Assembly (NCBI GenBank): GCA_048886685.1
Contig: JBHLKM010000001.1
Span: 192,001 to 256,000, forward strand
Direction of reading: 5' to 3'
Origin: Candidatus Hodarchaeota archaeon
GTDB lineage: Archaea; Asgardarchaeota; Lokiarchaeia; Sigyniarchaeales; SOKP01
DNA: 64,000 nucleotides
Below the pieces are notes generated by a model, which worked only from the letters and a program-made list of their open reading frames with translations, had not been told where the DNA came from and did no database searches. Of the stretch, positions 1 to 64,000 are shown one piece after another. Each line of letters begins with the position of its first letter. The first letter of the stretch is position 1. Both the position numbers and the translations under genes were made by a program.

Positions 1-67
1 TGGTGTTGAGTTGAATCAAAGAGAAGAAGCTCGATTTTGTCCTCTATGTGGAACAAGTACCCAATAA
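1..67 (+). CDS. 3' end of a zinc-ribbon protein (partial)
   Basis: Frame 2 reads GVELNQREEARFCPLCGTSTQ*; FCPxCG motif; truncated by the window edge. Confidence 0.6.
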   Translation, partial: GVELNQREEARFCPLCGTSTQ

Positions 68-96
68 ATATGATTTTCTTTTTATTATTTTAAAAT

Positions 97-1311
97 TTAT
101 AAAGAACATGATGTCACCCTTTCTTTAATTACCTTTAAAATTGTTGATTCGACAGGTGTGCACCCTTTGATAAATATGCCATTTTCTTTTTGATGTGTTG
201 TACAATTTCCAATAAGAAATGTGTCTGAATAAAGATCTGATTCTTTAATTCCTTTACCAATTGCTAAATTCAAGGGTTTTTCAGGAGTATAATGTTTATC
301 AATGAAATCTTTATTATTTTTCAATAAATTGAAGATTGTTGATAAACAAGCAGAACAAGATTCAATATCTATAAGGTTAACATTTTTATATTTAATTGTT
401 ATTGATTTTGGGGGAGGTTCTAAAGGTTTGATAAATTCATCAATATTATCTGGAATTGTTATTATATCACTAGAGGATTTAATTGATGGAAATTTAAATT
501 CTGAAAGCAATTTTAAATGAGGAACATCTTTGAGAGACCATTTTGGTTGAGATATTGCAAGAGCAATTATATCTGCTGCTAAAGGATTAGTAGACGCGAT
601 AATAGTATCTAATTTTATCAGATTTCCTGACGATGGTCCCATACCTTCTTGAGCGTGCGAACCATCTATTATCGCCAAATCAGGAAAAATAATATTTCCA
701 AGATCAGCTATAGCAACATCCAATTCTTTTACTTTACTCATTTTTTTTTTTAATTCTTCAATTATTTCTGGAGCCTGAAGATGGTGTAAGGTGATTTTAT
801 CTCTTTTATATATTAATCCCTTCATATTTTTAAAACTTAGTGAGGCCCCACAATGCATATGCATTTTTAATACGGGAATAGAAATAAAATAGTCAATTTC
901 ATGCCAATATCCTGTTAGTCTTATGCTTTTCAGAATTTTTCCATTTAGGATATCTTTCTTCACTGGAGTGGGTTCATCTAAATCAACAAATTGAAGATCA
1001 TTGTGTTGTAATAATCTTTTATAACCTGATTGCTCAAAAGCTTTATATGTATCAGTATTAATAATTGGGGAATCCCCAATTAAATAATTTGCTTCATAAC
1101 GGTTATTTAGATAATTAAAAATTGTTTCTACCACTTCTGGGTTAGTATTAATCCCTAACTTTGGATCAACTTCTCTACTGACATTTGGCTTCAATAAAAC
1201 TGTTTTTCCAGAGAGATCTGGAATCTCAATATTATCTAGGGCAGTTTGAACTGCTTTTGAAATATCAATATTACGAGCGACAGAAACTATAGGTTTTTTC
1301 TCCCCATTCAT
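97..1311 (-). CDS. DUF362-family Fe-S protein
   Basis: VLLKPN, PVLKMH..SLSFKNMKG and IIDG..EGMGP motifs; C-terminal CSAC/GNCT/GCTP Cys domain. Confidence 0.8.
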   Translation of the reverse strand: MNGEKKPIVSVARNIDISKAVQTALDNIEIPDLSGKTVLLKPNVSREVDPKLGINTNPEVVETIFNYLNNRYEANYLIGDSPIINTDTYKAFEQSGYKRLLQHNDLQFVDLDEPTPVKKDILNGKILKSIRLTGYWHEIDYFISIPVLKMHMHCGASLSFKNMKGLIYKRDKITLHHLQAPEIIEELKKKMSKVKELDVAIADLGNIIFPDLAIIDGSHAQEGMGPSSGNLIKLDTIIASTNPLAADIIALAISQPKWSLKDVPHLKLLSEFKFPSIKSSSDIITIPDNIDEFIKPLEPPPKSITIKYKNVNLIDIESCSACLSTIFNLLKNNKDFIDKHYTPEKPLNLAIGKGIKESDLYSDTFLIGNCTTHQKENGIFIKGCTPVESTILKVIKERVTSCSL

Positions 1312-2180
1312 TGTGTCAAACCAAGATGTTCAATAATTTTATTCTTCATCAGATCTTTATTAGGTTTTTTATTTAACCACCATTCAAATGCTAATATTCC
1401 TTGATTAACAAGCATATCCAAACCGCCCAGTGTTACACATCCAATCTCCGCTGCCTCTTTCATCAACCTGGTTTCAAGAGGATTATAAACGACATCAAAT
1501 ACGAATAGATCATCATGAAGTAAATCTTTTGAGATGGGTGTGTCATTAACCTTAGGATACATTCCAATAGGGGTAGCATTGATAAGAATATCAGTATTCT
1601 CTATATATTTCTCAATGTTTTCCCGATTGCTTAATGTACCTTCAATATCTACTTTCATATTATCCCTAATTTCATTAGCAACTACGGTTGCCCTCTCCTC
1701 AATTAAATCAGTCAAAACAATTTTGTTTGCTTCTTCTGCTAAAATATACGCTATAGCTCTAGAAACGCCTCCTGAACCTAAAATGAGAACATTAGTTCCA
1801 GAGATATCTAATCCCATATCCAACAAGGATCTCTTTGCTCCACCAGCATCAGTATTCCTTGCCCTTAAAAACCCAGCTTCATTTTTTATTGTATTAATAG
1901 CACCTATTTTAAGTGCAATTGGATCAACTTCATCGATGTATCTAATAATTGCTTCTTTATGAGGGGTTGTGACGTTTACACCTTTGATTCCTAATGATCT
2001 TATGCCATTAATGGCTTTCTCTATACTTTCTGGGTGTACATCAAAAGCTACGTACACATAGTCAAGTTCAAGCTCTTTAAGAGCAGGATTCCACATTGTT
2101 GGAGACATACTATGTTCAATGGGGTGCCCTATGACACATAAAATATTAGTATGTGAAGTTATTCTTCTTTCAACAGGCAT
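1308..2180 (-). CDS. aroE: Shikimate dehydrogenase
   Basis: GHPIEHSMSP, NVTTPHK, GAINT, NTD, LGSGG, NATPIGM, DVVYNP motifs. Confidence 0.95.
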   Translation of the reverse strand: MPVERRITSHTNILCVIGHPIEHSMSPTMWNPALKELELDYVYVAFDVHPESIEKAINGIRSLGIKGVNVTTPHKEAIIRYIDEVDPIALKIGAINTIKNEAGFLRARNTDAGGAKRSLLDMGLDISGTNVLILGSGGVSRAIAYILAEEANKIVLTDLIEERATVVANEIRDNMKVDIEGTLSNRENIEKYIENTDILINATPIGMYPKVNDTPISKDLLHDDLFVFDVVYNPLETRLMKEAAEIGCVTLGGLDMLVNQGILAFEWWLNKKPNKDLMKNKIIEHLGLTQ

Positions 2181-2287
2181 CTTGCAAGCAGAAGTTTTAA
2201 ATTTTATTTAATAATATGTTTAAGAAAAATTGTAATATATAATTATTTAGCTAAAGTGCAAGCAGTATAATGAGGTAAATATTACAT

Positions 2288-2842
2288 ATGGATAAAATTA
2301 AATTAAGTACAAGAATAGCTACGTTCCCTATGCCAGCAGCGGTTATATCTGTAGGAATTGGAGAAGAAGCGAATTTAATAACTCTCGCTTATGTTGGAAA
2401 GGTTTGCTTGAATCCACCAATTATAGCAATTTCTATACAACCAAGACGTCATTCTTATCAATTAATCGAAAAACACGGAGAATTTGTAATTAACTATCCA
2501 ACTATTAACCAATTACGAGAAATGGATTATTGTGGCACAAGATCAGGAAGAGATGTGAACAAATGGGAAGAGTTAAATCTGACTAGGGAAAAAGGGTCAG
2601 TAGTTCAAGTTCCGCTAGTAAAAGAATTCCCCTGGAACATGGAATGCAAAGTTATACAGAGAACAGAATTAGGATCACATGTTTGTTATTTTGGTGAAGT
2701 TGTTGCGGTCCATTGTGATTCGAAATTAATTAAGAATAATAATATCAATCCAGAAGAAATAAATACCTTTGTCTATGTATCAGGTAATTATATTAGTTTA
2801 GAAAAGAAGGTCATTGGAAAGCACGGGTTTTCATTGAATTGA
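2288..2842 (+). CDS. Flavin reductase-like FMN-binding protein
   Basis: PMPAAVIS, GEFVIN, CGTRSGRDVNK, ECKV..LGSH..FGEV. Confidence 0.85.
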   Translation: MDKIKLSTRIATFPMPAAVISVGIGEEANLITLAYVGKVCLNPPIIAISIQPRRHSYQLIEKHGEFVINYPTINQLREMDYCGTRSGRDVNKWEELNLTREKGSVVQVPLVKEFPWNMECKVIQRTELGSHVCYFGEVVAVHCDSKLIKNNNINPEEINTFVYVSGNYISLEKKVIGKHGFSLN

Positions 2843-2885
2843 TTTCCTTATAAATTAGAAACTCAAATAGAATAAAAAGATAAAA

Positions 2886-3416
2886 ATGATAAAAAATTGC
2901 ATTGCCCTTATAGGATTTATGGCAACTGGTAAGACTACTATAGGAAAATATTTAGCGGAATATTTAGGAGATGCGTATAAATTCATAGAAACCGATCAAA
3001 TCATTATTGAGATGACAGGAAAATCAATCCCTGAAATTTTTTCAGAAGAAGGTGAGAAAAAATTTAGGGAATATGAAATTGAAGCTTGTAAAAAAGTTTC
3101 AAACCTTACTAAGGTAATAGTGTCATGTGGAGGTGGAGTAGTTCTAAATAAAACAAATATCGAAAACTTAAAAAAAAATTGTCATATTGTCTTGTTAGAA
3201 GCAACTATAGAGGAAATATATAAAAGAGCGATGAAAGATGGTAAAGAAACTAGACCTGTTATCAATAAGCAAGATCCTAAAAAAGAAATAGAAGATGTTC
3301 TAAATTATCGAAAATCCTATTATAAAGATGCCGCTGAGATTATTATTGAAACAACTGGGAAGAATATAGAAATGATTGTTGGGGAGATTGTTTCAAAGAC
3401 TCAATTAAATACCTAA
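2886..3416 (+). CDS. aroK: Shikimate kinase (bacterial NMP-kinase type)
   Basis: GFMATGKTT Walker A, EGEKKFREYE, SCGGG, RP motifs. Confidence 0.93.
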   Translation: MIKNCIALIGFMATGKTTIGKYLAEYLGDAYKFIETDQIIIEMTGKSIPEIFSEEGEKKFREYEIEACKKVSNLTKVIVSCGGGVVLNKTNIENLKKNCHIVLLEATIEEIYKRAMKDGKETRPVINKQDPKKEIEDVLNYRKSYYKDAAEIIIETTGKNIEMIVGEIVSKTQLNT

Positions 3417-3481
3417 ATTTAAATTTATTGAACCTACTAATTATTTAAATTACTTTATAAAAGGGTTAAGGTTTTTTAGAA

Positions 3482-3655
3482 ATGACTGAAGGTTGGAAAA
3501 GAGTTAAATGTCCTCAATGTGGCAATGAAAATCCACGCAAGCTTCATGAAGAAGCAGATAAGAATAGCGTGCTTTACTACAGTATGCAAGGCACCCCCGT
3601 GTATGCGAAAAGCATGAAATGTGGAGATTGCGGCAATCTTTTTAAGAAAAGCTAA
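3482..3655 (+). CDS. Small zinc-ribbon protein (57 aa, not in ORF track)
   Basis: MTEGWKRVKCPQCGNEN...MKCGDCGNLFKKS*; two CxxCG motifs. Confidence 0.75.
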   Translation: MTEGWKRVKCPQCGNENPRKLHEEADKNSVLYYSMQGTPVYAKSMKCGDCGNLFKKS

Positions 3656-3712
3656 AATTAGAATTATTCTATTTTCTTATTTTTTTAAATTTTATAATCA
3701 CTCAAAAATTTT

Positions 3713-4465
3713 TTAGTGATTTTCTTGGATTACGTCTAATACTTCTCTTATTTTATTTATACTGATTTGTCCTGGAGCAGTTTCCTCCACTAGTGAGCCA
3801 TAAGTTAAGAAAGAGCCATTTAGAACACACAAAATTCTTGAGAAGATTCCTAAATCCCCCATACAGAAGGAAATTATTTTCATATTTTGTTTCGAAATTT
3901 CTTTGCACAATTTTAAAGGGATTATATTATCTTCAAAATTTTGCGCTTTGAAAATCATTTTTAATATGATTTTTTCTCTATTTTGGGAATCTAATCCATA
4001 TTCTTCTCTTAGTCTATTTAAAAAATCTTTGATTTGATTGGAAAGTGTATCATAGGATGGTGTTTTATCAAAATCATGATATGAGAAAATCAAATTTACA
4101 TTATTTTGATTAGCTAAATTAATAATTTCACCTAAATTTCTTTTCTCTGTATTCATTTCTACATCCAGATAATTAGGTTGAGATAAAATTAGTGTTTTTA
4201 AAATTTCCAAACGCAATTTTTCATCAATTTCTATTTTTCCCCCTTCTTTATGGGTTCTAAATGTAAAGATGACAGGAATTTTAGGTTGGACATCACTTAT
4301 CAACTCATTTGTCAAATCTTGGGTAATTTTTTTAACATTATCAATGTAATCATATCTAAATTCAACTAAGTTGGGATTGGATCTTAATGAATTTTCTATT
4401 ATTGATTTTAACTCAATAATATTTGCGGATTTAACGGGTATCGGTACACATATATTAAATTTCAT
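3713..4465 (-). CDS. aroD: Type I 3-dehydroquinate dehydratase
   Basis: VEFRYD, FTFRTHKEGG, SYHDFDKTP, CMG..G..SR, APGQ. Confidence 0.93.
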   Translation of the reverse strand: MKFNICVPIPVKSANIIELKSIIENSLRSNPNLVEFRYDYIDNVKKITQDLTNELISDVQPKIPVIFTFRTHKEGGKIEIDEKLRLEILKTLILSQPNYLDVEMNTEKRNLGEIINLANQNNVNLIFSYHDFDKTPSYDTLSNQIKDFLNRLREEYGLDSQNREKIILKMIFKAQNFEDNIIPLKLCKEISKQNMKIISFCMGDLGIFSRILCVLNGSFLTYGSLVEETAPGQISINKIREVLDVIQENH

Positions 4466-4495
4466 AATAAATTAATAAGAATTGAAGAATTTTAT

Positions 4496-5164
4496 TTAAA
4501 TTCCTATTATTTTTTTTATATCATCCTTTGAATAACCCAATGTATCAGTAGCATCGACTTTTTTCAATTTTCCCCTTTTTTTATAATACTTAATAATAGG
4601 TTTTGCATTTTTTTCGTAAGTATCTAATCGGTTTTTCAGAGTTTCTTCAGTATCGTCACTCCTTTGCTTAAATTCTATTTCAGCTCCACACTTATCGCAT
4701 ATCCATTTATTTTCCTCTATTTGTTCTTTTGGTGGTAAAGTATATTTATTGTAGATTTCGTTGCATTCACTACAACTAAATCTTCCCAGTATTCGCTTTG
4801 TTATTATATCCCTACTGACTTCTAATAGAAGAAAAAAATCTTCTTCAGTAATTTCGCTTAATGCTTTTGCCTGAGCCATATTACGAGGAAACCCATCAAG
4901 AATGAATCCATTATTCTTTACATCTTCTTTACTCAATCTGTCTCTAACCATTTCAATGGTAACATCATCTGGAACTAATTCTCCTTTATCCATATAAGAT
5001 TTAGCTTTTAGTCCTAAGAGTGTTTGGTTTTTAAGATTCTCCCTAAATATATCTCCAGTACTAATATGAGTGATTTCTGGTAATACATCTTTAATTTGGC
5101 CAGAAAAAGTACCTTTTCCTGCACCAGGTGGCCCGAATAATATTAATTTCTTCATTTTTATCAA
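4496..5164 (-). CDS. adk: Adenylate kinase, bacterial type with Zn-binding lid
   Basis: GPPGAGKGT, HISTGDIFR, GFILDGFPR, CxxC..CxxC lid, QRSDD. Confidence 0.95.
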   Translation of the reverse strand: MIKMKKLILFGPPGAGKGTFSGQIKDVLPEITHISTGDIFRENLKNQTLLGLKAKSYMDKGELVPDDVTIEMVRDRLSKEDVKNNGFILDGFPRNMAQAKALSEITEEDFFLLLEVSRDIITKRILGRFSCSECNEIYNKYTLPPKEQIEENKWICDKCGAEIEFKQRSDDTEETLKNRLDTYEKNAKPIIKYYKKRGKLKKVDATDTLGYSKDDIKKIIGI

Positions 5165-5245
5165 GAATTTGATTATTTAATTGTAGATTATTAAATTTGA
5201 CATAAGTTATAATTATTTTGCTAAAATTAATGCATTTTAAAAAGT

Positions 5246-5833
5246 TTATCCCGTGAAATAAGATTTTTCTAATTTTTTAATTAAATATCCTACTTGTCGT
5301 TTTTCTCGCAAACTAAATAGGATGGCATAATCACGTTTTATTGAGGAACCATAATAAGAGTTACCAAAAAAGGTATTAGATTTATTAATTACCTCTAGTA
5401 ATAATTTTATATTTCCAATATGAAGATATATAGAAATATCATTGATTATCAGTATAGGAGTAGGATCCTTATTAAATATATGAAGAATTTCTGACGTCTG
5501 CTTAAAATTTTTACATGCATTTTGATATAGTTCAGTTTTATTACTTGATTTCAGACGAGGTGGGATAATTTCTCCTTTAAAAAAAATATTCTTACATTTA
5601 CTACTATTCTTGTAGAAATCCTGTATTTTACCACCAATTTTCAAATTTTGAATAATTTTCAATAATGGTGCAAAGTCTAAAATACTGATTTCTTTAGGAG
5701 AAATTTTTTTTGATTCGATAAGAAATTGAACAAATTTTGCCGTATAGTAAGTTTTTTTAGTATTAGTTTCACCATACAATAAAATATGGTGCCCCAAACA
5801 ATCATTAAATTCAAGTTCGTGATAAAATTTCAT
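5246..5833 (-). CDS. Hypothetical P-loop-like protein
   Basis: LLYGETNTKKT (degenerate Walker A), LDFAP, ILIIND (Walker B-like). Confidence 0.6.
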   Translation of the reverse strand: MKFYHELEFNDCLGHHILLYGETNTKKTYYTAKFVQFLIESKKISPKEISILDFAPLLKIIQNLKIGGKIQDFYKNSSKCKNIFFKGEIIPPRLKSSNKTELYQNACKNFKQTSEILHIFNKDPTPILIINDISIYLHIGNIKLLLEVINKSNTFFGNSYYGSSIKRDYAILFSLREKRQVGYLIKKLEKSYFTG

Positions 5834-5835
5834 TT

Positions 5836-6420
5836 TTAAATTAATGATTCATTATTTAATTGTCGAATAAAATCTACTCTTGAAATTCCAGCTCTTCTCA
5901 AGACTTTCAACATTAAATACCCCAATACACAACCAGGCACGCTACTCACTGTAAATAAACCCCAAAAAAACAACAATCCTTTAAGAGATACAATTCCTTG
6001 AACTGGAGTTATTATTTCTGCTATAGTACCGGCAATAAATACTGTTCCTAAAGGTTCGGTTAAAGCTGCTAAATCGATATGTTTGGGTTTATACCTCCAT
6101 AAAATATAAGCAGATGTTGACACCACGATAGCTCCAGCTAAATGACCATGAAACGCATGGATTGTTCCTAGTGCAAGTGAAAATCGTAAAATTGCTATAC
6201 CTAAAGCAGTAATGGATGAAAACAGTATTCCGATTAGAACACCCGTTATAGCATTTATAAAATGAGCAAACGGGAATATTTTGGCACCAATTATTGGTAT
6301 AAAAATAAAGGGATTGAGATGACTTAAGATTATACCGACACTGGTAAAAATGGCAGAAGTAGCAATTTTTTTTGTTGCTAAATTTTGAATTATAATTTTT
6401 TCTTTAGTTTTATCACTCAT
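5836..6420 (-). CDS. thiW: ECF transporter S component, ThiW family (thiazole uptake)
   Basis: AKIFPFAHFINAITGVLIG, LGTIHAF, EPLGT motifs; downstream of thi4. Confidence 0.8.
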   Translation of the reverse strand: MSDKTKEKIIIQNLATKKIATSAIFTSVGIILSHLNPFIFIPIIGAKIFPFAHFINAITGVLIGILFSSITALGIAILRFSLALGTIHAFHGHLAGAIVVSTSAYILWRYKPKHIDLAALTEPLGTVFIAGTIAEIITPVQGIVSLKGLLFFWGLFTVSSVPGCVLGYLMLKVLRRAGISRVDFIRQLNNESLI

Positions 6421-6594
6421 ATGTTAGGACTTCTTTCCATTCAATTTCTCTATTTATATTAATAGGATTAATTTCATTGAATTAATTTATAGTTTAGCTT
6501 TATATTTCCTAAGTGGGAAAGAAAACACATAATAAAAATATAAGTCTGAGTCGCAGCTATCCTTTTAAAGGAGAATGATTATTTTTTTTTATTA

Positions 6595-7383
6595 TCAAAG
6601 AAGCTTTTCTATAATTAGTTTGGCAACTTTTTCACCTGAAAGTAACATACCTCCAAAAATAGGTCCCATTCGTTGTCCTCCAGAACATGCGTTTGCCGCC
6701 ATTCCCGCGACGAATAAATTCGGATAAATCTCTTTTGTAGTCTCAAGTAGTATTTTTTCACCTATTTCAGCGTTCATTGGAAGTTCACCTATTATTTTTC
6801 CTGTTGGAGTATTGATCTTTGCTCCTGGTATTTTTCGTAAAATAACTTTTACAATTTCACAATCATGACCTGTAGCGTCTATTACAGCTTTACTTTCAAA
6901 TGTCATGGGATCAACATGTAATTTTGCCATCTCTACAGCAGTCCAATTTATAACGACACCTGTAACCTTATAGTCTTTATTAATTTTTACATCTTCAACC
7001 GAAATTAAATTGAATATTTTTACTCCCATATCAATTGCTACAGCTGTTAATTTAGCAACAGATTCTACAGCATCTGCCACAAAATAATTAGGTTCATATT
7101 CCTCGGTTTTAATTTTATATAAGTCTAAAATTCTCTTAGCCTCATCTTGAACCACTATTTTATTAAACATCATCCCACCTCCAAACATACCTCCTCCCAC
7201 TGATAATTTCCTTTCGAAAATTACGGTTTTAAGTCCAGCTTCGGATAAAAATTTGGAAGCAATGAGACCAGCGGGTCCAGCACCAGCAATTATAACATCG
7301 GCTTTTAAATTATTTATCAAATCTTTTGAGTAAGCATCAATAATTGCTTTAGTTATGATAGTTTCATCCAACATATTCATCAA
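6595..7383 (-). CDS. thi4: Thiazole synthase Thi4 (His-type, sulfide-dependent)
   Basis: GAGPAGL, GGGMFGGG, HVDP, DATGH, RMGPIFGGMLLSG. Confidence 0.95.
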   Translation of the reverse strand: MMNMLDETIITKAIIDAYSKDLINNLKADVIIAGAGPAGLIASKFLSEAGLKTVIFERKLSVGGGMFGGGMMFNKIVVQDEAKRILDLYKIKTEEYEPNYFVADAVESVAKLTAVAIDMGVKIFNLISVEDVKINKDYKVTGVVINWTAVEMAKLHVDPMTFESKAVIDATGHDCEIVKVILRKIPGAKINTPTGKIIGELPMNAEIGEKILLETTKEIYPNLFVAGMAANACSGGQRMGPIFGGMLLSGEKVAKLIIEKLL

Positions 7384-7447
7384 AACAAGTGAATAATATA
7401 ATTTTTAAATTGTTTAAATCGTATAAATACTAAATCCTTTAATAAAG

Positions 7448-8047
7448 TTATACTGGATTTAGGAGATTTATAATTTTTTCTAATTTATTTATCATATCAG
7501 AGGAATTTCTTCCAAACAATCTTATCATTGCTTCTTTCCCTATTGCTCCTTTATCCCAAATTGTATCAGGGATCTTTCCATTCTTATTAACACTCTCTTT
7601 AATTAACCATTGCATTGTAGAAAATTCTTTGTTTTTTATTTCTTTAGGTTCTTTATCTCTAGATATCTCTTTTGAAGACAAATCCGTTCTTTTCTGAATA
7701 TCTTCTATCAGTTCTGGAGTATATTTCAAATTCATTACAAAATTAATAGAATCATCGAACTCTTTCGCTGTAAGAACTAATCTTGCTGTATGTTCGGCAA
7801 CCCCAAATTTGATTTCTCCTGCAGCTTTAGGAAGTCCATTCACAATTGTAATCCTCCCATCGATTCCTGCGATATCTTCTTTGGTCTTTGCGTTTTTTAA
7901 AGCACCTGCTATATTAGTTCGTACTTCTGGAATTAATTTGCAGAATTTTTTTGTTTTAATAAAATTGTATATTTCATTAATCTGATCTATTACATTTAGC
8001 TGTTCCTTAGAATATGAAGGCTCAGTGAGCTTATTGTTTTCCATCAA
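7448..8047 (-). CDS. thiN: Thiamine-phosphate synthase ThiN-domain protein
   Basis: LIPEVRTNI, AGIDGRI, FG..EH.AR, D.GAIGKEAMIRLFG; adjacent to thi4. Confidence 0.8.
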   Translation of the reverse strand: MMENNKLTEPSYSKEQLNVIDQINEIYNFIKTKKFCKLIPEVRTNIAGALKNAKTKEDIAGIDGRITIVNGLPKAAGEIKFGVAEHTARLVLTAKEFDDSINFVMNLKYTPELIEDIQKRTDLSSKEISRDKEPKEIKNKEFSTMQWLIKESVNKNGKIPDTIWDKGAIGKEAMIRLFGRNSSDMINKLEKIINLLNPV

Positions 8048-8115
8048 ATCTATAAATAATATAAATTTATTTAATTTATCGGTTATTCCTAGATTTTTAG
8101 GTAGAGTATACTATT

Positions 8116-8805
8116 ATGATACAAATAGGAGATATTACATTAAATCCCAGTAAAATCATTTGTTTAGGTACTAATTACATGGATCATGTAGAAGAAACTG
8201 GATTAGAGGTACCTAAAGAACCATTACTCTTTCCAAAAACACTAAATTGCTTAATAACAAATAATCAACCAATTATTTATCCAAAATATTTGTATAATAA
8301 TAGAAGATATAATAGGGTAGATTATGAAGTAGAATTGGCATTTATTATTAAAGATAAATGTAAGAACATATCTTCTGATGATGCCTATGATCATATATTA
8401 GGATACACTGTTTTTAATGATATAACCGCTCGTAAGATGCAAACAAAAGATATAATTTCGCAAAAACCATGGTTTCGTTCTAAATCGTTTGATACATTCG
8501 GACCAATTGGTCCAATAATAAGAAATACAGACGAAATCAGAGATCCTCATAATCTTGATATTGAATTAAAGGTGAATGGTAAGATAAAACAGGCATCGAA
8601 TACAAAATATTTACTATTTAAGATCCCTGAGACTCTAGAATATATTACGAAATTATTTACAATGGAACCCGGAGACATAATTGCCACAGGTACTCCTGAG
8701 GGAATAGGAGCTGTTAAACCTGGAGATTTAATTGAAGCAACCATAGAAAATATTGGTACTCTTACAAATAAAGTAATTTTAGAGGGTGAGGAAGATAATT
8801 TATGA
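8116..8805 (+). CDS. Fumarylacetoacetate hydrolase family protein
   Basis: KIICLGTNY..H, DYEVELA, NDITAR, KSFDTF, ATGTP. Confidence 0.9.
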   Translation: MIQIGDITLNPSKIICLGTNYMDHVEETGLEVPKEPLLFPKTLNCLITNNQPIIYPKYLYNNRRYNRVDYEVELAFIIKDKCKNISSDDAYDHILGYTVFNDITARKMQTKDIISQKPWFRSKSFDTFGPIGPIIRNTDEIRDPHNLDIELKVNGKIKQASNTKYLLFKIPETLEYITKLFTMEPGDIIATGTPEGIGAVKPGDLIEATIENIGTLTNKVILEGEEDNL

Positions 8806-9473
8806 GAATTGGTAATACTGATATAGAGCCAACAAAAATCATTTGTATTGGTCGTAACTATTTAGAGCATGCAAAGGAGTTAGATTCTCCAATACCAACT
8901 GAGCCTGTTTTTTTTGTCAAGACTTTAAACTCACTAATAACTGGTGATAAACCCATAATTTATCCCAGAATATTATACGAAGATGAAAAATTTAACAGGG
9001 TAGACCATGAAGTAGAACTCGCTTTTATTCTATCAAAGAAATGTAAAAAAATTTCATCAAAAAATGCTTTTGATTATATCCAAGGTTATTCTGTTTTTCT
9101 GGACATTACAGCAAGAAAAATGCAAATTTTTGATAGAAACAAAAATTTACCTTGGTATCGCAGCAAAAATTTTGATACTTTTTCTGTTATCGGTCCCCGT
9201 ATAGTACCCTTAAGTGAAATTAAAGATCCTCATAATCTAAATATAGAATTAAAGGTAAATGAAGAAGTAAAACAATCTTCAAACACAAGTTATATGATTT
9301 TTAAAATTCCACGATTAATGGAATATATATCAAGTTTTTTGATGCTTGAACAAGGTGACATTGTTGCTACAGGTACACCAAACGGAGTAGGGCCAATTCA
9401 GCCAGGTGATATTATTGAAGCATCCATTGAAAACATTGGAAAAATAAGACATGAAGTTATATTAGAAGAATAG
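8802..9473 (+). CDS. Fumarylacetoacetate hydrolase family protein (tandem paralog)
   Basis: KIICIGRNY..H, DHEVELA, DITAR, ATGTP; overlaps the previous gene by ATGA. Confidence 0.9.
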   Translation: MRIGNTDIEPTKIICIGRNYLEHAKELDSPIPTEPVFFVKTLNSLITGDKPIIYPRILYEDEKFNRVDHEVELAFILSKKCKKISSKNAFDYIQGYSVFLDITARKMQIFDRNKNLPWYRSKNFDTFSVIGPRIVPLSEIKDPHNLNIELKVNEEVKQSSNTSYMIFKIPRLMEYISSFLMLEQGDIVATGTPNGVGPIQPGDIIEASIENIGKIRHEVILEE

Positions 9474-9579
9474 AATTATTATTTATGGTTAGTTTGTTAT
9501 TCCATCTCATAACTTCTTTAATATTGCATATATATAAATTTGAATTATCTTCTTTAGAGTAGAAAAAACGATTTCAAAA

Positions 9580-10722
9580 ATGGTAAAGAGAGTATTAATT
9601 GCTTCGGAATCAGCATTTCGAAGAGATTTTCTTTCTGAAATGCTTGGGTCTCGTAAGGAGATATCGATAATTAATTCTGTAAGAAATGCTAAAGAAGCAA
9701 TTGATATAATTGAAAAAAAAAGTCTAGATGCTCTTATTTTGGATATTGAATTTGATAATAGTGAATGGGTTAACGACTTTTATCCCATAATCAAGAGCTT
9801 TCCAATTAAGACTATTATCTTGACTGATAAAAATCCGAATACGCTGGATTCTTATAAAATTCCTATTATTTTAAATTCTTATGATTATATTGTCAAGCCC
9901 GATGGCATTTGGAAAGATGAACTACCGAAGATTAGAGATAAAATAATCTCTAAAGTGTTAATGATTGATGTTCCGAAAATACATAAAATTGACAGTAAAA
10001 CAAGGCAAATAAACAAGGAAATTTTCATAAAACAAAGTCAGAAATCAAAGGTGGCAGGTATAGAAGATTCGAATAAAATAGTAAAACCTAAAATTGAATC
10101 CAGAAATGAAGAATATTTTCTAGACCTCTCACCAGTCAGCATTAAGAAATTAGACACCAGAGTTGTTGTCATAGGAGCTAGTGTTGGTGGACCCAGAACA
10201 TTAAGAACAATCTTCAGTGAAGTTCCTAAAGGATTTCCAGCGCCAATTTTAGTTGTTCAACACTTAAATCATCTATTTATGCGGCAACTTGTAACATCTT
10301 TAAGGGATATATGCAAAATGGATGTTAAAATTGGAATGAACTATGAAGAAATTCAGCCTGGGATAATATATTTTTCTCCTGGTGATAAACATATGCAAGT
10401 TACTGTTAAAAACGAAAAACCTTGCGTGAGAACCTTTGAAGGTGAACCTGTAAATTTTTGTAGGCCCTCTGTTGATGTACTTTTTTATTCTACAGCAAGA
10501 GTTTATAAAGAAAAAGCTCTAGGTATCTTGTTAACTGGTATGGGAAGAGATGGAGTTGATGGACTTCATGCAATTAAATCTAAAGGAGGAAAAACTATAG
10601 CAGAATCTGAAGAAACAAGTGTGTTATATGGGATGCCTAAAATTGCTGCTGAAACTGGTGCTGCTGATTTGATTGTACCAAATTATAAAATTGTCGAAGA
10701 AATAATTAACTTTGTGAAATAA
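9580..10722 (+). CDS. cheB: CheB-type protein-glutamate methylesterase with N-terminal receiver domain
   Basis: GASVGGP, VVQH, RPSVDVLF, LTGMGRDG, YGMP; Ser-His-Asp triad present. Confidence 0.85.
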   Translation: MVKRVLIASESAFRRDFLSEMLGSRKEISIINSVRNAKEAIDIIEKKSLDALILDIEFDNSEWVNDFYPIIKSFPIKTIILTDKNPNTLDSYKIPIILNSYDYIVKPDGIWKDELPKIRDKIISKVLMIDVPKIHKIDSKTRQINKEIFIKQSQKSKVAGIEDSNKIVKPKIESRNEEYFLDLSPVSIKKLDTRVVVIGASVGGPRTLRTIFSEVPKGFPAPILVVQHLNHLFMRQLVTSLRDICKMDVKIGMNYEEIQPGIIYFSPGDKHMQVTVKNEKPCVRTFEGEPVNFCRPSVDVLFYSTARVYKEKALGILLTGMGRDGVDGLHAIKSKGGKTIAESEETSVLYGMPKIAAETGAADLIVPNYKIVEEIINFVK

Positions 10723-10732
10723 TTAATCATAA

Positions 10733-12238
10733 TTAGACTTCTTTACTTCTTTTTAGACTTTTTATTATAAATCGAGAGCTAATTGTAATAATAGAGATTG
10801 CAGAAAATATTAAGATGATAACTATAAAATCATATCCCGAAATAAGGATGTCTGGAGGGCTTTCAACCAATTTTACTAGACATATATCATTACCCCCTGC
10901 TCCAAAGCTTTTTGTAAAACCGGAAATATATATGTTTCCTGAAAAGTCCAAAGCTATGCTAGTTGCTACATCATTTTCATCTCCACCCCAGTTAGTGTAA
11001 GAAATTAAAGAACCAAAACTGTTATAAATTAAAATTGTCATATCAGCCCGAGATGTTATAGGCAGTATTACATTTCCTGCAAGATAAATATTATCTTTTG
11101 AATCAATTGTAATATCAACGAATTCATCATAGTTATATTTATCCCAAGTTTGGTTCCACAATCTTACACCTAAATTATTATATTTTACTAAAAAAATATC
11201 AGACCATTCATCATCAGGACTGTTTCCCCTTACATTACCCCCGATATAAATATTATCAGAGGAATCTATAGCAATTTTCATAAAAAATACCCTCGGCGAT
11301 CTCCTCCATGTAGTGTTCCATAATTGGATCCCCGTAGGATCGTATTGCATCAGATATAAATCCATTTCATCGATACTATAGTTCGAAGATAAGATAAAAA
11401 GGTTATCTAAGGAATCAGTTGCTATTTGTGGAATTTGAGCAGCACCAATTCCTTCCATTGTATGACTCCATTGCAGATGACCGGTCATATTAAATTTCCA
11501 GATATGGAATTCCTCAGTGTCTGCCCCATTTAAAGTAGTACCGCTAATATAGATATCATCAACGGAATCAATTGTAATTATAGACTCACTAAGATCACTA
11601 ATATAACCCCATGTATGAATCCATTCCAAATCACCTGAACTGTTAAATTTTATTAATAAAATATTATCAGTTAGATCTGTTGTGTTTTCTGTCTTTCCTA
11701 AAAGATAAATGTTATTCATTGAATCTAATACTATTTCTGCTATGATTGAATCCCCATCTCCACACCAGATATAATCCCATTGTAAATCATCTGAACTGTT
11801 GAATTTTTTTAGATAAATTGCGTCAGTGTCTCCAGTAATGTTTCTCGTTCGTCCTGTTATATATATATTATTTTGTGAATCTAAAATAGCTCTACTGAAT
11901 GGGTTATCTCCTTCTTTTCCCCAGGAATAGTTCCATAGTAGTTCACCATTACTATTATATTTCAGTAGACATGGATAAGGCATTCCCGAACCATTAATAT
12001 AGCTAATTCCCGATAAATAGACATTATTCAATGAATCTATGTTTATTTCGATCCCTCTATCATCATGTGTATATCCCCATGTGCGAAACCAAGCAGTATT
12101 AAGTGAATTTGGTCCAGATATAAGAGGTTCATAATTCAAATTAGGATTATTAAATATTAAATTAGTTTCTTGGAGTAGTACACTGGAACACAAGCCAAAA
12201 ATAAATAGCATTAGAATATAGTTTCTATTAGATTTCAT
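10733..12238 (-). CDS. Secreted beta-propeller (SBBP-like repeat) protein with C-terminal membrane anchor
   Basis: Repeated IxxDSxNNIYxxG...LLKYNSxGxxxWxxTWG units; N-terminal signal; ISGY + TM + basic tail. Confidence 0.8.
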   Translation of the reverse strand: MKSNRNYILMLFIFGLCSSVLLQETNLIFNNPNLNYEPLISGPNSLNTAWFRTWGYTHDDRGIEINIDSLNNVYLSGISYINGSGMPYPCLLKYNSNGELLWNYSWGKEGDNPFSRAILDSQNNIYITGRTRNITGDTDAIYLKKFNSSDDLQWDYIWCGDGDSIIAEIVLDSMNNIYLLGKTENTTDLTDNILLIKFNSSGDLEWIHTWGYISDLSESIITIDSVDDIYISGTTLNGADTEEFHIWKFNMTGHLQWSHTMEGIGAAQIPQIATDSLDNLFILSSNYSIDEMDLYLMQYDPTGIQLWNTTWRRSPRVFFMKIAIDSSDNIYIGGNVRGNSPDDEWSDIFLVKYNNLGVRLWNQTWDKYNYDEFVDITIDSKDNIYLAGNVILPITSRADMTILIYNSFGSLISYTNWGGDENDVATSIALDFSGNIYISGFTKSFGAGGNDICLVKLVESPPDILISGYDFIVIILIFSAISIITISSRFIIKSLKRSKEV

Positions 12239-12395
12239 ATATTTTCACCTGAATCTTGACCTCTCAAATATCATAGTTTATTAAACCATCCTTAAATTTA
12301 AGTTTATTTAAAGACAAATAATTCATTCACTTTTTTAAGAAAAAATCAAGCTTTCTATATCGAATAAATTTTTTAACTATAGTCAATTTTAATAG

Positions 12396-12584
12396 GTGAT
12401 GAAAATAGAAATCAATGAAGAATTGAAAAGAGAAATTCTGAAATTGATCTCGACTCCCGGAATTCAAATTGAGGATATAGTCGAGCAGCTAAAAATAGAC
12501 TATGATATAATAATGAACTTCTTATCTGAAGAATACTTAAAGCATAATTTTGATCATGGTCGAAGACTCTGTTGCAGATTTTAA
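12396..12584 (+). CDS. Small HTH-like hypothetical protein
   Basis: GGTGA SD; EILKLISTPGIQIEDIVEQLKIDYDII helix-turn-helix pattern. Confidence 0.55.
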   Translation: MMKIEINEELKREILKLISTPGIQIEDIVEQLKIDYDIIMNFLSEEYLKHNFDHGRRLCCRF

Positions 12585-12654
12585 ATTATACTTTTTTTGA
12601 TAAAACTTTTTAACATTGATTTATTCTCTATCTCACTAAGTTTAAAAAAAGATC

Positions 12655-12755
12655 ATTCTAAGAAACTTAGGACGCAAATTAAAGCGGTTTCGATATATAT
12701 TAGATATTGAAATAAGTTACCATGATTTTAATCTCGCGTTCTTAGGTTTCAGAAT
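12655..12755 (+). promoter_or_regulatory. Structured RNA leader upstream of rpl11
   Basis: Nested stems 12662-12675/12736-12750, 12678-12683/12727-12732 and 12688-12696/12704-12712, with G-U pairs on the + strand. Confidence 0.55.
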
Positions 12756-12795
12756 ATTTTTTTAAACCATACTAATTGGATAAAAGTGAAATCAT

Positions 12796-13328
12796 ATGAG
12801 TACTAAAGGAAAAGTAACTGTTAAAGCCCTTGTGACCGGTGGAAGTGCGTCAGGTGGACCGCCTATTACATAAAACATATCGTTTTTGTGAATTTTGGCA
12901 AAGGTCCAGCAGTTGGTCCAACAGGAATAAATATCAAAGATGTTGTCGACGAAATCAACGCACAAACGATGGTATTTAAAGGCTTAACAGTACCTGTCAG
13001 GATAGAATGTGATCCAGAAACAAAACAATTTGAAATTTTTATTGAAACACCTTCCACAGCCTCATTATTACTTAAAGAAGCCGGTGTAGAAAAAGGAAGT
13101 TCAGCATCTTCGGAAACTAAAATCGGTAATCTCACAATTGACCAGATTATTAGCGTTGTTGAAGCAAAGAAAGATAGGTTTCTAGATAAAAATTTTAAAA
13201 AAGCTGTTAAAACAGTTTTAGGGACTGCCTTATCTGCTGGAATAACTGTTGAGGGAGAGGATCCCAGAGAAATTCAAAGAAGAATAGAAAGGGGAGAATA
13301 TGACGAAAAAATCAGGGGTGAATTATAA
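12796..13328 (+). CDS. rpl11: Ribosomal protein uL11, split: join(12796..12866,12902..13328), 165 aa
   Basis: Exon 1 MSTKGKVTVKALVTGGSASGGPP(I) + exon 2 GPAVGPTGINIK...TPSTASLL; upstream of rpl1. Confidence 0.9.
12867..12901 (+). other. Putative 35-nt BHB/BHL-type intron in rpl11
   Basis: In-frame TAA at 12871-12873; exon helix TGGACC/GGTCCA; central helix GCCT/TGGC; bulges AT|T and AA|A; removal gives CCT-ATA-GGT-CCA. Confidence 0.8.
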
Positions 13329-13330
13329 AA

Positions 13331-14059
13331 GTGAAAGTAGATGATAAATTGTTAAGAAGATCTTTAAATGCAGCTATAGATTTTTCAGTAATTAAAAAGG
13401 AGGGATTTAAAGATAAGATACGAAAATTCGATGAATCTATTGATCTTATCATTAATATTAAAGATGTTAATCTAAACGACCCAAAAAATAGAATTGATAA
13501 AGAAATTATCCTTTCGAACGAAGTAATTACAGAGAATAAACCTAATATATGTGTTATTGCTTCTGACGAAATATTACTCGAAGCAAAAAAGATTGGTGTT
13601 GATACTCTTGATTTAGATGGATTAGTTAAACTAAATAACGAAGAAAAGAAGTATAAGAAGAAATTTGCCAAAAAATATGAGTATTTTGTTGTCGAAGATA
13701 AAATGATGCGTGATGTCGCTCGTTATTTAGCAAGATTTCTTGGTCCTTTAGGTAAAATGCCAAAACCCTTCCCTACTGGCTATGGAATAATCTCTAGTCC
13801 GGATGATTTGAAAGTCGCCTTTGATAGGTATAAGAAGGTAATTCGTGTTCAAATGAAAAAACAACCTATCATTTTTGCAAAAATAGGAAAAAAATCAATG
13901 GAATTTGATAAATTATTTGAAAATATGAAAACGGTCGTAAATTTTATAGGAGATCAAATGCCACATAAATTCAATAACTTTAAATCGATATATTTAAAGT
14001 CTACTATGGGAAAACCAGTAAAAGTAACTGAAGATTTTTTAAAGAGTATAGAGGTGTGA
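13331..14059 (+). CDS. rpl1: Ribosomal protein uL1
   Basis: RKFDESIDLIINIK, LGPLGKMPKP, KSTMGKPV; operon context. Confidence 0.95.
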   Translation: MKVDDKLLRRSLNAAIDFSVIKKEGFKDKIRKFDESIDLIINIKDVNLNDPKNRIDKEIILSNEVITENKPNICVIASDEILLEAKKIGVDTLDLDGLVKLNNEEKKYKKKFAKKYEYFVVEDKMMRDVARYLARFLGPLGKMPKPFPTGYGIISSPDDLKVAFDRYKKVIRVQMKKQPIIFAKIGKKSMEFDKLFENMKTVVNFIGDQMPHKFNNFKSIYLKSTMGKPVKVTEDFLKSIEV

Positions 14060-14063
14060 AAAA

Positions 14064-14951
14064 ATGATCAAAAAACAACATATACCTCAATGGAAATTAG
14101 ATGAAGTTAACAATCTAGTTGAATTGTTTAAAACCTATAATAATGTTGCTGTTATAGAAGTTGCTCATATCAATGATAAGCAAATTCAGTCAATGCGTAA
14201 GATTTTAAGGGGGAAGGCGGTATTTCGTATGTCTAAAAAATCCCTACAACTTCGAGCGATAGAACAATACAAAAAAGAGTCAAAAAAAACAAATTTAGAT
14301 GAACTAGCAATACATATTCCTGGTCAATCAAGCCTAGTTTTTACGAATCTTGATCTAATAGAATTAAAGGAGATCTTCCATGACTACGAATGGATGGTTC
14401 CGGCAAAACCAAATGAAATCACATCTGTAGATATTTGGGTGCCTGCTGGAGATACAGGATTACCAACTGGTCAAGTTATTAGTGAATTGAATATGACTTT
14501 AAAACTCCCTACAAGAATAATGAATGATACAATACACATTCGAGAAGATACAAGAACACATAAAGCAGGCGATTTGGTTACTGTAAAACAAGCCGCCGTA
14601 CTAAAAAAACTGGGTATAACACCAATAGAATCATTGATTAAAATCCATTTTGCTTGGAGTGATGGAGAAATTATTCCAAAAGATATCCTATATATGGATT
14701 TGAACAAATTTAAACAGGATATCGCTACTGGATATAGGCAAGCACTCGCTATTCTCTTTGAAATGCCCGTTTTTGAAGAAAGTATGACTAAAGATTATAT
14801 TCGGAAAGCTGTTTCTGAAGCTAATACACTGGATGCGATGATATTTGGAGAGGGATTAGCGGTGTCTGCCGAACTTGAAACTAAAGTTGAAGAAAAAGAA
14901 GCTGAAGAAGAGCCCGAGGAAGAAGTTGGGATTGGAGGATTATTTGGATAA
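14064..14951 (+). CDS. rpl10: Ribosomal protein uL10 (P0)
   Basis: IPQWK, VPAGDTGLPTG, LKKLGITP; acidic tail ending GIGGLFG. Confidence 0.95.
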   Translation: MIKKQHIPQWKLDEVNNLVELFKTYNNVAVIEVAHINDKQIQSMRKILRGKAVFRMSKKSLQLRAIEQYKKESKKTNLDELAIHIPGQSSLVFTNLDLIELKEIFHDYEWMVPAKPNEITSVDIWVPAGDTGLPTGQVISELNMTLKLPTRIMNDTIHIREDTRTHKAGDLVTVKQAAVLKKLGITPIESLIKIHFAWSDGEIIPKDILYMDLNKFKQDIATGYRQALAILFEMPVFEESMTKDYIRKAVSEANTLDAMIFGEGLAVSAELETKVEEKEAEEEPEEEVGIGGLFG

Positions 14952-15026
14952 TTATTAAGATTTTTTTAAATTTCAATTAAAATTACAAATATAATGGTAA
15001 AAAAAGTATAAAAGAGGTTAGATAAT

Positions 15027-15314
15027 ATGGAAAGTATTTATGCTGCATTATTGCTTCACAAGGCTGGAGGAAAAATTACAGAGGCCAATGTAGAAAAGGT
15101 ATTAACTGCTGCCGGTGCGAAAGCCGATAAAACAGAAATTGCGAAATTAATTGCTGGCTTGAAAGGAACAAACATCGAAGATATCATTAAATCTGCTGGC
15201 ACTATGCCTGTAATGGCTGCTCCAGCTGCTGAAAAGAAAGAAGCAAAGAAAGAAGAGAAGAAAAAAGAAGAAGAAGTCGAAGAAGAGCCTACGGGGATAG
15301 GAAGTCTTTTTTAG
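15027..15314 (+). CDS. rpl12: Ribosomal stalk protein P1 (aL12)
   Basis: MESIYAALLLH, acidic hinge, GIGSLF C-terminus. Confidence 0.95.
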   Translation: MESIYAALLLHKAGGKITEANVEKVLTAAGAKADKTEIAKLIAGLKGTNIEDIIKSAGTMPVMAAPAAEKKEAKKEEKKKEEEVEEEPTGIGSLF

Positions 15315-15557
15315 AACTAAATGAAGCAACTATTTTTTTATTTATTTTTTTAAAATTTTTTTAAAAAATAGTATGTAATAGCTTGTTCTTAACCGGTCTA
15401 ATTTGAGGGAACTTGTTAAATCAAAAACTTTTTTTAAAATTCATATTTTTTTAAATTACTATTTAAAAATAAGAAACTGAAAAAAAACACCTCAGAAAAA
15501 CTTATTATAATATCTTTTAAAAAAGCTGCTCAAATAAACTCTCGTTGTTGATAAAAA

Positions 15558-17024
15558 GTGACTGGTAGATTTCTAAAATTCTTTTCACCGTTTGTAAGAG
15601 CAATGCCAGAAATTAAAAATCCTCAACGTGAGGTTTCTTTTAAAGAAAAGTTTATTTGGACTGCTGTCGTGCTCATCATTTATTTAATTATGTCAAATAT
15701 TCCCCTATATGGGATCGAAATTGGGGAATCAACAGATTATTTTTATTGGTTGCGGGTAATTCTCGCTAGCCAAAGAGGAACCCTCACAGAATTGGGTATA
15801 GGTCCTATTGTAACATCAGGACTTATAATGCAATTACTTTTAGGTTCTCGAATTATCAATGTGAATATGGCTGATCCATATGATAGAGCATTATTTAGTG
15901 GATCTCAAAAAGTTCTTGCTGTATTTCTAACAATCTTTAACGCTATTGCTTACATAATGGGAGGTGCTTTTGGTAGTTTATCAATAGATAGAGCATTTTT
16001 TGTTTTTTTCCAATTACTTTTTGCAGGAGTGGTTATAATCCTACTTGATGAAATACTTCAAAAAGGATGGGGACTTGGCAGTGGAGTGTCTTTGTTTATT
16101 GCTGCGGGTGTCGCTGGTCAAATCTTTTGGAACACTTTCAGTTTCATCGAGGGTCCAGATGGTATCCCAAGGGGAATTATTATAGCATTCTTTTCAGTAA
16201 TCTTTGATGGTGATCCTAATACCAACTTAGGAGATATTGTTGTAAGACAGCAACTTCCGTCATTATTAGGTATTATAACTACAGTTGTAATACTCGTTAT
16301 AGTCATTTGGTTTGAATCAACTCGCGTTGAGATTCCTCTTACTTATAGAGGCTATCGAGGATACAAAGGTAAATACCCCATGAAACTGCTGTATGTCTCC
16401 AATATCCCCGTGATATTGGTTAATGCGTTATATGCAAATATTCTGTTTTTTGGGCAGTTAATAGCCGGTCCCGAATCTGGCTTTCGTGTTAGAAACGGTG
16501 GACTTATTCCGGATTTTTGGGTTGATATACTTGGAGTGTTTAGATTAGAAGAAACGGGAGGGGGTATGGGAGGACAGTTAATACCAAAAGGCGGTTTGAT
16601 ATGGTTACTTACACCACCATTAGGAATAAATGATCTAGTCAACTATCCATTAAGAGCAGTAATCTATCTAATAATCTTTATTTTTCTATGTATAATGCTT
16701 GGAAGGGTTTGGGTGGAAGTAAGTGGTCTTGCTCCACGTGATATAGCTGGACAAATAATTGACTCTCAAATGCAAGTTCCTGGATTCAGAAGTTCTGAAA
16801 AAATTCTAGAAAGGATTTTAAAGAGATATATCCCCACTTTAGTGATTCTAAACGGAATATTAATAGCAGTATTGAGTTTCGGTGCAGATAGTTTGGGTGC
16901 ATTAACCTCTGGTACTGGACTTTTGATTGCCATTGGAATTATCCACCAATACGGGGAAACATTGGCTAAGGAAATGGCTGCGGCGCAATACCCAGGATTA
17001 AGAGGACTTCTTGGCATGGATTAA
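15558..17024 (+). CDS. secY: Protein translocase SecY/Sec61alpha
   Basis: GTLTELGIGPIVTSGLIMQLL, KGWGLGSGVSLFIA, YPMKLLYVSNIPVIL, SGTGLL. Confidence 0.97.
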   Translation: MTGRFLKFFSPFVRAMPEIKNPQREVSFKEKFIWTAVVLIIYLIMSNIPLYGIEIGESTDYFYWLRVILASQRGTLTELGIGPIVTSGLIMQLLLGSRIINVNMADPYDRALFSGSQKVLAVFLTIFNAIAYIMGGAFGSLSIDRAFFVFFQLLFAGVVIILLDEILQKGWGLGSGVSLFIAAGVAGQIFWNTFSFIEGPDGIPRGIIIAFFSVIFDGDPNTNLGDIVVRQQLPSLLGIITTVVILVIVIWFESTRVEIPLTYRGYRGYKGKYPMKLLYVSNIPVILVNALYANILFFGQLIAGPESGFRVRNGGLIPDFWVDILGVFRLEETGGGMGGQLIPKGGLIWLLTPPLGINDLVNYPLRAVIYLIIFIFLCIMLGRVWVEVSGLAPRDIAGQIIDSQMQVPGFRSSEKILERILKRYIPTLVILNGILIAVLSFGADSLGALTSGTGLLIAIGIIHQYGETLAKEMAAAQYPGLRGLLGMD

Positions 17025-17090
17025 TTTCCAAAATAATAAAGATTCTATCTATAAAGTTTAAAATGGTTTATAAATAATTCAAATATAGAT

Positions 17091-17693
17091 ATGATGTTTT
17101 TAATATTTGAAAATGTTTTTAAAGAATGGATTTCAAATCCCCCAGGCTCGATGTTTTTTGTGTTAATTTTAGCATTAACCACAGCATTAATCAGTGCAGG
17201 TTTGACAAAATGGTTAGTTGATACAGAAGAAATTGCCCGTAAACAACGGCAAATTAAAGGTCATGAAGAAGAAAAGGAAAAAATTATCGAATTGGCAGAA
17301 GTTGATCCTGAACGTTATAGAAAAGCGCGAAAAAGATGGGAACGTAAAGATGCAATGTTAAAGCAAACGCAGCAGAGAATGGCACTCCAGCGCTTAAAAC
17401 CAACTTGTGTAACTTTTCTTCCTATGATTATTATTTTTGGGGTCGTGAATGCTATTCTTAGAGGTGCTCACGTAGCACTAAGTCCTATGCATGCAAACGA
17501 TATACCACTTATAGGAACTCTTATAAGTGCTGGTCCAGTTTGGATAAATTTTACTGCTTGGTATTTCTTATGTTCTTTAGGAATTAATACACTAATTCAA
17601 AGAATCCTTAAGCTTCAAACCCAAGCATCAGGTGGAATGGGACAAATGATGGGTGCTAGTAAAGCAAAAACATTGGAATTTCCAGATGTATAA
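17091..17693 (+). CDS. DUF106 / EMC3-TMCO1 (Oxa1-superfamily) membrane insertase
   Basis: TM + coiled coil + KPTCVTFLPMIIIF + WYFLCS; conserved position after secY. Confidence 0.85.
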   Translation: MMFLIFENVFKEWISNPPGSMFFVLILALTTALISAGLTKWLVDTEEIARKQRQIKGHEEEKEKIIELAEVDPERYRKARKRWERKDAMLKQTQQRMALQRLKPTCVTFLPMIIIFGVVNAILRGAHVALSPMHANDIPLIGTLISAGPVWINFTAWYFLCSLGINTLIQRILKLQTQASGGMGQMMGASKAKTLEFPDV

Positions 17694-17789
17694 ATCTTTT
17701 CTAAAACGGTACTCTGAGAATTAATTCAAGACTTAATGAAATTAATTTATAGAATATTACTTTATTTTTTTTTCATAAAAATGAAGAAA

Positions 17790-17890
17790 CGCAGACAGAG
17801 GGATTCGAACCCTCGAGTGCATTCACACACTGGCTTTCTGGGAATATTTCCGCTCCAAGCCAGCGCCGTACCGGGCTAGGCAATGTCTGC
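17790..17890 (-). tRNA. tRNA-Ser(GGA) with 17-nt canonical 37/38 intron (17836..17852)
   Basis: GCAGACA/TGTCTGC acceptor; CTGGC/GCCAG anticodon stem; long variable arm; GTTCGAATC; BHB helix TTGG/CCAG. Confidence 0.92.
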
Positions 17891-18031
17891 ACAAAATCTA
17901 AACTAATTTTATTTCCTACATTTTCAAATAACAATTTAAAATTTTAATATTTTATCATAGAAATAAATGGAAAAGTGAAGAGAACATAAAAAAAAGAATA
18001 AATTAAAAAAAACCACATGAAAAAATGGATT

Positions 18032-18304
18032 TTACTTAAGAGGAATAGAAACAGTTTCCTTCATTTTTTTGTCTAATTTAGCTTTTTTAATAGCAGCTTC
18101 AACATCTTCATGATTAGCTCCTTTTTTGAGTTCAATTATTTCAGTTAATGGTTCAATGTGCTTATAATTAACTCTTCTTCTTCTAACGTTTAAACCATCA
18201 ATTAATAAATAATTTTTATCAATAACATCAACAATAATGCAATAGTGACCCGCTTCTCTTCCCATGCTCTTGACGCAGAGCCTTCCTATATCATAAACAC
18301 TCAT
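18032..18304 (-). CDS. rpl14e: Ribosomal protein eL14
   Basis: GRLCVKSMGREAG..C.IVDVIDKN, RRRRVNYKHIEP; ATG at 18304 (TTG at 18319 is an alternative). Confidence 0.93.
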   Translation of the reverse strand: MSVYDIGRLCVKSMGREAGHYCIIVDVIDKNYLLIDGLNVRRRRVNYKHIEPLTEIIELKKGANHEDVEAAIKKAKLDKKMKETVSIPLK

Positions 18305-18425
18305 ATAATTTGTCACCAAACTATTTTTATGGTTACTGGTATTGATAATTCCAGTAAATTATTACATTTATTAGTAAGTTAGTAAATTAATGAAAGAATA
18401 AATTATTTTTGATTTTTAGAAAAAC

Positions 18426-18968
18426 TTAACTAAATTTTTGTCCTCTTACTGCAGAAAGAATTTGTTCTAATACATCATCAATCGTTAAGGTTCCTGTATC
18501 TATAATCAAGTTATAGAGTTTTACTATTTTCTCTTCATCTTTCAAATCAATATTATAAAGTTTTTTATATCGATTTAATTCAGAATCTTCTCTCATTATT
18601 GTTTCTTTTAATTTTTCATCATATGATTCATTATCCCTTTCTGCCATTCTCTTAACTCGTATTTCTAATGGACATATTAATAATATTTTAAAGTCGGCAA
18701 TAGTTTCAAGAATGTAAGCACTTAGTTGACTGTCAATAATTATATTTCCTTTTTGAGCAATTTCAATAATTTTATGATCTAATTTTTTATCTATTTCAGG
18801 ATTATTTTCTACATATTCTGTGAACTCTTCTAGGGTTAAATTCATTTCATTCGCAAGATCTCTAAAAGCTTGTCCAGTACTATAATATCTGATTGCTAAT
18901 CTTTCAGCAACTAATCTTCCTATTGTGCTTTTTCCAGTTCCGTGAAGTCCAGATATTGTTAAGATCAT
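18426..18968 (-). CDS. cmk: Cytidylate kinase (archaeal)
   Basis: ISGLHGTGKST, S.G..FR; between L34e and L14e. Confidence 0.9.
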   Translation of the reverse strand: MILTISGLHGTGKSTIGRLVAERLAIRYYSTGQAFRDLANEMNLTLEEFTEYVENNPEIDKKLDHKIIEIAQKGNIIIDSQLSAYILETIADFKILLICPLEIRVKRMAERDNESYDEKLKETIMREDSELNRYKKLYNIDLKDEEKIVKLYNLIIDTGTLTIDDVLEQILSAVRGQKFS

Positions 18969-19060
18969 TATTATCTTAATTTAAGGAAATGATAATATTT
19001 CAAATCAATTAATGAAATTTTAGTAATTATATATAAGAATATGTTCAAATTAAAAAAAGA

Positions 19061-19330
19061 TTATTGGCTCCTGACTGTCTCTTTTATCATTGTTTGAAGA
19101 CATTTGGCACAATACCTTCCACTTTCCATCCTATTTGCTCTTCTAGAAGTCTTATTAGTTTTTCTCATTTCAGAGGGTCGTAATCGCGGAATAGACTGGA
19201 TAGGTCTTTTACAAATGGCACAGTGTGCTCTTTTAGGTTTTCTTCTCCAATAGTGAGACACATTTCTATTTCCCGGTGTTCTAACCTTCTTTCTACCTTG
19301 AGCTTTGGATCGTAAGCCTGGACGTGGAAT
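19061..19330 (-). CDS. rpl34e: Ribosomal protein eL34, probable ATT start
   Basis: (M)PRPGLRSKAQGRKKVRTPGNRNVSHY...CAIC...C; in-frame TAG lies just upstream. Confidence 0.9.
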   Translation of the reverse strand: MPRPGLRSKAQGRKKVRTPGNRNVSHYWRRKPKRAHCAICKRPIQSIPRLRPSEMRKTNKTSRRANRMESGRYCAKCLQTMIKETVRSQ

Positions 19331-19422
19331 AATGATTACCTAATATCTTTAGTTTTAAATCGATTCTAATAAAGCTAATATAATTTTAAAGAATAGAAAG
19401 AATATTAATTTTATTGTTTTAA

Positions 19423-20079
19423 TTAGGCTTTTAGATTTATTTTGTTTTGAAATTTTAGGAAGATCTGATATAAATCATCCACTATTTCCTCCATTAATCT
19501 AGTAGCATTATCTGTGTTATGTAGTTTAGTTAAAGTGTTATTATGTATAGTTTTAATTTTTGCGGAGAGCTTATCCATTCCAGGAAATTTTTTTAAACTT
19601 TTAATTAAATCTTTAAATAAATTATCAATTAGCTCAATCTCTTGAAAGCCTTTCAACTTTAATGCATCCATTAATGTGATAAAGGATGAAGTTATTTCTA
19701 AAGTAATCGCTGGGAGTCCTAAAACTGTTGAACTCAAAGTTTTGGTAGGGCGAGATTGTTCTATTCCATCTCTTTCAGAGAGTACGTGAGGAAATTCTAG
19801 AGCTGATATTTTATTAATGATATCAATCGCAGTAAAATATTGATTAGTAAAATTCATTTTCCTAAGGAGTACAGAAAGATCAATATCATTTTCGTCTAAA
19901 TACATATTAAATTTTAATAATTCATTGATTGTATTTTTAACTTTTTTATGAAAAAAGTGTTCTTTAATCACTCCATTTTTATATTTTTCATATGCATTTA
20001 GAATCGTATTTACTAACGCGTATAGTTCAGATTCAACATCAGATTCTTCTTCTGAACTGAAATTGTTTTCTTCAACCAT
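19423..20079 (-). CDS. Vps28-like (ESCRT-I) protein
   Basis: ESELYALVNTI..YEKY..G.I and EITSSFITLMDALKL resemble recalled Vps28 N- and C-domain motifs. Confidence 0.7.
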   Translation of the reverse strand: MVEENNFSSEEESDVESELYALVNTILNAYEKYKNGVIKEHFFHKKVKNTINELLKFNMYLDENDIDLSVLLRKMNFTNQYFTAIDIINKISALEFPHVLSERDGIEQSRPTKTLSSTVLGLPAITLEITSSFITLMDALKLKGFQEIELIDNLFKDLIKSLKKFPGMDKLSAKIKTIHNNTLTKLHNTDNATRLMEEIVDDLYQIFLKFQNKINLKA

Positions 20080-20131
20080 TTTAGTTATTTCGAATGAAAT
20101 TTTTTAAATTTTTGAATATAAACTAAAAATC

Positions 20132-21055
20132 TTAACCTAATAATGTAGGACGTAAGAAATAGTACAAAATTGCTACAAGGACACCAATAATAACAGTTGG
20201 AATTAATACTCGAGTGGTAGAAGAATTACTTAGTTCTCTAATAGATAAAGTCATCAAAATAGGTACCCATATAGCAATAGTTAAAGCATCCAATACATCT
20301 AAAACGGCCCAAGTTCCAGATGGAAACACTTGGTCAAATATGAGCTCATCAAATGTTGCAGTACTCGTATTTATAGTTGGGAAGCCAACGAGAACAACAA
20401 GAGTCTTAATTGCATTAATAAGCAAGAATGGAGCAAACGCGCATAACATCATTTTAAATTTATAGGAACCCTCTAATTGTAGCATTGTACCACCCTTGTA
20501 AATACTAAACGGGCTTATCTCTGCTTCTTTATATTTCTCTTGAGCTTCTCTTAACCCTCCAAAGCGTGTTTCTAGTCTCTCGGTGAATCCAACTGCGACA
20601 TTAGCTCCTTTTGTGAATAACCAAATCAAAATGGCAAATAAAATCAACTGAGACAAAAATCCAAAAATGAAAAAAGTAGCAAAGAAGCTCAAATTATATA
20701 CAAAGCGGGTTAAGGAATAAGTGCCAATTCCAGCAAAATTAAAGTGAGAAAAAAATGCTAAGCCCATAAGTCCGTAAAGTAAAGAGCTAAATAATAAAAT
20801 CAACCAACCTGGGGCCTTACTTCTTTTATGATTGATGTCCCAGAAAGCTTTGTTCGCAGAAATAAAGAGATAAAGAATTTTTAGATACCAGGGATATGGA
20901 GTTATCCATTCTGCTTCAATTCTTCGAAAAAACCGTACTGTTTCAATCCTCTCAACTTTTAGACGAAAGCCACAAAAATTACAGGCAAAACTTTCAACAG
21001 TATTCTCATTTCCACATCTAGGACAACGTTGGAATGCTGCTACCGTTTGAGACAT
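20132..21055 (-). CDS. Zinc-ribbon + Yip1-like multi-pass membrane protein
   Basis: CPRC..CNFC N-terminus; about 5 TM segments with Yip1-like spacing. Confidence 0.55.
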   Translation of the reverse strand: MSQTVAAFQRCPRCGNENTVESFACNFCGFRLKVERIETVRFFRRIEAEWITPYPWYLKILYLFISANKAFWDINHKRSKAPGWLILLFSSLLYGLMGLAFFSHFNFAGIGTYSLTRFVYNLSFFATFFIFGFLSQLILFAILIWLFTKGANVAVGFTERLETRFGGLREAQEKYKEAEISPFSIYKGGTMLQLEGSYKFKMMLCAFAPFLLINAIKTLVVLVGFPTINTSTATFDELIFDQVFPSGTWAVLDVLDALTIAIWVPILMTLSIRELSNSSTTRVLIPTVIIGVLVAILYYFLRPTLLG

Positions 21056-21198
21056 TCTTATTACAACATTCTAAAATTTTTTATATTAAACTTATAATAA
21101 ATTATTCTTATAAAAATTTCTTTCAAATTTTTATTATTTCCCTATTGTATATTTATTTGTTGCTTTTATATAATAATGATTTGAAGAATACTAATTTC

Positions 21199-22272
21199 TC
21201 AAGGATATTCTATGATATAATAATTATCCTCTGTAATAATACAATAATCACGCTGTGTAAATAATTTAACTAATTCCAGATTAGTTTGTGTATGGCTTGT
21301 TATTTGGTGTACTTTAATTCTTGAAGGTTTTTTAACAAAGGCCATTAATGGTATTAGTTGATCACTTAAATAATTGTCAACGGGGATATCATTTTTAATA
21401 TATTTGATTATTTCATTAGCAGCCATTCTACCTAGATCTTCAGATCTTATTTTTCTATCTCCTAATATCGTTCCTGTAGAAATTATAGCTCCCTTATCCG
21501 AATTAGCCCATAAGGAGAGACCTACTCCAGGACTGGTTGAATCAACCCACATAAATTTTATATCCGTCTCAACTTTTAATAATTTTTTTATTTGTTGTGT
21601 GATAGATTTTCTTATTCTTGTTCCGATATTGTCTCTGTTTCGCATTAAATGTTTAGTAATAATAATTTCTCCTCGGACTAAATCGATGTTTCCTAATTCA
21701 GTTAAATTTACGGGATTAAGTTTTATTTTTGAAGGATTTATAGTACATTTTATTCGAGCTCCACCTTTAGGGTAAAAACCATGTTTTTGGATCTCTATAT
21801 CAATCTTTAGTCCAGATCTCTTTAAAATCTCATAAGTAACTTTCTGAAGATAATTAAGACTTGGAGCCCAGTTCCCAAAGCTACCCCCTCCTGAAAGAGA
21901 AATCTCAATTTTCTCAACATTTTCAAATCCTAGACTTGCTATTTGAATCGGTTGTAACAACAATCCAATACTTGCTGCAGTGTTAATGTTGACGTGAAAA
22001 TTAGTTTTAATTTCTCTTTCCGGTTTAGGAATAAAGGTAAGTTCTTCAGTTCCAACCTTACAATCACTTAATATACTATTTGTTAATCCTGCAATCGTAT
22101 TTAGACCTAATAAATGTTGAGTTCTCAGGCCTGGTTTAGGACGATTAGCACGAATGTTTCTAATTTTTATGGGTTGGTTAAATAAATAAGAGAAACCTGC
22201 GGATAGTCTAAGTATAGCACCTCCGCCTTCTCCAAAAGAACCATCAATTTCAAGGATATTTTTTTCAGTCAT
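21199..22272 (-). CDS. rtcA: RNA 3'-terminal phosphate cyclase
   Basis: IDGSFGEGGG.ILR, NIRANRPKPGLRTQH, GFYPKGG, DQLIP, HTQTN. Confidence 0.95.
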   Translation of the reverse strand: MTEKNILEIDGSFGEGGGAILRLSAGFSYLFNQPIKIRNIRANRPKPGLRTQHLLGLNTIAGLTNSILSDCKVGTEELTFIPKPEREIKTNFHVNINTAASIGLLLQPIQIASLGFENVEKIEISLSGGGSFGNWAPSLNYLQKVTYEILKRSGLKIDIEIQKHGFYPKGGARIKCTINPSKIKLNPVNLTELGNIDLVRGEIIITKHLMRNRDNIGTRIRKSITQQIKKLLKVETDIKFMWVDSTSPGVGLSLWANSDKGAIISTGTILGDRKIRSEDLGRMAANEIIKYIKNDIPVDNYLSDQLIPLMAFVKKPSRIKVHQITSHTQTNLELVKLFTQRDYCIITEDNYYIIEYP

Positions 22273-23414
22273 GAATTTTCAGCTGTATTAGAGAGATACT
22301 TTAAACGATTTATTCCGTCAAATTTTTCTATTAATTCCCTAACTTCTTTTGGTACTAATGGTGTCCAAGATTTATCATTTTTTAGAATTAGGCGTCTAAT
22401 ATTATTGCCATTAAATTTCTTTTTAAAAATTTCTACTTTTTTTTCAACTTTATATCCCTTATTATGAAAAAGTGCTCTTATCCAATCGCTATTTGAAAAA
22501 ACGGTATTGAATTCCCCAATAATAGAAACAACGTGATCTACCCATTTATTCGCGTCAAAGATATCGACGATGTAAAATATTTGGTATCTGCTTGAAGAAA
22601 TACTGCGTTTCTTGAAAGCTGCGTTTAAAAATTCTTTTCTTTCTATGTTAGTAAAAGGATCATTAATAGTATTTGACAATTGAGAGCTACCTATCCCAAT
22701 TTTCACTTTTTTATATGATTTTAAAATTGTTTGAAGAACATATATATGTCCATGATGTAATGGTTGAAATCTTCCTATAAACAACGCAATATCATTATTC
22801 TGGGATAGATTCAATTCACTTTCATCTCCAAAAAGTAAGTTTAAATCAGTATTTAGGATTATTCTCCAGATTTTTCTGCTATGATCAACTGATTTCTCAT
22901 TTTTTAATAAATTATCCAATTCATTTTTGGTATAAAATTTACTCTGTTCAATATCTAATTCATCAGGATCAGGATTTAAAGGAATTCCATAATCAACTAA
23001 TCCAAAAAAAACATAAGCAATTTCTTTTGTTTTATCATCTTGTTCATCATTTAACTCATAAAATCTAACATTTCGGATCGCTTTTGAGGGAATTCCGAAC
23101 TCCTCTTCTAGTTCTCTCAAAGCATCATTTTTGATCTTAACAAGATCTAAATTTTTTTGCCATTGGATATGACCAGAAGAAGAATCTGTGAAATACCCAG
23201 GATATGAACTCTTACTTTTACTTCTTTTTTGCACTAAATATTTAATTTCTCCTTTAGGTGATTTTGAAATTATGAAAAATCGAGTAATTAAATGACTGAT
23301 ATGTTTCTCATGTGCTTGTTTTCTTTCAATAGGATAAATATATTTAGAAATTTGGCCTGACTGTAAATATTTTATATTTTCATCATCAATACAAGCCAGA
23401 ATTTCATTTTTCAT
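22269..23414 (-). CDS. NUDIX + nicotinamide-nucleotide adenylyltransferase fusion
   Basis: N-terminal QKRS..K..YPG..D..SGH and ALRELEEEFGI; C-terminal GRFQPLHHGH, GIGSSQ, PFT..ER. Confidence 0.85.
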   Translation of the reverse strand: MKNEILACIDDENIKYLQSGQISKYIYPIERKQAHEKHISHLITRFFIISKSPKGEIKYLVQKRSKSKSSYPGYFTDSSSGHIQWQKNLDLVKIKNDALRELEEEFGIPSKAIRNVRFYELNDEQDDKTKEIAYVFFGLVDYGIPLNPDPDELDIEQSKFYTKNELDNLLKNEKSVDHSRKIWRIILNTDLNLLFGDESELNLSQNNDIALFIGRFQPLHHGHIYVLQTILKSYKKVKIGIGSSQLSNTINDPFTNIERKEFLNAAFKKRSISSSRYQIFYIVDIFDANKWVDHVVSIIGEFNTVFSNSDWIRALFHNKGYKVEKKVEIFKKKFNGNNIRRLILKNDKSWTPLVPKEVRELIEKFDGINRLKYLSNTAENS

Positions 23415-23429
23415 ATTTAATTTTTCCTC

Positions 23430-24257
23430 CTATACTTGGATATTTATAAGATCTCCTGATTTGAAACCTAATTTTTTAGATGCATTTCCCTGGTTAATTG
23501 AGATTTCAAGATATCCTGTGGAACCAACAAGAAGTAGCAATGAATCAATAGATACGCTTGAAAAATGAGAAGTGAATACCCCTTCATATTTATTATCATT
23601 CACAATTATATTAATTTTTGCACCAACTTCTAAGGTTAAATTTAAATCTATTATTTTATTCCCAACCATTTGAATGGTTGTTGTTCCATTCCCAAAAGAA
23701 TCAATATATTGTATCGAACCAATAATACTTTTATTTTCTAAATTTACTTCATGAGTTATTATGGTCTTTATTAAATTGTTAAGATTAAATTTTGGACCAA
23801 GATCACTTAAAGGAAAGTTCTGATCTTTCGTGATATAAGCACCTATAGGTGCCATAATATCTCTCCCATGAAATGTAGCAGAGATCGGTTGATTAAAATA
23901 TTCTTCATTTTGAACGCTAATACATTCTGATATTTCAGATATATCAAAAACATTTGAAAAAATCCCATTATTTGGACCGATAAAAAAATAATTGGAATTT
24001 GTTTTTAAGGCCAAGATTTCTCTTGAACCCCCAACCCCTGGATCAACTACAGTTATAAAAGTAGTACCTTTAGGAAAATGTTGATATGTCGTTTTTAAAA
24101 TATAAGATGCCTCAATTATTGAATATGGAGAAATATCATGAGATATATCAATTATTTTTACAAGAGGATTTATTTTCAAAATAACTGCTTTCATAGCAGC
24201 TACATAATGCTGACCTCTAGATCCAAAATCAGTTAACAAAGCAATAGTACTTTCCAT
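23430..24257 (-). CDS. SAM hydroxide adenosyltransferase (DUF62)
   Basis: LLTDFG, VVDPGVG, TFHGRDIMAP, IDSFGN, LEISIN.GNA. Confidence 0.92.
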   Translation of the reverse strand: MESTIALLTDFGSRGQHYVAAMKAVILKINPLVKIIDISHDISPYSIIEASYILKTTYQHFPKGTTFITVVDPGVGGSREILALKTNSNYFFIGPNNGIFSNVFDISEISECISVQNEEYFNQPISATFHGRDIMAPIGAYITKDQNFPLSDLGPKFNLNNLIKTIITHEVNLENKSIIGSIQYIDSFGNGTTTIQMVGNKIIDLNLTLEVGAKINIIVNDNKYEGVFTSHFSSVSIDSLLLLVGSTGYLEISINQGNASKKLGFKSGDLINIQV

Positions 24258-24351
24258 TTTTTTAAAAAGGTGGTTGAATTCTTCTTAGAAGAAATATTAA
24301 TGCTATTTTATGAACACATCAAGAAATTCTCATAGAAAAAATTTATGAAAA

Positions 24352-25254
24352 TTACTCTTTCTTATACTTCTGATCTATTTTATAAAAATCTTCTAGAGCT
24401 TTAGATTTTAGCCTAAATTCCTCCTCCTTATCAAATTGCACTAGCTTTTTAGATATTTCACTTGCCTTTCTGTATGAAGTATATGCTGTATGAAAATCCT
24501 CGTTCCTTAAAGCATTACGAGCTTCTTGAATTATCTTTTCTCTTTCTTTTGAATATTCTGGAATTTGTTGAGAAAAATCTCCCTTTTCTTTTAATGAGAC
24601 TGCTATATCCATAAGATATAATTCTTCCGCCAACTCCGCTGCTTTTAGATAAGATTTTGCAGCTTTTTCATATTCTAAAGATTTTATAGCAGTTTCAGCT
24701 GTTTTATAAAAATCAGATATTTTTATATGCTCACCATTCTCAACTTTTTCCAAAAGTTCTTGAGCAATCTTTCTTTCTTTTTTTTCCCCGCTTAACATTA
24801 GCTTAGTTATATCTATGATATTACTTTTCAAAGCATTAGGCTGGAGAATATCAATCAAAGGTTCTAAATATTCAAAATAAATATCTTTTAGTATTGATTC
24901 AAATTCTTCCTCTGTTTTATTTAAAATATTAAGACTTGGCATCTCTAATGCTTCAGCAGCTTCTTTAAGAAAAGAGCGAAACTTTTCTGGCTTATCTTCT
25001 TCAGTTATTAACAAACCTATTATAATTCCAGAAGCTTTTCTCCCTAGCTTCCCTTTCAATTTATGAATATATGAAAAGATGCGATGTTCTTTTAATTTAA
25101 GCAAATTATAGTCGTTCTTTGAATGATCCAGGTTCAATCTTAGAAAAAGATCATTTGTTATTTCAAATCGCGATTGCCCTTCTTTAAAATAATATCCCAT
25201 TATTTTATAATCTGAATCTGTTGGAAGTAATACTACAAAGCAACCAGTTGGCAT
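24352..25254 (-). CDS. Hypothetical protein; possible longin-like N-domain and TPR/MIT-like helical C-domain
   Basis: alpha/beta N-terminus; repeated A...Y.KAAE(L/I)(A/S) helical units; fold is inferred. Confidence 0.6.
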   Translation of the reverse strand: MPTGCFVVLLPTDSDYKIMGYYFKEGQSRFEITNDLFLRLNLDHSKNDYNLLKLKEHRIFSYIHKLKGKLGRKASGIIIGLLITEEDKPEKFRSFLKEAAEALEMPSLNILNKTEEEFESILKDIYFEYLEPLIDILQPNALKSNIIDITKLMLSGEKKERKIAQELLEKVENGEHIKISDFYKTAETAIKSLEYEKAAKSYLKAAELAEELYLMDIAVSLKEKGDFSQQIPEYSKEREKIIQEARNALRNEDFHTAYTSYRKASEISKKLVQFDKEEEFRLKSKALEDFYKIDQKYKKE

Positions 25255-25319
25255 CTTAAATTATGCACCTCTTAATTATTTAAAGATAAAATGAGTCATT
25301 ATAAAAGAATTCATAACGT

Positions 25320-25751
25320 TTAAGATTGACTTGTACTAATTATTCTATTGGTTTCTTCTCTAATACTTTGGATAATATTTAATAATTGAGCGAAATAGAG
25401 ATTATCAGCAACGGCTTTTGAAGCCTGTTTAATTGTATCGATAGCTTTCTTTTCTTCCTCCGTTATTGCTTCAATCGATTTTTTATCCCATAGTTCTTTT
25501 ATTTTATTATTAAAATCTTCAGATAATTCCTTTAAACTATTACTAGATTGAATTCTGAATTGTTTTAAAACCTCTACTATTAGTCTAATATTTTCAGTCA
25601 TCGAAACTGTTTGTTCAGAGAAGCTCTGACTCATTTGGGCAATTGCACCACCCATTTGGTTAATTTGAGCTATGGTTCCATCTAATGAACTCATAATCTG
25701 ATTAATTTTTTGAATCATCTCATCTAATAATTGTTCTGCCATTTTTTTCAC
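25320..25751 (-). CDS. Coiled-coil hypothetical protein
   Basis: Heptad-rich all-alpha sequence; GGTGA SD upstream. Confidence 0.7.
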   Translation of the reverse strand: MKKMAEQLLDEMIQKINQIMSSLDGTIAQINQMGGAIAQMSQSFSEQTVSMTENIRLIVEVLKQFRIQSSNSLKELSEDFNNKIKELWDKKSIEAITEEEKKAIDTIKQASKAVADNLYFAQLLNIIQSIREETNRIISTSQS

Positions 25752-25770
25752 CTACATGATTTAAATTTTA

Positions 25771-26184
25771 TTATTCTACTACCTCTTCTTCTTTAAGAGA
25801 TTCTTTTAGGATTTTTACAGAATCGATAGCTTCTGATAATAACAAATTTACTGTATCTTGATTAAGAATTCCCTCAGAAAGTTTAGAAAAATCTTCAAGC
25901 TTGTTAATTAAATTTTTAAGCGCATCCAATCCTAAGCCTTCTTGTATTATTTTTAGCTCCTTTGTTGCTTCTCCTCCGATTTCCTTTACTGCATCAATGT
26001 GTTTAGTCTGCGTAACATTAATTTCATTAGAAAATTCTACCAATTTCTCAGTAAGGTTTGAAATTTTTTCTTCGATGTTTTGATTGAGCTTGTTAAGGGA
26101 TTCGTTAAGAGATTGAATGGATTGTCCTAACTGGGCAATCCTTTTATAAATATTTTGAAGAAGGTCGGTTAGCATCTCAGCCAT
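25771..26184 (-). CDS. Coiled-coil hypothetical protein
   Basis: Heptad pattern; N-terminus resembles the neighbour (MAEMLTDLLQNI / MAEQLLDEMIQKI). Confidence 0.7.
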   Translation of the reverse strand: MAEMLTDLLQNIYKRIAQLGQSIQSLNESLNKLNQNIEEKISNLTEKLVEFSNEINVTQTKHIDAVKEIGGEATKELKIIQEGLGLDALKNLINKLEDFSKLSEGILNQDTVNLLLSEAIDSVKILKESLKEEEVVE

Positions 26185-26423
26185 AGAAAATCAACTTTTT
26201 TAATTTTTTTTTTAATTTACTGAAGTCTCTTTTTGTTACTTCAATTATAAATATAACAGATTACATCAATAAAAAAATATTCAATAAAAAAATATTTATC
26301 TTTTTTCTTATTTATTTAGAATATAAACGCAAGCAAGATTAATAGCCATCGGATTAATTAATAAATATTAAAGAGTAATAATAAGAGATACTTTAGAAAG
26401 ATTATTTGTGTTTCTAACAATTA

Positions 26424-26598
26424 GGGCCATTTGCTTAGCCTGGTTAACAAGGTTTTATATGCTTGGTCAACAAGCGCAGGTCTTATAAATGATCATCGGA
26501 CATACAATAATTAAATTGTCCGAAAAAGTAAAAACCTGAGATAAAAAGGGTTTATCCCTTTTACGAGGAAATCCGGGGTTCAAATCCCCGATGGCCCA
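26424..26598 (+). tRNA. tRNA-Ile(TAT) with three introns (26447..26471, ~26489..26533, 26541..26570)
   Basis: Removing the introns gives a 75-nt cloverleaf: GGGCCAT/ATGGCCC-A, GCTT/AAGC, CAGGT-CTTATAA-ACCTG, AGATC, CGGGG-TTCAAAT-CCCCG. Confidence 0.85.
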
Positions 26599-26750
26599 TT
26601 TTTTTCCTATCTTATAGTTTTAAATACGTAATTCTTCGTGAAACATCAATTTCACGATTTATCATATATCTCAGAGAAATATCTCTATATGTATTAAGAT
26701 ATTATCTTAAGGTTTTTGAAATAAATTTTAAAAGAGTGTGAGAAGAATTT

Positions 26751-27431
26751 TTACTTATCTAAATGAAGACTAATTAAATCAAGAAGCCATCTTTTTATTT
26801 GGGTAAGATTTTTAATAATACCTGGTATAAGATTCTCAGGAAAATTTTCTTCATGGTTTAATCTCTGAGCGGTTTCCATCCATTTGTTTAAGGCTAGTTG
26901 TACAAGACTCGCGCCTTCAGCTTCCATGAAGATCGGAATAACAGCAGCAGATTCTCGAGCATCGCCAATCGCAAAATATACTCTGCGATTATTTCCTTTT
27001 AGCATTACTAAATTAGCACACTCATCAAGTTTTCGTTCAACTAGAATACTCTTTAAGATCTGAGCTTTCAAATCTTGATCTTTTGACGTAAATTTCTCCT
27101 TTCTTCCCTTAAGAGCAGGTTGAATTTCGGTTACCACCTTATCACCTGTACCTTCTGGGCTAAAGTATTTTGTAATTTTAAGACTATCTTCTAATGCTTC
27201 TATAGATGTGAATTTTTTAGTATTTGAATAAAAAACAGCTTTAGAACCAGCTTGATCTTCACCAGTAGATAATTTTATATAAATATTTCTCATAGCTACA
27301 GAATTACATGTATGATAGGCTATTTCAAACAACTCTCTTGGTAATAAAGTACCATAAGGTTCTTCTATATGTTTGGAAAGCCATTGAGAAGTAATAACCT
27401 CGTTAAATTGGGATAAAAGTCGGTTTTCCAT
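26751..27431 (-). CDS. Hypothetical protein
   Basis: 226-aa ORF with normal composition; no motif recognised. Confidence 0.7.
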   Translation of the reverse strand: MENRLLSQFNEVITSQWLSKHIEEPYGTLLPRELFEIAYHTCNSVAMRNIYIKLSTGEDQAGSKAVFYSNTKKFTSIEALEDSLKITKYFSPEGTGDKVVTEIQPALKGRKEKFTSKDQDLKAQILKSILVERKLDECANLVMLKGNNRRVYFAIGDARESAAVIPIFMEAEGASLVQLALNKWMETAQRLNHEENFPENLIPGIIKNLTQIKRWLLDLISLHLDK

Positions 27432-27551
27432 AATATTCGCTAAAAATTTGTAAATATATAGTTAGAACAAATTTTATTAAAATATAGTACTTCTAGTTTT
27501 TAATTATTTTTATTTCTGATTGAGTAGAAATTTTAAAACTGTTGAGGATTT

Positions 27552-28919
27552 CTATTTCTGAGTTATTTGTTTATAAGCCTTTTCAAATCTTTCAACAGCA
27601 GAGATAATATCTTCTTTTCTTGAGCCTATTGCAGCATTCATGACAATATATGGTGTTGGATAATTTTCGCAACACGTACCAAATGCATTTTCTTTTGGAT
27701 TATACACTCGAGGACCTGTAACTCTTAAATTATATAAAGCTCCACCGATAGCAAATAAATGTTCTTCTTTTAAATTTTCAAGAGATAGAGCCACTGCTAC
27801 AGGATTATAAATTTCTAATATTCGCTCATTTAAATTCTTCGCTACAATTGATAATTCATCTTCAAGTAATTTTCTGTTTTGTTGTTGTTCTTCAATCAAT
27901 TTTTGATAACCATTAATTCCTAAAGAGAGCATAGATATTAAAAAATTAACAACTGGGGTAGCTGATGCCCGTCCAGCATAAGTTTGGCTGATTTTAAGTA
28001 TATTTTCTTTAAGGGGAGATGCAATTACGGCTCCTCCAACGGGAGTGAGAAAATTTTTATCAGTTGATTGAATTATCGCGTCAACTCTCCCAGCATCAAT
28101 TGCGGAACGAATTAATTTCATCCATTCCGGGCTTTGAACACCATAGGCATTGATAATTATATGAACCAAGTCATTTTCTTGTGCTAATTTGCTAATTTCC
28201 TTTAGATTGTCAGGTTCTCGTGGCGGAAAAAAACTTGTAATAGAGATTATTGAATAACAATCATTATCAATTTTAGTTTCTATATCTTTGGGAGGAATCC
28301 TTACGGCATCTCCAAAAATTTTACCTTTTACAATTTTTGTTTTAAATCCCATTAATTCTATCGATTTTAACAATGACTTGTGGTCAATTTGAGGAACTAA
28401 TACCGTTCTTTTACCATTTGAATATTGTTCATTCTCATCTGGCCTTAAAGCACCTAATGTTAAGGATAAAGACATCCCTGTGCATAATGGAACTACAATT
28501 GCTTCTTTTATATTTGGTAATCCGGAATTCCTTAATATATCTCGCGCTAAATAATTAGAGATTTCATACATTATAGAACCCCCAGGTGCTTTAGGTTGTG
28601 GAGCCGTTAAAAATCCACTTCTTCCTACTCCATGACAAAATCCTGCAGAAGTTTGAAGATGTAGTTTTGATGCTATTCTTGCCTCTCTTTCTCCTACTCT
28701 TGCTGCATTACTATCTTTATCAGTGTCCATATTCGAAAGAGTCTGTAAGAAGAATTCGATTTGTTCATCACTCCAAGGTTTCTTTGGAACACTTTTTTGT
28801 TCAAACAAAGTCTTTATTGGTTTCATGAAATTATTGAGTACAATTTGCCCTCTATCTAGCATATTTTGAGGAATAGCAGAATTTTGAAAAAACTCACTTA
28901 TCTTATTAAAATCCACCAT
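27552..28919 (-). CDS. spcS: O-phosphoseryl-tRNA(Sec) selenium transferase SepSecS
   Basis: MDTDK, GEREARI, HGVGRSG.L.APQPKAPG, ATGM-like CTGMSL, QSTDKNFLTPVGG, YAGRAS; adjacent to tRNA-Sec. Confidence 0.95.
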   Translation of the reverse strand: MVDFNKISEFFQNSAIPQNMLDRGQIVLNNFMKPIKTLFEQKSVPKKPWSDEQIEFFLQTLSNMDTDKDSNAARVGEREARIASKLHLQTSAGFCHGVGRSGFLTAPQPKAPGGSIMYEISNYLARDILRNSGLPNIKEAIVVPLCTGMSLSLTLGALRPDENEQYSNGKRTVLVPQIDHKSLLKSIELMGFKTKIVKGKIFGDAVRIPPKDIETKIDNDCYSIISITSFFPPREPDNLKEISKLAQENDLVHIIINAYGVQSPEWMKLIRSAIDAGRVDAIIQSTDKNFLTPVGGAVIASPLKENILKISQTYAGRASATPVVNFLISMLSLGINGYQKLIEEQQQNRKLLEDELSIVAKNLNERILEIYNPVAVALSLENLKEEHLFAIGGALYNLRVTGPRVYNPKENAFGTCCENYPTPYIVMNAAIGSRKEDIISAVERFEKAYKQITQK

Positions 28920-29072
28920 GATATATCACTTATCCAATCATACAAAGTAAATAAAATAAATAAAGCATTTTGTCAAATAATTCTTTTGATATTTTTTAAT
29001 TAAAGCATTTTAAGTCATCTTAAGTAAAATTAAAAAAAATTGAAAAAAAAGAATAGTGTAATAGGAGAAATT

Positions 29073-29165
29073 TGGCGGCCCTCGAGGGGAATCGAACCCC
29101 TATCCCTCCGCAGGATAACTGGGTTTGAAGCCCAGTGTCAGAGACCACTCTAACCGTCAAGGGCC
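29073..29165 (-). tRNA. selC: tRNA-Sec(TCA)
   Basis: 9-bp acceptor GGCCCTTGA/TCGAGGGCC; 7-bp D-stem; CTGGG-CTTCAAA-CCCAG; long variable arm; 4-bp T-stem; encoded GCCA end. Confidence 0.95.
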
Positions 29166-29169
29166 TTAG

Positions 29170-30387
29170 CTAATCAAAAACTTTTGAAAGACGTTCTCCA
29201 TTTTCAAATATAGCATTAGCTTTTTCCATAAAAGAGGGTATATCAATCTGTTGAGGACACTTATCAAGACATTCACCACACTCAATACAGAGGGCAGCAG
29301 CACCTTCAACATCTTCACCTTCAGCCTTCCTTTTCTCTAAATCTTCATCTGTTTTTGCCATCCTATCATAGAAAAAATTAATTCTAGGTTTCCCCCTGTC
29401 ACCCCAATAATAGAGATCATTTACTAATCTAAGAACATTGGGGATACTAACTCCATTGGGACATGGAAGACAATAACCACAACTTGTACATGGAATTATT
29501 GTATAATTATTATATGCTTCACGTAATTCAGAAATAGTTTTTAATTCTTTATCGGTTAGTAAGTTTATTCTTGAATTTTCTGCGGATTCAATATTTTCTA
29601 CAACTTGCTCCATAGCACTCATTCCACTTAATACTACTGATACTTCAGGATGGTTCCAAACGAATTGCAAAGCCCAATCAGGCATTCTTCTTTTAATCTC
29701 AGATTTATCCAGCACTTCTTTAATTTCAGGCTTTCTGTCTAATACACGATCAGGAATGGCTAATTTTCCTCCACGAATTGGTTCCATAATTATCAAAGCA
29801 ATTCCCTTACTACCAGCGTATTGCACTCCTTTAGTACCAGCTTGATAATCAATGTCAAGGTAGTTATATTGGATTTGACAGCAATCCCAATTATAATAGT
29901 CTATGATCTCTTTAAACACCTCATAATTATCATGAAAAGAAAAGCCAATGTATTTAATTAATCCCTTTTCTTTAGCTTCTTCCATTTTTTTGATTAAGTT
30001 CAAGTTTTTAATCTTCTCTAATCTATTTCTATTTAATCCGTGAAAGAGATAGATATCAGGTTTAGTTTGTAAACGTTCAATTTGTTCATTGAGAAATTTA
30101 TCAAAATCTTCAGTTTTTTTTACCATCCATACAGGTGATTTAGTTGCGAGATGTACTTTGTCTCGGTATCCTTCTTTTAAAGCTTTTCCTACAATAATTT
30201 CACTCTGACCATTATGATAAGGGTAAGCAGTATCAACATAATTCACTCCATTATCAATTGCATATCGAATCATTTTGATTGCTTCTTCTTCATTTACTTT
30301 TAGTGGGTTAAATGAGGGTAATCTCATTGCCCCAAATCCAAGAGCAGAGACTTCCCAATCAAGTGAACCCATTTTTCTATACTTCAT
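29170..30387 (-). CDS. Aldo/keto reductase with C-terminal 4Fe-4S domain
   Basis: LGFGAMRLP, YVDTAYPYH, IGFSFH, CTSCGYCLPCP, CIECGECLDKCPQ. Confidence 0.92.
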   Translation of the reverse strand: MKYRKMGSLDWEVSALGFGAMRLPSFNPLKVNEEEAIKMIRYAIDNGVNYVDTAYPYHNGQSEIIVGKALKEGYRDKVHLATKSPVWMVKKTEDFDKFLNEQIERLQTKPDIYLFHGLNRNRLEKIKNLNLIKKMEEAKEKGLIKYIGFSFHDNYEVFKEIIDYYNWDCCQIQYNYLDIDYQAGTKGVQYAGSKGIALIIMEPIRGGKLAIPDRVLDRKPEIKEVLDKSEIKRRMPDWALQFVWNHPEVSVVLSGMSAMEQVVENIESAENSRINLLTDKELKTISELREAYNNYTIIPCTSCGYCLPCPNGVSIPNVLRLVNDLYYWGDRGKPRINFFYDRMAKTDEDLEKRKAEGEDVEGAAALCIECGECLDKCPQQIDIPSFMEKANAIFENGERLSKVFD

Positions 30388-30624
30388 GGTAATCTTTATT
30401 ATTGTTTTTTATATAATTAATACAAAAAAGAAACAATTCTAATTGAAGTTTATTCTTTATTTATATTAGGAAAAATTATTGCAGAGATATTATAATGTCT
30501 TAAAATATATTCTATTTTAAGTAGAACTATTTTAAATAACGAATTACTAAATTTGAACTGTTTTTCTCTTTATAAATAAATAACTGCTAGATTCATAGAA
30601 AAATAAAGTATTAAGGAAAATGAT

Positions 30625-30777
30625 ATGAGTAGTGATGCAGATCTTTCAATAGTTCTAAATTTGCTTGAATGCCCCTTTTATTCAAGTTGTTCTCTTCCAA
30701 AAATAAATTTCTTATGTAAAATTCCAGAATGTAAAAGTTGCTCAGAATATAATGCCAAATTAATAAAAATACAATGA
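30625..30777 (+). CDS. Small Cys-rich protein (50 aa, not in ORF track)
   Basis: MSSDADLSIVLNLLECPFYSSCSLPKINFLCKIPECKSCSEY...; CPF..C..C..C..C pattern. Confidence 0.5.
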   Translation: MSSDADLSIVLNLLECPFYSSCSLPKINFLCKIPECKSCSEYNAKLIKIQ

Positions 30778-30870
30778 AAATCATTTTACAATTTTATCTT
30801 TTATATCATCAATAGTAGCCCTTCTTAGGTTTAATGATTTCATTATTATGATCAAACTTTTATATAAAAT

Positions 30871-31569
30871 TTATTCTTCAAAATCCTCATATCTCATTTT
30901 GATATCCTCTATTGTCGGTCTCCTTGCCTTGTTTGAACCTATTTGAATATTATAAACCAATTCAAGGAAATATGTAATTAAAAAGGCGGTGGCTCCCCAA
31001 ATAGTATAGGTTCGCCAATTTTCTTCATTTAAAAAATTGAAATAAAAAACAGGGAATTTTATACCTTTAATATCAAAAGTTTGCTCTTTAAAATTGGATT
31101 TATCTACAAAAAAATTAATAGGGACTTTCAAGATTTTTTGAACTTCTCTCTCATCTCTTTGGAGTTTTTGATTTTCATCAATAATTCCTAGAAAGGGGGT
31201 AACAATATATTTCGTTGTCGTAGGAAAGTCATTTAAGCATCCGATTATTCTAATTTTACCTCGGGGAACCCCTATCTCCTCTTCAGTTTCTCTTAAGGCC
31301 GTGTCTTTTAAGGATTTATCAACATCAATCTCAAATTTTCCACCAGGAAAAGATATTTCACCTCTATGTCGTGTTCCTTCATCGGAACGGTGAATCAAAA
31401 CTAGTTCATAAGGTTTATTTTCATAAGGAATTATTAAAAAGACAACCGCAGCTTTAGTAAAAAAATCGTCTTGTAGAGAAACCCGTGAGAGTGAATCACA
31501 TGGGTATAGTTTTTTTTTTATCAAATTTTCGTTGAAAAGTAAGTCTATTGTGTCCATCTGTTTTTGCAA
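30871..31569 (-). CDS. CoA pyrophosphatase (NUDIX, NudL/PCD1 type)
   Basis: AAV, HRGEISFPGGK, TALRETEEEIG, IWGATA. Confidence 0.9.
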   Translation of the reverse strand: MQKQMDTIDLLFNENLIKKKLYPCDSLSRVSLQDDFFTKAAVVFLIIPYENKPYELVLIHRSDEGTRHRGEISFPGGKFEIDVDKSLKDTALRETEEEIGVPRGKIRIIGCLNDFPTTTKYIVTPFLGIIDENQKLQRDEREVQKILKVPINFFVDKSNFKEQTFDIKGIKFPVFYFNFLNEENWRTYTIWGATAFLITYFLELVYNIQIGSNKARRPTIEDIKMRYEDFEE

Positions 31570-31636
31570 AAAATTTTAAGATATTAAATATTTAAAAAAC
31601 ATAATATTTAATCCTAATAAAGTTTTTAGCAAGTGT

Positions 31637-31942
31637 TTGATTATGAAGCTTCCAAAGGAACTTAGAGATAAAAGAGATATGGGAGGAACAACTAAGACGA
31701 GAAAGTGTTCAGTAAAAGAATGTAATGAGAATGCAATCCGTTCTCTCTCTGAGAATGCGTGGAAGTTATATGTCGAAAAAGCAGGTTTAAAACTTAAAGA
31801 TAGCTCCAATCGTAAAATTTATTTGTGTAAACCACATTATAGTCAATCTAATAAATTTCGAAAATCACAAGAAAAGAATTTTCAGAAGAAAGGTTTTTTA
31901 GATAATTCAACTTCTCTTAAAAGAGGAAGGTGGGAGATTTAA
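31637..31942 (+). CDS. Small zinc-finger protein
   Basis: CSVKEC...A.RSLS...YLCKPHY (C2-CH); true start may be the internal ATG (MGGTT). Confidence 0.7.
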   Translation: MIMKLPKELRDKRDMGGTTKTRKCSVKECNENAIRSLSENAWKLYVEKAGLKLKDSSNRKIYLCKPHYSQSNKFRKSQEKNFQKKGFLDNSTSLKRGRWEI

Positions 31943-32064
31943 GGATTTCCTACCATTTTATCATAAAAAGAATTTATCAAATTATGCTGTCCTTGCGCGA
32001 TCCCTATTGTTAATAAAGAAAGTGCTATTATGAGTATTATAATTGTAATTATCTTGTTTCTCAT
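31939..32064 (-). CDS. Small single-TM protein (41 aa, not in ORF track)
   Basis: MRNKIITIIILIIALSLLTIGIAQGQHNLINSFYDKMVGNP*. Confidence 0.5.
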   Translation of the reverse strand: MRNKIITIIILIIALSLLTIGIAQGQHNLINSFYDKMVGNP

Positions 32065-32114
32065 TTTTATCAAATTTGAAAATATTGCTTTATAAAAATA
32101 GTTTTAGTATAACT

Positions 32115-32987
32115 TTACTTTGTTAATTCCTCTAAAGTCTTGATTTTAGTATTAATCTTTTTTAATCTTAAATCAAAATCTTCATCTTTTTCTTGATATT
32201 GCTCTTCTGTTATCTCTTTCGCGTGAAATTGACCTTTGTTAAGTTTGCGTTCACTAGATAACTCTACTTTCTCTAGCTTTAAGTCTTGTATCCATAATTT
32301 CATACCAGTAGTTAATTCTTCTCTTTGTGTCTCCAAGTCTAATTTTTCTTGTTTATATTTCTCCCTCAATTTCTCAAAGGTTTCTCTATCAACTTTATGT
32401 AATTTATGTTCACGACTTAAATTCTCAAGGTGTTGCACTTTAGTATCAATATCATTTTGAATTCGTTGTACAATGAAAGGTTCTTCTAAATTTTGTTTAA
32501 TGACGGTTTCTTTTTGTTTCATTTCGTTTATAAGTGTTTTAATCGCTTCTAGTTTTATATTAACTTCGTTCTTGAAGGCTGTATCATATTCATATCTAGT
32601 GTCTTTAGTTAGTTTCGAAATTTCATTTAGTTTGTCTATTAAGACCTTTTTATTTAATTGGATATCATTATATTCAATGTAATATACCATTTGTTCTTTT
32701 ACATCTTCAGGAAGAGGTTTTACATCTTTTTTTTCTTTCGATTTCTTAGATTTCTTTTTATTTTTTTCATTTTCTTCCATTTCTAATATTTCTTCAGTCT
32801 TTTCTTCCACAATTGGTTCTTCTTCTTTAAACTTTTTTTCCGGTGCCTCTTTTTCCTTAGTATCTTTGATTTCAGACTTCCGCTCTGTCTTTGGGATATC
32901 AGAAAGAAGGGGTTTCCCACATATGATACAAAATTTATCAGATTCTTTTACAGGGTTGCCACAGTAGGGACAAAACTTAGGACTCAT
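32115..32987 (-). CDS. Zinc-ribbon + coiled-coil protein (CdvA/SHOCT-like repeats)
   Basis: FCPYCG..FCIICG; HKVDRETFEKL and KEITEEQYQEK motifs. Confidence 0.7.
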   Translation of the reverse strand: MSPKFCPYCGNPVKESDKFCIICGKPLLSDIPKTERKSEIKDTKEKEAPEKKFKEEEPIVEEKTEEILEMEENEKNKKKSKKSKEKKDVKPLPEDVKEQMVYYIEYNDIQLNKKVLIDKLNEISKLTKDTRYEYDTAFKNEVNIKLEAIKTLINEMKQKETVIKQNLEEPFIVQRIQNDIDTKVQHLENLSREHKLHKVDRETFEKLREKYKQEKLDLETQREELTTGMKLWIQDLKLEKVELSSERKLNKGQFHAKEITEEQYQEKDEDFDLRLKKINTKIKTLEELTK

Positions 32988-33125
32988 ATAATATTTAAAA
33001 GCAAAATAGTAAATAAAATTAATCGAGTCCGATTTTTAAACACTCTTTTACTTTTATATTTAAATTAAGTTGCTATATTATAAAAAAGGAATTTATATCC
33101 TACATCATTTTTTTAATAGATTAAG

Positions 33126-34544
33126 ATGGATATTACTAAGAAAATTCCAGTACATATTGGATTATTTGGTCATATAGATTCTGGGAAAACGGCAATAGCG
33201 AAAGTCCTTAGCGAAATTATATCAACAGCTGGTATCGATGCTCATCCTCAAAGTAAAGAAAGAGGGATTACGATAGATATAGGGTTTACTAGCTTCGTAC
33301 TTGAAGATTACCTTATTACACTCGTCGATGGTCCTGGGCATGCTGATCTAATTAAAATCAGTGCTTCATCTGTGGAAATCATTGATTGTGCTTTGATAGT
33401 TATTGATATAAATAAGGGGCCTCAAGTACAAACCGGAGAGCATATTATTATGATTGAATCCTTAGGAATTAGTAAAATAATTGTAATTCTTAATAAAACT
33501 GATCTCTTCTCTGGAAGTGTAAATGATGAGGTAGAAAAGACAAGGAATTTTTTTAACACTACTACTTATGGTTCAAATGTACCTATTTATCCTGTTTCTG
33601 CGAAATCAAACACTGGTTTTACACAATTAAAAGAAGGAATATTAGAAATTATAAATTCAATAGAATTAAAAAGGGATATTGGAGGAGATATTATAATTCC
33701 TATAGATCACCATTTTCCAATTAAAGGTAGGGGTGCTGTATTGACAGGAACATTACTAAGTGGTAATTTGAGATTAAATCAAAATTTAGATATACTACCA
33801 ATTAAATCTTCAGGTCGAGTTAAAAGTATTCAGATTTTTCATCAAGATGTCGATAGTGCGAAAGCAGGTGACCGAATAGGAATTAATGTAAAAGGAGTAG
33901 ATGTGAATAAAATCTATCGTGGTTGTTATGCAACAAACAATCCGGAAGCTTTTGAGTATTGTGATGTTATTGAAGTGAATGTTAATAATAATAAACTCTT
34001 TAAACCAAAGACTCATTTTGGAACTCAAGTCCATATAACGATCGGTATGTTGACCATCGTAGGTAATATCTATCCTTATTATGAAAAAGATAGTAAAAGA
34101 ATTCAATCTACTGTCTCAAACAAAGATAATGGATTTAATGCCTTAATAATTTTAAGAGAAAAGGTTTTAATTAGAAAAAAAAGATCCATGATGCTTATAA
34201 GTCGGTTAGATTTACCCCCTACAACACTTAGAATTTTAGGGTCAGCAAAAATATTAAAAATTCATAAAAATCCTCCGCTTTTTTATAAGCATAAAATAAA
34301 AAAGGGTACTATAAAGAATCCAAACCATTCTCAAGGTATAATATGTACAGGACTAGCTCAAAGTGTGATAGGTGCTAAAAAGATTGTAGGTAAGAAGTTA
34401 GAATATCCTTTTACAAGAATTTTAAATACGTTTGGTACGAAAGGAAATGTTATTGTGGGAATAGAAACAAATGAGACAGAAGTAAAAAAGGGAGATCCGG
34501 TTTATCTAAAGGAGTTAAGAAGTTTTTATCTAAAAAATATTTAA
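33126..34544 (+). CDS. selB: Selenocysteine-specific elongation factor SelB/eEFSec
   Basis: GHIDSGKT, QSKERGITIDIGF, DGPGH, QTGEH, NKTD, IDHHFPIKGRGAVLTGT; archaeal/eukaryal-type C-domain; near SepSecS and tRNA-Sec. Confidence 0.93.
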   Translation: MDITKKIPVHIGLFGHIDSGKTAIAKVLSEIISTAGIDAHPQSKERGITIDIGFTSFVLEDYLITLVDGPGHADLIKISASSVEIIDCALIVIDINKGPQVQTGEHIIMIESLGISKIIVILNKTDLFSGSVNDEVEKTRNFFNTTTYGSNVPIYPVSAKSNTGFTQLKEGILEIINSIELKRDIGGDIIIPIDHHFPIKGRGAVLTGTLLSGNLRLNQNLDILPIKSSGRVKSIQIFHQDVDSAKAGDRIGINVKGVDVNKIYRGCYATNNPEAFEYCDVIEVNVNNNKLFKPKTHFGTQVHITIGMLTIVGNIYPYYEKDSKRIQSTVSNKDNGFNALIILREKVLIRKKRSMMLISRLDLPPTTLRILGSAKILKIHKNPPLFYKHKIKKGTIKNPNHSQGIICTGLAQSVIGAKKIVGKKLEYPFTRILNTFGTKGNVIVGIETNETEVKKGDPVYLKELRSFYLKNI

Positions 34545-34575
34545 ATTCTTAAAAACCATTATAATTATATTAGAG

Positions 34576-35019
34576 GTGTTAAAATTGGAAAAAGCTGAAG
34601 ATTCTGAAATTGAAATCAGTCAACAGATTTTAGATGAGTTAATGAGAGCATTAGAACAATTAGAAAGTTCTACCGATTTGGAAGGAACAGCTATTGTTTC
34701 AAAAACAGGATTAAGAATTGCTAGTTCAGAAACCGCTGATGTTGTTTGGGATATCTACAGCGCAAGTCCAGCAACATTGATTTCACTAGGGGAAAAGATT
34801 AGCCAAGGTTTACAACAAGGTGAGTTAAGAGATATTGTTATTAGAGGAGCTAAGGGGTATACAATTATTTTAGTAGGTGATGCCGATAATGATTTTATGT
34901 TATTTACAAATTGTAAAAAAGGATATAAACTAGGTTATTATTTTCATAAAATTAGAAAATCTTTTAGGGATATAGAACCTGTGTTAAAGAAAATCCAAAC
35001 CAAGGATACGAATTATTAA
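34576..35019 (+). CDS. Roadblock/LC7 domain protein
   Basis: DLEGTAIVSKTGLRIAS, GELRDIVIRGAKGYTII, KLG. Confidence 0.85.
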   Translation: MLKLEKAEDSEIEISQQILDELMRALEQLESSTDLEGTAIVSKTGLRIASSETADVVWDIYSASPATLISLGEKISQGLQQGELRDIVIRGAKGYTIILVGDADNDFMLFTNCKKGYKLGYYFHKIRKSFRDIEPVLKKIQTKDTNY

Positions 35020-35069
35020 TATTACTCTTTTTCGTTGAAATCGAAAAGAGAAAAAAAATTGTTAATAAT

Positions 35070-36839
35070 CTAACCATAAACCCATTCAACAGAATCTCCA
35101 TTTTTTAGATTGTATTTGTTTGAAGAAACTCCAGGATAATCACCATTAATAGAATAACGCCAGTTGCCTCGAATTCCATCTATTTCTTCTACAAGAATAC
35201 CCATTTCACCATAATCTTTATATTCCACTTCACACCAATTGATCAATGCATCAAAGGCTGTGGTATTATAATCGGTTAACTCAAAGTTTTCCAATGTTTT
35301 TATTGTTCCATTTCCGTAATCAACAATTAAAGTAATGTTTTGAACTTCACGCAAAGGTTCATTTACTTCAGCAACCTCTATACTAGAAGTAAACACAAAA
35401 AATGAAGCGAAACTTGCACTAGCTAAGATTGCGATTATAATATATTTATTAAACTTCTTGAAATTAGTCTTAAGCTTTGAGATGATTAGAGATGTTGAAA
35501 TAATGATTATACTTAAAGAGGTTATAACTATATAGGGGAGGAATTTTAAAAGAAAATTATCCGCTGGACTAGGTTCTTTTTCATTTAGTTCCCATGGGAT
35601 ATAATTGTCAAGTACCATTTCAAGTAAATAACTAGCAACAGAAGAATTGACCCAAAGTAATAGTCCAGTTCGTTTTTCATAAATCATAGAAGTTCTTTGA
35701 CCACCACCGATTTGATCAAATGATATTTTAATAGTTAATTGAGTTTCTTCAACAGAAACTAACCCGTTTACAAATCCCGATGCTTGTTCTAATGCTAAAT
35801 TCTTTACTTTAGTTAAATTTTCAATAATTTGCAGAATAAAACCAGGCTGAAAGTTATTATATCCAAGTATTAAACTCCAAGCAAGTTCACTATTAGATCT
35901 GTTTGTTAGTGTAAAATTAGTCGATAAAATCCCTGAACTGTTTTCTAATATCTCAATATCAAACCAAGGAATAGGATCGTCAATAACATTACCCCAATCA
36001 TTAGGATCTTTGTTATAATAACCTGTTAAATTAAGTTTAATTTGCCCTCCTGCATTTGTTTTCCATTTTCCTTCAAATCCACCTGTAAAGTTATACCAAC
36101 CTGTTGCTCCACTGAATCTAGAAACATTATAAATAATATTATCTTCTATTGTGAAATTCAGTGATTTAATTTCAAGTAGATATCCAAAAACACTCGATTT
36201 TGCCCACACTAACAAACCTGTCTCTTTATCATAAATCATGTGAGTTTTCTGATTTCCACCAATTTGATCAAAGCCAATAAAGAGAAAATTATAAGTTTCT
36301 TCTATATTAACTAATCCTTCAAGATCAAATAATCCTCCGGGATTTGCTTGACTTAAAGCAGAATCTTTTATATATGTTAGATTTTCCTTTGGTATTAAAA
36401 ATCCTGGCTGAAATGTATTATACCCAAAAGTTAACGATCTCGCAATTTCACTATTAGACCTATTATTCAAGGTAAAATTGGCAGTCAGTACTCCAAGATT
36501 ATATTCCAGTATCTCAATATCAAACCAGGGTATTGGATCTTCAAATAAATTACCCCAATCATAAGGATCTTTGTTATAAAAACCTGTTAAATTAAGTTTA
36601 ATTTGCCCTCCTGCATTTGTTCTCCAATTTCCTTCAAATCCACCTGAAAAATTATACCAACCTACTTCGCTGCTGAATTGAGTAACATTATATACATATG
36701 TGCTATTTATGGTTAATTCTTCAGAATATGAAGTAGGAATACTAGCGTCAGCTTTTACAATTGGAATGGAACTTTGATATAATAGTTGTACTAAAACTAA
36801 CAAGCTGACAATAAACAATGTTTTTTTAATAGTTTGCAT
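35070..36839 (-). CDS. Membrane protein with internally duplicated extracellular domain and C-terminal DUF4430 (transcobalamin-like) domain
   Basis: Signal peptide, two ~187-aa repeats, 2 TMs, VDYGNGT..TAFDAL..VEEIDG..WRYSING..LKNGDSVEW. Confidence 0.75.
   Translation of the reverse strand: MQTIKKTLFIVSLLVLVQLLYQSSIPIVKADASIPTSYSEELTINSTYVYNVTQFSSEVGWYNFSGGFEGNWRTNAGGQIKLNLTGFYNKDPYDWGNLFEDPIPWFDIEILEYNLGVLTANFTLNNRSNSEIARSLTFGYNTFQPGFLIPKENLTYIKDSALSQANPGGLFDLEGLVNIEETYNFLFIGFDQIGGNQKTHMIYDKETGLLVWAKSSVFGYLLEIKSLNFTIEDNIIYNVSRFSGATGWYNFTGGFEGKWKTNAGGQIKLNLTGYYNKDPNDWGNVIDDPIPWFDIEILENSSGILSTNFTLTNRSNSELAWSLILGYNNFQPGFILQIIENLTKVKNLALEQASGFVNGLVSVEETQLTIKISFDQIGGGQRTSMIYEKRTGLLLWVNSSVASYLLEMVLDNYIPWELNEKEPSPADNFLLKFLPYIVITSLSIIIISTSLIISKLKTNFKKFNKYIIIAILASASFASFFVFTSSIEVAEVNEPLREVQNITLIVDYGNGTIKTLENFELTDYNTTAFDALINWCEVEYKDYGEMGILVEEIDGIRGNWRYSINGDYPGVSSNKYNLKNGDSVEWVYG
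36004..36663. repeat. Direct repeat 36004-36102 / 36565-36663 (99 nt, 5 mismatches; 561-nt period)
   Basis: Direct comparison of the two copies inside the ORF. Confidence 0.85.
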
Positions 36840-37144
36840 GTTCCAACTTGATTTTTTTCATTTAGATGATTGTTTATTTAAACAAATATATGTTTGATTA
36901 AAAATATTATTAGGAAACTTATCCTAAAAAAACTTTTCTCCATTTATTAAGATTTCGATTTAAAATTCTCTTAAAAGAAGAAAATTTTTAATAAAAATAT
37001 AAGAGGTTTTTTCTGATCTAATGGGATTTAAATAACCTTAATACAAAAAATTTGACACAATGGAATTCGCCTATAAGATTTAAAAATATTTGCTGAATTT
37101 GATAATTTATATATTATTATAAAAACGAGTCATAAGAAAAGATA

Positions 37145-37849
37145 ATGTCTGAAGATTTTGATTTTGAGAAATATTGGTTAAATAAGTTTTCTAATTGTCT
37201 TGATGAGCTAGCTGGAAAGGATATAAAAGAAGAAGTCATGAAAGGTAGCGAAGGTTTTTCAGATGCTACAAGCAAAAATATAATTTTTAGTTGGTCCCGA
37301 AAAGCTATTGAAAAACTCGACTCGATTGTTGATGAAGAAAAGCGTATTAATATTATGACTGGATGTGCATGTCAATACCCTAAACAAGACTTACAAGAGA
37401 TCAAGAAGAAATATGAAGAAACTGGGGATATTGATTTAGCTCACCAAATGCTCCAAGAAAAATTTGAAATATTCCTTAAGGATGCTCTTAAATTAGATGA
37501 GGAAAATTTTAATTTTGTTGTAAGTAAAGGTTGGGGCTTAGCTGGCATTAAGAAGGATGGGAAAATTATTGCCACTAAAATACCTAAGAGTGGATATTTT
37601 AGCGAATACATGAAAGAATCAGATCCTGAAAAGAAAAAATCACTCTATTGCCATTGTCCGAGGGTAAGAGATGCATTAAAAATCGCTAGGACAAAAATAT
37701 CTTCTACTTACTGCTATTGTGGCGCTGGTTTCTATAAGGGTATTTGGGAAGAGATTCTACAAAAATCAATTAGAGTCGAAGTTTTAGAATCAGTGTTAAA
37801 TGGCGGAAATGTTTGTAAAATAGCTATTCATTTACCTACTAACATATAA
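37145..37849 (+). CDS. Cys-rich hypothetical protein (DUF6144-like)
   Basis: GCAC, YCHCP, YCYCGAGF, ESVL.GG..C. Confidence 0.7.
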   Translation: MSEDFDFEKYWLNKFSNCLDELAGKDIKEEVMKGSEGFSDATSKNIIFSWSRKAIEKLDSIVDEEKRINIMTGCACQYPKQDLQEIKKKYEETGDIDLAHQMLQEKFEIFLKDALKLDEENFNFVVSKGWGLAGIKKDGKIIATKIPKSGYFSEYMKESDPEKKKSLYCHCPRVRDALKIARTKISSTYCYCGAGFYKGIWEEILQKSIRVEVLESVLNGGNVCKIAIHLPTNI

Positions 37850-37869
37850 AATTCATCAGTGCAATTAAG

Positions 37870-38334
37870 CTAGGGTAAAACTTTTTCTTTAATTTTTTGT
37901 TTTAATCCTTCTAATGCTGTCGACCAGGCCTTTTCAAAATAATTTCGAGCTTTTTGCCATTCTGTATTCTTTCTCCAGCCTGTATGGAATAAATGTACAA
38001 TAGTTTTATCTGGTACAGTCTTATGAGGGGAAAAAAATACAATCACATGTGTTAATGGATCAGCTGTATTCATAAAAGATTTGAATTGAACGGGTCCTTT
38101 CCAGTTAAAGGAAATAAATCTGTGTTTCTCGATTCCAGTTATTTTACATCCAATTGTGCTGTTGTCTTCTCTGTTTTCAGGTTTCCAAAAAAGTTCATAT
38201 TTTCCTCCAATTATAGGTTCCACATTAGCTTTCTCAGTTAACCAACTTTCTAATAAATCATTTTTTATAAAAAAATCAAAAGCAGTCTTTATCAAACATT
38301 CTAGTTCTTCCTTAATTTTTATGATATTCTCCAA
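37870..38334 (-). CDS. SRPBCC/AHA1-like domain protein
   Basis: L..W, GGKYELFW, ISFNW, HTGW..YF..AW...LE.L. Confidence 0.85.
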   Translation of the reverse strand: MENIIKIKEELECLIKTAFDFFIKNDLLESWLTEKANVEPIIGGKYELFWKPENREDNSTIGCKITGIEKHRFISFNWKGPVQFKSFMNTADPLTHVIVFFSPHKTVPDKTIVHLFHTGWRKNTEWQKARNYFEKAWSTALEGLKQKIKEKVLP

Positions 38335-38362
38335 TTTTAAGCACCTAATATTAATTAATTAT

Positions 38363-38379
38363 ATAACAAAATGTTATAA
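38363..38379. promoter_or_regulatory. Palindrome TATAACA-AAA-TGTTATA, candidate HxlR operator
   Basis: Perfect 7-bp inverted repeat between the divergent SRPBCC and HxlR genes. Confidence 0.4.
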
Positions 38380-38441
38380 AGTATTATAAAGTAACAAACT
38401 TTTATACAATTTAAACTAAATACTAACTAATTAGTAATATT

Positions 38442-38876
38442 GTGAGAAAAATGGAAGTCTGGGAAGATTTAAACAATATGAAGAAGTGCCCTATAGAAGT
38501 CGCAATGAGGTATTTAGGAAAGAAGTGGACGATGCAAATATTACGAGATTTATTTAAAGGTAAAAAAAGGTTTTCGGAGTTCTTAGTTTCAAATCCTCAA
38601 CTTAGCACAAAGATGCTCTCATTGCGGTTAAAAGAATTGAATAGATCGGGTTTAATCGAAAAAAAAATTTATTCTTCTACACCAATAATAGTTGAATATT
38701 CCTTAACACAGAAAGGGAAAGCTCTTAATAAGGTTCTCTTTCAATTAGCTGAATTTTCTCTAAAAAATTATCCAAATGAAGTATATAACACCCACCCAAA
38801 ATCAGTAGAAAATGATATTTTAAGCTTAAAGAAATATTTTAAAGTAGATGAACCTATCTCAATTTCATATAATTAA
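38442..38876 (+). CDS. HxlR-family winged-helix regulator
   Basis: CPIE.A...LGKKW...ILRDL..G.KRFSE, LS.RLKEL, VEYSLT.KG. Confidence 0.9.
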   Translation: MRKMEVWEDLNNMKKCPIEVAMRYLGKKWTMQILRDLFKGKKRFSEFLVSNPQLSTKMLSLRLKELNRSGLIEKKIYSSTPIIVEYSLTQKGKALNKVLFQLAEFSLKNYPNEVYNTHPKSVENDILSLKKYFKVDEPISISYN

Positions 38877-39008
38877 AATGAAATTAATGGTTAAATAAGC
38901 ATTAATTTGAAATGTATTCTATTTATAAAAATGTCATAGATTTAAATATCTTGATATAATAATTATTTTTGGCAAATAAAATCAATTCTAAAATAGAGTA
39001 TATAAATT

Positions 39009-39425
39009 ATGTCGGTACAAGACATTGGTAGTGAAGAAATGAGTGAATTTGTTAAATCTATAAAAGAACGTTATGAATCCTTGAATATAAATGAAAAATT
39101 CAAAGAGCAGTTCAAGGAATCCAATTTCAAAATACTTTTAAATCCTACAGATAGAGAATACGCTGCGCTAGTTACAGTGGAAAATGGAATCGTATCTGTT
39201 GGGGGTATGAAAAACACACCTAAAGATAATTTAAAAAAGGACGTAGTAGGATGGGATAGTTATATAAAAACTACAAGACAAACTTTTAAAGAAATTGGTG
39301 ATGGAACTCTTTCAAGTCGAGATATCAGAAGAAAAGTTCTTGCGCGTAAAATTAAAGTTAAAGGGTTAAAATATTTGGCATCGTTTAGTCAGATGAGTGC
39401 TTTACGAAGAGAAAAAGAAGAATAA
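39009..39425 (+). CDS. SCP2 sterol-binding-like protein
   Basis: VTVENG, D..IKT....F..I..G.LS, KIKVKG pattern. Confidence 0.55.
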   Translation: MSVQDIGSEEMSEFVKSIKERYESLNINEKFKEQFKESNFKILLNPTDREYAALVTVENGIVSVGGMKNTPKDNLKKDVVGWDSYIKTTRQTFKEIGDGTLSSRDIRRKVLARKIKVKGLKYLASFSQMSALRREKEE

Positions 39426-39618
39426 AATATATAGGATATTCATAAATTATACATATTTTTATTCGAAATTCACTCTAGAATTTTAGTTTTTAAAGAAAAA
39501 TTATCTCTTTCTAATCTCATTATTTCAATAATAGGGGTCTTGAAATCGTAGGATAACTTTCCATATCTTTATATTATTTTTTTCTTATTATATAACATAT
39601 TAGAAAGATAGTTTTTGC

Positions 39619-40314
39619 ATGAGAATATTGGAATTAAAATCTGATAGAAACAACCAGTATAACATAGAGAATGAGAATAGAGAGACTGTACAAAAAGCTA
39701 AAGAATCAGTTGAAACTTTAGATTTAGAAAGAGAAAATGCTAATTCTTCCGTCTGGCTTGAGAAAAAGTCTTTTAGATTTGCTTTAATTAGCACATTTAC
39801 CGCTTTAGGGATTGTTTTAGGATATTTATTGGCTTATATTCCTAATATTGAGTTATTCACTCTTACAATATTTTTATCAGGCTTTATTTTAGGGAAAAGA
39901 GATGGGATGATTGTTGGGTTTTTAAGCTCATTAATTTTTTGTTTTTTCAATCCTATTGGAGCTTCTCCTTTACCACTTTTAGCCTTTCAATTAACACATT
40001 ATACAATAACGGGATTATTAGGGGCATTAACTAATGATTTTCTAAGTAAACGAAGTTTCTTCACGATCGATGATGATTTATATATAATTCCTGTGATGGT
40101 TATATTTGGTCTTCTAGGAGCCATCATAACTATAAGTTTTCAAATTTTTTCTTCATTAGTGGATGTTCTGTCATATTTTGGCACGATTAATGAATTTTTA
40201 CCCTATTTTTTAACGGGCATTCCATTTACTATAACACATATTATAGGAAACACACTTGGATTTATTTTTATTTTACCTGGTTTAATCCAATTAGTTCATA
40301 AAATGGTTCACTAA
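39619..40314 (+). CDS. ECF transporter S component (CbrT/cobalamin-like)
   Basis: IPNIELFTLTIFLSGFILG...G, six TMs, GIPF...HIIGN. Confidence 0.75.
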   Translation: MRILELKSDRNNQYNIENENRETVQKAKESVETLDLERENANSSVWLEKKSFRFALISTFTALGIVLGYLLAYIPNIELFTLTIFLSGFILGKRDGMIVGFLSSLIFCFFNPIGASPLPLLAFQLTHYTITGLLGALTNDFLSKRSFFTIDDDLYIIPVMVIFGLLGAIITISFQIFSSLVDVLSYFGTINEFLPYFLTGIPFTITHIIGNTLGFIFILPGLIQLVHKMVH

Positions 40315-40320
40315 TATGTT

Positions 40321-40473
40321 TTAAAAAATAGCCAGTAAAGCTATAGTAGAAGGGAGCATCATTATAATTAAGATTACTAAACAAATAATTAAACATTTAC
40401 TCCTTCTTTTATCCTCTTCACTACTATCATCCTTTTCATTATCATCTGGTTCTATATTTGAAATGAAGTCCAT
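40321..40473 (-). CDS. Small tail-anchored membrane protein (50 aa, not in ORF track)
   Basis: MDFISNIEPDDNEKDDSSEEDKRRSKCLIICLVILIIMMLPSTIALLAIF*; downstream of rpl15. Confidence 0.55.
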   Translation of the reverse strand: MDFISNIEPDDNEKDDSSEEDKRRSKCLIICLVILIIMMLPSTIALLAIF

Positions 40474-40548
40474 TTTATTCTCTCATATAAGTAAATAAGT
40501 CGTAGAATTTAATCCGAGAAGTAGAAAATTACAATTAATTTGAGTGGT

Positions 40549-41028
40549 TTATTTTATATCTGAGAGTAAATTGATTTTTCCACCAGCAGCTTCTATTTTT
40601 TCAACAGCTCTTTTGGAGGCATTTTTAACAGATACGTTGATTTTTTTATTAATTTCTCCGCGTCCTAATACTTTCTGTATATTAATATCATTTAAATTAA
40701 TACTATAAGTATTTCCAGATTTGGAGGCTTTTTCTTCTATAACTAAAGTTTCAATTTTATGATCTAAATCTTTAACATTAAGAGTATTAACTTTATAAAT
40801 TCGGGTTATATCTTGAGGTCTCTTAAAGCCTTTTTTTCCCATATCCCAATCTGGATCTGGAAATCCTAATTCTTTTTGTTTTAAGTAATAACTCTTTTTG
40901 CTCTTTTTCCATTGAGTCGTTTTCCCTCTCCCTGCGCGTTGTCCCGTTTTTCTATGCTGTCCCACTTTACCATAGCCATGTGTTCTTCTGCCTCGCATTT
41001 TTCTTACATTTCTATCGAAATTTCTCAT
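40549..41028 (-). CDS. rpl15: Ribosomal protein uL15
   Basis: RKMRGRRTHGYG, KVLGRG, AVEKIEAAGG. Confidence 0.95.
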   Translation of the reverse strand: MRNFDRNVRKMRGRRTHGYGKVGQHRKTGQRAGRGKTTQWKKSKKSYYLKQKELGFPDPDWDMGKKGFKRPQDITRIYKVNTLNVKDLDHKIETLVIEEKASKSGNTYSINLNDINIQKVLGRGEINKKINVSVKNASKRAVEKIEAAGGKINLLSDIK

Positions 41029-41048
41029 TTGTTTTTTTCACCTACGCA

Positions 41049-41588
41049 CTATAACATTTTATGAATTAAATCATTTATATAAAGACCAATATATCCAAGT
41101 GTGCCACCTTCAGGGAAATGCTTTTTTATTGAACCTCGATATCCTTTTCTAGGGGGGTGTAATCGAAAAACTGGTTTAATTTTGTATAAATCTTTCTCTC
41201 GATATTGGATCTCTCCGTTAAGTAATGCCTTTGAAAGTTCTTTAAATGTTTTAAAATCTGTTAAGTTTTTTAAATGCTCTTCTGTGAGTGGTTTATTCCC
41301 CTCAACCCTTCCCCTAACTCTTAATAATCTAACTAATGTTTTATCATCAATTTCTCCAAATGCTATATAGTCTTTACACTTTATTAGCATTCCTTTATAG
41401 CTCTTAGTTCCCCAAATGAGGACACCATGATTTACTTTGTGCATCCTAAGCATTTTAAGGGTATCAAGAATTTTCCGCCTCATACTGGGTGCCCCTCTTA
41501 TACGAATTGCAAAATAGAGCTTTGGGATATACTCAGTTTCTTTTGACTTAATTTTCTTTTTTGCCATTGCCATATTTACACCACTCAT
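41049..41588 (-). CDS. rpl30: Ribosomal protein uL30
   Basis: AIRIRG, DTLKMLR, KPVFRLHPPRKG; start may be the internal ATG. Confidence 0.95.
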   Translation of the reverse strand: MSGVNMAMAKKKIKSKETEYIPKLYFAIRIRGAPSMRRKILDTLKMLRMHKVNHGVLIWGTKSYKGMLIKCKDYIAFGEIDDKTLVRLLRVRGRVEGNKPLTEEHLKNLTDFKTFKELSKALLNGEIQYREKDLYKIKPVFRLHPPRKGYRGSIKKHFPEGGTLGYIGLYINDLIHKML

Positions 41589-41592
41589 TTTC

Positions 41593-42207
41593 TTATATAT
41601 TAAAGTTAAATTTATGAGCGTTTTTTAGCGCATCAAAAGTTGCTTTTACAAGATTTTCGCTTGTTCGGGTATCACCAAATGTTTTACTCCAAATATCTTC
41701 AATTCCACATAATCTTAAAACTTGTTTTACCTTATCAGCGCATGCTAATCCAACACCAACAGGAGCTGGAATAAGCTGTATCCGAATTGAACCGCACTTG
41801 CCTTTTACTTTAAAAGGAATACTATGTGTGCCTCCACATCCACATTCTTTGCTTCCACAACCTCTAAGTACTGGTACAATAGAGAGTTTGGCTTTATCAA
41901 TTGCTTTCCTTATTGCAGGTCCAACTTCACGACTTTTGCCTGAACCAATACCAATAAATCCATCAGTTCCTACGATCACAACAGCTTTGAATTTGCTTCG
42001 TTGACCGCTAGCTGTCATTTGTTGAACCATAGCAATATGTATAACATCCTCTTTGATCTGTGGAAGTAATGTATTAATAATTTCTTTTTCTTTTACCACT
42101 AAATTATTTTGATAAATCTTATCTAATGTAATGAGCCCTTGCTTAACTAATTCTCCCAAACGAGTTTTTGGGACCCATTCTTCCTCCATATTCCTTAAAC
42201 GACTCAT
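41593..42207 (-). CDS. rps5: Ribosomal protein uS5
   Basis: WVPKTRLG, RGCGS.EC.CG..HSIPF, PAP.GVGL. Confidence 0.95.
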   Translation of the reverse strand: MSRLRNMEEEWVPKTRLGELVKQGLITLDKIYQNNLVVKEKEIINTLLPQIKEDVIHIAMVQQMTASGQRSKFKAVVIVGTDGFIGIGSGKSREVGPAIRKAIDKAKLSIVPVLRGCGSKECGCGGTHSIPFKVKGKCGSIRIQLIPAPVGVGLACADKVKQVLRLCGIEDIWSKTFGDTRTSENLVKATFDALKNAHKFNFNI

Positions 42208-42222
42208 CTCAAATCACTTAGT

Positions 42223-42816
42223 TCAAGCTTTACTTTCTATCATTTTAATTGAATCTGAAAAAATCTGACTAATTTTCAGTGGGTTTACTTTACTTTTATT
42301 GAGATAACCAGAAAATACACGCTCATAATTTTCAGGATCTTGTGATTTTAATTTTTTTGCGTAATTCTCAATATGAATACCTTTTATTCTTTCTTCTAAA
42401 CTTTCTGGAAAGAATTCTTCATGATAGGGTATTTGTATTTCTGCGTCTATAATTCCTTTACAAGCAGCAAGAACTCTATTTCTATGATAGAAAATACCAA
42501 GATCAAATATCGCTTCTTGGATGTTTTGTTTTTTTGCTCTTAATCCTGCTAAGTATCCTGTCAAATAAGACGCGGGGATATTACCAGTCCTAGCGTTCCA
42601 TCCATATTTAGAAGATATTTCATTAGAAAAAGCAGATATTAAAACTTTATCCCCGCCAAACTTAGATTCGACAATTTGTACTCGAGTATGGTTATTTGAA
42701 ACTCTAATTACTACCCTCAATTTTCTTGATTTTAATAACCGTAATCTCTTATGATAATCTGTTTTACCTTCAAATCGTCTTTGGGGTGGTCTTCTATATC
42801 TTGGTCCATGTGCCAT
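42223..42816 (-). CDS. rpl18: Ribosomal protein uL18
   Basis: MAHGPRY, EGKTDY, GNIPASYLTG. Confidence 0.95.
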   Translation of the reverse strand: MAHGPRYRRPPQRRFEGKTDYHKRLRLLKSRKLRVVIRVSNNHTRVQIVESKFGGDKVLISAFSNEISSKYGWNARTGNIPASYLTGYLAGLRAKKQNIQEAIFDLGIFYHRNRVLAACKGIIDAEIQIPYHEEFFPESLEERIKGIHIENYAKKLKSQDPENYERVFSGYLNKSKVNPLKISQIFSDSIKMIESKA

Positions 42817-42819
42817 ATT

Positions 42820-43275
42820 TTATCTACCTCTTCTTATTAATTCCTTTTCTTTTATATATCGATTTAGTTGAGCAACGCTGGTGAACATTCCGCCTTTAGC
42901 ATTTTTATATAATTTCCGATAATTTGTAGCTGTGATTAGCTTTCTATCTCTTAACTTTTTCAATTCTCTTCTTATTGGACGGATTCGCTTAATCCAAGCC
43001 TGCTTTTTTGGTGTTCTTGCTTTCTTTGTACCCTTTCTCTTACCTAATCCTCTCGCTCTTCCTTTCTTCTTCCTCTCATGTCGAATGTTTTTTCTTTGTT
43101 TCGAAATACCTTGTTTATATTTCTTCTGAATTACTCCTTGCTTTATTAAATTGCGAATATCTTCACGTGTTATAGCTAGAGAAATATCTTCAACTAAATA
43201 TGGATCAAAATAAACTCGATTCTCTCCACACTTGAGGATCTCTGCAGCCATTCTTCTCTGTGGTTTTAAATTCAT
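42820..43275 (-). CDS. rpl19e: Ribosomal protein eL19
   Basis: QRRMAAEILKCG, TREDIR.LI, RKLY..AKGG. Confidence 0.95.
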   Translation of the reverse strand: MNLKPQRRMAAEILKCGENRVYFDPYLVEDISLAITREDIRNLIKQGVIQKKYKQGISKQRKNIRHERKKKGRARGLGKRKGTKKARTPKKQAWIKRIRPIRRELKKLRDRKLITATNYRKLYKNAKGGMFTSVAQLNRYIKEKELIRRGR

Positions 43276-43297
43276 TTGTTAGTTCCTCCAATTTTTC

Positions 43298-43786
43298 TTA
43301 ATCTCCAATGGAATCTTCTAAATCATCGATATCAATAAATTCATCACTTTCTAAATCTGCGATAGGAGCTTCTGCCATTTCTTCTAACATTTCAATTTCT
43401 CTCTGTGAAACACCAAGGTTTAATATTTTAAAACCTCTTCTTTGGCAGTAATCTGTTAATGCAATGCGCTTTTTAGCTCCTAATTTTCCAGAAATTTTTA
43501 GTGCATGCTTATTTTTATTTAAATTCTTTAAATCATTAAATGTATAAATCAATACTTCTGTATACCCTGAAGGATGTAAACCTCTAACTTTTTTTGGAGT
43601 TCTATACCCTATTGTTGGAGATTTGACACCTAATTTCTTTTTCTTTCGAGTTTTTGAGTCAATACCTCTTGCTTTCCTCCAAGAATCCTTTACTCTTTTA
43701 TATCTCCAAGATTCAACTCGTCTGAAAGACGGTCTCTTTTTATCAATTTTTTTCCTCAGTTCCATCAATCTTTTATCTTGGGTCAC
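43298..43786 (-). CDS. rpl32e: Ribosomal protein eL32
   Basis: RPSFRR.ESWRYKR, WRKARGIDSK, RGLHPSG. Confidence 0.95.
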   Translation of the reverse strand: MTQDKRLMELRKKIDKKRPSFRRVESWRYKRVKDSWRKARGIDSKTRKKKKLGVKSPTIGYRTPKKVRGLHPSGYTEVLIYTFNDLKNLNKNKHALKISGKLGAKKRIALTDYCQRRGFKILNLGVSQREIEMLEEMAEAPIADLESDEFIDIDDLEDSIGD

Positions 43787-43801
43787 AATTAAAACCTCAT
43801 T

Positions 43802-44386
43802 TTATTTAATTTCCCAAATAATTTCTTCTCCCAATTGTTTTCGATACAAGTAAACTCCATCTTGGAATACTCTGGGATCTTTTTTTCTTATCCGACATGC
43901 CCTTTTAACATTTGCAGCGCTTTGACCAAGTGACTCTTTGTCTGGACCAATAAAATAAACATCATCTCCTTTCACTTCCACCTTTACATTATCTGAATAT
44001 TTAGCTTTTCTTGGGGCTCTTTCACCTAGAAAATTTTCAACAAGTATGGTTTGGTTTTCATCATCCACTCGAACGCTGCATGGGAAATGGGAATAGGCAA
44101 TCTTTGAGACATATTTATAATTAGTTTGAACACCTATAATCAGGTTATTAATAATACTAACTACAGTTTTTATTAAAGCTAATGTTCCACTTTTAGGGAA
44201 ATTTGTTGAAAAAATGACTTTATCATCTTTAATTGCTACATTTATACCCCTTACATGCGAAAAATCTTTTGTGATATCTCCTTTTGGACCTTTAACTCTA
44301 ATATGATGTCCTCCTTCCAGAATAACCTCAACTCCGTCAGGAATATCCAATTCTTCTTTAAAGAACGCTATTTTTACCATTTTCAA
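43802..44386 (-). CDS. rpl6: Ribosomal protein uL6
   Basis: YSHFP, ENFLGERAPR, DPRVFQDGVY. Confidence 0.95.
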   Translation of the reverse strand: MKMVKIAFFKEELDIPDGVEVILEGGHHIRVKGPKGDITKDFSHVRGINVAIKDDKVIFSTNFPKSGTLALIKTVVSIINNLIIGVQTNYKYVSKIAYSHFPCSVRVDDENQTILVENFLGERAPRKAKYSDNVKVEVKGDDVYFIGPDKESLGQSAANVKRACRIRKKDPRVFQDGVYLYRKQLGEEIIWEIK

Positions 44387-44402
44387 TTACCTCCTAGAAT
44401 TA

Positions 44403-44786
44403 TTAATAAATATAGCATAAAGTATGACCTCCTATATGTTTTTCCTCAGCTTCTTTCATTGTCATTATTCCTTCATTTGTAGTTAAAATAATTAATCCTA
44501 AACCTGGTGCGGGTAGTAATCGTCTTTCCAAAAAGTCGAATTGATTAATTTTATAATTCAATCTTATTAAACCTGCACATTCATTAATTCTCCCTAGTAA
44601 TGCAATCTTGAATTTTCCTTGACGACCATCATCATATCTTTCAAATTCTCCGATGTAAGCATTTCTTTGGAAGATCCGAAGTATCTGTTGAAGAACTTTA
44701 GAAGCAGGACTGATTATCACTTCCTTTTTACGTGCTCTCTCTGCATTCTTAAGAGCGCAACATGCATCTGCGATTGAATTTACCAA
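44403..44786 (-). CDS. rps8: Ribosomal protein uS8
   Basis: KNAE, YIGEFE..DDGR.G, LGRIN, TTNEGIMT, GG. Confidence 0.95.
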   Translation of the reverse strand: MVNSIADACCALKNAERARKKEVIISPASKVLQQILRIFQRNAYIGEFERYDDGRQGKFKIALLGRINECAGLIRLNYKINQFDFLERRLLPAPGLGLIILTTNEGIMTMKEAEEKHIGGHTLCYIY

Positions 44787-44821
44787 ACCTTTTCACATCC
44801 TTTTTTCATTTTTTAATTTTC

Positions 44822-44971
44822 TTATTCAAATCTCTTAAATCCAATATCCTTCCCAATTTCATAAAAACACCTACGACAAATGTACAAACCATACCTTCTA
44901 ATGATTCCTCGATGGGTATGACAACGTCGACATTCTCTTTGTCCTTTACCAAAACGCTTGCCTTGTGGAAT
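44822..44971 (-). CDS. rps14: Ribosomal protein uS14 (49 aa, not in ORF track), probable ATT start
   Basis: (M)PQGKRFGKGQRECRRCHTHRGIIRRYGLYICRRCFYEIGKDIGFKRFE*; between uL5 and uS8. Confidence 0.92.
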   Translation of the reverse strand: MPQGKRFGKGQRECRRCHTHRGIIRRYGLYICRRCFYEIGKDIGFKRFE

Positions 44972-44992
44972 ACTTTTTCACCCTAAAATTCA

Positions 44993-45586
44993 TTAAATAA
45001 ATTCTAAATCTAATTTTTTTACGATATCAACTCCAAAATTTTGTTTTAAAAAATAATGGGCTTCCGCACGAGATATATAATGATGTTTAGGAATCTTTGA
45101 CCTAGCTTTTCTTCTATACTTCACTCTCATCCCAGGTCTAGCGATTCTTCCACACACATCCAAACCCCATAATCCTACACTCGCCTCATATTCTGTTTGA
45201 GGAATTTTAATATGTTCATCAATACCAAATGCGAAATTACCATAATTATCAAAGCTTTTTCTCAAAATTTTATTGTTATTTACTAATAATAATCTTTTTA
45301 ATAATCTTTCAGCCTCTTTGCCTCGTATAGTAATCTTACAGCCAATTGGCCGTCCTTTTCTAAGATTAAACTCTTTCACATTAACTTTTGAAATTGTTTT
45401 AACGGGTATTCTACCAGTTATTTGTTCCAGTACACTAGCTGCTTTTTCTAATTCTTCTCCACCAGCACCAACACCTATATTCAGTACAATCTTTTCTAAG
45501 AATGGTTTTTTCATTGGGTTTTTCCATTTTTCATCAAATTCTTTGGATTCAACGCTTGAAACTCTCTTTTTAGTTTTTATTGACAT
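44993..45586 (-). CDS. rpl5: Ribosomal protein uL5
   Basis: NPM, KIVLNIGVG, PIGCKITIRG, GNFAFGIDEHI. Confidence 0.95.
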   Translation of the reverse strand: MSIKTKKRVSSVESKEFDEKWKNPMKKPFLEKIVLNIGVGAGGEELEKAASVLEQITGRIPVKTISKVNVKEFNLRKGRPIGCKITIRGKEAERLLKRLLLVNNNKILRKSFDNYGNFAFGIDEHIKIPQTEYEASVGLWGLDVCGRIARPGMRVKYRRKARSKIPKHHYISRAEAHYFLKQNFGVDIVKKLDLEFI

Positions 45587-45608
45587 ATTTTTTATCTCTT
45601 TAAGTCTT

Positions 45609-46364
45609 TTAATTATCTATTTTAGGTAAATCAATTTCGGATTGATCTTCTCCTATTATAAATGTATAATCATATAATGTTTCTGTGTGACTCCCATTAT
45701 GCTGAATAGAGACCGTACTTGCTTTTGGACCAAATCGCTTTAAAATATTAATAATTTTTCCCACTTGTCCGATATTCTTACCAGACATAATAATTGCTAT
45801 ATTATTTTCCTTGAAATTCAAAACTTTTATTATTTCTTGCTCTGGAACAGATATTTTTAGAACATCCATACGTTTATAAATGTCTTCTTTAGGGCTCCTT
45901 GGATCATTAACCCTGATCAAAATATTTCTTCCATCATGTAAATTTAATTGAATATGACCTCCCTTTATGTTAGTTTTGTTATTAATCCTACACAATTTAT
46001 ATGTACTTTCTTTTTCAGTTATTTCATGCAAGATTAAACCATAATGGGAATCTGGCAATATTCGATAATATTTATTCATCTTTTCTATTGAAAGGACATC
46101 CATCAAACCTAAAGGAAATCCTTTATCTCTAATAACTCTTCCATCGACTTTAAAATATCCTAAACCAATTAACTTCTTTGCTTCCCTGTGGTTATCTACT
46201 ATACCTAATAAATCTCTTACGATGTGAAGAAGTGGTAAACAAATCCTGCTAGGATGAGGACCGGGAGAAGATTTGATGAAAAACTTCCCATGTTTCCTTT
46301 TAATCTGTAAAAAAGCAGGTGTATTGAGTCTTTTTAGAGTTTTTTGACCTCCATGTCTAGTCAT
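45609..46364 (-). CDS. rps4e: Ribosomal protein eS4
   Basis: LKRL, PGPH, VDGRV, GLMDV, QLNLHDGRN. Confidence 0.95.
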   Translation of the reverse strand: MTRHGGQKTLKRLNTPAFLQIKRKHGKFFIKSSPGPHPSRICLPLLHIVRDLLGIVDNHREAKKLIGLGYFKVDGRVIRDKGFPLGLMDVLSIEKMNKYYRILPDSHYGLILHEITEKESTYKLCRINNKTNIKGGHIQLNLHDGRNILIRVNDPRSPKEDIYKRMDVLKISVPEQEIIKVLNFKENNIAIIMSGKNIGQVGKIINILKRFGPKASTVSIQHNGSHTETLYDYTFIIGEDQSEIDLPKIDN

Positions 46365-46791
46365 ATGTATCCTCCTCTTTTTCTTTTTTTGGTCCTTTTA
46401 AATCTACATCATAAAAACCATATAAAGCTTTTCTTTCAATCATTTGAGCACGCCAAGGATCTAATTTTTTTTCCTTCGCAAGCTTAGTAATTATCAAATT
46501 TGATACGTGGATGCCGGGATGGAACTGTGTCCCGTCTGATTTTTCGAATTGGGCTTCCTTTATCTTACATCTTAAGTTTTTTGAGATCTCTAGAACTTCT
46601 CCCTCAAAATCTTTAAATTCTCCTTTACATACTCTTACTTGATCACCAACCCTTACAGGGAGCTTCTTTATACCATATTCATCACGAAGAAAATCAGCTA
46701 CTCTCGTGGTGAACAATTTTGATCGTTCATGATTTTTATAATTGTATAGAGCTTTTCTTTGCTTCCGTGGTTGTCTTGATTTTACTTTCAT
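46357..46791 (-). CDS. rpl24: Ribosomal protein uL24
   Basis: SRQPRKQRK, PVRVGD.V.V.KG.FK, HVSN. Confidence 0.95.
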   Translation of the reverse strand: MKVKSRQPRKQRKALYNYKNHERSKLFTTRVADFLRDEYGIKKLPVRVGDQVRVCKGEFKDFEGEVLEISKNLRCKIKEAQFEKSDGTQFHPGIHVSNLIITKLAKEKKLDPWRAQMIERKALYGFYDVDLKGPKKEKEEDTYD

Positions 46792-46813
46792 CTTGAGCTC
46801 CTTTTTCTTGTTT

Positions 46814-47239
46814 TTAAATTATTAATGATGAAATTGATGCTAGACGTGGAAATAGCTCGGCTGCTTCTCGTGCGATTGGACCTCTTATCTCAGAACCACG
46901 GGGTTCACCTTCTTTCGATACTAATACACCTGCATTATCTTCAAAGCATAATCGTGTACCATCTTGTCGGCGATAAATCATTTTTTGCCTAACGATTACT
47001 GCTTTTACAATATTTCCTCGCATTTCAGGTCTTCCTTTTTTTATAGTGACAGTACATATACTACCTACTGTCGCTTTGGGCAATCTTCGAAGTCTTCCTT
47101 TATAATGATCTACCATAATTATTTGGGCTATTTTAGCTCCAGAATTATCTGTGATCTGGATTCTCGATCCATTGCATAACCCATAACTCGTTTTGGGTTT
47201 CACCATACGTTTTTTGCCCAGCTTTCGCCTTGTACCCAT
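46814..47239 (-). CDS. rpl14: Ribosomal protein uL14
   Basis: DNSGAK, KKGRPEMR, FEDNA, GPIAREAA. Confidence 0.95.
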   Translation of the reverse strand: MGTRRKLGKKRMVKPKTSYGLCNGSRIQITDNSGAKIAQIIMVDHYKGRLRRLPKATVGSICTVTIKKGRPEMRGNIVKAVIVRQKMIYRRQDGTRLCFEDNAGVLVSKEGEPRGSEIRGPIAREAAELFPRLASISSLII

Positions 47240-47593
47240 TTAAACCCCTCCAGTCGAGATTTTACTTAATACTATAAACGCTTTAGTTTTTGAAATTTTG
47301 CGAGATTCTCCAACCCGTACTAGGTCTCCAATCTCAATCTCATGAGTTAAACATTCAGGTAAATGACATGCGAGTCGTGTGTTTCGACGTTCATATCTTT
47401 GATATTTTTTAACAAATTGAACATAATCTCTTCTAATAATAACTGTGTTTTTTGATCTTTTACTTACAATAACACCTTGGGTAATTTTTCCCCTAATTCT
47501 TGTATTCCCATGAAAGGGACACGATTCATCATTACAATCTTCAGCTTTCGCCTTAGGGGGCGCAACACCAGGTATTCCAATATTTCTACTCAT
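47240..47593 (-). CDS. rps17: Ribosomal protein uS17
   Basis: C.D..CPFHG, KYQRYE, ESRKISKTK. Confidence 0.95.
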   Translation of the reverse strand: MSRNIGIPGVAPPKAKAEDCNDESCPFHGNTRIRGKITQGVIVSKRSKNTVIIRRDYVQFVKKYQRYERRNTRLACHLPECLTHEIEIGDLVRVGESRKISKTKAFIVLSKISTGGV

Positions 47594-47904
47594 TTTTTAA
47601 ACCATCTCTTCTTTTTTAGGCTTCTTAATCTATTCACGGGAAGACCAACTATTTCATTTCCTTGAACTTCCAGAAAATTTTCCTCTCCATCATTCTGGTA
47701 TTTTGTTAATTTAAATTTAAATACATAATCCTTTTTAATATATTTCTTAACCTTATTTTCTTTTTCTGTAATGAGCATGTTTCTTGTCTCATCAATCACA
47801 ACTCCAATATCCGAAAATTCTGTATCGTTTTTTTTTGATTTAAGCTTCACATAAGCTTTTATTCCTATTAAGTCATGGTAGATTAAATATTTTGGATTAA
47901 TCAC
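47590..47904 (-). CDS. rnp1: RNase P protein Rpp29/POP4
   Basis: HDLIG, G.VIDETRNML, G..IVG.P..R; conserved position between uL29 and uS17. Confidence 0.9.
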   Translation of the reverse strand: MINPKYLIYHDLIGIKAYVKLKSKKNDTEFSDIGVVIDETRNMLITEKENKVKKYIKKDYVFKFKLTKYQNDGEENFLEVQGNEIVGLPVNRLRSLKKKRWFKK

Positions 47905-48104
47905 TATCGTTCCTCATTATATACAGTTAATATTCTTGCGATTTGTTTTCTTAAGATCTTAGCCTTACCAGGATTGTCAGAAACACCGCCTCCTGTTTGA
48001 TTTGAATATAACATCATTAATTCTTCCCTTAAATTCAATAAAGTTCTTTCTCTTTCTCTTTCATCCATTTCCCGTATTCTTTTGGCTGTTAATATATCTC
48101 CCAT
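47904..48104 (-). CDS. rpl29: Ribosomal protein uL29
   Basis: IREM..L..LREEL, NPGK...RKQIARILT. Confidence 0.93.
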   Translation of the reverse strand: MGDILTAKRIREMDERERERTLLNLREELMMLYSNQTGGGVSDNPGKAKILRKQIARILTVYNEER

Positions 48105-48128
48105 TCCATATCACCCCTTTTAATTAGA

Positions 48129-48923
48129 TTATGTTCTATTTTTCTCATTTCCTTCTGTATCTTCTTCTGGAGTTAATGATATTTCGGATACAGATTCTTC
48201 GTCAACTTCATCAATTATTTTTTCATGTTCTTTTACTACTCCAGATACTTCTTCCTCAATAAGATATTCAACTTTTGTTTTAGCTAATTTCGATTCTGCT
48301 TCTGTTTGAGCTTTAGTTAAGAGATCATCTTTTATTTTTACTTCATCACCCATCTTTGTATCGGCGTGCTGAATTTTTACTACTACTCCTAAAACTCCAG
48401 ATTTTTGAATACATTGCGCTACACCCTTATCAACTCCTTCTTGTGAAGGATGTCCACTTTTTGTCATTGTTCCTGCACGAAATATTTGTGTTCTGGCTCG
48501 TTGGCTCGTAACTTTACCCGAAATTCGGATTTCAGCACCAAGAGCACCTCCAGAATCAATGATCTTTCTTAGGATATAATACCCAGCTCGACGGTAATGC
48601 CTACCTCTATCTAAGGAGTAAGCAAGTCTTTCCGCCATAATTTGGGCATTCAAATCAGGATTCGGAACCTCTTCAACTTCGATTTGAGGCATTTCTAAGC
48701 CAAATCGGTCTTGGAGTACATCTGTAATTTCTTGGATGCGTTTTCCACCTTTCCCTATGACAAGACCAGGACGACTAGTCTTCAAAGTTATCCGTACACC
48801 TAAAGGAGTCTTTTGAACGTCTACACCTGCAAATCCAGCTCGAACTAATTCTGATCGCAAATATTCGTTTATTTGCATCAACTTAATTCCTTGTTCAATG
48901 AAATTTTTCACTAGCGGACTCAT
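48129..48923 (-). CDS. rps3: Ribosomal protein uS3
   Basis: KTPLG, RPGLVIGKGG, NPDLNA, GAEIRISGK. Confidence 0.95.
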   Translation of the reverse strand: MSPLVKNFIEQGIKLMQINEYLRSELVRAGFAGVDVQKTPLGVRITLKTSRPGLVIGKGGKRIQEITDVLQDRFGLEMPQIEVEEVPNPDLNAQIMAERLAYSLDRGRHYRRAGYYILRKIIDSGGALGAEIRISGKVTSQRARTQIFRAGTMTKSGHPSQEGVDKGVAQCIQKSGVLGVVVKIQHADTKMGDEVKIKDDLLTKAQTEAESKLAKTKVEYLIEEEVSGVVKEHEKIIDEVDEESVSEISLTPEEDTEGNEKNRT

Positions 48924-48962
48924 TTTCTATCAAAAATTTTATTTATTTATCTTTTATAATAC

Positions 48963-49442
48963 CTAACTTGGAAATTCATAAATCACGATTTCTATATGTG
49001 AGAGATGTTTAAATTTTGCTGTACTACGGCCACGAGCGCGTTCAATGTATCTTTTAATAATTCTTCCCCGATGAGTTGCGGCATGAATAATTCTACACAT
49101 TTCAATATCTAAACCTTTATACTCTCCATTCGCTTCTACGGAAGAAAGAATTTCATATATCCTAGCTGCTGCTTTTTGGGGGTACCTTCCTGCATACCAC
49201 TTAAATTCTTTTAAATCTTTCCGATGAGGGACTTTTTTCTTATGTCGTCTGAAAGGAACTGATTGCTTTAGTTGAATAACATTTTCAAGAAACTCTTTAG
49301 CTCGCTCAACTTTCATTCCTTTTATCACAGCACAGATCTCTCTTGCATGCTTAGGTTTAATTCGTAAATCTCTACCCGATGCTTTAGCTAATCTTTCAGA
49401 ATCATATTTTTGTTCGATGAATGAATAACCCCAGTTAGGCAT
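48963..49442 (-). CDS. rpl22: Ribosomal protein uL22
   Basis: KHAREIC, VPFRR, GRYPQKAA, RARGR. Confidence 0.95.
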   Translation of the reverse strand: MPNWGYSFIEQKYDSERLAKASGRDLRIKPKHAREICAVIKGMKVERAKEFLENVIQLKQSVPFRRHKKKVPHRKDLKEFKWYAGRYPQKAAARIYEILSSVEANGEYKGLDIEMCRIIHAATHRGRIIKRYIERARGRSTAKFKHLSHIEIVIYEFPS

Positions 49443-49476
49443 GATTTTTCATCTCATTAATTTTAAATTTTTAGAT

Positions 49477-50004
49477 TTACTTTAATGGTACATATTTTGA
49501 ACTTCTTGTGGCTCCAATTCCAGGTGATCCGTGTTGCACTCGCTTTCGGGTTAGTGAAAATTCTCCTAGATAATGCCCGATCATTTCTGGTTTAATATCA
49601 ACCACTTCATAGATTCTTCCATTATAAACTCCAATTTTTAGTCCGACCATTTCTGGGAAGATAATCATATCTCTTACATGTGTTCGAGTTAGGAGATCTT
49701 TCCCACGTTTTTTGGCGCGATAAGCCCTTCTAAGCCTTTCAAGCAATTTTTTTTGTCTGGGAGGGAGACCTCGCTTTAATGATCGTCTTGCTCTAGTTGG
49801 TAATAATTGTATAAACTGATCCATATTCATTTTTTTGAGTTCTTCTAATGTATATCCTCTGTAATGAAATCTTAATCTATCCAACTCTTTTTCTGCATCT
49901 AATTCATCTTCATCTTCTTCGATTTCCTCAATAATTTCCTCAGAAGCTTCCTCCTCTTCTAATTCTTCTTCCAAATCTTCATTAGTATCTTCATTCGGAG
50001 CCAT
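49477..50004 (-). CDS. rps19: Ribosomal protein uS19 with acidic N-terminal extension
   Basis: [41 protein letters not shown]. Confidence 0.95.
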
Positions 50005-50223
50005 TTTTTAACCAATCTGCTTAATTCTTTAATATTATTCAATTAATTTTTTCGATTATTACTTCATACGGTAAGGATTTTAGTATTGCTTTTAATTTTA
50101 ACTTTTAGGTTAAGTTGGTGAAAATCATAAAACTTATAAGGTTTAGATGTAGTTTTGAAGAGAATTATAGAACCTCAATTCCTTTCAAGATTCTTGAGAT
50201 ATTTTCTCACAGAACAAAATTGA

Positions 50224-50898
50224 TTAATAGTATTGATTTGGATTAAAAATACGGTTTATATCATTTTCATCAAATTTACCGTCCCATCTTTCTTTGATTA
50301 TTATGTATTTATCTACCTCTTTGTTGGGATTTATAGCCGAATGATACGTGTTTATTAGATTTTCAAATTTAGTGCCATTTTCAACATAATAATATACTCC
50401 ATTTCCATTAATGATTATTGGCTTCCCTTCCAAAATTTCCCAGTATTCATTCCTATCTTTATGGATTTGAATTGATAAACCAAATTCTGGTCTAATAAAA
50501 ATCATATTATATTCAGGATAAGTAAATTTAAAGCTATACCACTTAGGAAGTGTGTCAGTATAGTTATTTGGGATATTGTATTTTTCTATAAATTGTTCAG
50601 CTTTAAAATTAATTTTTTCCGTGTTTTCATATTTGTAAGGATTATAAATAACCTGATGGTTTTGAATATCAATATCGTAATGAAGTTCAATAGGGACTTT
50701 TCCTTTATTTATAATCATGTAATAATCATTAGATTTTATAATTAGATCTTTTTCCTTGATTGCTTCCGTTTTGAAAAGCTTACCATTTATGATGAAAATC
50801 TCTTTAAAGCTTTCTGGATTAATGTTAATCACTAATTCTTCTGAATTATTCTTCCTCAACGATGTGCTTCTTTCAGGAAAAATGATCTCCTGCTTCAA
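50224..50898 (-). CDS. Hypothetical protein with C-terminal cupin (MannoseP-isomerase-like) motif
   Basis: LSIQIH..RNEYWEILEG...H...N...E.DI.R. Confidence 0.6.
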   Translation of the reverse strand: MKQEIIFPERSTSLRKNNSEELVININPESFKEIFIINGKLFKTEAIKEKDLIIKSNDYYMIINKGKVPIELHYDIDIQNHQVIYNPYKYENTEKINFKAEQFIEKYNIPNNYTDTLPKWYSFKFTYPEYNMIFIRPEFGLSIQIHKDRNEYWEILEGKPIIINGNGVYYYVENGTKFENLINTYHSAINPNKEVDKYIIIKERWDGKFDENDINRIFNPNQYY

Positions 50899-50912
50899 TT
50901 TAGTTTCTACTC

Positions 50913-51881
50913 CTATTCTAACTCAATATTTAATTCTTTCATTTTTTTTTCGATTTCATTAAGATTAGGCATTGATTCTTGGGCACCCTTCCTAGTAACT
51001 GCTATAGAAGCAGCTATTGTTGCATACTTCGTGGCATTTATTATTGATTTACCTTGACTAAGTTTGCTAGCTAATACTCCTATAAAACAATCTCCAGCGC
51101 CGACTGTATCAACAGCATTTACTTTAGGGGTTCCAATTTCAATAACTTTATCGTCAGCTCCTATATAAATTAAAGATCCTTTATTCCCTAAAGTGGTTAT
51201 TACATATTTTATACCTAATTTAACAATCTCTCTGGAAGCTTGTAGAATTTTAAGTTTTCTTTCACCAGTTAACTCAGGTTGATTTAAGAAGGCATACAAT
51301 CGATATAGCTCTCTTTCATTAGGAATAATTATATCAACATTTTCCAAGACTGTAAAGGGAATCGGTTTAAGTGGGGCGGGATTCAAAATTTTTATAACAT
51401 CTCCTTGTGAAGCTATTTTAAAGATTTCTTCGATTGTTTCTATTGGTATCTCCATCTGAACAACTAATGAACTAGCATTTTTAATGATATCTGCTCTAGC
51501 TTTAACTTCTTCAACAGTTAATTTGAAATTTGCCCCAGGGGCAACACTTATCATGTTTTCCCCTTTATTATCTATCAATATGAGGGCTACTCCACTTGCT
51601 TCTTCAAAATCTCTAGTTACATGGCTCATATCGATACCCTCTTCGGTTAATTGAGAAACCATTTGATTTCCAAAAGAATCCATACCAATCTTCCCTATAA
51701 AAATAGTACTTGCCCCCGATCTAACTGCTGCGACAGCCTGGTTAGCGCCTTTGCCGCCCAAAAATTGTTTAAAGGTCCCACCAGTGACTGTTTCTCCTGG
51801 ATTTGGAAAACGCTCAGAATAGATATTTAAATCCATATTACTAGAACCAATAATTAAAACATAATTAAGCGCTTTACTCAT
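50913..51881 (-). CDS. rbsK: Ribokinase (PfkB family)
   Basis: GSSNMD, GGKGANQAVA, LNPAP, PNE.E, DTVGAGDCF. Confidence 0.93.
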   Translation of the reverse strand: MSKALNYVLIIGSSNMDLNIYSERFPNPGETVTGGTFKQFLGGKGANQAVAAVRSGASTIFIGKIGMDSFGNQMVSQLTEEGIDMSHVTRDFEEASGVALILIDNKGENMISVAPGANFKLTVEEVKARADIIKNASSLVVQMEIPIETIEEIFKIASQGDVIKILNPAPLKPIPFTVLENVDIIIPNERELYRLYAFLNQPELTGERKLKILQASREIVKLGIKYVITTLGNKGSLIYIGADDKVIEIGTPKVNAVDTVGAGDCFIGVLASKLSQGKSIINATKYATIAASIAVTRKGAQESMPNLNEIEKKMKELNIELE

Positions 51882-52045
51882 ACTATATACACAGTATATG
51901 GATATGATTATGATTTTTATTATTTTTTAAATAATATTTTATTTTCTGTAAAATCGTATTACTTTATAGATGAGGTTTAGGATATTTAAAAAAACAGGAT
52001 GTTCTTTAAAAAAATAAGAGAAAAATAAAAAAATAAATTTTTAGA

Positions 52046-52363
52046 TTAATCAGAATCTTCTTTCTCTGATGCTAATTCTTCTTCTAATTCTTCTAATGGA
52101 ACAGGTGCAGGTGTAGTTAACATACTATACCCAATCCAAATAGCGATGATTGCAATTAAGACGACCAAAAGCCACAGAGGAGCCACGACGAAGAGACGCC
52201 AATCTAACCAGTCAACTCCGAATATATTACTCCAATTATCCCAATCAGGATTATCCCAAATTGTGTCAAACAATAAATCTACGATAGATCCCATTGTATA
52301 AAATACAGCAATTAGAATCCCTACAATTATAACTATTGCCCCGATAACCTTATCTTTAGCCAA
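52046..52363 (-). CDS. Small two-TM membrane protein
   Basis: KDKVIG.., WIGYSMLTTPAP.PLEELE; GGAG SD and TTG start. Confidence 0.75.
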   Translation of the reverse strand: MAKDKVIGAIVIIVGILIAVFYTMGSIVDLLFDTIWDNPDWDNWSNIFGVDWLDWRLFVVAPLWLLVVLIAIIAIWIGYSMLTTPAPVPLEELEEELASEKEDSD

Positions 52364-52548
52364 ATCGGTTCAACTCCTTAATTTTCTTAATTTTTTATAT
52401 ATTTTAATTTTAGAAAATTTTCAATTTATATTAAAAGTTAAAAAATTATTCAATTAAAACCATTCTATTAAAAGTAAAATTAGACTCGTAAAAATGTTAT
52501 CTTCTTTCAGTAATGATATTTAGTGTTTTAACCACTGATAATTGAACT

Positions 52549-52977
52549 TTAGGTGCTAAATGAGAAAATAGCCGAACCTTGAGAGGTAGTTCGTTTTTCA
52601 TGAGTTTCTGTTAATAAACTGATTTCTATTAGATTTTCATTATCTTCTTGGTATTTCTTTATAATTTTACCCGTAAATGTAAGAACATCATTTTCATTCA
52701 CAATATCTGAGAATCGGATTTTAAAGTTTCTCAAAATTCCACCCTTAGCCCATTTTAAGATAAAAGAAGCAATCATCCCTGCTTGAAGCATACCATGGGC
52801 AATACATCCTTTTAAGCCAGTTTTTTTAGCAAATGATTCATCGTAATGAAGCAAATTATAATCACCTGAGGCTGAAGCATAATCAACTAATTGAACACGT
52901 GTAATCGGGTCAGTTTTCTCTTCAGGTAGCTTCATTCCTACTTTAAGCTCATTAAAACTTAATTTTTTGTTTAACAA
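52549..52977 (-). CDS. MaoC-like (R)-hydratase subunit
   Basis: YASASGDYNLLHYD, IAHGML. Confidence 0.88.
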   Translation of the reverse strand: MLNKKLSFNELKVGMKLPEEKTDPITRVQLVDYASASGDYNLLHYDESFAKKTGLKGCIAHGMLQAGMIASFILKWAKGGILRNFKIRFSDIVNENDVLTFTGKIIKKYQEDNENLIEISLLTETHEKRTTSQGSAIFSFST

Positions 52978-53013
52978 TTTCTATTACTCGCTCTCTTTAT
53001 AATTTTAGTTATC

Positions 53014-53457
53014 CTAATGAAAAACGATGAGAGTATTAATAATTTCAAAGACTTTTTCATTAGAGTCTTTATTTTTTCCCTCAGTGATAGAAGTTACTAT
53101 ATCCATTTTCCCTCGCTTCCCTTCCTTTTCGATGATATTTTCAACTTTTGTCTGATAAATTATTTTGTCTCCAGCAACACATTGAGAATAATATCTAAAT
53201 TCTTTCCCGCCATCCAAAAGTTTTTTAAAATCGATACCTAAGGTAGCATAGAAATTTTTTTCCCCAGAATAGATCATTCTCGTGAAAAAAGTTGGAGGAA
53301 CAGGTAGATCTTTGTATCCCTGGTTTTTTGCTTCATTTAAATCGTAATAAATTGGGTTAGTATCCCTGATTGCATTCGCAAATTGAGTAATTTTCCATCG
53401 AGAGATAGTTCTTTCACTTGGTTCAAATTTATATCCAATAAATTTTCGATCAAGCAT
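53014..53457 (-). CDS. FAS1-like/MaoC N-terminal dehydratase subunit
   Basis: FANAIRDTNPIY.D..A...GY...P.PPTF; pairs with the adjacent MaoC gene. Confidence 0.85.
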   Translation of the reverse strand: MLDRKFIGYKFEPSERTISRWKITQFANAIRDTNPIYYDLNEAKNQGYKDLPVPPTFFTRMIYSGEKNFYATLGIDFKKLLDGGKEFRYYSQCVAGDKIIYQTKVENIIEKEGKRGKMDIVTSITEGKNKDSNEKVFEIINTLIVFH

Positions 53458-53670
53458 ACTTCAATTTAATCTTAAGTTTAATAAAAGATTTTGATTTTTT
53501 CACTCTTAGGGGAAAACTTTTGACATAAAAATCAAAAGCTTAAATTCCAAAACTAATCATTCACTAATAATTTTTCTAAATAAAAACGAAATTTATATTT
53601 TTTATATTATTATCAAAGTTGGGAATATACTATATTAATCAAATTGAGAAATTAAAGGAGTTAAAATACA

Positions 53671-53868
53671 ATGTCTTTTGATATTAAAATTGATATGGAT
53701 GCCTGTACGGGATGCGGTACATGCTACGAAGTTTGTCCTTCTGAATGTTTTGACGAACCCGAAGGAGGTAAAGTCAACGTTATAGAAGATAACAGAGAAG
53801 ATTGTGTAGGATGTAGAGCCTGTGAAACTCAATGTCCCGAAGAAGCAATAGAGATCATTGAAAACTAG
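53671..53868 (+). CDS. 2x[4Fe-4S] ferredoxin
   Basis: CTGCGTCYEVCP and CVGCRACETQCP; GGAG SD. Confidence 0.93.
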   Translation: MSFDIKIDMDACTGCGTCYEVCPSECFDEPEGGKVNVIEDNREDCVGCRACETQCPEEAIEIIEN

Positions 53869-54017
53869 ATTTTCAGAATCGGTAAATCTAATTTCTTTTT
53901 TTTATTTTTTCTTTATATTTTTATTTTAAAATTCATAAAAGGGTTTATAGTAACGCATTTTTCTTGATATTCAGGAAAATTAGAAAATTAAAAATTAGAA
54001 AGAGGGTTTATTTGAAA

Positions 54018-55130
54018 TTACCACAATAAGATTCTACTACAATTTTTACAGGTTCCTTCATTTATTTGCATATTTATGCAGCTTTCGTGATATGGAGCTT
54101 TACATTCTTGACAGACATAAATCTTTCCCATATGTTCAGTAAAATCATAACCACAATATACACATTTACTTGTATAAGAAAAATTATCTGAACTATTAGC
54201 ATCTAATTCAACAATCTGCGAAGTTCCCGTTAATCCCAACCCTCCAGAAGTGGGTGTTAAATAGTTATTTTGCTGGGTTTCTGCAGAAGTTTGAAAATAT
54301 TGCTGTTGAGTTTGAGGTGTTTCCCAATCAGAAATGTATCCTGGTGTTGGAGTTTTTGAAATGCCCATCTTTTGAGATACTTTTTCATCGAGGATATTTG
54401 TCAAAATTAATGCTGATGCATATTTTCCTTTAGCTCCTCCTTTCTGTAAGTGAGTATGACTTATCATATGAATAATTCGGCCTCCCATCTTTCCATAATC
54501 AAATTCTACAAGTACAGGAGATTCTCCCCATTTATTTTGAATTTCCCAAGAATTTATTAACACCCTGACAGCTTGATGGTTAATAATTTGGATTGGAAAG
54601 GAACGAGTTTCTAACCACCAGCGAAATTCAGATTTTTTTGTATTTTTCGCAGTTTGCTTTTGCCATTTACTTTGTTGAATTTCGCTTAGAACACCCTCTA
54701 AAAATGGATGGTCTGGCTGTATTATTTGACAAGGAACGACTGCATCGGCAGTTTTTGCACGATTCCATCTTATATACCCAGGAAAAATATTCTCTATTAT
54801 GCTTTGAAGTGCCCAATCAGTAGTTATTAACCATCCTCCATTTGTGACGAAATCTTTCACTTTTGGATAAGCTGCATGGGGAATATCACTACCAGGGCAC
54901 CCTATAAGAACTACATCATATTGAGCTAGATTTTCTTTCATGATTTCTCTTTCTTTCACGACATTTTTCACTGAAGCGTACATATGTTCTACAACTTTTT
55001 TGGGTTTTTCATACCTTCCACTTATTGCTAAAATTTTTCCATGTTTTTCTACCGCGTCCACAACATCCTTTTTATTTAGTGCTTCCATCTTGCGTTTCTT
55101 GACTTCGGAATAGATATCTTTCAAACTCAT
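54018..55130 (-). CDS. Class I GATase-like domain + C-terminal RING/PHD-like zinc finger
   Basis: YDVVLIGCPG, FV.NGG.L.TTDWA; CVYC..CQEC...HESC..CKNC (C4HC3). Confidence 0.7.
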   Translation of the reverse strand: MSLKDIYSEVKKRKMEALNKKDVVDAVEKHGKILAISGRYEKPKKVVEHMYASVKNVVKEREIMKENLAQYDVVLIGCPGSDIPHAAYPKVKDFVTNGGWLITTDWALQSIIENIFPGYIRWNRAKTADAVVPCQIIQPDHPFLEGVLSEIQQSKWQKQTAKNTKKSEFRWWLETRSFPIQIINHQAVRVLINSWEIQNKWGESPVLVEFDYGKMGGRIIHMISHTHLQKGGAKGKYASALILTNILDEKVSQKMGISKTPTPGYISDWETPQTQQQYFQTSAETQQNNYLTPTSGGLGLTGTSQIVELDANSSDNFSYTSKCVYCGYDFTEHMGKIYVCQECKAPYHESCINMQINEGTCKNCSRILLW

Positions 55131-55211
55131 TTGTTTAGCCTTTAAATAATATTATAAAGAATTTAGTGTTATTTTATAATTATTATAAAATAATAATTAT
55201 ATATATTTTAA

Positions 55212-56720
55212 GTGGAAGGGATATTTTTGTCTAAATTAAGGGATTTAGGACAACCTTATGAATTTTGGGAGTATTTTGAACAAATAACTAAAATCCCTCG
55301 ATGTTCAGAGCACGAAGAAAAAGTGAGAACTTATATAAAGGAAGAAGCTGAGAAATTTGGATTTGTAACCCAGAGTGATAAGACAGGAAATCTTGTAGTA
55401 AGAATTTCACCAAACCAAGAACCAAAAGAAAAAGTTGTATTACAATGTCATTTGGATATGGTGTGTGAAAAAAATGAGGAAATTTCTCATGATTTTTCAA
55501 AGGATCCATTAAAATTAAAAATTATTGAAATTGACAATGAAAAGTGGGTTACTGCTGAAGGAACCACCTTAGGTGCAGATAATGGGGTTGGTATAGGGTA
55601 TTTATTAACATTTATGAAAAAAATCCATGACAGAGATTTGAACTTCGATACACTTGAATTTGATCTGTTATTTACTATTGATGAAGAAAGCGGTTTACGT
55701 GGAGCATTTAACATTGATGATAATTTAATAGATGGGAATTTTCTTATTAACTTAGATGCAGAAGACGAGGATTCCGTAACAATTGGCTGTGCGGGGGGAA
55801 GAGTGACATTTTTTCATATAAAAAAAGAAACTGTTAGGATAAATAAGAAAGAAAATCTAGTTCCAATAAAGATTTTTGTATCAGGGTTGGTTGGAGGGCA
55901 TTCGGGAGCTGATATTCATTTAGGAAGAGGGAATGCATTAAAAATAATAGGCGAAGTACTTTGGAAATTAAACAACAAGTTTAAAATATATATTAACTCT
56001 ATTAATGGGGGCAACAGAACTAATGCAATACCTAGGGAAGCCAGAGCTAATATTTTTATTAGAGAGGAGGATTTTTTAGCGATACGTGAATTTATTAAGG
56101 AACTTGTAATGAAAATTAAGGTAGTTTTTAATGGCATTGACCCTGAATTGAGTATTTCGGTTGAGAAACTGGAAACCTCAGATGAAAACGAAGTAATAAT
56201 AAAAGAAATTCAAGACAATATTCTTAACCTTTTGTATACAATACCAAATGGACCTCTTTCTATGCATCCAAAAATTAAGGGACTTGTTTTTACTTCGTCT
56301 AACTTGGGAGTAATAAAAACTGAAAAGAATAAGATTGAAATAAAGTTAAGCCAACGAAGTTTGAGCGAATATTTTAAAATGATTATTTGGGAGAAAGCGC
56401 TATCTTTATTCAACTTAATGGATTTAGAGACAGAAATCATTATAGATTCCGATTATCCTGGTTGGCAACCAGATTTTAATTCTAAACTTTTAAAATTTAC
56501 TGAAGAAGCATTTAAAACCTTATTTAATAAAGAGATTGAGGTTAAAGCAATTCATGCCGGATTGGAATGTGGAATTTTAAAGAAAAAATTTCCTGATATG
56601 GATATGATATCCATTGGGCCTAAAAACATTGGTGGTCATTCCCCTGATGAGAGAATATCGATACAATCCGTTGAGAAAATTTGGAATTTCTTGATATCCC
56701 TATTAACAATATTAAATTAG
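55212..56720 (+). CDS. pepD: Aminoacyl-histidine dipeptidase (M20C)
   Basis: LQCHLDMV, TTLGADNG, DEE.G, GGHSG.DI, IHAGLECG, HSPDE. Confidence 0.93.
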   Translation: MEGIFLSKLRDLGQPYEFWEYFEQITKIPRCSEHEEKVRTYIKEEAEKFGFVTQSDKTGNLVVRISPNQEPKEKVVLQCHLDMVCEKNEEISHDFSKDPLKLKIIEIDNEKWVTAEGTTLGADNGVGIGYLLTFMKKIHDRDLNFDTLEFDLLFTIDEESGLRGAFNIDDNLIDGNFLINLDAEDEDSVTIGCAGGRVTFFHIKKETVRINKKENLVPIKIFVSGLVGGHSGADIHLGRGNALKIIGEVLWKLNNKFKIYINSINGGNRTNAIPREARANIFIREEDFLAIREFIKELVMKIKVVFNGIDPELSISVEKLETSDENEVIIKEIQDNILNLLYTIPNGPLSMHPKIKGLVFTSSNLGVIKTEKNKIEIKLSQRSLSEYFKMIIWEKALSLFNLMDLETEIIIDSDYPGWQPDFNSKLLKFTEEAFKTLFNKEIEVKAIHAGLECGILKKKFPDMDMISIGPKNIGGHSPDERISIQSVEKIWNFLISLLTILN

Positions 56721-56792
56721 AATATTGAAATTTGTAAGATATTATTTGAAAAAATTATTAAATTGTAATGAATAATTCAATTATAGTTTATT

Positions 56793-57320
56793 ATGCAAAA
56801 ACGATCCCCTACTAAAGAACAATTTAGAAAAGAAGATATAATTGGTTCTGAGACTGTAATGGAGAAAATCAAAAAGAAAACTCCATGGATTCTTGGAAGT
56901 GCACTAAGAAAACCGAAAGTAAATTTTCCAAAATTTAAGGTTCCCAAATTATCTCTTCCGATGCCATCAAGATCAATAAGTATAATAGCTGTATTTATTG
57001 TTCTATTTGTACTTCAGACAGGAATAGCATATTTAGTTGTTAGAGAACCTCCCGCACTAGGTGCGACCCCCCCTCCAAATAATGAGCCTATTTTTATAAT
57101 TACCGATATTAATGAAGCTTTTATTATTGAGAGCATTGTGGCTTCAATACTTATTCTATTATGCTCTACTGGATTTATAATTTTATATCAAGCGTCAAAA
57201 TATGTATATAATCGAAAAATGGCCTTATCATATTTAGCAATTGGAGTAATTTTAATACTCGTGTGCTTTATATCGTTACAATATATCATTGCTGTCAAGA
57301 CAGGAGTGTTGGATCAGTAA
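56793..57320 (+). CDS. OSTC/DC2 (OST3/OST6-family) oligosaccharyltransferase accessory-like protein
   Basis: MPS..TM..GIAYLVVREPPALG..P.F..N..FIIESI...GFIILY resembles recalled DC2/OSTC. Confidence 0.7.
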   Translation: MQKRSPTKEQFRKEDIIGSETVMEKIKKKTPWILGSALRKPKVNFPKFKVPKLSLPMPSRSISIIAVFIVLFVLQTGIAYLVVREPPALGATPPPNNEPIFIITDINEAFIIESIVASILILLCSTGFIILYQASKYVYNRKMALSYLAIGVILILVCFISLQYIIAVKTGVLDQ

Positions 57321-57767
57321 TAGTTAAGTATAATCATCAGGATAGATTCAGTGAGCATCCTCATGATAGGTTGCGCAAAACCAGTTTTGGTGCTTATGAC
57401 TAAAAGCATTTTTTTTAATATCACCTCAATTTTTCCCATTAAACAAGTATCAAATACACTAATTTAAACTTTTATTAAAAAATCTTAGAGACACTTTTTA
57501 TTTTTGTCGTTCATTTTTATTCACTTTGACAATCTTATTTTTAAAAGAATTTCGTTTTATGGGAATTAAATAAACCTCATAGTGTGATATTGACCACCCA
57601 CAACTTACCACCTATAACTTATTGGGGAAGAGCTATAAATCTTAATCCAGTAATAATTGATTGGAATGTTTTAAAGCTAAACTAGATCATTATTCAAACT
57701 TCTTAGAGAATATTATTTTTAAAAAAAAAGAAAAAAAATATAGAATAAAAATGTAATTTCTGGCTTA

Positions 57768-58160
57768 TTATCCAGTAAAAGCGTTGTATGCTGCTTCGTC
57801 TATTAAATTACCTTTTTCAGCATCCCAGTTCGAAGGTTCGATTTTATAGAGCCAAGCTGCAAAAGCATCTTCATTAATCTTTTCTGGCTCATCCATTAAA
57901 TCAGAATTAATTGCAATGACTGTACCTGAGACTGGGCTATAAATATCTCCAACAGCTTTACTGCTTTCTACAGTACAATCTATTGGATCGCTAGTAGGCT
58001 CGTCCCCATCCATCTTTACTTGTTCTAATTCAGCACCATCAAGACCTTCAACATCAACAAAAGATATCTCACCTAATTGCTCAGCTGCATAGGGGGTGAT
58101 TCCAACTTCTTTTGTTCCATCATCAAACCATTGATGTGTTTTAGTAAACCATTTAGCCAT
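57768..58160 (-). CDS. gcvH: Glycine cleavage system H protein
   Basis: HQW, VGITPYA..LGEI.FV, VESSKAV (lipoyl Lys), SPVSG, PEKIN, WL. Confidence 0.92.
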   Translation of the reverse strand: MAKWFTKTHQWFDDGTKEVGITPYAAEQLGEISFVDVEGLDGAELEQVKMDGDEPTSDPIDCTVESSKAVGDIYSPVSGTVIAINSDLMDEPEKINEDAFAAWLYKIEPSNWDAEKGNLIDEAAYNAFTG

Positions 58161-58281
58161 TTTTATCTAACTCCTTTTAAATTTATTTATGAATTAAAAA
58201 TAATATTGAATTAAATAATATGTTTTAATTAATTAAGGTAATAATTTAAAATTTTATTATTGAGATTTTTAATCAGATTAT

Positions 58282-59127
58282 TTGAATGATATGGTTTCAA
58301 GACTAAAGCACAAACTAAACTTCTATAATGAATTTAAAGATTTTTATTTTCAAATAATAAACGATTTTAAATTTGATTATCAAGAAGATTGTAAAGCACG
58401 TGATTATTTATCAGAGATATTATCAAAAAAAAACCTTAAGTGGAAAATAGAAAAGATTATAAAATCTTTTAAAACCCTAATTGTATCAAAACCCGTAATT
58501 TTAATCTATGGTTGTGGTCCTTCATTAGAAGAGACTGTTGATAAAATATTGAGACAAAAAGGGAAGAATTATTTTGATAAGTTTATCAATATAGCTGCTA
58601 ATGGTGCTTCAGTTTTTTTGAGGGAAAAAAATATAACAATTGATGCGATATTTACAGATTTAGATGGTATAACCAGAAATGAATTTATTTATTCAAAATT
58701 TAATGTAATTCATGCACATGGAGATAATATTGAGAAGTTAATATCTTTTGAGAAGTATATCCTAGAATTTGAAAATGTTATTGGAACTACTCAAGTGGAA
58801 CCCTTAGAGAATGTTATAAACCCGGGAGGATTCACAGATGGTGATAGGATTCTTTATTTCATTCATAAATTATTAAATCCGTCTCAAATAATATTTCTTA
58901 TCGGAATGGATTTTAAGAATATTGTTGGTAAATACTCCAAATTAGATATTAAGAACGATCAAGAAGGTAGTTTGATTAAAAAAAAAAAACTACGCTATGC
59001 CGTTGAGTTATTAGAGTGGATTAAAATTAGAATAATAAATGAGATATTTTTTGTAAATTCTGAGATTGTATCTGATAAATTCAGATATATATCTGTAAGA
59101 GATTTCATAAAAATGAATAATTCTTGA
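58282..59127 (+). CDS. mptE: 6-hydroxymethyl-dihydropterin pyrophosphokinase MptE (DUF115)
   Basis: G.GPSL, TDLDG, HAHGDN, GTTQ, GGFTDGDR, GMDF, K..KL. Confidence 0.85.
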   Translation: MNDMVSRLKHKLNFYNEFKDFYFQIINDFKFDYQEDCKARDYLSEILSKKNLKWKIEKIIKSFKTLIVSKPVILIYGCGPSLEETVDKILRQKGKNYFDKFINIAANGASVFLREKNITIDAIFTDLDGITRNEFIYSKFNVIHAHGDNIEKLISFEKYILEFENVIGTTQVEPLENVINPGGFTDGDRILYFIHKLLNPSQIIFLIGMDFKNIVGKYSKLDIKNDQEGSLIKKKKLRYAVELLEWIKIRIINEIFFVNSEIVSDKFRYISVRDFIKMNNS

Positions 59128-59130
59128 ATT

Positions 59131-59949
59131 TTAAATTTTATAGTCCTGAATCCCTTTTGGGGTAATTTTATAAAGAAGTTTCTTTTCTGTAAGATTTAAT
59201 GAATTAACTAGTTGAACATAATTCTTTTCCTTACCTTTTTTACTTAAATACACATATTCTGAGAAGAAATGGTTTAAAAATTGATTTCCAACAGGAATTT
59301 CTCGAATATTTGCTTTTTCAGAGAAACTGGAAGCAACTTGGGAAGTCGCTATTGTTATTAAATTAAATTTATAAGTTAACTCATCAACTTTTTTTAGAAT
59401 CTTCAAAAATATGTCCTTTGCCTTATTGAATGATATATTTTTATCACCTAAATCAGCCCTAAAATGATTGTTAATTGTGTCAATGATTAAAATGCCTCCA
59501 CGATTTTTTATAATAGCATTTTCAAGATCCGCTAGAGCCAATAAAAATGCTGAGTTACTCATAATTTTTGATACTATGACACTTTCGAGCACATGTTGAA
59601 ATTCAAATTCAGAAGGTGTCAATAATTCTCTTATTCTTTCAGGACGAAATGTATTTTCTGTATCAAAATAAAATATGTATTTAATATTTTTTGAACTTAA
59701 TATTTTATTGAGATGTTTATAAGTTTGAACGCATAATTGGTGACATAGCTGGGTTTTACCTGTTTTATTTGATCCAAAGATCAAATATTTTTTTTTTGAA
59801 TAAAAACCACCCCCTATTACATCATCAAAGTTTCTAGAACCCAAGGGCAGAATAAATCGATCTTTTTGCTGATCTTCTGATATAGAAATAATTTGGTTGG
59901 GTGTTATGATTTGGGTTTTTTTTATTTCTAAAATTTCATGAAGACTCAT
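59131..59949 (-). CDS. RadA/Rad51 paralog lacking the N-terminal HhH domain
   Basis: D..IGGG, FGSNKTGKTQLCHQL, DTENTFRPERI, LIIDT. Confidence 0.85.
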   Translation of the reverse strand: MSLHEILEIKKTQIITPNQIISISEDQQKDRFILPLGSRNFDDVIGGGFYSKKKYLIFGSNKTGKTQLCHQLCVQTYKHLNKILSSKNIKYIFYFDTENTFRPERIRELLTPSEFEFQHVLESVIVSKIMSNSAFLLALADLENAIIKNRGGILIIDTINNHFRADLGDKNISFNKAKDIFLKILKKVDELTYKFNLITIATSQVASSFSEKANIREIPVGNQFLNHFFSEYVYLSKKGKEKNYVQLVNSLNLTEKKLLYKITPKGIQDYKI

Positions 59950-60142
59950 TTATATGTATTAAGATAATTTAAATTTAAATATAGTTTTGTGTATACTAAT
60001 TAAACCTAAATAATTATAGCTCAGAATTCTAGATTAAAAACGTAAAATTAATTTAAAAATAAACATAAAATTAATATCATAGTGCTTAAAATGTAAATTT
60101 TAATCTCTTATATTTTGGAATAAATATTAATATCCAAATAAA

Positions 60143-60754
60143 ATGGCTAAAAAGAAAAAAGAAACTTGCCCATATTGTGGGAAGAGTTTTGCTTATTTAT
60201 CCCGTCATAAATGTAAGATAAAAGAAAGAATTGAAGGTTCCACGGATGAAAAATCAGAAGTGGAACGAAGAATCGAAAGAATAGAAGAAAAAAAGAAAGA
60301 GTTTAGCCGAGCATTACGTAAAAGTGAAAAAGATGTATTGAATATTATTAATCGAGAAAAAAATATTTATTTTAATGATCTTCTAAGGTTAGGTGATACT
60401 GAGTCTAATGAACTTGAGGAAATTTTAGAAGTCCTATCCTTACAATCAAAAATAAAAGTAAAGAGAGAGTTAGTTGATGCCTCTTGGACAAAATTCATTA
60501 GTTCAATTGAAGAAATAGATGTTAAAGTTGAAGCCGTTAAAATTGATAAAGAGCGCAAAGACTTTGTATGGAATATGTTTTCTAGACAACCCTGTTTTAT
60601 CTGTCCTTTTATAACTAAATGTAATGATACAAATTTAGACCAATTTAACCCATTTCAATGCCCTTGGTTAACCGAGTGGATTGAAACTACATCAAATGGT
60701 AAAGAATATAATATAAACTTTGATGAAATAGAATCACGATTACAAGATGTCTAA
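60143..60754 (+). CDS. TFEbeta/RPC34-like protein (Zn finger + winged helix + Fe-S domain)
   Basis: C-terminal PCFICP...C...P..CPWLTEWI motif; central winged helix; N-terminal CPYC..HKC. Confidence 0.75.
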   Translation: MAKKKKETCPYCGKSFAYLSRHKCKIKERIEGSTDEKSEVERRIERIEEKKKEFSRALRKSEKDVLNIINREKNIYFNDLLRLGDTESNELEEILEVLSLQSKIKVKRELVDASWTKFISSIEEIDVKVEAVKIDKERKDFVWNMFSRQPCFICPFITKCNDTNLDQFNPFQCPWLTEWIETTSNGKEYNINFDEIESRLQDV

Positions 60755-61393
60755 TTATCTCTTTTGCAATCCAATAAGGTAAATTTCATTACTTTTTTTT
60801 TTTGAAGATCTTGGTTTAAAAGTTTTCAAAACTTTAAAATCGGCCTTAGTTTTTGTAACTAATTTGTTAAAATCAGATCCCTGAAAAGTTTTTAAAACTA
60901 AAATACCCTTATGTTTTAAAAGGACTTTTGAAAGATCAAGAACCTTATAACTAAGATTAACTTGGTTTAAATGGTCTGAGAATTTATTACCAATCTTTTT
61001 GATGGAAGCATCAGATAGTAATAAATCTATTTTTGTCTGAAAATAAGATTGAACCTTTTCAGTAAATTCAGGATTTGTGAAATCCATATTTAAAAAATCA
61101 ATGTTTTCAATCGGAGTTATTTTTTTAATATCAACGCCTAATATTTTGTAATGATCTCGATGGTAATACTGATCATTATATTTAGATATATTTTCCTCAG
61201 CAAATTTTTTAACAACTTGAAGCCAAGAACCTGGAGCAGATCCTAAATCTAAAATATAGAATGCTCTTTTAAAAATATTATATTTGTTTTGAATATCAAA
61301 TAATTTATATGCTGATCTTGCTCTAAATCCTTCTCTTTTTGCTTTGTGATAATATGAATCGCCTTTATGATTATTTGTCAAGATGATTCTCAA
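60755..61393 (-). CDS. rlmE: 23S rRNA 2'-O-methyltransferase RlmE/FtsJ
   Basis: AKREGFRARSAYKL, LDLGSAPGSW, SD, K.FQG, KPRSS...SNE.Y. Confidence 0.92.
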   Translation of the reverse strand: MRIILTNNHKGDSYYHKAKREGFRARSAYKLFDIQNKYNIFKRAFYILDLGSAPGSWLQVVKKFAEENISKYNDQYYHRDHYKILGVDIKKITPIENIDFLNMDFTNPEFTEKVQSYFQTKIDLLLSDASIKKIGNKFSDHLNQVNLSYKVLDLSKVLLKHKGILVLKTFQGSDFNKLVTKTKADFKVLKTFKPRSSKKKSNEIYLIGLQKR

Positions 61394-61398
61394 TTCTA

Positions 61399-62643
61399 TT
61401 AATTTTTTAATTCTAATAACATATCTTTAATCGAAATTATATCCATATTCGTTTTAATCGATAAAAAATCAAAATGTGTTCTTGAAATTTTATAACCTCT
61501 TCCTTTAATAGACGCTAATATTGTAGTTAATTTTGGCACATTTGAAATTTTTAAGTTTTTACTTAAATTATGGATATTGTAATAAAAAGGGGGCATATTT
61601 ATCTCTTCTTGAATCAAATTTAATAATTTATTAATTTTTTTCTTATTTCTATATTGAAATTCTTGATTTAGAAGAATTAATTCATTTACAAATCTTAAAT
61701 CATGAATTTCATTTACCCAAAGAGGACCTGCGTATTGAATATGGTTAAAATTCATACAAACAGGACATTGATTAGGTAATCCTAAAATATTATCTCGAAA
61801 AGTTGATCGATATCCACAATTATTACAATATATTAAATACCCATAATCTTTAAAATACTGTGATATTTTTTTCCTATTTTTAAGGGTTAAACAGAAAACT
61901 CTTAAAAAGTGTGATGAATAGAATGTAAGTATTGGAATAATACCCATTTTGTTAACATTTGCAATTCTTGATATAAAGTATATTAATATGCGAGCACCAA
62001 TTTCTTTACAAAATTCAGTATGTAAAGGTTTAGACATATATTTTCGAATACAACTTTTTGGTCTGACGCCAAATAAAACTGCTGTATCAGTAGCAGTAAC
62101 GCATAATAAACCATCTACTTTTTGTATAGCTTTAAAAGCACCATCAATATATAGGTTAGGTGTCCCAAATGGATCAATTGAGATGACATTAGGTTTCTGT
62201 AGACTTTTTTGAGATGAAATATAAGAATATTGTGCAATCTCAGAAAATAAGAAATTGGCTTCTTTCCTAGACACTTCAATGTGAGCTGGATGATTAAACA
62301 TATTGTTTAAAGATAAATTTTTATTAATTAAATCAACGGCTGTTGGATTTATATCATTGATATAAATTTTTTTAACATTCGAGCAATCTTTTAGTATTCG
62401 AATAGAACTAATTCCTGAAGCAGCCATTGAATCTACAATTGTAAGCGGATTCTGGTTATATACTCTGCCGAACGCTATAATAGCTAAATTAGAAACATCT
62501 CTATTAATCTCCATTTTTTGATTATAAAATACCATCATTGATTTGGATGGAATCGAATCTTTATCAATAGTATGAATATAAAATTCGGCGTTTCCTTCTT
62601 TAATCGTACTTAGATTAAAATTCATTGATTCTTCTTTTTTCAT
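61399..62643 (-). CDS. trm1: tRNA (guanine26-N2)-dimethyltransferase
   Basis: VFYN..M..NRD, AASGI, NDIN, IDPFGTP, VTATD, GPLW, SRTHF. Confidence 0.93.
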   Translation of the reverse strand: MKKEESMNFNLSTIKEGNAEFYIHTIDKDSIPSKSMMVFYNQKMEINRDVSNLAIIAFGRVYNQNPLTIVDSMAASGISSIRILKDCSNVKKIYINDINPTAVDLINKNLSLNNMFNHPAHIEVSRKEANFLFSEIAQYSYISSQKSLQKPNVISIDPFGTPNLYIDGAFKAIQKVDGLLCVTATDTAVLFGVRPKSCIRKYMSKPLHTEFCKEIGARILIYFISRIANVNKMGIIPILTFYSSHFLRVFCLTLKNRKKISQYFKDYGYLIYCNNCGYRSTFRDNILGLPNQCPVCMNFNHIQYAGPLWVNEIHDLRFVNELILLNQEFQYRNKKKINKLLNLIQEEINMPPFYYNIHNLSKNLKISNVPKLTTILASIKGRGYKISRTHFDFLSIKTNMDIISIKDMLLELKN

Positions 62644-62703
62644 TTTTAATTTAATAATATTTAAAAAATAAATTAAATGTTGTAATTCTAATAATTGATT
62701 ATA

Positions 62704-63393
62704 TTACTGAAATCCATTTTCCGTTATTTTAGTCATGAAAGATATTTGTTTATCTTCAGGATGTTTTGTAAGAATAAATTTTCTCTTTTGTAATATTTCA
62801 GTACGTTCAATTCTTATATCTAATGATACCCAATATTCCATTACTTTGCCCCCACTTTGAATTTCTATTGGTTGATCATTCTCTCTGATTTGAACTTTTT
62901 CATTGACAACTAAGATATTTATGTTGTAAGATTCGTTTATATAGGAAAGATTTGCTAATATTTGATTTAAGTAATAATTTAAGTTGTAATTTTTATCTTT
63001 TCTTTCTCTGTTTAATTCTAATCGATATAGATCTGTAAGTGAATCGATTATAATTAGATTATAATGATTATTTGCTTCATTTAAATTTCTTAAAATTAAA
63101 TATTCTAAATTGAATACTATGTTGTGCAGATCATTAAAATTATCTGGTATAATAAAAGTAATTTTATCCAGAGCTTCTTTTGAATCTTTGAATATTCTAT
63201 TGACTTTTTCATAAGGAAACTTTGGTTTCGAATAGATATAAACAATTTTATTTCCATTTTTAATTGAGTTTAAGGAAGTCTGGATTGCAAATGTAGTTTT
63301 TCCAACACCAAAATCACCCCAAACGGAAATTATACCTTTAAAAAGAGGGATTCTTTTAAAATATTCATTTAATATTAAGGTTGGAAATTTCAT
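62704..63393 (-). CDS. RadB-like RecA-family ATPase
   Basis: GDFGVGKTT, LIIIDSLTDLYR, VVN, GG..MEYW. Confidence 0.8.
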   Translation of the reverse strand: MKFPTLILNEYFKRIPLFKGIISVWGDFGVGKTTFAIQTSLNSIKNGNKIVYIYSKPKFPYEKVNRIFKDSKEALDKITFIIPDNFNDLHNIVFNLEYLILRNLNEANNHYNLIIIDSLTDLYRLELNRERKDKNYNLNYYLNQILANLSYINESYNINILVVNEKVQIRENDQPIEIQSGGKVMEYWVSLDIRIERTEILQKRKFILTKHPEDKQISFMTKITENGFQ

Positions 63394-63437
63394 TTAATTA
63401 AAAATTATTAATTTTATTTAATATTATTAATTATAAT

Positions 63438-64000
63438 TTGAGAAATAAAATTTTATATGTATATACGGAGAATCTGAATTTTTTTTATAAATTAAATAGG
63501 GAACTTAATCGACTAAATATTAGGTTTAAAGTTTTAAGCGGATTATCAAAAATTCCAGACGTTTCCTCGTTACTTCTTACAACCTTTAAAGAATTTTATA
63601 ATTTTAAAGAGCATTATAAAAAGTTGAAAATTATCGCTTATGATGAAGAGGAAAATTTCAAATATTACATACTAAAAGTATTAGCGGCTTATAGGATAGG
63701 GTATAAGGATAATTATACCGACCTACTCTTTTCTATAGATCCAGGCTCTAAGAAAGTAGGATTAATTGTGTTTCTAGATGATTATTATTTTGATTCTCAT
63801 ACCTTTTATGATGAGAATATTCTCATTGATTTCATTAAAGAATATGTAAATTTTTTCCAAAGGGGTAACCCCAACTTGCTAAAGTTGACATTTAAATTTG
63901 GTAGCGGCGTTTTAATTTTAACCTCAAGGCTGATTGAAAGAGTTTTTAATGCATTCCAGGAAAGAAATGGATTAAAAATTTATTTAATTAATGAGTCAAA
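63438..64000 (+). CDS. Partial ORF with RNase H-like (YqgF/RuvC-type) motif
   Basis: TTG start MRNKILYVYTENLNFFYKLN...; SIDPGSKKVG motif; runs off the window. Confidence 0.6.
   Translation, partial: MRNKILYVYTENLNFFYKLNRELNRLNIRFKVLSGLSKIPDVSSLLLTTFKEFYNFKEHYKKLKIIAYDEEENFKYYILKVLAAYRIGYKDNYTDLLFSIDPGSKKVGLIVFLDDYYFDSHTFYDENILIDFIKEYVNFFQRGNPNLLKLTFKFGSGVLILTSRLIERVFNAFQERNGLKIYLINES

What the first reader, a model, noticed from the sequence alone, without database searches (positions are those of the whole stretch)
12796..13328. Candidate tRNA-type (bulge-helix-bulge) intron in the ribosomal protein uL11 mRNA
Seen: an ATG at 12796 opens MSTKGKVTVKALVTGGSASGGPPI and hits TAA at 12871, while the rest of uL11 (GPAVGPTGINIK...) resumes in another frame 35 nt later. 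The break is inside the conserved P-P-I/L-G-P motif. The junctions fold like an archaeal splice substrate. Exon-exon helix: TGGACC(12855-60)/GGTCCA(12903-08). Central helix: GCCT(12861-64)/TGGC(12896-99), 3 GC pairs plus U-U. The 3-nt bulges are ATT(12865-67) and AAA(12900-02), and the intron hairpin is ACATAAAAC/GTTTTTGT. Established: archaeal splicing endonuclease (EndA) cuts after the second nucleotide of each bulge. Applying that rule gives AT|T and AA|A, excises 12867-12901 and joins CCT-ATA-GGT-CCA, yielding an intact 165-aa uL11. The well-known archaeal mRNA intron precedent is crenarchaeal cbf5. Inference: EndA/RtcB splicing of a core ribosomal-protein mRNA in an Asgard archaeon, possibly regulatory and possibly one of a wider set of such introns missed as frameshifts. 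The motif is relaxed (BHL-like), as are the tRNA-Ile introns in this window.
Basis: partly seen in the sequence, partly recalled or inferred. Interest (0 to 1): 0.95.

Follow-up and report, generated by a model that had tools for sequence, protein, structure and literature searches.

The report
Mobile tRNA-type intron in Asgard uL11
The only ribosomal protein uL11 gene found in this Asgard (Lokiarchaeia) archaeon is broken by a 35-base insert shaped like a tRNA intron, so its mRNA very probably has to be cut and rejoined by the tRNA-splicing enzymes. Relatives carry such inserts at four spots in the same gene and appear to swap them in short DNA patches; the papers I could search show splicing inside an archaeal coding sequence for one gene only (cbf5).

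Summary
Observation confirmed. Removing 12867-12901 restores a 165-aa uL11, the genome's only copy. The junction is a relaxed BHL motif (6-bp exon helix, 3 bp + U·U central helix), not a canonical BHB. At least 58 of 125 family genomes with a match carry 28-38-nt inserts at codons 17, 24 (this one), 28 or 34, up to three per gene. In 73 of 74 distinct inserts a homology-allowed register gives a ≥3-bp central helix, against 17% of other registers, with compensatory pairs. The genome encodes RtcB and a two-subunit EndA with the crenarchaeal loop needed for BHL cleavage, and holds at least 10 such mRNA inserts. New here: the inserts share a Y-[NNNUC]-G pentaloop, are scattered over the uL11 tree, and near-identical alleles differing in intron content show synonymous-change tracts over codons 16-40, which points to lateral exchange rather than regulation. 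No RNA evidence was obtained. The scan found this kind before on other DNA, including uL11. Verdict: EndA/RtcB-spliced mRNA intron, about 0.9; new variant of the cbf5 kind.

The parts
12796..12866 (+). uL11 exon 1 (codons 1-23 plus 2 nt of Ile24)
   Evidence: pN/pS 0.14 over codons 4-23 among site-B carriers; matches intact relatives
12867..12901 (+). 35-nt tRNA-type (BHL) intron, site B, phase 2 of codon 24; shifts frame and holds an in-frame TAA
12902..13328 (+). uL11 exon 2 (last base of Ile24 to stop)
   Evidence: starts at position 17 of Pfam Ribosomal_L11_N, then Ribosomal_L11
12855..12860 (+). 5' strand of the exon-exon helix (pairs with 12903-12908)
   Evidence: 6 bp, pairing probability 0.94-1.0; run of 5 or more in 18 of 20 carriers
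12861..12864 (+). 5' strand of the central helix (GCCT)
   Evidence: pairs with 12896-12899: 3 G-C plus U·U; Pro22 is CCG in 19/20 carriers vs 9/64 non-carriers
12865..12867 (+). 5' bulge/loop with predicted cut AT|T
   Evidence: EndA rule from literature; register test
12868..12889 (+). intron hairpin closing a C-[AUAUC]-G pentaloop at 12876-12882
   Evidence: stem pairs covary across site-B introns (A-U 6 / G-C 14 / G-U 1); YNNNUCG in 61 of 74 inserts vs 8% of shuffles
12871..12873 (+). in-frame TAA that ends the unspliced reading after 25 codons
   Evidence: a stop inside the insert in 22/22 site-B sequences
12896..12899 (+). 3' strand of the central helix (TGGC)
12900..12902 (+). 3' bulge with predicted cut AA|A
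12903..12908 (+). 3' strand of the exon-exon helix
12662..12750 (+). conserved structured 5' leader of the rpl11-rpl1-rpl10-P1 operon; neighbour, independent of the intron
   Evidence: core motif upstream of 63 of 100 alleles, 38 carriers and 25 intronless
13331..15314 (+). downstream operon genes uL1 (13331-14059), uL10 (14064-14951), P1/L12 (15027-15314), unbroken
   Evidence: same order in relatives

Best explanation
A tRNA-type intron in the uL11 pre-mRNA. The transcript folds a BHL motif; the two-subunit EndA, whose crenarchaeal-type loop allows relaxed substrates, cuts after the second base of each bulge (12866|12867 and 12901|12902); RtcB joins the exons to give CCT-ATA-GGT and full-length uL11. 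It belongs to a family of 28-38-nt mini-introns of this Lokiarchaeia family that sit in conserved motifs of many genes and mostly share a Y-[NNNUC]-G hairpin loop. They behave as tolerated, laterally exchanged passengers that enter or leave an allele with a short patch of flanking exon DNA, not as a fixed regulatory switch. Shown: DNA anatomy, frame restoration, register coincidence, covariation, enzyme genes, patchy distribution, synonymous tracts. Inferred: cleavage and ligation in the cell, and recombination as the cause of the tracts. Unknown: what first creates an intron, whether a nuclease drives spread, what the pentaloop does.
For: Single-copy gene, frame and invariant motif restored. 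Four sites found by motif-free spliced alignment, up to three per gene, always restoring the same protein. Best BHB register lies in a homology-allowed register in 70/74 inserts, 15% expected; central helix of 3+ pairs in 73/74 (4 in 60) vs 17% (4 in 2%) of other registers. Compensatory exon-intron pair at site A (U-A 9, A-U 7, U-G 3) and hairpin covariation at site B. Exon codons fit the helix. EndA alpha aligns to 3P1Z_B (E 5e-34) with K-P-R opposite K44-P45-R46, the loop that PMC3241643 shows is needed for BHL cleavage; beta subunit and intact RtcB present. At least 10 similar inserts in G000. Site B needs 12 changes on the tree vs 14.2 shuffled. Disjoint close pairs differing in intron set differ at 87/158 four-fold sites in codons 16-40 vs 21/127 in codons 45-80; same-set pairs 55/240 vs 29/194.
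Against: This intron's central helix has a U·U and lacks a stacked intron-side helix; PMC3241643 reports that BHL substrates are cut more slowly and cites poor cleavage of the cbf5 BHL in one study. Sequences are related, so the counts and Fisher tests overstate independence. The motif alone does not separate real from decoy geometry genome-wide. Tract co-transfer with site B itself is weak (6 of 20 vs 3.7 expected; sites A and C stronger, 10/20 and 13/25).
Confidence: 0.9

Rival explanations
1. Same splicing, but the intron is a regulatory gate for the rpl11-rpl1-rpl10-P1 operon, tying stalk-protein output to EndA/RtcB activity.
For: Slow BHL substrate in the first cistron; an in-frame stop inside all 22 site-B inserts would truncate unspliced mRNA; conserved pentaloop could bind a factor.
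Against: Absent from alleles 96-98% identical downstream; four interchangeable sites; scattered on the tree; the conserved leader is present with or without introns; hosts are unrelated genes.
Confidence: 0.12
2. Translational recoding (ribosomal bypass or frameshift) over an unspliced insert, with the hairpin as stimulator.
For: Stop two codons after the junction plus a hairpin resembles bypass elements (own knowledge: T4 gene 60).
Against: Take-off and landing codons match in 0/22 site-B, 0 site-A, 0 site-C and 1/6 site-D inserts; lengths fall in all three frames; the exon-intron helices that covary are EndA geometry; three bypasses within 20 codons would be needed in L018, L063, L069.
Confidence: 0.03
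3. Split gene: translation restarts at GTG 12888 and makes a 146-aa uL11 without its first 24 residues; exon 1 is a relic.
For: Databases hold many such 146-aa products.
Against: An in-frame start exists in only 11/22 site-B, 0/19 site-A, 0/6 site-D and 4/25 site-C inserts; exon 1 is under purifying selection (pN/pS 0.14).
Confidence: 0.02
4. Pseudogene or assembly artefact.
For: Genome is a MAG with 8% contamination; uL11 can be dispensable in some bacteria (own knowledge).
Against: Independent assemblies with diverged, covarying inserts at the same phase; both exons under purifying selection; no second copy.
Confidence: 0.01
5. On spread only: the tracts are homing scars made by a trans-acting endonuclease, the mini-introns being ORF-less derivatives of homing BHB introns.
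For: Tracts centred on the insertion sites; sites lie in conserved motifs; G000 has two free-standing LAGLIDADG ORFs; PMC2738675 notes ORF-deleted derivatives among rRNA introns and suggests this for cbf5.
Against: No long ORF-bearing uL11 insert seen in 125 family genomes; no link between those nucleases and uL11; intronless pairs also show tracts (L094/L095, L089/L091), so ordinary short-patch recombination in a conserved stretch could suffice.
Confidence: 0.25

Closest known systems
cbf5 pre-mRNA intron of Crenarchaeota (Watanabe 2002; Yokobori 2009, PMC2738675)
   Same: Short (16-44 nt) insert inside a conserved codon of a protein gene, often a relaxed BHB, cut by a hetero-oligomeric EndA after the second bulge base; gains and losses across lineages.
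   Different: cbf5 has one site in one gene and cDNA proof. Here: Asgard lineage, a ribosomal protein, four sites and up to three introns per gene with micro-exons, at least 10 inserts per genome, presence/absence between near-identical alleles, shared pentaloop, no RNA proof yet.
HVO_1309 5' UTR BHB intron of Haloferax volcanii (PMC7714728)
   Same: EndA substrate in an mRNA.
   Different: Untranslated region, 46 nt; the paper names cbf5 as the only other mRNA case.
Non-canonical tRNA introns of Asgard archaea and Thermoproteales (bioRxiv 10.64898/2026.10.13.758758)
   Same: Same motif, repeated gains, route of arrival unknown.
   Different: tRNA only (the text has no occurrence of 'mRNA' or 'cbf5'); it finds almost no intron families shared across genes in Asgard tRNAs, whereas these mRNA inserts share a loop motif.
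Homing BHB introns of archaeal rRNA and co-conversion tracts of homing introns/inteins
   Same: Patchy presence, conserved target, flanking exon differences travelling with the element.
   Different: No endonuclease ORF in the insert; no driver shown.
IRE1/RtcB splicing of XBP1/HAC1 mRNA (own knowledge; RtcB role also abstracts)
   Same: Short non-spliceosomal mRNA intron removed by protein nuclease plus tRNA ligase, shifting the frame.
   Different: Different nuclease, dual stem-loop substrate, regulated by stress; no homology tested or claimed.

Membership tests
Archaeal EndA-type intron, canonical hBHBh' | 4-bp central helix | tested here: not met
   3 G-C + U·U in this genome; 4 pairs in 10 of 22 site-B and 60 of 74 inserts overall
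Archaeal EndA-type intron, canonical hBHBh' | intron-side helix stacked next to the 5' bulge | tested here: not met
   h' = 1; about 6 unpaired bases before the 3' central strand
Archaeal EndA-type intron, relaxed BHL (cbf5 kind) | exon helix + 3-nt bulge + central helix, with the other site in a loop | tested here: met
   6-bp exon helix, AAA bulge, 3 G-C pairs, probabilities 0.94-1.0
Archaeal EndA-type intron, relaxed BHL (cbf5 kind) | cuts after the second base of each bulge coincide with the exon boundaries | tested here: met
   only register of 17 in this gene; 70/74 family-wide vs 15% expected
Archaeal EndA-type intron, relaxed BHL (cbf5 kind) | host encodes a broad-specificity EndA and RtcB | tested here: met
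   alpha with CSL K-P-R, second subunit, intact RtcB; activity not tested
Archaeal EndA-type intron, relaxed BHL (cbf5 kind) | spliced mRNA, excised intron or in vitro cleavage observed | tested here: inconclusive
Group I / group II self-splicing intron | ribozyme core of hundreds of bases | tested here: not met
   35 nt, single hairpin; no Rfam match near gathering score
Spliceosomal intron | GU...AG ends | tested here: not met
   insert begins UA and ends AA
Translational bypass element | matching take-off and landing codons | tested here: not met
   1 match in 72 inserts
Homing intron | encodes its own endonuclease | tested here: not met
   28-38 nt in all uL11 inserts found
Homing intron | co-conversion of flanking exon | tested here: inconclusive
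   tracts over codons 16-40 in pairs differing in intron set; link to carriers clear for sites A and C, weak for B; also seen between intronless pairs

The most novel reading that the evidence does not exclude
One Lokiarchaeia family has a laterally spreading class of mini mRNA introns: removed by the tRNA-splicing machinery, marked by a shared pentaloop that some factor recognises, and invading conserved motifs of essential genes by a nuclease- or RNA-guided route that leaves conversion tracts. That would be routine multi-exon mRNA splicing and ongoing intron invasion in a prokaryotic relative of eukaryotes.
Probability: 0.4. Interest if true: 0.93.

Novelty: new variant of a known kind. Interest (0 to 1): 0.84.

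Why it matters
Papers in the searched library give one archaeal coding-sequence intron (cbf5) and one 5' UTR case. If real, essential genes of an Asgard family, including a ribosomal protein with up to three introns in 20 codons, need splicing, so their annotations are systematically truncated (many 146-aa uL11 entries). Near-identical alleles with and without the intron, each with a dated conversion tract, give a direct way to study how EndA-type introns arrive, which the 2026 Asgard tRNA preprint names as the central open problem.

Tried and rejected
Two scans of JGI metagenome contigs for the joined junction, exact and degenerate: none. Viral contigs, site-B pattern: none. Short intact contigs L094, L095, L284 looked like possible spliced transcripts but differ from carriers at many synonymous sites around the junction, so they are intronless alleles, not evidence of splicing. 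Ab initio genome scans did not discriminate: 158 frame-joining hits vs 148-164 in shifted controls; 89 hits with 3-nt bulges vs 70-93 with decoy bulge sizes; a shared-intron search against G021 was swamped by wrong-frame matches. First spliced aligner timed out. No second copy of this intron sequence in G000 within 4 mismatches. No reverse transcriptase found with PF00078 in G000. No long ORF-bearing uL11 insert. Rfam: only chance-level matches. The invariant U in the loop profile is imposed by the search pattern and is not used as evidence. Literature searches found no report of Asgard mRNA introns; subscription papers are largely not covered.

Full report
Observation. Removing 12867-12901 gives a 498-nt frame of 165 aa. 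Of all 29-41-nt excisions tried, only this one and the one shifted by +1 restore PPIGPAVG; both give Ile24, and only the first has splice geometry. There is one uL11 match in the 4.4-Mb, 100%-complete genome. The exon helix (12855-60/12903-08) and three G-C pairs of the central helix have pairing probabilities of 0.94-1.0 in a 165-nt context. The fourth central position is U·U and the intron hairpin does not stack on the central helix, so this is a relaxed BHL motif.

Organism.

Family evidence. A motif-free spliced alignment of uL11 loci found inserts of 28-38 nt at four positions: codon 17 (A, 20 distinct junctions), 24 (B, this one, 22), 28 (D, 6) and 34 (C, 26). Some genes carry three (L018, L063, L069). 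Removal always restores the same near-invariant N-terminus. At least 58 of the 125 family genomes with a match carry one or more. In the 18 genomes of three other families of the order with a match, uL11 appears unbroken. The best BHB register of 17 falls within the registers allowed by homology in 70 of 74 inserts, 15% expected by chance; the central helix has 3 or more pairs in 73 of 74 (4 in 60) against 17% (4 in 2%) at other registers. Pairs covary: at site A the third base of a Gly codon and its intron partner go U-A 9, A-U 7, U-G 3; in the site-B hairpin one pair goes A-U 6, G-C 14, G-U 1. Carriers use CCG at Pro22 in 19 of 20 cases against 9 of 64 non-carriers, as the helix needs. These sequences are related, so the counts overstate independence, but the four sites are separate tests.

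Machinery. G000 encodes two EndA subunits and an intact RtcB. The catalytic subunit's best PDB match is 3P1Z_B (E 5e-34), and its K-P-R aligns with K44-P45-R46 of that chain; I take the chain to be Aeropyrum pernix EndA from its length and numbering in PMC3241643, which shows that this loop and lysine confer cleavage of BHL motifs. That fits the relaxed motif here.

Wider set. Aligning proteins from 2.0 Mb of G021 onto G000 found further inserts in a DnaG-like gene, a thioredoxin, a GH38-like gene and two unnamed genes, and a purA insert present in both genomes with different sequence; gene names there rest on recalled motifs except purA. Three inserts named in earlier first-reader notes (PFK twice, CobO) also check out. 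That is at least 10 inserts of 30-37 nt, a lower bound, most within conserved motifs. No other was found in this window by that comparison.

Two features not in the finding. First, the uL11 inserts at all four sites mostly close a hairpin with Y-[NNNUC]-G: YNNNUCG occurs in 61 of 74 against 8% of shuffles, and in 5 of the 10 G000 inserts. Its role is unknown: common ancestry or recognition by a factor. Second, the introns do not follow the gene tree. On a tree of codons 41-158, site B needs 12 changes for 20 rows, shuffled mean 14.2. Alleles 96-98% identical downstream differ in intron content and carry sharp tracts of synonymous changes over codons about 16-40; for example L094 and L102 differ at 17 of 25 codons there, 1 of 11 before and 5 of 114 after. 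In disjoint pairs chosen on codons 81-158 only, pairs differing in intron set differ at 87/158 four-fold sites in codons 16-40 versus 21/127 in codons 45-80; same-set pairs at 55/240 versus 29/194. Some close pairs have no tract, so the region is not simply hypermutable. I infer gain, loss and swapping by short-patch recombination with divergent donors. Whether a nuclease drives it is open: no ORF-bearing insert and no reverse transcriptase were found; two free-standing LAGLIDADG genes exist but are unlinked; intronless pairs show tracts too.

Mechanism. Shown: anatomy, register coincidence, covariation, enzyme genes, distribution. Inferred at about 0.9: EndA cuts at 12866|67 and 12901|02 and RtcB joins the exons. 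Regulation is unlikely as the main role (about 0.12), because near-identical alleles lack the intron and the conserved leader occurs with and without it. Bypass fails the matched-codon test, restart fails for lack of conserved starts, and decay fails because exon 1 has pN/pS 0.14.

What is missing. An earlier scan note (e1-2302325) mentions joined forms seen for other genes; I did not test it and do not count it. The motif alone has no discriminating power genome-wide.

Comparison and novelty. It works like the crenarchaeal cbf5 intron (PMC2738675) and meets the sequence-level features of a relaxed BHL intron; it fails the canonical hBHBh' definition, and splicing itself is untested. PMC7714728 names cbf5 and a Haloferax 5' UTR as the known mRNA cases; the 2026 Asgard preprint covers tRNA only. 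I found no paper on Asgard mRNA introns in the searchable library. This scan has noted the same kind before on other DNA, including uL11. Class: new variant of a known kind. Interest 0.84.

Noticed in passing
window 12662-12750 (+): Conserved structured leader upstream of rpl11 with a conserved inner hairpin; core motif in 63 of 100 alleles, with or without introns. Possible autoregulatory leader or small RNA; no Rfam match.
   Followed up: partly
window 26424-26598 (+): tRNA gene with apparently three inserts (D-loop 26447-26471 has a 4-bp central helix); anticodon most likely UAU (Ile), which is unusual in archaea. ARAGORN miscalls it Leu(GAG).
   Followed up: partly
window 17789-17891 (-) and 29073-29165 (-): tRNA-Ser(GGA) with a 17-nt anticodon-loop intron; tRNA-Sec(UCA).
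   Followed up: no
window 12396-12584 (+): 62-aa ORF directly upstream of the leader; similar-sized ORFs lie at this place in relatives' contigs; no Pfam match.
   Followed up: partly
G000 C1:28141-28177(-), C1:288829-288858(-), C2:163694-163723(-), C2:178201-178230(-), C4:207081-207110(-), C20:41175-41204(-), C16:51731-51761(-), C16:51416-51445(-), C17:95367-95399(-): Nine further BHB-type inserts in protein genes (DnaG-like, thioredoxin, unnamed, purA, unnamed, GH38-like, PFK twice, CobO).
   Followed up: yes
L296:967-1953 (+) and L297:802-1980 (+): Two free-standing LAGLIDADG-family ORFs; the first lies right behind tRNA-like genes, the second about 230 nt from the GH38-like insert on C20. 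No target known.
   Followed up: partly
G108 (C23, C63), G126 (C14, C167), G004 (C40, C161): uL11 appears as overlapping pieces on two contigs, with breaks near intron sites; G108 holds an intronless N-terminus while its other contig starts at codon 25. Suggests coexisting alleles within one population.
   Followed up: partly
L031:1453-2049 (-), L032:1438-2040 (-): Two-subunit EndA with a crenarchaeal-type specific loop in a Lokiarchaeia genome.
   Followed up: yes
P0001, P0004, P0005 and others: Public databases hold many 146-157-aa uL11 entries that start at false starts inside the intron; several records labelled Thorarchaeota, Hodarchaeota, Odinarchaeota or Nanopelagicaceae carry uL11 of this family and may be mislabelled or misbinned.
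   Followed up: no
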